A stretch of DNA of 22,821 nt from the NCBI GenBank assembly GCA_041497675.1, contig JBGQGY010000053.1, positions 1 through 22,821 on the forward strand. The letters are read 5' to 3'. Under the pieces are notes generated by a model that did not search any database, had not been told where the DNA came from, and worked only from the letters and a program-made list of their open reading frames with translations. Positions 1 to 22,821 of this stretch are shown here, one piece after another. The translations under genes and the position numbers were made by a program. The DNA is from a bacterium. GTDB taxonomy: Bacteria > Sysuimicrobiota > Sysuimicrobiia > Sysuimicrobiales > Humicultoraceae. How positions within the stretch are numbered: position 1 is the first letter of the stretch; each line of letters starts with the position of its first letter.

Positions 1-1342
1 GCAGATTTTGGGCGCGGGTGTTGCTGCGGCCGATCCGGCGGCGGCGATCTACCGCGCCATCGCGTTTGACGGCTCGACGCTGCGCGTCGACGGCTGGGCG
101 CACGACCCGGCGCCCGGTGGGCGCATCGTTGTGGTCGGCGCCGGGAAAGCCTCGGCCCGCATGGCGATGGCGGTGGAAGATCTCCTTGGTGATCGTCTCG
201 ACGCCGGCGTTCTGGTCACCCGGTACGGGTACGGCGCCTCCCTGCGGCGGATCACGCTCCTGGAGGCCGGACACCCGCTCCCCGACGCCGCGGGGCAGCG
301 TGCGGCCGAGCGCGTCGCGCAGGTGGCGGCCGAGGCCGGCCCCGACGATCTCGTGCTGGTGCTGATCTCCGGGGGTGGGTCGGCACTGCTTCCGCTGCCG
401 GCGGCCGGGATCACGCTCGAGGAAAAGATCGCGGCGACCGATCTGCTCTTGCGCTCGGGCGCGACCATTGCCGAGGTCAATACGGTGCGCAAGCACCTCT
501 CGCGTATCAAAGGGGGGCACCTGGCCCGTCTGGCCGCGCCGGCCACGGTGTTCACCCTGATCCTCTCAGACGTGTTGGGCAACCCGCTCGACGCGATCGC
601 CTCGGGGCCGACGGTACCGGACCCAACGACGTTTGCCGACGCGCTGGCGATCGCCGATCGCTACGCGCTGCGTGCCCAGCTTCCGCAGTCGGTTCGTGCG
701 CATCTCGAAGCCGGCGCTGCCGGTCGCGTCCCCGAGACGCCCAAGGCGGGTGATCCGGCCTTTGACCGGGCGCGCGCGGTCGTGGTTGGCGACATCAGCC
801 TGGCCGCCGGCGCGGCCGGCGAGCGCGCGGAGGCCCTAGGGTATCACACGCGCCTGTGCGGCACCGATGTGCAGGGTCAGGCGCGCGACGTGGGGGCCCA
901 TTTGGGGAACATGCTCCGTGAGGCTCAGATGTCGCGGCGGGAGCCGCACCCGATCTGTCTCGTCATGGGTGGAGAGACGACGGTGACCGTTCGCGGCCGG
1001 GGACGCGGCGGCCGCAATCAGGAGGTGGCGCTGGGCGCCGCGAGTGTCTTGGCGGGCCTGCCGCAGACCCTGGTGGCAGCCTTTGGAACCGACGGGATCG
1101 ATGGTCCGACCGATGCCGCGGGCGCCGTCGCGGATGGAACGACCGTCGCGCGAGCCCGCGAGCGGGGGCTGGATCTCCAGGCCGCGTTGGACGCGAATGA
1201 TGCGTATCCGTTCTTTGACGCACTGGAGGATCTGATTGTGAGTGGACCGACCCACACCAACGTCAACGATTTGTGGCTGGGCATCATCGGTCCGGCGAAC
1301 GCCGGCGCCGCGCTGCCCTCGTCCCGCGGAGCGCGCGCGTGA
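1..1342 (+). CDS. Glycerate 2-kinase, class II (GckA/TtuD, MOFRL family); 5' end outside window
   Basis: Motifs VGAGKA, LISGGGSAL, RKHLSRIKGG, SDVLG..IASGPT, GGETTV, GRGGRNQE, GTDGIDG, GPTHTNVND. Frame is open to the window edge. Confidence 0.92.
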   Translation, partial: QILGAGVAAADPAAAIYRAIAFDGSTLRVDGWAHDPAPGGRIVVVGAGKASARMAMAVEDLLGDRLDAGVLVTRYGYGASLRRITLLEAGHPLPDAAGQRAAERVAQVAAEAGPDDLVLVLISGGGSALLPLPAAGITLEEKIAATDLLLRSGATIAEVNTVRKHLSRIKGGHLARLAAPATVFTLILSDVLGNPLDAIASGPTVPDPTTFADALAIADRYALRAQLPQSVRAHLEAGAAGRVPETPKAGDPAFDRARAVVVGDISLAAGAAGERAEALGYHTRLCGTDVQGQARDVGAHLGNMLREAQMSRREPHPICLVMGGETTVTVRGRGRGGRNQEVALGAASVLAGLPQTLVAAFGTDGIDGPTDAAGAVADGTTVARARERGLDLQAALDANDAYPFFDALEDLIVSGPTHTNVNDLWLGIIGPANAGAALPSSRGARA

Positions 1343-2781
1343 GGGTGCTCTTTGTGGTCTCTGAAGCAGTGCCGTTTGCCAAGACCGGTGGACTCGGCGA
1401 TGTGGCCGGCGCCCTGCCGGCAGCGCTCCGGCGGAAGGGGCTCGACGTCAGGGTGATGATGCCGCTCTACCGGGGCATACCGCGCGACGGTCTGCAACCG
1501 GTCACGCGCGCGAGTGCTGAGATCGGGGGGGCGCACCTCGAAGGCGCGATCTGGCTGGGCGCGTTTCCCAACGGGACGCCCGTGTACCTGCTGGATTGCG
1601 CGCCGCTCTACGACCGGGGTGGGCTCTACGGTGAAGGCGGCCGCGACTATGACGACAACCTGACGCGGTTTGTCTTCTTCTGTCAGGCCGCATTCGTTCT
1701 GGCGCGCGACACCTGGGCTCCCGACGTGGTGCATGGTCACGATTGGCACGCCGCCCTGGTGCCGGCCTATTTGCGGATGCACCGCAGCCCCGTGCCGACG
1801 TTGTTCACCGTTCACAACCTGGCCCACCAGGGGCTCTTTCCCGGCGACCAGTTTCGGTTGACCGGGCTGCCGGGCGAGACCTTCACCCTCGAGGGTGTCG
1901 AGTTCTACGGCCGGCTCAACGTGATGAAGGCCGGGTTGGTGTCCTCACACGTCTTGAGCACGGTCAGCGAGACGTATGCGCGCGAGATTCAAACCGATGA
2001 GTGTGGGATGGGTCTGCAGGGATTGCTGCGCGCCCGATCCGCCGACCTGTTTGGTGTGCTGAACGGCGTCGACTACTCGCAGTGGGATCCGCGTGTGGAT
2101 GAACACATCCCGGCGCGGTACGGTCCCGACGAGCTCTCCGGCAAGGCGGTGTGCAAGGCCTCGCTGCAGCAAGAGCTGGGGCTACCGGTCGAACCGCACG
2201 TGCCGGTGATTGGTGTGATCGCTCGGCTGGTGCCGCAAAAGGGGTTCGATCTGATCGCCGGCGCGCTTGATCCCATCACGGCGATGGGCGCGCAGGTCGT
2301 TGTGCTGGGGACCGGCGACCCGGCGTACGAGGCCGCCGCCCGCGCGGCGCAGGCGCGACTGCCCCACCAGGTGCGGGCGCTCATCGGCTTCGACGAGCGG
2401 CTGGCGCATCACATCGAAGCCGGCGCGGATATCTTCCTGATGCCCTCACGCTTCGAACCCTCCGGTCTCAACCAGCTCTACAGCCTGCGCTATGGGACGG
2501 TACCCGTTGTGCGGCGGACCGGGGGGCTCGCGGATAGCATCATCGATGTGACGCCGGAGACATTGCACATGGGAACAGCCAATGGGTTTGCGTTTGAACC
2601 ATACTCGACCGAGGCGCTTGTGGCGACGGTGGGCCGCGCGATTGCCGCCTACCGCGACGCGGGGTTGTGGCGCTGGTTGCAATATGTGGGGATGCGAGCA
2701 GATTTCTCGTGGGATCGGGCTGCGGAGAAGTACGTGTCCCTCTACACGATGACGATCGAGCGTGCCTCGAAATGGCGATGA
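1339..2781 (+). CDS. glgA: Glycogen synthase (GT5)
   Basis: KTGGLGDV, HGHDWH, TVHNLAHQG, PSRFEPSGLNQLYSLRYGT. GTG start overlaps the upstream stop (GTGA). Confidence 0.96.
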   Translation: MRVLFVVSEAVPFAKTGGLGDVAGALPAALRRKGLDVRVMMPLYRGIPRDGLQPVTRASAEIGGAHLEGAIWLGAFPNGTPVYLLDCAPLYDRGGLYGEGGRDYDDNLTRFVFFCQAAFVLARDTWAPDVVHGHDWHAALVPAYLRMHRSPVPTLFTVHNLAHQGLFPGDQFRLTGLPGETFTLEGVEFYGRLNVMKAGLVSSHVLSTVSETYAREIQTDECGMGLQGLLRARSADLFGVLNGVDYSQWDPRVDEHIPARYGPDELSGKAVCKASLQQELGLPVEPHVPVIGVIARLVPQKGFDLIAGALDPITAMGAQVVVLGTGDPAYEAAARAAQARLPHQVRALIGFDERLAHHIEAGADIFLMPSRFEPSGLNQLYSLRYGTVPVVRRTGGLADSIIDVTPETLHMGTANGFAFEPYSTEALVATVGRAIAAYRDAGLWRWLQYVGMRADFSWDRAAEKYVSLYTMTIERASKWR

Positions 2782-4457
2782 TAGCCTATTTTTGCATGGA
2801 AGTCGGTCTCGATCGGGCGATGCCTACGTATAGCGGTGGGCTAGGTGTGCTCGCCGGAGACACCCTGCTGACGGCGGCGGATCTGGGGATCCCCATGGTC
2901 GGCGTCACCCTGCTGCATCGCAAAGGGCACTTTCGCCAGAGGCTTGACGCCGCCGGGAATCAGACCGAGGAACCGGCGTCCTGGTCACCCGAGGCCTTTC
3001 TCCAACCGCTGGCGGCCCGCGCAGTCGTCGCGATCGAGGGACGTGCTGTGCACGTGCGTCCTTGGCGTCTGGCGATCCACGGTTCCAACGAACACACCGT
3101 GCCCGTGTACTTCCTCGACACTGACCTGCCCGAGAACAGCCCGGAGGATCGGTCTCTGACCGACTTCCTGTACGGCGGGGACGGGAACTACCGGTTGGCG
3201 CAGGAAGCGATCTTAGGCTTCGGGGGCGTGGCGTTGCTACGCGCCCTGGGACACGACGTGCGCACCTACCACATGAATGAAAGCCACACCGCGCTGCTCG
3301 TCGTCGGCCTGCTGGAGGACCAAACGCAGGGGCGCGGTCTTGACAAGGTCACCGAAGCCGACGCGCAAATGATCCGGGAGCGTTGTGTGTTCACCACGCA
3401 TACGCCGGTGGCGGAGGGGCACGACCAGTTTTCTTTCGACATGGTGCGTCAGATCTTGGGCTCGGATCGGGCCGCCTTTTTCGAAACCCACCCATCCTGC
3501 CGGGACGGCGCCTTGAACATGACCCAACTGGCCCTGTATTTCTCCCGCTATATCAACGGCGTGTCGATGCGACACGCAGAGGTCTCGCGCGGTCTGTACC
3601 CGCACCACTCGATCAATTCCATCACGAACGGCGTGCACGCCGTCAGATGGGCCGCGGACTCGTTCCGCCGCTTGTACGACAAACGGTTCCCGCAGTGGCG
3701 GAGAGACCATCAGTATCTCCGGTATGCGATCGGCATCCCTCTTGACGAGATCCAGCAGGCCCACACTGAGGCGAAGGGGATGCTGCTGGCCGAGATCCAC
3801 CGGAGGACCGGCGTCCAACTGGAGCGGGACGTCTTGACGCTGGGCTTCGCGCGCCGGGCGACGGGCTATAAGCGGGCCGACCTGCTGTTCTCCGATCCGG
3901 AACACCTGCGGCACATTGTCGAACGAGCAGGTCGCGTTCAGGTCATCTACGCGGGGAAGGCGCATGCGCGCGACGAAGGCGGCAAACAGCTGATCCGTCG
4001 GGTGTTTGAAGCGGCAGGCGTGTTGAACGGCATCGTGCCCGTTTTGTACCTGCAGGACTACGACGTAGACCTCGCGGCGCAGATTTGCGCAGGAGTCGAC
4101 ATCTGGCTCAACACGCCGCAAAAACCGAGAGAAGCCTCGGGGACCAGCGGGATGAAAGCCGCCCTCAACGGCGTGCCGAGCTTCAGCGTGCTGGACGGCT
4201 GGTGGATCGAGGGCTGTGTCGAGGGAGTCACGGGCTGGTCGATCGGCGATGGTCCCGAATCGGAGAGCAATCCAGCCCTGGAGATCGCTTCGCTGTATGG
4301 AAAACTGGAACATGACGTCCTTCCCACCTTCTATGAGCGACCGGAGCATTTCCGGCAGATGATGCGCTGGGCGATCGCCATCAACGGCGCGTATTTGAAC
4401 ACCCATCGGATGTTGGCCCAGTACGCGCGCCATGCCTATCGCGCTGGGCCGGTGTGA
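2778..4457 (+). CDS. glgP: Alpha-glucan phosphorylase (GT35, short form)
   Basis: YSGGLGVLAGD, HMNESH, FTTHTP, GFARRATGYKR, PLP-lysine motif EASGTSGMKAALNG. ATGA overlap with the glgA stop. Confidence 0.95.
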   Translation: MIAYFCMEVGLDRAMPTYSGGLGVLAGDTLLTAADLGIPMVGVTLLHRKGHFRQRLDAAGNQTEEPASWSPEAFLQPLAARAVVAIEGRAVHVRPWRLAIHGSNEHTVPVYFLDTDLPENSPEDRSLTDFLYGGDGNYRLAQEAILGFGGVALLRALGHDVRTYHMNESHTALLVVGLLEDQTQGRGLDKVTEADAQMIRERCVFTTHTPVAEGHDQFSFDMVRQILGSDRAAFFETHPSCRDGALNMTQLALYFSRYINGVSMRHAEVSRGLYPHHSINSITNGVHAVRWAADSFRRLYDKRFPQWRRDHQYLRYAIGIPLDEIQQAHTEAKGMLLAEIHRRTGVQLERDVLTLGFARRATGYKRADLLFSDPEHLRHIVERAGRVQVIYAGKAHARDEGGKQLIRRVFEAAGVLNGIVPVLYLQDYDVDLAAQICAGVDIWLNTPQKPREASGTSGMKAALNGVPSFSVLDGWWIEGCVEGVTGWSIGDGPESESNPALEIASLYGKLEHDVLPTFYERPEHFRQMMRWAIAINGAYLNTHRMLAQYARHAYRAGPV

Positions 4458-4458
4458 C

Positions 4459-5190
4459 GTGCCATCTCTGAAACCGGTCGCCCTCTTCGTCACCTGTCTG
4501 GTCGATCAACTTTTCCCGCGCGTCGGTGAGGCCACCGTTCGCGTGCTCGAGCGCGCGGGGTGCGATGTGTATTTTCCTGAGGCGCAGACCTGCTGCGGTC
4601 AGGCGACGTTCAACGACGGCTTCTGGGATGAGGCGAGACCGCTGGCCCGCCGGTTTCTCGACGTATTCAGCGATGCACGACAGATCGTGACACCGTCGGG
4701 ATCGTGCGCCGCGATGGTGCGCGAATGGTATCCACACCTGCTGCGCGACGACCCGGCGGTGGCGACCCGCGCGCGAGAGATCGGGCACCGGACGTACGAG
4801 CTGAGCGAATTCCTGGTGCGCGTCTTAGGACTGACCGATCTCGGCGTGCGCTTCCCCGCCGCGGTCGCCTATCATCCATCGTGCCACGGTCTGAGGGCGT
4901 TGGGCCTGCGTGATGAGCCGGTGCGCCTTCTGCGCGGCGTGCGGGATCTTCGCCTGGTCGATCTACCGCGAGCCGAAGAATGCTGCGGGTTCGGCGGGTT
5001 CTTTTCGGTCAAATTCTCCGAACTGTCCGGCGCGATGCTGGACACGAAGATGGACTCGATCGAAGCCAGTGGCGCGGACGTCGTGACGGCCACCGACGCC
5101 AGTTGCCTGATGCACATCGCCGGGGGGCTGGCCCGCCGCGGAAGTAAGGTCCGGGCGATGCACTTGGCGGAGATCCTGGCGGGCGAATGA
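4459..5190 (+). CDS. lutA: Lactate utilisation protein A (CCG Fe-S domains)
   Basis: LFVTCLVD, QTCCGQ, SGSC, YHPSCH, EECCGFGGFFSVK, DASCLMHI. Confidence 0.92.
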   Translation: MPSLKPVALFVTCLVDQLFPRVGEATVRVLERAGCDVYFPEAQTCCGQATFNDGFWDEARPLARRFLDVFSDARQIVTPSGSCAAMVREWYPHLLRDDPAVATRAREIGHRTYELSEFLVRVLGLTDLGVRFPAAVAYHPSCHGLRALGLRDEPVRLLRGVRDLRLVDLPRAEECCGFGGFFSVKFSELSGAMLDTKMDSIEASGADVVTATDASCLMHIAGGLARRGSKVRAMHLAEILAGE

Positions 5191-6641
5191 TGGCAAGGCA
5201 CGCACTCCCCCACATCGACATCATCGGTAACACCGAGCGGGCATTGCAGGACCGTGAACTGCGGGGAGCCCTGGGCAGGCTCTCCGCGCTGCGCCAGCTT
5301 CGGGCCGCGGCCGTCTCGGAGGTCCCCGAGTGGGAAGCGTTGCGCGTGATCGCGGCGGCCGCGAAAGATCACGCGCTCGCGCACCTCGACACCCACCTCT
5401 TGCAACTGGAAGCCCGCATCACTGCCCTGGGCGGCGTGGTCCACTGGGCGGCCGACGGCGACGCGGCCCGCCGCATCATCATCGACCTGGCCCGGGACCG
5501 CGGTGTGCGCACCGTCGTGAAGAGCAAGTCGATGGTGACGGAAGAGATCCACCTCAACCCGGCATTCGACGCGGCGGGCATCAAGGTCGTCGAGACCGAC
5601 CTGGGGGAGTACGTCTGCCAGCTCGCCGGCGAGGCACCGAGCCACCTGATCGCGCCAATCATCCACAAGTCGGTGGCGTCGGTCTCTGAGCTCTTCACCG
5701 AGAAACTCGGCGTGGATCGCACCGATCAACCCGAGCAGTTGAACCGTGTGGCGCGGCAGGTCCTGCGCGCGGAGTTCCTGGCCGCGGACATGGGCATCAC
5801 CGGCGTGAACTTTGCGGTTGCCGAGACCGGCACGGTGGTCGTCGTCGAAAACGAAGGCAACGCGCGGCTCTGCACGACGCGCCCGCGGATTCACGTGGCG
5901 CTGATGGGTATTGAGAAGGTGCTGCCGCGGCTTGCCGATCTCGGGGTGCTGCTGCGCCTGCTGGCCCGCAGCGCGACCGGGCAGCGCGCCAGCGTGTACG
6001 TGTCACTGATCACCGGGCCGCGCCGGCCGGGCGAGACAGACGGGCCGGAGGAATTTCACCTCGTCATCCTCGACAACGGCCGCACGCGGCTGCTGGCCGA
6101 TCCGCAGTTGCGGGAATCGCTGCGGTGCATCCGGTGTGGGGCCTGTCTCAACGTGTGTCCCGTGTACGAGCGCGTCGGCGGGCACGCGTATGAGGCCGTA
6201 TACTCGGGCCCCATCGGCGCGGTCATCACGCCCGCTCTGGAAGGGCTCGAGCGGGCCGGCGAACTGCCCTTCGCGTCGTCGCTGTGCGGCGCCTGCGCGG
6301 AAGTCTGCCCGGTGAAGATCGATTTGCCGCGGATGCTGATCGAGCAGCGCAACCGCGCGGTGCGCAGCGGGCTGACGGGCCGCGTCGACCGCCTGTTCGC
6401 ACGCGCATGGACGCTCGCGATGGGCAGCCCGGCTCGGCTTGGTTTCTTGGCGGGCCTCGGCCGCATCGTGCAGCGGGCCGTCGTCCGCCGTGGCCGGATC
6501 GAACGGCTCCCGTATCCATTTGCCGGCTGGACCGCGCATCGCACGGCACCGCCGCTCGCCGCGACGTCATTTCGTACGTGGTGGAAGACGACGGGAGGCC
6601 GGACGCCGCGAGAGGCGCCGGCGAAGGGTCCTCACCGATGA
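5187..6641 (+). CDS. lutB: Lactate utilisation protein B (LUD domain plus two 4Fe-4S clusters)
   Basis: KSKSMVTEEI, ETDLGEY, ENEGN, CIRCGACLNVCP, SSLCGACAEVCPVKI. Confidence 0.94.
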   Translation: MMARHALPHIDIIGNTERALQDRELRGALGRLSALRQLRAAAVSEVPEWEALRVIAAAAKDHALAHLDTHLLQLEARITALGGVVHWAADGDAARRIIIDLARDRGVRTVVKSKSMVTEEIHLNPAFDAAGIKVVETDLGEYVCQLAGEAPSHLIAPIIHKSVASVSELFTEKLGVDRTDQPEQLNRVARQVLRAEFLAADMGITGVNFAVAETGTVVVVENEGNARLCTTRPRIHVALMGIEKVLPRLADLGVLLRLLARSATGQRASVYVSLITGPRRPGETDGPEEFHLVILDNGRTRLLADPQLRESLRCIRCGACLNVCPVYERVGGHAYEAVYSGPIGAVITPALEGLERAGELPFASSLCGACAEVCPVKIDLPRMLIEQRNRAVRSGLTGRVDRLFARAWTLAMGSPARLGFLAGLGRIVQRAVVRRGRIERLPYPFAGWTAHRTAPPLAATSFRTWWKTTGGRTPREAPAKGPHR

Positions 6642-7270
6642 GCCGTGAGCAGGTCCTGGAGCGCATCCGCGCCGCGCTCGGCGATGTCCCCGCGCGGGCA
6701 GACGAAGCGGCCGGACTTCCCACGTTACCCACCCCGCAGGTGTTTGCCGATCCCGTCGGGATGTTCGTCGAACGCTCGCGCCAACTCAGTATGACCGCCG
6801 AGATCGTCGCGTCGATGGACGATGCCGCCGCGCACGCGGCCGCATGGTGCGCCGGACGGGCCGCCCGCCGGGTCGCGGTGTGGAGCAGCGCTGACCTTCA
6901 ATCCGTTGTCGATCGCATCCGCGCGGCCGGTGTCGAGATCCTGGTGCCAGGATCGCCGCTCGACGCGCTGGCCTCGGCCGACATCGGCATCACGGGGGCG
7001 GAGTGGGGGATCGCCGAGACCGCGACGCTGGTCCTGTCTACAGATCCTGGCCGGCCGCGGCTCACCTCGCTACTCCCGCCGGCCCACATGGCGATTCTCC
7101 GCGCAGACCGAATCCTAGCGGATCTGCCCGCGCTTTTCGCTCGGTGCGGCGCGCTGCCGTCCGCGCTCACGCTCGTGACGGGTCCCAGCCGCAGCGCCGA
7201 CATCGGGTTTGTCCCCGTGCTGGGCGCCCACGGTCCGATGGCCGTGGCGGTGTTTGTGATCGCAAACTGA
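6638..7270 (+). CDS. lutC: Lactate utilisation protein C (LUD domain)
   Basis: MSREQVLERIRAAL start with ATGA overlap; IAETATL, SLLPPAH, TGPSRSADI, GAHGP. Confidence 0.9.
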   Translation: MSREQVLERIRAALGDVPARADEAAGLPTLPTPQVFADPVGMFVERSRQLSMTAEIVASMDDAAAHAAAWCAGRAARRVAVWSSADLQSVVDRIRAAGVEILVPGSPLDALASADIGITGAEWGIAETATLVLSTDPGRPRLTSLLPPAHMAILRADRILADLPALFARCGALPSALTLVTGPSRSADIGFVPVLGAHGPMAVAVFVIAN

Positions 7271-7286
7271 AGAGGAGGGCCAACAG

Positions 7287-8369
7287 GTGCTTGTCATCGA
7301 TTCACATCTCGACCTGGCCATGAACGCCTTGGGGTGGAACCGCGATCTGCGGCAGTCCGCGTACACGATCCGGGCGCAGGAAGCTCACACGCCGGGGAAG
7401 GGCAAAGGGGTAGGCACCGTCGCCTTCCCGGAAATGCGCAAAGGACGCATGGCCCTGAGCTTTGCCACGGCGATCGCGCGGTCGACGGGCCGGCCGGCCC
7501 CAAACATCGACTATCTGTCGTCGGCGCAGGCGCACGCGGTGGGTATGGGGCACATCGCGTACTATCATGCGTTGGAGCGTCAGGGCGACGTTCGCGTGAT
7601 CCGCGATGCGGCGTCGCTCGATCGCCACATGAACGAGTGGGTCGCCTGGGATGCCGCGCACCCGACTGATGATTCGTCGGAGACGCCGCCCCTGGGCTTT
7701 GTAATTAGCATGGAAGGGGCCGATCCGATCCTCGACCCCGGCGAACTCGAGGCGTGGTGGAAGCAGGGACTACGGATGATCAGCCTGAGCCACTACGGCC
7801 CCGGCCGGTACGCGGGTGGCACCGGAACGGAGTTTGGGCTGGGCGCCCAGGCGGTCCCCCTGTTGACCGAGATGAAGCGCCTGAACATCCTCCTCGACCT
7901 GACGCACTGTTCCGACGAAGCTTTCTGGCAGGCGCTGGATCACTTCGACGGGCGCGTCATGGCGAGCCACAACAACTGTCGGGCACTCGTCCCCCATCAG
8001 CGCCAGTTCACCGATGATCAGATCAAGGCCATCGCGAGCCGCGGCGGCGTGATCGGCGCGGCCATGGACAACTGGATGATACGAGCCGGCTGGCGCCACG
8101 GCGATGATCCCGCGCTGGTGTGCCTCGACGACGCCGTCAAGCACATCGACTACATGTGCCAGCTGGTCGGCAGCGCCAAGCACGTGGGCATCGGCACCGA
8201 CCTAGACGGCGGGTACGGCCGCGAGGGCTCGCCAAGGGATCTGGACACCATCGCGGATTTACAGAAGATCGTGGGGTTGCTGGCGCAGCGCGGCTACTCG
8301 CGCGATGATATCACCGCCATCATGTGGGGGAACTGGTCATCGTTCCTGCGCACCGTGTGGGCAAAATAG
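7287..8369 (+). CDS. Membrane/renal dipeptidase family (peptidase M19) metallo-hydrolase
   Basis: IDSHLD, SMEGAD, DLTH, SHNN, GIGTDLDGG, GNW. RBS GAGGAGG before the GTG start. Confidence 0.9.
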   Translation: MLVIDSHLDLAMNALGWNRDLRQSAYTIRAQEAHTPGKGKGVGTVAFPEMRKGRMALSFATAIARSTGRPAPNIDYLSSAQAHAVGMGHIAYYHALERQGDVRVIRDAASLDRHMNEWVAWDAAHPTDDSSETPPLGFVISMEGADPILDPGELEAWWKQGLRMISLSHYGPGRYAGGTGTEFGLGAQAVPLLTEMKRLNILLDLTHCSDEAFWQALDHFDGRVMASHNNCRALVPHQRQFTDDQIKAIASRGGVIGAAMDNWMIRAGWRHGDDPALVCLDDAVKHIDYMCQLVGSAKHVGIGTDLDGGYGREGSPRDLDTIADLQKIVGLLAQRGYSRDDITAIMWGNWSSFLRTVWAK

Positions 8370-8401
8370 CGAAGATGCGCCTTCCGCCTCACTCGTGCGT
8401 C

Positions 8402-8447
8402 TTGACACCAACCTGGGAGTAGACTTATACGTATAAGTACACGTGTA
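8402..8447 (+). promoter_or_regulatory. Promoter/operator of the TA operon
   Basis: TTGACA at 8402-8407; perfect palindrome ACTTATACGTATAAGT at 8423-8438 and TACACGTGTA at 8438-8447 covering the expected -10 region. Confidence 0.7.
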
Positions 8448-8462
8448 GTGGAGACAGGGGCC

Positions 8463-8693
8463 ATGCAAAGGAAGCTGACCATCACGGTTGATGAGCGGGT
8501 CTACAAGGGGCTGCACGCCGCTGTCGGGCGACGGCGAATCAGCCGGTTCATCGAGTCCTTGGTGCGACCCTACGTGGTCGGCAAAGACATTGAGGCGGCC
8601 TACCGGCAGATGGCGAAGGACGAGGCGCGCGAGGCCGAAGCGCTGGAATGGGCAGAATCGACTGTCGGTGACGTCCGCGATGAAACGCGGTGA
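8463..8693 (+). CDS. Antitoxin (RHH-like) of type II TA module
   Basis: 76 aa; N-terminal MQRKLTITVDE...ISRFIE; acidic C-terminus AYRQMAKDEAREAEALEW; overlaps the toxin start. Confidence 0.85.
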   Translation: MQRKLTITVDERVYKGLHAAVGRRRISRFIESLVRPYVVGKDIEAAYRQMAKDEAREAEALEWAESTVGDVRDETR

Positions 8694-8976
8694 GGTCTGG
8701 TGGGTTCGCAAAGAGCGTCCTGCCGTGATCGTCAGCAACGATGCCGCGAACAAGTACCTGAATCGTCTACAGGTCATACCGCTCACCAGCAACGTGGAGC
8801 GGCTGTACCCCAGCGAAGCCTATGTGACGGTGCGCGGGAAGAAGCACAAAGCCATGGCTGATCAGTTGACCACGGTGAGCAAGAGCCGGCTTCGAAAGCT
8901 TTTCGGTCGTCTTTCCAGGGCCGACCTGACGGGAGTGGAGCAGGCGATCAAAGTGCAACTAGACTTGGCTCTATGA
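8680..8976 (+). CDS. mazF: PemK/MazF family toxin with apparent ~10-aa in-frame deletion
   Basis: MKRGEVWWV-RKERPAVIVSND...VIPLTS...ADQLTTVSKSRL. The usual 'xDPxxGxE' segment is missing. Confidence 0.88.
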   Translation: MKRGEVWWVRKERPAVIVSNDAANKYLNRLQVIPLTSNVERLYPSEAYVTVRGKKHKAMADQLTTVSKSRLRKLFGRLSRADLTGVEQAIKVQLDLAL

Positions 8977-8992
8977 AGGCGTACCGTCATCA

Positions 8993-10612
8993 TCAGGCCT
9001 TTCCGTCAATTCGTGCATGGAAAGCGTTCCACAGTTGCAACGACCAGGACTCAAGCACGTCGATGCTCACGGCGCGGTAGGGATCGATGTCGGTGAGGGC
9101 GCCGGGGATTGACTCCGCGGGAGTGTTGTAAAGAGATAGGGCGGCTTCATGCCAGTATTTCGGAATCGCGACGCGTTCCTGGTACAGATGGTCCAGCCGC
9201 TGACGATACTCTGCTGCGCTCTTGCCGGAGCGGATGTCGGTCAGATGGGTCGTGATCCATGTGGGCGCGGCGGCCAGGCCCAAGAGTCGCCGGGTAGCGG
9301 TGTTCACGTTGAGCCGGTGAATGCTCATGATGTCCTCGCCTATCCGCGCGAAATAGCCGTGCCAGTCCTTCGTCTTCTCGACCTCGGACCTCTCCAGGTA
9401 CGCTATCAACTCCTGCACCTCCGGGCTTAGGCGATAGAGCGCCTCCGTCCATTCGGTCAGGTTCGTCACCTCACTCTTAGCCCGGTCGATTCGCGCCCTC
9501 AGGTCGTTGATGCGGGCCGTGAGGAACGTCGCGTCATTTGCGCGGTCATAGAAATGACGGCCGAGGCCGCCGTCCGCCTGGATCAGGAGAAAGCCTGTCA
9601 GCCGTGAGCCGGGCGCCCAGCGATGTTCATGCAGGCGGCCGATGAGGCCGCGGGCATAGTCCGTCCCCTTTTGGTCCCTGGCCATGTTGGCGGCGTGCAC
9701 GAACAGGCCGAAGGCCCCTTGGTCCCCCAGGCCGTCGACGACCTTCTGTGAGCCGATCTGGTGCAGAACGCCTGCCTGCTTCGCCACGACCTCGAGATAG
9801 GAGATCGCGGGTCCAATGTGCGGCGGGTCGAAATAGCCGGCTGCGGTCACATAGGGGACGTCGACGAAGTCGCGCTCGGCGGGCAACGCGTCCAAATCCG
9901 GCTTGTGGTCGGCCAAGAAGAGCCAGGTCGGCGGTGGCCCCGTTTCCCCAGGCCGTGAGAACGTGAGCTTGCCCGCGACGATGACGAGGTAGTCGCGCAA
10001 CCGCAGGCGTGATGCGTGCAGCACCCGATCCTCACGGCGAGTGGGTGTTGCCGCGGGTCCTTTCGGCTGGGGCCCGGCCATGTGCGGGGGCCGTCTTCCA
10101 CGGCTCACTCTTTTCACACTGAGGCGGGTGCCATCGGTGAAGGTGATTGTGGCGGGTCCGGTTGGCGTCGTCTGCTGAATGTCCTGGATGCCTGTCTTGT
10201 TGACCTCCAGGAGAAATTGCTCCGAAAACGAGAGGACGGCGAGTTCAAGCACGTACTCCATATACTCGTTGACCTGGCGATAGGTTGGGGTCAGCAAGGC
10301 GCTGCGCAGGCTGGGATCGGCTTCGGACATCTGCTCGATGTATTGGCCGAAGGTCGGAAACCCGACGGGCAGCTTGTCGCTATAAAATGGATGCAGATCC
10401 ATTGGGCTGCTGCCGTCAAGCGGGTACGCGGTATCGTCTTTTGGCTTAGCCTCGTCCTTCGTGTCGAACAACACGACCTTAGCGGGAGGGGCGCCGTCCG
10501 GTGTGTTGTACGCGATATCGACGAGCGTGTTGATGAGCGCGGCCATGCCCGCATGACCCGAACCGACGACTGCGATAGGATGGTCTTCACTCTTGGCGTT
10601 GGCCATCATCAC
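8993..10612 (-). CDS. Hypothetical protein; N-terminal FAD/NAD(P)-binding Rossmann-like domain, unknown C-terminus
   Basis: IAVVGSGHAG (GxGxxG) followed by VVLFD; 539-aa ORF; GGAAGG RBS-like sequence upstream. Confidence 0.7.
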   Translation of the reverse strand: MMMANAKSEDHPIAVVGSGHAGMAALINTLVDIAYNTPDGAPPAKVVLFDTKDEAKPKDDTAYPLDGSSPMDLHPFYSDKLPVGFPTFGQYIEQMSEADPSLRSALLTPTYRQVNEYMEYVLELAVLSFSEQFLLEVNKTGIQDIQQTTPTGPATITFTDGTRLSVKRVSRGRRPPHMAGPQPKGPAATPTRREDRVLHASRLRLRDYLVIVAGKLTFSRPGETGPPPTWLFLADHKPDLDALPAERDFVDVPYVTAAGYFDPPHIGPAISYLEVVAKQAGVLHQIGSQKVVDGLGDQGAFGLFVHAANMARDQKGTDYARGLIGRLHEHRWAPGSRLTGFLLIQADGGLGRHFYDRANDATFLTARINDLRARIDRAKSEVTNLTEWTEALYRLSPEVQELIAYLERSEVEKTKDWHGYFARIGEDIMSIHRLNVNTATRRLLGLAAAPTWITTHLTDIRSGKSAAEYRQRLDHLYQERVAIPKYWHEAALSLYNTPAESIPGALTDIDPYRAVSIDVLESWSLQLWNAFHARIDGKA

Positions 10613-10725
10613 ACCTTCCGTGGTCCATCTGCATGATCACACGTTGCTTTCACGCGGATGTGATCACTTGCCCACTTGTAGTCTAGGCCCCCACCAGCTT
10701 CGATGACTTGTTGCTTCGTCTTCAT
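10609..10725 (-). CDS. Putative 38-aa small ORF MKTKQQVIEAGGGLDYKWASDHIRVKATCDHADGPRKV
   Basis: AGGGAG 7 nt before ATG; its stop overlaps the next gene's start (GTGA). Below the ORF-track cutoff. Confidence 0.35.
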   Translation of the reverse strand: MKTKQQVIEAGGGLDYKWASDHIRVKATCDHADGPRKV

Positions 10726-10858
10726 TGCATGACTCCCTAGTCAGACTTCAGCGGGTCTTGTTCCTTGGACCGACCAGTTTACCTCCAGAAGATTGCGGGC
10801 CTGCCCGCGCGGCTACCCGGCTGAGGAGAACGCGACGATCATGTACGGGCGGAAAGCC

Positions 10859-10892
10859 GCAGGGGGCCGGTGATCAGCCGTCGGCCCCCTGC
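10859..10892 (-). terminator. Intrinsic terminator-like hairpin
   Basis: GCAGGGGGCCG / CGGCCCCCTGC stem 23 nt after the stop at 10916, followed by GGCTTTCC on the minus strand. Confidence 0.65.
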
Positions 10893-10915
10893 AGACGATG
10901 GAAGGTGGTAGCTAG

Positions 10916-11866
10916 CTAGTGCCTAATGTTGAATGGATTCTGCCGCGGATGCCGCCCATTGACGCCGAGGAAGATTTCGTCCTGCGTCCCCATCCGATCG
11001 TCGATCTTCAGGGAGAACTGCACCACGTCGCCCTGATTCATGGTGAAGTCGAATCCGTCACCGCCCCCCGAATTGGACGCGTTCCATTGCATATTGTTCC
11101 CCCGCTGCCGAACCGCAGAGACCCCGGGGTACGCGGGCGAGAAGGCCGTGAGGCGCCCCTGCACTGTGGCCTGGCCATTGAAACGGTGCTGCTGCCCCTG
11201 AGCTGATGTCCACCGGAGGTGTACACCCTGGTCGTCCGTCCAGATGTAATAGCCGGTCGGCCAGACGGAGAACTGCGGCGCGCCCCAAATGTTGGATCGC
11301 CTGTTGGATCGCCGGGAATCCTGAGCCGGGTCTATCGGCGATCCGGGCGCCACCGCGATCTGCGGCTGGAAGGTCAGCGCGAACGGATTTGCCGCGGGAT
11401 GGTATCCGCGCGCGCCGAGGTAGATCTCCTGCCTCGTCGCGTTGCGGCCGTCCAACAACAGCGAAAACTGCACGACGTCGCCAGGGTTGACCGCAAAGTC
11501 GAAACCGTCACCGCCCCCGGAATTGGACATGTTCCAGAGTATCCTGTTGCCCTGCTGCCGGACCGCGGAGACCCCGGGGTACGCGCGCGAGAAGGATGCA
11601 ATCCGTCCTTGCACGGTTGCCTGACCGTTGAATCGATGGGTCTGTCCCTGGGCGGCTGTCCACCTCACGTGAAGACCCTGCTCGTCTGTCCAGATGAAGT
11701 ATCCATTTGGCCAGACCTTCAGTTGCAGTGCGCCCCAGGTGTCCAGCCCCGGGTACTGCGGTGCAAACACTGTCCCCTGCGCGCCGACCGGCAGCGCAAT
11801 GAAGACAGATAGGCTCAGTGTACATATCGTGAGAATTGTCGCTAGAACTGTCGCTCGAAATCGCAT
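10916..11866 (-). CDS. Secreted protein with two tandem ~119-aa beta-rich repeats
   Basis: Signal peptide MRFRATVL...VGA-Q; RBS GGGAGG; repeated WP.GY.IWTD..G.H.RWT...HRFNG...GGGDGFDF...NPF. Confidence 0.85.
   Translation of the reverse strand: MRFRATVLATILTICTLSLSVFIALPVGAQGTVFAPQYPGLDTWGALQLKVWPNGYFIWTDEQGLHVRWTAAQGQTHRFNGQATVQGRIASFSRAYPGVSAVRQQGNRILWNMSNSGGGDGFDFAVNPGDVVQFSLLLDGRNATRQEIYLGARGYHPAANPFALTFQPQIAVAPGSPIDPAQDSRRSNRRSNIWGAPQFSVWPTGYYIWTDDQGVHLRWTSAQGQQHRFNGQATVQGRLTAFSPAYPGVSAVRQRGNNMQWNASNSGGGDGFDFTMNQGDVVQFSLKIDDRMGTQDEIFLGVNGRHPRQNPFNIRH
10931..11737. repeat. Internal direct repeat, ~357 bp units at 10931-11287 and 11381-11737
   Basis: Shared DNA blocks, e.g. ccgtcaccgcccccggaattggac-like and agaccccggggtacgcg, at a 450-bp offset. 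Confidence 0.9.
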
Positions 11867-13821
11867 CACATTGACCTCCCTGAATCTATCAACTGTAGTG
11901 CGCGACGGCTTAAGGGCTCTGGCCAAACACGGGCCAGAGTGGCCTTTGTTGTGACGGCCTCAGAGCGCCGGCCCAGTGGGTCGATGGTCACGGCCGTGAT
12001 CGTGAGTTCGGCGTTGGAAATGCGCACCATCTGGTTGATCGTCACCGCCCAGTCGCCCGCGGCGTCTGTGATGGTCGTGACCTTTCCATAGGTGCCTTTC
12101 AGGTTGAGCACGAGCAGCGCGCCCTGGTAGTCGACTTGAACCTCGACCCGATACCCGGGGGTGGCCTTGCCCCGGATCACGATCGGGGCTCCCACACGTG
12201 CCCCAGCCGCCGGGGAGGTGATGACAGGCGGCGCCACGCCTTCGGTCGCCACGATGATCAGCCGCGCTGCGTCCGCCTGGCTCGTGACGTCGCCCTTGCT
12301 CAACCTCACGATGATGCGCGCGTTCTGTGCGGCGACTCGTTCTCGCGGCCGGATCGTGTACGAGCCGACATAGACCCCCCGCTGGGTGGCCGCTTCGGTC
12401 ATGGGGATGTTCTCTTCGACGCCCTCGATCGTGAAGGAGGCCTGTCCTCCAGGTTCGCCGAGCATCGTCACGGTCAGGACATCGCGCGGCCGGAGCGGCG
12501 TGACGGGGCGTACCGTCACGGACCGGATAAGCGATGTCTGTTGGATCGCGGTTGTGAACACGTACTCCTCCTGGGTGACGTTGCCGGCCCTGTCCGCGAG
12601 GATCACGCGGACCAGCACGCGCCCTATCAGGGCATCCGGCGGGCTGTAGGCCAGAGCGGTCTCGGTGATCGAGACCCGCGCGGTCACGTTCTGGCCGTTC
12701 ACGAGCAACCGGCTGCGGGCAGGGTCAATGCCCGACCCGGCGTCATTGAAGGCAATGAGAATGTTGGGGCGAACGTTGTTCACCGTTTGGCCCTTCTCCG
12801 GGAAACGCTGGACGATTTGGGGCGCTATGCCGTCGAGCGTCACCGGGGTCCCGGCCTGAACGAGCGGCGATTCTTGCCCGTTGACGCGCAGTCGTCCCAT
12901 AACGATGGCTGCGGCCACGTTGTCCTGAGGACGGACCGTGTAACTCCCCCGATAGACTCCGGACGAGACCTGACGCATCGCGACCCCGGAGACGACGCCG
13001 AAGATGTCGAAACTCGCTGTGCCTCCCGTCGTTCCCCTGAGGGTGACGGTTACCGGGGAGCCGGCGCTGAGCGGCGACGTCACGTTGTGAGTAAAGGAAA
13101 TGATCTGGACGTTACCGGCGGGAGGCGCGGGCGGCTGGACCGCCTGTGTACGTGACTGTACGACCACGACTTGGCTTGTCTGCGGGTTCAGCCGCAAGCG
13201 GACTTCCATCCCCACTCGCAGTTGCTCGCGCGTCGCCTCTTGGCCATTCACGATGAACCTCACCCCATCGGCGAATGTGAAGATCTGTCCATCGGACAGG
13301 GCGATGGAGCGGCTGGTGATCGCGTCGATCCGGCCCGTGATGATACGCTCGGCCGGTTGCGGCGCGGGTGCGGGCTGAACCGGTAAGGCGGTGGTCCCTG
13401 AGGTGATGGTCACGAGGCGGGTGGTGTTATCCCAGTCCACCTGAGCCCCCATTGCCTCACTCACGAAGCGGAGAGGCACAAGCGTCCGCCCCCCAACGAT
13501 TGTCGCCGGAACGTCGAGGAGGACCACACGGCCGTTGACGATCGCCTGGCGGCTGCCGATGGCCAGCTGCACCTGCGTGTCTGCGCGCTGCGCGGTAACG
13601 ACGTTCGTTGCAGGGTTCCAGAGCACCGTGGCTCCAAGGTGCTCGAAGACTCCTCGAAGCGGCACGAGAACCCGGCCGCCGGCCACGACCGGAGGCTGAT
13701 CAAACCCCATCAGTTGGCCGTCGACCACGACGCTGACAGTCTGCGCCAGGGCCGGGACGGCCGGTAGGGCGATAATGGCAAGGCTCAACGCGAGAGCCAG
13801 TGACAGGAAACGTAGTATCAT
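11866..13821 (-). CDS. Secreted protein: copper amine oxidase N-terminal (stalk) domain plus Ig-like repeats
   Basis: Signal peptide; GRVLVPLRGVFEHLGATV.W and GRTLVPLRFVSEAMGAQVDWD; two GG.ASF.I...GVY.GSYT repeats; DRAGN motif; RBS GGGGAGG; TGATG overlap with the next gene. Confidence 0.88.
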   Translation of the reverse strand: MILRFLSLALALSLAIIALPAVPALAQTVSVVVDGQLMGFDQPPVVAGGRVLVPLRGVFEHLGATVLWNPATNVVTAQRADTQVQLAIGSRQAIVNGRVVLLDVPATIVGGRTLVPLRFVSEAMGAQVDWDNTTRLVTITSGTTALPVQPAPAPQPAERIITGRIDAITSRSIALSDGQIFTFADGVRFIVNGQEATREQLRVGMEVRLRLNPQTSQVVVVQSRTQAVQPPAPPAGNVQIISFTHNVTSPLSAGSPVTVTLRGTTGGTASFDIFGVVSGVAMRQVSSGVYRGSYTVRPQDNVAAAIVMGRLRVNGQESPLVQAGTPVTLDGIAPQIVQRFPEKGQTVNNVRPNILIAFNDAGSGIDPARSRLLVNGQNVTARVSITETALAYSPPDALIGRVLVRVILADRAGNVTQEEYVFTTAIQQTSLIRSVTVRPVTPLRPRDVLTVTMLGEPGGQASFTIEGVEENIPMTEAATQRGVYVGSYTIRPRERVAAQNARIIVRLSKGDVTSQADAARLIIVATEGVAPPVITSPAAGARVGAPIVIRGKATPGYRVEVQVDYQGALLVLNLKGTYGKVTTITDAAGDWAVTINQMVRISNAELTITAVTIDPLGRRSEAVTTKATLARVWPEPLSRRALQLIDSGRSM

Positions 13822-13959
13822 GTGTGATTCCTCCCCAACCGTTCTCAGCCGGTCTGAGGGCCTGCGGGATGGATCCCCTCCAGGTCCTCGGACACCGGTG
13901 GTAGCCATCAGGGCTCTATTTCTGGAGCTTCGAGATCTTCGATCGCGCAATCCGAGCCT

Positions 13960-13998
13960 CAGACTGGGCTTCCCTGAAGAGGTGGGAAGCCCAGTCTG
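13960..13998. terminator. Perfect 15-bp hairpin downstream of the small secreted gene
   Basis: CAGACTGGGCTTCCC-N9-GGGAAGCCCAGTCTG; no clear U-tract. Confidence 0.55.
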
Positions 13999-14021
13999 TG
14001 CCCAGAGGTACCTGTCTGTTT

Positions 14022-14219
14022 TTACGGTGTGAAGGGGGTCCACTGGCCGGTCTGCTGGTGGTTCACATACCGCTGATAGCCGGCTTCGGACATGAAGTTC
14101 ATCGATGCGCTGAAGGCTATGAGGGTGGCCGTGTTGGGCGACTGCTGGGCCGACGCGACACCCACGAACGCTGCCGAGAGCATCATCACGCTTAGGACGA
14201 TGACTGCGAGCTGTTTCAT
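14022..14219 (-). CDS. Small secreted protein, 65 aa
   Basis: RBS GGAGAGGAG; signal peptide ending ASA-QQ; followed by a hairpin. Confidence 0.75.
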   Translation of the reverse strand: MKQLAVIVLSVMMLSAAFVGVASAQQSPNTATLIAFSASMNFMSEAGYQRYVNHQQTGQWTPFTP

Positions 14220-14435
14220 GGTTTTGCTCCTCTCCACAGGATTTTGGTTTGAGTCAATCACACACTTTTTGGGCATCTTTCCTATCAGCGATCCGTCCTC
14301 GATCCGTCCCAATGAACCGTAACACGGCACGCATGTACCGTCTGTTCAAGATTGCTCACATAGGCTCCAAAGACAGGCTCCAGCAATATCGTCATGTTCT
14401 TCTGTCCTGCGTTCTGTCAAACTGAGAGGGGTGCA

Positions 14436-15749
14436 ATGATGCGCGAATCTACACGGAAAACGTCATCTCTCAGTTTAGCCATGATTGTCTGCCTTCTGTC
14501 GGCGCTGATCTGGGCTGTGGCGCAGCCTACGCACGCACAAGATGACGGATTGGTTAACCGTATCAAGCCCGCGGTGGTTTTGGTCTCCGTCAAGCACGTC
14601 CTTGCCCGGGCAGACCGTGGGTCCGGTTTTCTGTATGATTCCTCTGGGCTGATTCTTACGAATCATCATCTGATAGAGGGCGCTGTTGAGATTACCGTAA
14701 TGCTTCCCGACAAGCGCAGCTTCCGTGCTACTGTAGTCGACTACGTCCACCGGGAAGATTACGCTGGAGAAGAACTGGAGAAGGTAACAGATGTAGCAGT
14801 GCTCAAAATCAACGGTTCAAACTTGCCGGCGATTCCTCTGGGAGACTCAGAGACGTTGCGTGACGGTCAGGAGCTTTTGGTCCTCGGATACCCGGAATCT
14901 GTCAGTAGTGATGAGGTGACTGTTGCGCGGGGTATCGTCAGTGTCCTTCGTCCCGGTTGGATCCAGACAGATGCCGCTATTGGCCCCGGAAACACCGGCG
15001 GGCCGGTTGTTGATCGGCAGGGTCGCGTCGTCGGGCTCGCGACACACGTAGCTGGCTCGAAGAGAATGATCGGCGGCGCCGTGGCCATCAATGGGGTTCG
15101 GGGTTTGGCAAGGTCGGCCCTGGATGATGGCGCGCCGCGCATGCGTGAAGTGAAGGTCACGGGCATGGAATACGTGGCCATTCGGACCGGCCGCCGAACG
15201 GTGTGGCGGAGGAGTTATGATCCCGGCTCGACCGGCGAGCGGCCGTATGTCGCAGAAGCTACTAGCGAGGATCTGCAGGTAGACAACCACAACGGAGCAC
15301 TGCTGGTTCGGGCGCGCGACTCCACGGGCGCAGAGTCCACGACCTACATGGATTCACATGGGCTCCTGAGTCTCCCGGTTTCGCAAGGCGGATGGGTATT
15401 TTCCGCAGAGCCACGGCTGATATTGCCTCTTCCGCCGTTCGGGGGCCGGACGTGGCAAGATCGTCGAACCGACCAATATCCCCCTCAGGGACTTGGTCGC
15501 CAACTCACGTCGACCACCAGAATCGAAGGCCTCAACGAGGTCGTGACCGTTCCCGCGGGGACCTACACGCAGTGTATGAAGGTTGTCGAGACGATAGTCC
15601 AGGTGGATACGCGTGGTGGCCAACAGCGAGTGTGGCACGTGACCACGACGACCTGGAGAGCCCCTTCAGTTGGTCCAATTCGATCGATCAGAGAACTCCA
15701 AGAGTCCAAGGAGCGGTTCGTGCAAGAACTGGTTAGCACGACGCCTTGA
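14436..15749 (+). CDS. Secreted trypsin-like (S1C) protein with C-terminal VTVPAGT beta-domain; catalytic Ser replaced by Thr
   Basis: GSGF, LTNHH, DVAVLKI, IQTDAAIGPGNTGGP; GAGAGGGG RBS. Confidence 0.85.
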   Translation: MMRESTRKTSSLSLAMIVCLLSALIWAVAQPTHAQDDGLVNRIKPAVVLVSVKHVLARADRGSGFLYDSSGLILTNHHLIEGAVEITVMLPDKRSFRATVVDYVHREDYAGEELEKVTDVAVLKINGSNLPAIPLGDSETLRDGQELLVLGYPESVSSDEVTVARGIVSVLRPGWIQTDAAIGPGNTGGPVVDRQGRVVGLATHVAGSKRMIGGAVAINGVRGLARSALDDGAPRMREVKVTGMEYVAIRTGRRTVWRRSYDPGSTGERPYVAEATSEDLQVDNHNGALLVRARDSTGAESTTYMDSHGLLSLPVSQGGWVFSAEPRLILPLPPFGGRTWQDRRTDQYPPQGLGRQLTSTTRIEGLNEVVTVPAGTYTQCMKVVETIVQVDTRGGQQRVWHVTTTTWRAPSVGPIRSIRELQESKERFVQELVSTTP

Positions 15750-15900
15750 GACGGTGCGAGGGAAGAAACACAAAGCGAAGGCCGACCAGTTGACCACAGT
15801 GAGCAAGAGCCGGCTCCGAAACCTTTTCGGTCGTCTTTCCCGGCCCGACCTCGCCCGTGTAGAACAAGCGATCAGAGTGCAGTTGGACCTCACTCTCTGA
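15750..15900 (+). pseudogene. mazF: 3' half of a second mazF/pemK gene
   Basis: Ungapped match to 8826-8976 with 27 mismatches in 151 nt by hand count; no start codon. Confidence 0.9.
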
Positions 15901-16060
15901 TCTGGCCAGCCACATCCTCGAGCGGCAGGCCCGCAGCACAAAGCGGGCAGTCAGCGGGCAGCCAGAGGTCGTAGTCGTCGCGCGCGACCGCTTCGACCCG
16001 GAAGTGGCCATCCCGGCCGGCGACTAGCTCCAGAAACGCTGCTGCGGTGGTCTCGCTCAT
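15890..16060 (-). pseudogene. Orotate-PRTase-like gene with large internal deletion
   Basis: N-terminal FLELVAGRDGHFR joined directly to C-terminal LWLPADCPLCAAGLPLE; the PRPP-binding core is absent. Confidence 0.6.
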
Positions 16061-16182
16061 ACCAGTCGGGTGTAGCCGAGACCTTACCCTGCCTGCACAG
16101 ATTGCAACCAAACACGTGTTAGGAGTGTTCTACGATGTAGAGAGCGTGCGAGAACAAAGAGATCATGCCTCAGGAGACGCAT

Positions 16183-17142
16183 ATGATCAAGCCGCACCCG
16201 TTCCGCTTCGGTGTCATAAACGAACAGATGCGGTCAGCTGATGCGTGGGTTGGGCAAGCACGCAAAGTGGAGGACCACGGCTACGGAACGTTCTTGATGC
16301 GCGATCACTTCGTCCCAGACTTCTTTGGCCATCAATTCGCTCCCGTGGCAGCGCTCATGGCTGCCGCGAGCGTGACCAAGACCCTGCGCATAGGGAGTCT
16401 GGTGTTCGACAATGACTACCGACACCCTGTGATGCTGGCGAAGGAAGTTGCGACGCTCGACCTGCTCTCGGGCGGCCGGTTCGAACTGGGGATCGGCGCC
16501 GGATGGTTGCAATCGGAGTACGAGCGGGCAGGGATGCCGTTTGACGCGCCCGGTGTCCGGATCAGTCGGTTGGAGGAGGCGATCCATATCCTCAAAGGCC
16601 TCTTTGCAGAAGAGCCGTTGAACTTCGCCGGTCACTACTACGCCGTCACTGGTCTGCAAGGATTCCCGCAGCCGATCCAGCGACCACACCCGCCCATCCT
16701 GATCGGGGGTGGAGGCAAACGCATACTCACACTGGCGGGACGCCTGGCGAACAGTGTGGGCATTCTAACGACTTCGGTCGCCAGTGGGGTACGGGAAGAC
16801 AACCCTACAGAACGTCTCGCAGTCAACGTCGCCAAGAAGGTCGGGTGGGTACGACAAGGGGCTGGCGACCGGTTCCCCGAGGTCGAGTTGAGCATGATCG
16901 TTACCGTGATTGAGACAAACAATCGCCGCCAACGCGCGGAGCAACTCATCGGTGAACGCGGCTGGAGCGGTCTGCCCGTTGAGGAGGTGTTCGATATGCC
17001 CTCGATCTTCATTGGTGCAGTAGACGACATTGTCGAGGCGATGGAGGAACGGCGTGAGCGCTACGGGTTCTCCTACTACGTGGTGTCTGACAGGCACATG
17101 GACACATGTGCTCCAGTGGTAGCCCGTTTGGCTGGTAACTGA
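16183..17142 (+). CDS. LLM-class (luciferase-like) oxidoreductase, probable F420-dependent, TIGR03621-like
   Basis: PFRFGV, DHF, NDYRHPVMLAKEVATLDLLSGGRFELGIGAGW, PPILIGGGG, RRERYGFSY; RBS AGGAG. Confidence 0.9.
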   Translation: MIKPHPFRFGVINEQMRSADAWVGQARKVEDHGYGTFLMRDHFVPDFFGHQFAPVAALMAAASVTKTLRIGSLVFDNDYRHPVMLAKEVATLDLLSGGRFELGIGAGWLQSEYERAGMPFDAPGVRISRLEEAIHILKGLFAEEPLNFAGHYYAVTGLQGFPQPIQRPHPPILIGGGGKRILTLAGRLANSVGILTTSVASGVREDNPTERLAVNVAKKVGWVRQGAGDRFPEVELSMIVTVIETNNRRQRAEQLIGERGWSGLPVEEVFDMPSIFIGAVDDIVEAMEERRERYGFSYYVVSDRHMDTCAPVVARLAGN

Positions 17143-17149
17143 GGTCACT

Positions 17150-17572
17150 CTATTCCGTGATTTCGAATTGAGGATTCCAGACGATCTCCCACAGGTGCTC
17201 GTCTGGGTCCTGGAAGTAGCCGGCGTACCCTCCCCAAAAGGTACTCTGGGCACGCTTGATTATCTTCGCGCCCGCTCGCCTCGCTTGTTCCATGACGGCG
17301 TCAACCTCTTCTTTGGTGGCAACATTGTGGCCAATGGTGCACTCGGTGGGGCTACGTGTGGACTTGGGAATGCCCGCGTCATGCGCAATGTCATCACGAG
17401 GCCAAACGGCAAGCTTTAGCCCAGGTTGCAAGTCAAAGAAGGCGACAGCCCCATGCTCAAACTCTTCACCAACAATCCCTTGTGTTGGCAGCCCCAAGCC
17501 GTCGCGATAGAATGCAAGCGACTCCTTCAAATTGTCGACGCCCAACGTGACAACTGTGATGCGTGGTTTCAT
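17150..17572 (-). CDS. VOC/glyoxalase family protein
   Basis: MKPRITVVTLGV..L..SLAFY.DGLG; FWGGYAGYFQDPDEHLWEIVWNP. Confidence 0.92.
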   Translation of the reverse strand: MKPRITVVTLGVDNLKESLAFYRDGLGLPTQGIVGEEFEHGAVAFFDLQPGLKLAVWPRDDIAHDAGIPKSTRSPTECTIGHNVATKEEVDAVMEQARRAGAKIIKRAQSTFWGGYAGYFQDPDEHLWEIVWNPQFEITE

Positions 17573-17595
17573 TTGATAGCCTCTCTTTCCACCAG

Positions 17596-18033
17596 TCATT
17601 CGTCCAGGGATTCGGTGCGGCCGCGAAGTCGCTTCTTGACAGACCGATGACGCTTTGACTCCAGGCGGTGCCGCCTCGAGGCTGCCGGAGGCTTCGACTT
17701 GCGTCGGACGCTGGGAGGAGTGCTTGCGCCCTCGATAAGCCGCAGGAGGCGCTCCAGTGCGTCTTGTCTATTGCGCTCCTGGGTTCGAAAGCGTTTCGCC
17801 TCTATGATCAACTCGCCGCTGGCCGTGATCCGGCCTCCGGCCAATCGCATCAGCCGATCCTTGACGGCGTCGTCGAGAGAGCGGGAATGGCGCAGATCAA
17901 ACCGAAGCTGAACCGCCGTGGCGACCTTGTTGACGTTCTGGCCGCCCGGACCCGACGCGCGGACGAACCTGAAGCGAATTTCGTTGGGGCGGATGCTGGC
18001 AGGCGTCGACGGTTTCGCCACTTTCGGAATCAT
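17596..18033 (-). CDS. arfB: Alternative ribosome rescue factor B (YaeJ)
   Basis: RASGPGGQNVNKV, RTQERNR.DA, basic C-terminal tail. Confidence 0.95.
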   Translation of the reverse strand: MIPKVAKPSTPASIRPNEIRFRFVRASGPGGQNVNKVATAVQLRFDLRHSRSLDDAVKDRLMRLAGGRITASGELIIEAKRFRTQERNRQDALERLLRLIEGASTPPSVRRKSKPPAASRRHRLESKRHRSVKKRLRGRTESLDE

Positions 18034-18120
18034 AGTTCAGGCGGAGGGCGGGATCAAGGGCGGCGGATAGCGGACCTGATATACTTGGCGCCGACTCCGT
18101 AGTCAGCATCAACCAGCTCT

Positions 18121-18840
18121 TTAACGGCCGTCAGATAAAGTTTTTTGAGCTGCCATATATCTTTTAATACGAGCCTCCTCTTCAGAGCGGTATTCTGCGA
18201 TTCGATCGTGAGTAACCTCTTCGAGTGCGTGTTGGAGTGCTGCGGATTCGAGGTCCTGACAGTAAGCGGGCGTTCCGGCCTGCTGGCGCCAGGAGTTGTC
18301 TAGAGTGCCACCATCGACTGGGTCGAAACCAAGGTCGTCGACAAGACGAAGCACTGTTGCCTTGCCATCCAGTGAATCTCCAGCGACGGAGAGAGCAATT
18401 CGGCCTGGCGCTCCTCTCGGAACCCCCTTCTCAAGAAGGCTCTTGGCGAAGATGTTATTGAACGCCTTGATCACGGGACGTCCGATTTGGTGCGCGACCC
18501 ACTGGCTGTCCAGCATACCTCGATCAATCGCCTCGATGTAGCCATCGCGAAGCTCCGGATGGTAGTTGCCAGTATCGACCACGATGACGTCGGATGAAAC
18601 GTTCGCAAACAGCCCTTTCGGAAGATCGACAACGGCCTTTGTTGGAATCGAGATGATAACGATTTCTCCGGCTTTGGCGGCATCAGTCACAGAAACTGCC
18701 TTTGCACCAATTTCATTCGCAAAATCGGTCAGGCTCTCTGGACCTCTTGAATTCGCAATCGAAACTTGATGTCCGAGTTTAGTAAGGTGGCGCGAAAGCG
18801 TCCCGCCAATGTTTCCAGAACCTATAATTCCGATCCGCAT
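18121..18840 (-). CDS. NADPH-dependent F420 reductase / NADP oxidoreductase family
   Basis: MRIGIIGSGNIG, ANSRGP, DTGNY, VIKAFNNI, SWRQQAGTP; RBS AAGGAG; visibly more AT-rich than the core operon. Confidence 0.9.
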   Translation of the reverse strand: MRIGIIGSGNIGGTLSRHLTKLGHQVSIANSRGPESLTDFANEIGAKAVSVTDAAKAGEIVIISIPTKAVVDLPKGLFANVSSDVIVVDTGNYHPELRDGYIEAIDRGMLDSQWVAHQIGRPVIKAFNNIFAKSLLEKGVPRGAPGRIALSVAGDSLDGKATVLRLVDDLGFDPVDGGTLDNSWRQQAGTPAYCQDLESAALQHALEEVTHDRIAEYRSEEEARIKRYMAAQKTLSDGR

Positions 18841-18977
18841 ATGTATTTCTCCTTTGATTTCTGTTCCAAAATTCCAGTTTTCCCTGCGCAATGCTCATGC
18901 GTTAGCCTATGGCAGGCCGAGCAAGCAGCTTTGTGTTACGGTTCCAGGACATGGCCTGATCACTCTTTCCGTCTGCC

Positions 18978-19062
18978 GTCGAACGTGTTGCGCATGAGCA
19001 GACGCCGATGCGCTTCGGGATGATTCTACCTTTTGGCGTTCTGCTCGATGCGCTTGTTAGCC
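18978..19062 (-). other. attC site (85 bp)
   Basis: Minus strand GGCTAAC-aagcgcatcgagcagaacgcc...ggcgtctgctcatgcgc-aacac-GTTCGAC; imperfect hairpin with bulges. Confidence 0.85.
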
Positions 19063-19068
19063 AGCTAC

Positions 19069-19311
19069 TCAGTCCTGACGTGGGACTATGAAGACTGTCA
19101 CTCTGAACTCATCCTCAATTCGCTCCAGATCGTTCACGAGCCCGCCCGGGTTAGAAATGCCGCCTTCGGGGTCGTAGACGAGGCAGACCAAGTGGTCACA
19201 GTCGGGATGCTGTCTGTAGTGCTCGATATCAAGAATGAGATGCTCGCCAACCTGCTTCGCGCCCAGGGATGCTCGCGTCATCTTCGTCTCGATGACCACG
19301 CGTTCCGGCTT
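19069..19311 (-). pseudogene. C-terminal remnant of a PD-(D/E)XK nuclease (DpnII-MboI-like REase domain)
   Basis: KPERVVIETKMTR..LGAKQVGEHLILDIEHYRQHPDCDHLVCLVYDPEG.ISNP; the upstream catalytic Asp region is missing. Confidence 0.7.
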
Positions 19312-19728
19312 TCAGTCGTCGATTGCCTCAACACCAAGTCGCTTAAGTCGCTCAATGTTGTCCTTCATGGCCTTGAGCGCTTCGGGGGAATGCCCCTGCC
19401 AATCCGTGCACTCGCCCGTGACCCGTAGCGGCTCCCGGGAGCGGTATGACTTCGTCGGATTACCCGGGTATTTCTTGTCCGTCAGATTGGGGTCATCCAT
19501 AATCGGGCCGGTCGGTTCCACTATGTAGATTCTGCCGGGACCTTCGCCGAGTGCCAGCTCCGCCCCCCAAGTGGCTGCCTCCAGGGTGGCGGTCAGGTAG
19601 ACGTAGGTTGCTTGCTTCCTCTTACCATAGTTGGAGCTATAACCGGGCTCGATTGGGTCTCCCGGCTTCAGGTCGGCCCGTGTGCCATGGTAGAACCGCT
19701 GCGAACCCGGGTCGTCGGTGGCTGCCAT
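19312..19728 (-). CDS. arr: NAD(+)-rifampin ADP-ribosyltransferase
   Basis: FYHGTRADL.PGD, VYLTATL..A.WGAELA, RIYIVEPTG, DDPNLTDKKYPGNPTKSYRS; 138 aa. Confidence 0.95.
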   Translation of the reverse strand: MAATDDPGSQRFYHGTRADLKPGDPIEPGYSSNYGKRKQATYVYLTATLEAATWGAELALGEGPGRIYIVEPTGPIMDDPNLTDKKYPGNPTKSYRSREPLRVTGECTDWQGHSPEALKAMKDNIERLKRLGVEAIDD

Positions 19729-20006
19729 CGGCTTGCTCCCCTCATACTGCGCGGCTGCGATGCCTCGCGATGCTGTCGGTCTTGGATGGGACGTGCGCTG
19801 CACTCACGACGAATCCTCCGCCGAGTCATGGCCGAGTATGCCCTCAGCACATGCGAAAGAGGAGACTGCACCTCGACGCGCTGGCGACGTACAATGGAAT
19901 TGGCGAGGGACGCGTCAATGCCCCAAGCCGAGAAGAGAACGGGGGCACCCGAAGGTGCCTAGCGTTCGTTCAAATGGGCGGACAACGGCCGCCCATTCGC
20001 GAGTCT

Positions 20007-20103
20007 GGCTAACGACTGCGTTCACTTGCCGGGCCGGCTGCAAGGAACTGAAGTCTTGAAAAACCGTCATGCCGGCCCGGTCAAGTGCAACGCTTTGTTA
20101 GCC
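20007..20103 (-). other. attC site (97 bp)
   Basis: Minus strand GGCTAAC-aaagc-GTTGCACttgaccgggccggc...gccggcccggcaaGTGAAC-gcagtc-GTTAGCC. Confidence 0.92.
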
Positions 20104-20142
20104 GGCACCCCGGAACGAAGATGGACGGTCTCACCCTCATCG

Positions 20143-20703
20143 TCAGCTCTTCGCTCGGTACCGAACGTGAACCATACCGTTGTCGAACCTGCGTTCATCG
20201 AGAAGTTCGAGCTTCACGGGGACCTTGCCTGGCAGATAGGGATTGCCGCTGCCCGCGATGATCGGCGCGATGAGTAGGTGATATTCGTCGACAAGGCCAG
20301 CTCGAATGGCATGCGCTGCGAGCGCCGGACCGCCCACCGCAACCTCGCGGGTCGCTCCTGCCTTGAGTTCCCGTACAACGTCCGCCTCGAATTTCCGCTC
20401 GAGCCGCGTCTTGGCCGTAGAGACCGTCTGCAGCGTCGTCGAGTACACGATCTTTTCAGCCGCCTGCCAGATCGGCGCGAACTCCAGCACGGCTGCTGTC
20501 CGATGGGGAAACACATCTAGCGTCTCCCAAACGGCCATCGTCTCGTACATCTTGCGCCCAAAGAGATAGGTGCCGATCTGCCTCTCGCGGCTGTTAATGA
20601 AGGCGTGGACTTCCTCATCTAGCTCCGCCCAATCGAAGTTGCCGGTTTCATCCGCAACATAACCATCGAGCGACGTAAACGCGGCGTAGATCAGTTTGGC
20701 CAT
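20143..20703 (-). CDS. Dihydrofolate reductase-like / RibD C-terminal domain protein
   Basis: SLDGY, LFGRKMYE, K.VYSTTL, VGG..LA, GLVDEY; RBS GGAGG. Confidence 0.9.
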   Translation of the reverse strand: MAKLIYAAFTSLDGYVADETGNFDWAELDEEVHAFINSRERQIGTYLFGRKMYETMAVWETLDVFPHRTAAVLEFAPIWQAAEKIVYSTTLQTVSTAKTRLERKFEADVVRELKAGATREVAVGGPALAAHAIRAGLVDEYHLLIAPIIAGSGNPYLPGKVPVKLELLDERRFDNGMVHVRYRAKS

Positions 20704-20753
20704 CGTGCACCCTCCGTCTCTCAATCAGCCCTTGAGAAGCCGCATATGAGTCC

Positions 20754-20897
20754 GGCTAACGGACCGCGCTTAAGCTGCGAGCGCCATGGTGGCGGGCGCA
20801 AGGAGGCAGGCCCTCGGCAACGTATAACAATGGCCGGCGAACAAACGCAATAGCTCCTTACTGGTGAGCGCTCGCCAGCTTCAAGCGCTTGTTAGGC
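20754..20897 (-). other. attC site (144 bp, long variable terminal structure)
   Basis: Minus strand GCCTAAC-aagcgcttgaagctggcgagcgc...gcgctcgcagcttaagcgc-ggtcc-GTTAGCC. Confidence 0.88.
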
Positions 20898-20906
20898 ACA
20901 CAGACT

Positions 20907-21299
20907 CTAGTTGCAGCCGCAGGCGACCGACTTGTCACCCGCGGTTGCCGTGTGCGTCTTGTGGCCATCACGTTTCCACCAATCTAGTCCACCGATAAGC
21001 TCCTTCACACGGAAGCCAAGCTTAAGCATGTTCAGGGCACCTTTGGTGGACCCGTTGCAGCCGATCCCGTCGCAGTAGGTGACCACCAGGGTGCCCTTGT
21101 CGATGTGCGCGGTCGTCTCGGCAGACATCGTGCGGTGCGGAATATTGAGGGCGCCCGGGATATGTTCGCGTTGAAACGACTCGGGTGAACGGGCGTCGAT
21201 GACGGTGACAGTCTCGCCGGATTCGAGGGCGACCTTCAGGTCCCAAGAGTCGATCTCATACGCGAGCTTCGCCGAGTAATGTTTCAGCTGATCGTTCAT
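20907..21299 (-). CDS. Rhodanese-like domain protein
   Basis: VIDARS..F..EHIPGA.NIP, TYCDGIGCNGST, ELIGGLDWW; RBS GAGGAG. Confidence 0.92.
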   Translation of the reverse strand: MNDQLKHYSAKLAYEIDSWDLKVALESGETVTVIDARSPESFQREHIPGALNIPHRTMSAETTAHIDKGTLVVTYCDGIGCNGSTKGALNMLKLGFRVKELIGGLDWWKRDGHKTHTATAGDKSVACGCN

Positions 21300-21317
21300 G
21301 GTTTCTCCTCTTGTTCC

Positions 21318-21401
21318 GCCTAACGCATTGGCGCTCAGCTGCGGGCGCCACTAACATCGCCAGCGCGGCTGCCGGCCGTCGGCTGCAGCGCCTTGTTAGA
21401 C
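21318..21401 (-). other. attC site (84 bp)
   Basis: Minus strand GTCTAAC-aaggc-GCTGCAGC...GCTGAGC-gccaatgc-GTTAGGC; the upstream ORF's TAA lies within R''. Confidence 0.9.
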
Positions 21402-22235
21402 CGCCTTTTCTTCAAGCTGCTGCAGCGCCGCAAAGCATTTTTCAAGTCGTTCCGCGCGATCGGGCCAGATCACGAACATCGCTTGTCCAAACCTCGGTTC
21501 GGGAACTATTTGAAAAGACCCGGTTGTCGTGTCCGCCGAAAGATACATCCCGACGAAGCCAAGTTCTACGAACGAAACGTTACGACCGACTCCGTTGAAA
21601 CGCAGGGCGGCGGCATCCATTTCAAAGAGCTGCTCATGCCGCCACAGTTGGCCGCGTAAACGGAGAGGCTCTTCCGTGGCGTTGATCGAAAGAGTGAGCT
21701 CACTACGCTTGCGCCGCAATTGAAGGCGCCGATGACTGAACTCGATGTCCCACGGCAGCGGATCGCCCGCCGACCATTCGTTTCGGTGAATGGTTGCAAG
21801 CAGCGAATCCGAGGAGTCGTAAAGATCCAATGACAATTGAAGACGGCCAGACTCGTCCGCGTCGAGCGCTAATAGGGGTTCGCCGTCGACCACGAACTTG
21901 AATCCGGGCCCGACAAAGTCATTTGTCCCTACATGTACGGCGACGCCGCGTGAAGTTACTTTGAGAAGGCCATCGACATAACCCCTCGCCATGTTTTCGG
22001 GATGGCCCCTCCAGCGTCGCTGTTCATCCTCGGTTAGTGCGCCAATAGTAGCCTCATGGTGATGGTTCGGGCACAACACCAGCATTTGAGCTGGGTCGTG
22101 CGAGCTAACGGAACCCCGCGGGTGAATATGGTGGTACTGGAACACAGGGTTGCCACAAACGCAGCAGCCGAAGCCCGCCTCCTGGCGCAGCTGCCGTTTG
22201 ATCGGTTCCGGAATATCGAGACTGAGACCGCTCAT
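21396..22235 (-). CDS. HNH endonuclease with uncharacterised C-terminal domain
   Basis: CCVCG...YHHI...H....LVLCPNHH in the first ~60 aa. Confidence 0.82.
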   Translation of the reverse strand: MSGLSLDIPEPIKRQLRQEAGFGCCVCGNPVFQYHHIHPRGSVSSHDPAQMLVLCPNHHHEATIGALTEDEQRRWRGHPENMARGYVDGLLKVTSRGVAVHVGTNDFVGPGFKFVVDGEPLLALDADESGRLQLSLDLYDSSDSLLATIHRNEWSAGDPLPWDIEFSHRRLQLRRKRSELTLSINATEEPLRLRGQLWRHEQLFEMDAAALRFNGVGRNVSFVELGFVGMYLSADTTTGSFQIVPEPRFGQAMFVIWPDRAERLEKCFAALQQLEEKAV

Positions 22236-22268
22236 TCCGATTCCTGTTCTTGGTGCGACCGCTAGGTG

Positions 22269-22328
22269 GTCTAACGCTCCGGTTCAGCGGCGGCGCGCAG
22301 CGCCGTCCGCTGCAACCGATTGTTAGGC
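22269..22328 (-). other. attC site (60 bp)
   Basis: Minus strand GCCTAAC-aatcg-GTTGCAGC-ggacggcgctgcgcgccgcc-GCTGAAC-cggagc-GTTAGAC, with two extrahelical positions. Confidence 0.95.
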
Positions 22329-22333
22329 CGCCC

Positions 22334-22821
22334 TCACTGACGCACATAGCGCAAGTGTGTGGCAGCTGGACCATCAAGAACCTTGTCAATGCGAAACTGC
22401 GGCCCGGGCTCGCGTAGGTTCTCGAAGAGACGCCGCCCACCGCCGAACAATACGGGTGACAAGGCGATTTCCAGCTCGTCAACGACACCCATGGTCAGGT
22501 ACTGCTGGATCACATCGGCTCCACCCGCGATACGAATATCACGACTGCCTGCGGATTCCCGAGCCAGCTCAAGGGCACGCTCCGGCCCGTCATTGATGAA
22601 GTAGAAGGTCGTCCCACCCGGGCGCGCCCAGGGTTCGCGTTTCTCATTGGTAAGAACGTATACCGGTGTGTGAAACGGAGCCTCCTCTGGCCAGGCGCGC
22701 TCGCCTTGGTCGAACATTCGCTTGCCCATAATGTTGGCACCGATGCGCTCCGTGGTGCTGCGAAGCAGGTCATTGACCGGGCCGGTCTCTCCCCCTGGTC
22801 CGAGCTTGAGGTTCTCGCGGA
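22334..22821 (-). CDS. Dihydrofolate reductase-like / RibD C-terminal domain protein (5' end outside window)
   Basis: Frame open to the edge (RENLKLGPGG...GANIMGKRMF); IAGGADVIQQY, VDEL, PVLFGGGRRLF. Confidence 0.9.
   Translation of the reverse strand, partial: RENLKLGPGGETGPVNDLLRSTTERIGANIMGKRMFDQGERAWPEEAPFHTPVYVLTNEKREPWARPGGTTFYFINDGPERALELARESAGSRDIRIAGGADVIQQYLTMGVVDELEIALSPVLFGGGRRLFENLREPGPQFRIDKVLDGPAATHLRYVRQ

Follow-up and report, generated by a model that had tools for sequence, protein, structure and literature searches.

The last full cassette of an integron cassette array raises the question of how a rifampicin resistance gene, arr, came to share one cassette and one attC with the end of a nuclease gene. 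The array lies at the end of the stretch of DNA analyzed here (the window; 22,821 bp, 62.6% G+C) and is read on the minus strand. In the preliminary description of this locus, arr was taken to have been captured inside a nuclease cassette, a possible snapshot of the genesis of a resistance cassette; fusion of two cassettes by deletion and readthrough of the arr stop codon were named as alternatives.

A covariance model built from 15 attCs (four from the window and 11 from the loci L030, L040, and L014) and applied to the whole window with filters off recovered five sites, all on the minus strand. These were located at 22328-22269, 21401-21318, 20897-20754 (attC3; 33 bits, E = 3e-6, outside the training set), 20103-20007 (attC4, the attC of the RibD_C cassette upstream of the composite one; 47.6 bits, in the training set), and 19062-18978 (attC5, the only attC of the composite cassette; 68.1 bits, in the training set). 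The best score anywhere else in the window was 16.2 bits with this model, which was trained on one attC family, so that others may escape it. The array comprised at least five cassettes: cassette A (RibD_C, cut by the window end), cassette B (951 bp, coding for a 279-aa protein with no family match), cassette C (564 bp, rhodanese), cassette D (747 bp, RibD_C), and the composite arr cassette, cassette E, in last position. The two RibD_C (dihydrofolate-reductase-like) cassettes found within this one array are different from each other (22334-22819 and 20143-20724). No tyrosine recombinase or integrase was present among the window ORFs scanned, and the array continues past the window end at 22821.

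The 5' boundary of cassette E was set by the R' box of attC4 (GTTAGCC, 20013-20007), whose DNA fold displayed paired R'' and R' boxes and two bulged bases (z = -6.8). Crossover between G and TT gave a cassette of 1029 bp running from 20012 to 18984 on the minus strand, that is, from the TT of the attC4 R' to the G of the attC5 R', and the bounds previously given for it (18984..20012) were exact. Cassette E is accordingly an integron cassette, with the crossover of the preceding R' at its 5' side and its own attC at its 3' side, both strand-specific. Past it, the window contained an orphan half attC, a gene for an F420-type oxidoreductase, arfB, and glyoxalase-like and luciferase-like genes. 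The half site, read from the sequence, is R''/L''-like (GGCTAAC GCATGAGCA, 18890-18907, minus strand). It is found 76 nt farther on than attC5, to whose 3' arm it is complementary, and was not matched by the attC covariance model. It is probably an eroded end of the array, as judged from these letters. The oxidoreductase gene that follows it (18121-18843, minus strand) has a lower G+C content (52.7%, GC3 0.51), and the half site together with this gene may mark an array end that has eroded, or what was once a cassette. Rfam matched nothing at gathering threshold in the whole window, and nothing at E up to 1 in 18850-20150.

The arr gene (NAD(+)-rifampin ADP-ribosyltransferase; 19312..19728, minus strand) extends from an ATG at 19728 to a TGA at 19314-19312 and codes for 138 aa. 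It was intact, as had been claimed: the product matched Pfam PF12120 (Arr-ms; E = 4.5e-48) over profile positions 1-99 of 99, belonged at full length to NCBIfam NF033144 (223.4 bits with a cut-off of 130, profile 2-131 of 131), and aligned gap-free to the solved structure of Arr-ms (2HW2, residues 15-141; E = 3e-47). In this alignment H14, Y44, and D79 of the window Arr fell on H19, Y49, and D84 of Arr-ms, residues to which roles have been assigned in that enzyme. From these matches, the gene is predicted to confer ADP-ribosylation of rifampicin. A DNA search against a plasmid collection matched 117 records, in the arr coding region alone. The top database relatives of the window Arr were tandem Arr-Arr fusion proteins of ~240 aa from cyanobacteria and metagenomes (P0009, P0013, and P0018).

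Directly after the arr TGA, and in the frame of arr, the sequence continued with AAG CCG GAA CGC GTG and remained open for 80 codons, up to a TGA at 19071-19069. This stretch (19069..19311, minus strand) corresponds to the last 80 codons and the native stop of a DpnII/MboI-type nuclease gene (PD-(D/E)xK fold). It matched PF18742 (REase_DpnII-MboI; E = 1.7e-21) over profile positions 75-149 of 150 only, in agreement with the earlier reading of a REase-like C-terminus at this place, and it covered the 80 C-terminal residues in alignments to eight homologues of full length (252-421 aa, 44-56% identity). Its first residue is the K of the ..RMDFLLK block conserved among these homologues; the tail ended where they end, and kept 16 of the 16 residues that are invariant among them. 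The profile match is one of homology and not of a chance open frame. The N-terminal half of the domain was absent, including the (R)MDF block with the conserved D before ExK; the domain is thus incomplete and the tail cannot be a working nuclease.

Similarity of arr to its relatives ended at the stop codon and nuclease homology opened at the next codon (..DFLLKPERVVIETKMTR in P0003 as compared to the stop followed by KPERVVIETKMTR in the window), which places the break within a few bases of the step from TGA to AAG. The frame shared by arr and the tail is a one-in-three coincidence that needs no explanation. Six nt (19068-19063) separated the stop of the tail from the R'' of attC5, whereas in arr cassettes from other loci a conserved 3' UTR of 65 nt stands between the gene and its own attC. 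The position of attC5 therefore suits the nuclease and not arr, as had been noted before. Neither the 3' UTR nor the attC of the arr type present in L030, L042, and L032 survived in the window.

Relatives of the tail were sought among 1.84 billion representative proteins, exhaustively and with no profile. The search found 1713 of them, and most of the best-scoring ones listed were ~250-300 aa long, with the match at the C-terminus. By far the closest among the matches listed (64-87% identical) were three metagenomic ORFs on contigs of 1.5-2.5 kb, P0133 (78 aa, starting VVIETKM), P0151 (54 aa, starting VVIETKM), and P0211 (69 aa, starting MTRASL), all of which start where the window remnant ORF starts, with the same GTG or ATG. 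A frameshift after DPE/K was common to P0151 and P0211 and was reproduced by the +1 frame of the window (PKAAFLTRAGS followed by a stop); P0211 returned to frame before VTVFIVPRQD. P0133 diverged after PGG, and the family-invariant N of its NP motif was changed. In these relatives the tail looks like a decaying relic. A remnant start common to three ORFs from several independent assemblies argues against misassembly, and their decay argues against function. The window copy presents no decay, so that either the event was recent or the tail is tolerated. No full-length nuclease cassette more than 64% identical to the tail was found. As for the nuclease family in general, a protein search of the plasmid collection with P0131 indicated that it is common on enterobacterial plasmids (207 records).

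The R'' of attC5 is GGCTAAC (19062-19056) and its R' is GTTCGAC (18984-18978), the same R' as in attCs b and d of L030, and the two boxes pair at 5/7 positions. The site folded as a stem with two bulged bases, an attC-type hairpin, and its 68.1 bits on the minus strand compare with 10.8 on the plus strand. Its arms were nearly identical to those of L030 attCs a and b, both of which stand behind unrelated genes; the type of attC does not, therefore, identify its gene. By its boxes and arms, attC5 is an ordinary attC of a local family, and it is tied to the nuclease cassette solely by its position, 6 nt past the native stop of the nuclease. The 9-bp matching ends on which the preliminary description had relied against a fusion of two cassettes were indeed present (GGCTAACAA, at 20103-20095 and 19062-19054), but that argument fails: CTAACAA was common to 5/5 attCs of the array, and the match is thus the R'' consensus, which is uninformative on origin.

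The leader of cassette E (20012-19729, minus strand) measured 284 nt, in line with the ~285 bp reported earlier, and consisted of two parts of different character. The proximal leader (19729..19773, 45 nt) contained an imperfect 20-bp palindrome (19768-19749), CAGTATGAG, and the Shine-Dalgarno sequence GAGGGGAG. It was 78-95% identical to the bases directly 5' of arr in 10 loci from several phyla (L003, L030, L042, L032, L045, L016, L001, L028, L025, and L024), and the homology of L040 on the arr side also began at window position 19773. On this comparison, the proximal 45 nt travel with arr. The palindrome has the form GCGCGGC-N6-GCCGCGC, with one mismatch in the window, and the L030 copy of the 45-nt element lies at 9956-10000. 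It may be the rifamycin-associated element (RAE) described for Actinobacteria.

The distal leader (19774..20012, 239 nt, minus strand) was non-coding, with stops in all three frames and two hairpins (19997-19973 and 19959-19944). Beyond -45, upstream sequences differ among arr lineages in general, and the distal leader bore no significant similarity to the upstream regions of nine arr relatives. It was compared with the 111-nt leader of arr cassettes and with the leader of L007 as a possible diverged copy, and did not exceed shuffled sequences in either case. No attC-model match, Rfam match, or plasmid-collection match was obtained in it, its G+C content gave no signal of foreign origin, and no consensus promoter or terminator came up when the minus strand of the leader was scanned. 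A search for the N-terminus of the nuclease found no credible match outside the tail among 160 family proteins; the long alignment of P0175 to the leader was a spurious extension through arr. The hairpin at 19997-19973 (flanks GCCAGAC and GCTAGGC) was considered as a degenerate attC or mini-cassette and discarded, there being no model match at E up to 10. A 23-nt inverted match (CCGTTCTCTTCTCGGCTTGGGGC) was observed between window positions 19920-19943 and L001 at ~9880-9900, and also in L025 and L028, upstream of arr. It is probably due to chance, since 6 of 1000 shuffles reached it and 18 comparisons were made.

A genome scan with the read-through Arr-X-tail as query returned 79 loci, the source genome not being among them. 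All 79 matched arr only (66-90% identity) and none contained the nuclease tail. The attC model matched six of these loci (E up to 0.01), and arr itself was a cassette in three: in L030 and L042 an attC ended 111 nt before arr and another one started 65 nt past its stop, and L032 had an upstream attC plus a partial downstream attC. In L040, arr followed an attC directly behind a RibD_C cassette, its own downstream attC being only partial. This RibD_C cassette was 93% identical to window cassette D over 752 nt, and the identity broke at the crossover, immediately after GTTAG. An ad hoc attC finder was abandoned in favor of the covariance model used here; its strict form missed non-canonical R' boxes and its relaxed form gave about one match per kb in non-cassette DNA.

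Several features of these loci were recorded in their own right. In L030, from an Actinomycetota MAG, the integron is complete (2329-3315; 3480-14048), with 11 attC sites and an integron integrase (TIGR02249, 488 bits with a cut-off of 265) whose gene is co-directional with the cassettes instead of divergent; both the GTCGAAC/GTTCGAC type and GTTAGNC occur among its R boxes. L040 carries a two-cassette cluster (RibD_C and arr; 9137-10500), with no integrase among the larger ORFs scanned in the 12-kb locus, and the cluster ends in a truncated attC beside convergent thiL/thiE-like genes, in a CALIN-like manner. A second conserved element (GGTCTCAGGCCAACCTACTCCCCGTCGAGACC...) was found in the 111-nt leader of arr cassettes (L030 9899-9948, L032, L042, L045, and L040) and was absent from the window. 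It also occurred upstream of arr in L002, L004, L005, and L008 (~9923-9972) and, inverted, in L016 (9895-9935). Its presence upstream of arr in Microcoleus loci without an attC-model match suggests that the arr cassette carried native regulatory DNA.

The arr genes borne by cassettes (L030, L032, L042, and L040) are of a 133-aa type whereas the window arr is of a 138-aa type. In a quick tree with many unresolved forks, the four grouped with L045, L053, and L024 (SH-aLRT 97) and the window arr fell outside this clade. The closest reference relatives of the window arr (L001-L006, 84-90% identity, with 90% for both L001 and L002) had no attC-model match anywhere in their loci. L007 contains two arr pseudogene copies, and the first one was the sequence most similar to the window arr in the quick tree (93% over 128 columns); its arr-type 3' UTR ran into an R''-like CATCTAACAAGCGCATCGAG with no attC accepted by the model. 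The two L007 pseudogenes (229-618 and 2939-3358) have in-frame stops and lie on one MAG contig, each with an arr-type 3' UTR and an R''-like stub without an intact attC; low-G+C genes stand between them, and the contig may be a mosaic. Relatives of both the 133-aa and the 138-aa type, including both L007 copies, shared the 3' UTR that leads into an attC-like R'', which indicated that the arr lineage was formerly associated with an attC.

Cassette E is thus truly composite, with an intact arr joined to a nuclease gene of which the 3' third is left: it contains sequences of two different cassette genes and one attC, as fused cassettes do. We lean, with some reserve, toward its being a fused integron cassette in which an arr cassette and a nuclease cassette were joined by deletion. 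In such a scenario arr, with its own 45-nt 5' UTR and a long leader, would once have stood just upstream of a nuclease cassette in the array, and this downstream cassette would have encoded a protein of ~250-290 aa with the DpnII/MboI-type nuclease fold. A single deletion, presumably by illegitimate recombination or replication slippage, would have extended from a point at most a few bases away from the arr stop to the K of the nuclease DFLLK block. Lost with it would be the 3' UTR and the attC that belonged to arr, the 5' UTR of the following cassette, and some two thirds of the nuclease ORF. The resulting 1029-bp unit, bounded by the attC4 R' and attC5, should move as a single cassette via the attC of the nuclease cassette, and the nuclease tail in it would be a non-functional relic.

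This fusion is favored because the gene pool includes arr cassettes, of which the L040 one stands behind the same neighbor cassette, and because both arr types display traces of the same arrangement from 3' UTR to attC. Likewise, a long leader suits arr (111 nt in the arr cassette family) better than the ~20-55 nt of cassettes B, C, and D would, and the 5' end of cassette E is without a nuclease start. Moreover, the literature describes a class of fused cassettes that formed when the upstream attC was lost (section 2.4.4 of PMC8876359; PMC4670013). Against the fusion by deletion stand the position of the window arr outside the cassette-borne clade and the lack of attC matches around its nearest reference relatives. 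No remnant of arr's own attC was found in the window and neither parent cassette was encountered, nor was an arr cassette with the 284-nt leader of the window; homologous arr cassettes beginning with this same 5' end, which had been expected in the case of a simple two-cassette fusion, were therefore not seen. The deletion itself is what we infer from the composite.

The opposite order of events would be that an arr module not borne by a cassette (from about -45 to the stop, perhaps with more upstream DNA) entered a nuclease cassette already in place by illegitimate recombination, replaced the interior, and so gained its first attC. We consider this doubtful. The position of the window arr outside the cassette-borne clade and the lack of attC matches around its nearest reference relatives would fit it well, and both flanks of the module, that is, the distal leader and everything past the stop, were foreign to every other arr locus fetched, the first 239 bases of the leader matching no other arr leader. 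Since the first origin of cassettes is described as largely unknown in the pertinent part of PMC5371416, intermediates of their formation are also to be expected. However, upstream sequences beyond -45 vary among arr lineages generally and a unique distal leader is thus unspecific, while the 3' UTR that runs into an attC-like R'' in both arr types implies an attC association of the lineage before the event. In this order of events, the 239 nt at the 5' end should be the start of the nuclease cassette, yet stops interrupt them in every frame and none of the 160 family members resembles them, although the tail of that same gene is perfectly preserved; and the 5' UTRs of the other cassettes of the array measure only ~20-55 nt. 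From the earlier interpretation as cassette genesis, the composite nature and the attC position stood, whereas its favored status did not, given that the 9-bp argument fails, that arr is already borne by cassettes elsewhere, and that the leader lacks a nuclease start. The stronger version, in which cassette E records a resistance gene first becoming mobile (a non-cassette arr with only its 45-nt regulatory 5' UTR taking over the attC of the nuclease cassette and leaving the tail as a scar), seems to us rather unlikely. If capture were true, cassette E would be a rare natural intermediate of cassette formation, the route would involve neither an intron nor reverse transcription, and the three metagenomic remnants would display the spread of a new cassette.

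Other explanations concern the tail and the join itself. The tail might have been retained for a function, as a small protein from GTG 19299 or ATG 19281, as a spacer or terminator of arr, or as part of a readthrough Arr-nuclease fusion; its 80 codons open in the phase of arr and the 16 family-invariant residues kept in the window copy could be so explained. We regard this as very improbable, considering the half domain without the block that bears the conserved D before ExK, the frameshifts in two of the three relatives with the third truncated or divergent, and the lack of a convincing Shine-Dalgarno sequence before GTG 19299 on inspection. Readthrough of the TGA in particular was without support, since no architecture of Arr plus PF18742 occurred among the 120 arr relatives listed or in the 79 loci. 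A chimeric assembly of arr and nuclease sequences is conceivable in that cassette arrays are repeat-rich, and a misassembled junction had been mentioned as a danger for the initial interpretation; nevertheless, no repeat family was found across 19300-19320, and the start shared by three independent metagenomic ORFs would be unexpected if full-length genes stood there. An artefact at this junction is hence scarcely credible.

A fusion of this kind matters since fused cassettes lock genes together and alter what an integron can mobilize; in this environmental array, a gene for the inactivation of rifampicin could move in the future only by way of an attC that it has borrowed. As it stands, cassette E is a clear case, with sharp limits, of a rearrangement whose kind is already known. 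Among the fused class 1 integron cassettes treated in the corresponding section of PMC8876359 (blaGES-1/aacA4, blaOXA-10/aadA1, and ant(3'')-Ii/aac(6')-IId), two cassette-derived segments share a single 3' attC, as they do in cassette E. Class 1 fusions arise by loss of the upstream attC and stay mobilizable by the second one, according to the same section, and cassette E is likened to them in this respect. Those fusions usually comprise two complete genes and often retain a piece of the first attC, as far as that section reports, whereas in cassette E nothing of the first attC and only a third of the second gene, a dead tail, is left. The setting also differs, cassette E belonging to an environmental array of ~62% G+C with no integrase in view. 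With regard to other ways in which a gene may join an attC, the listed ORFs contained no intron or reverse-transcriptase match, in contrast with the group IIC-attC intron model outlined in PMC3001079.

As compared to other arr cassettes, cassette E encodes an enzyme of the same family as the clinical class 1 cassettes arr-2 to arr-8 (in the portion of PMC8492726 dealing with them) but differs in its attC family, its long leader, and the absence of a class 1 context. The window arr was similar to enterobacterial plasmid arr genes over only ~100 nt, at 76%. Closer counterparts are the cassettes of L030, L032, L042, and L040, from Actinomycetota MAGs, which share with cassette E the 45-nt proximal leader and the attC family and, in L040, the RibD_C cassette that precedes arr. 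Their arr genes, of the 133-aa type and 75-78% identical in amino acids to the window arr, have the 111-nt leader, the conserved 65-nt 3' UTR, and an attC of their own (partial downstream in L032 and L040). In cassette E, a 138-aa arr is instead preceded by an unrelated distal leader, and the nuclease tail replaces the 3' UTR and the attC. These counterparts show arr cassettes to be in circulation among soil-type integrons of Actinomycetota, together with a regulatory leader that is conserved.
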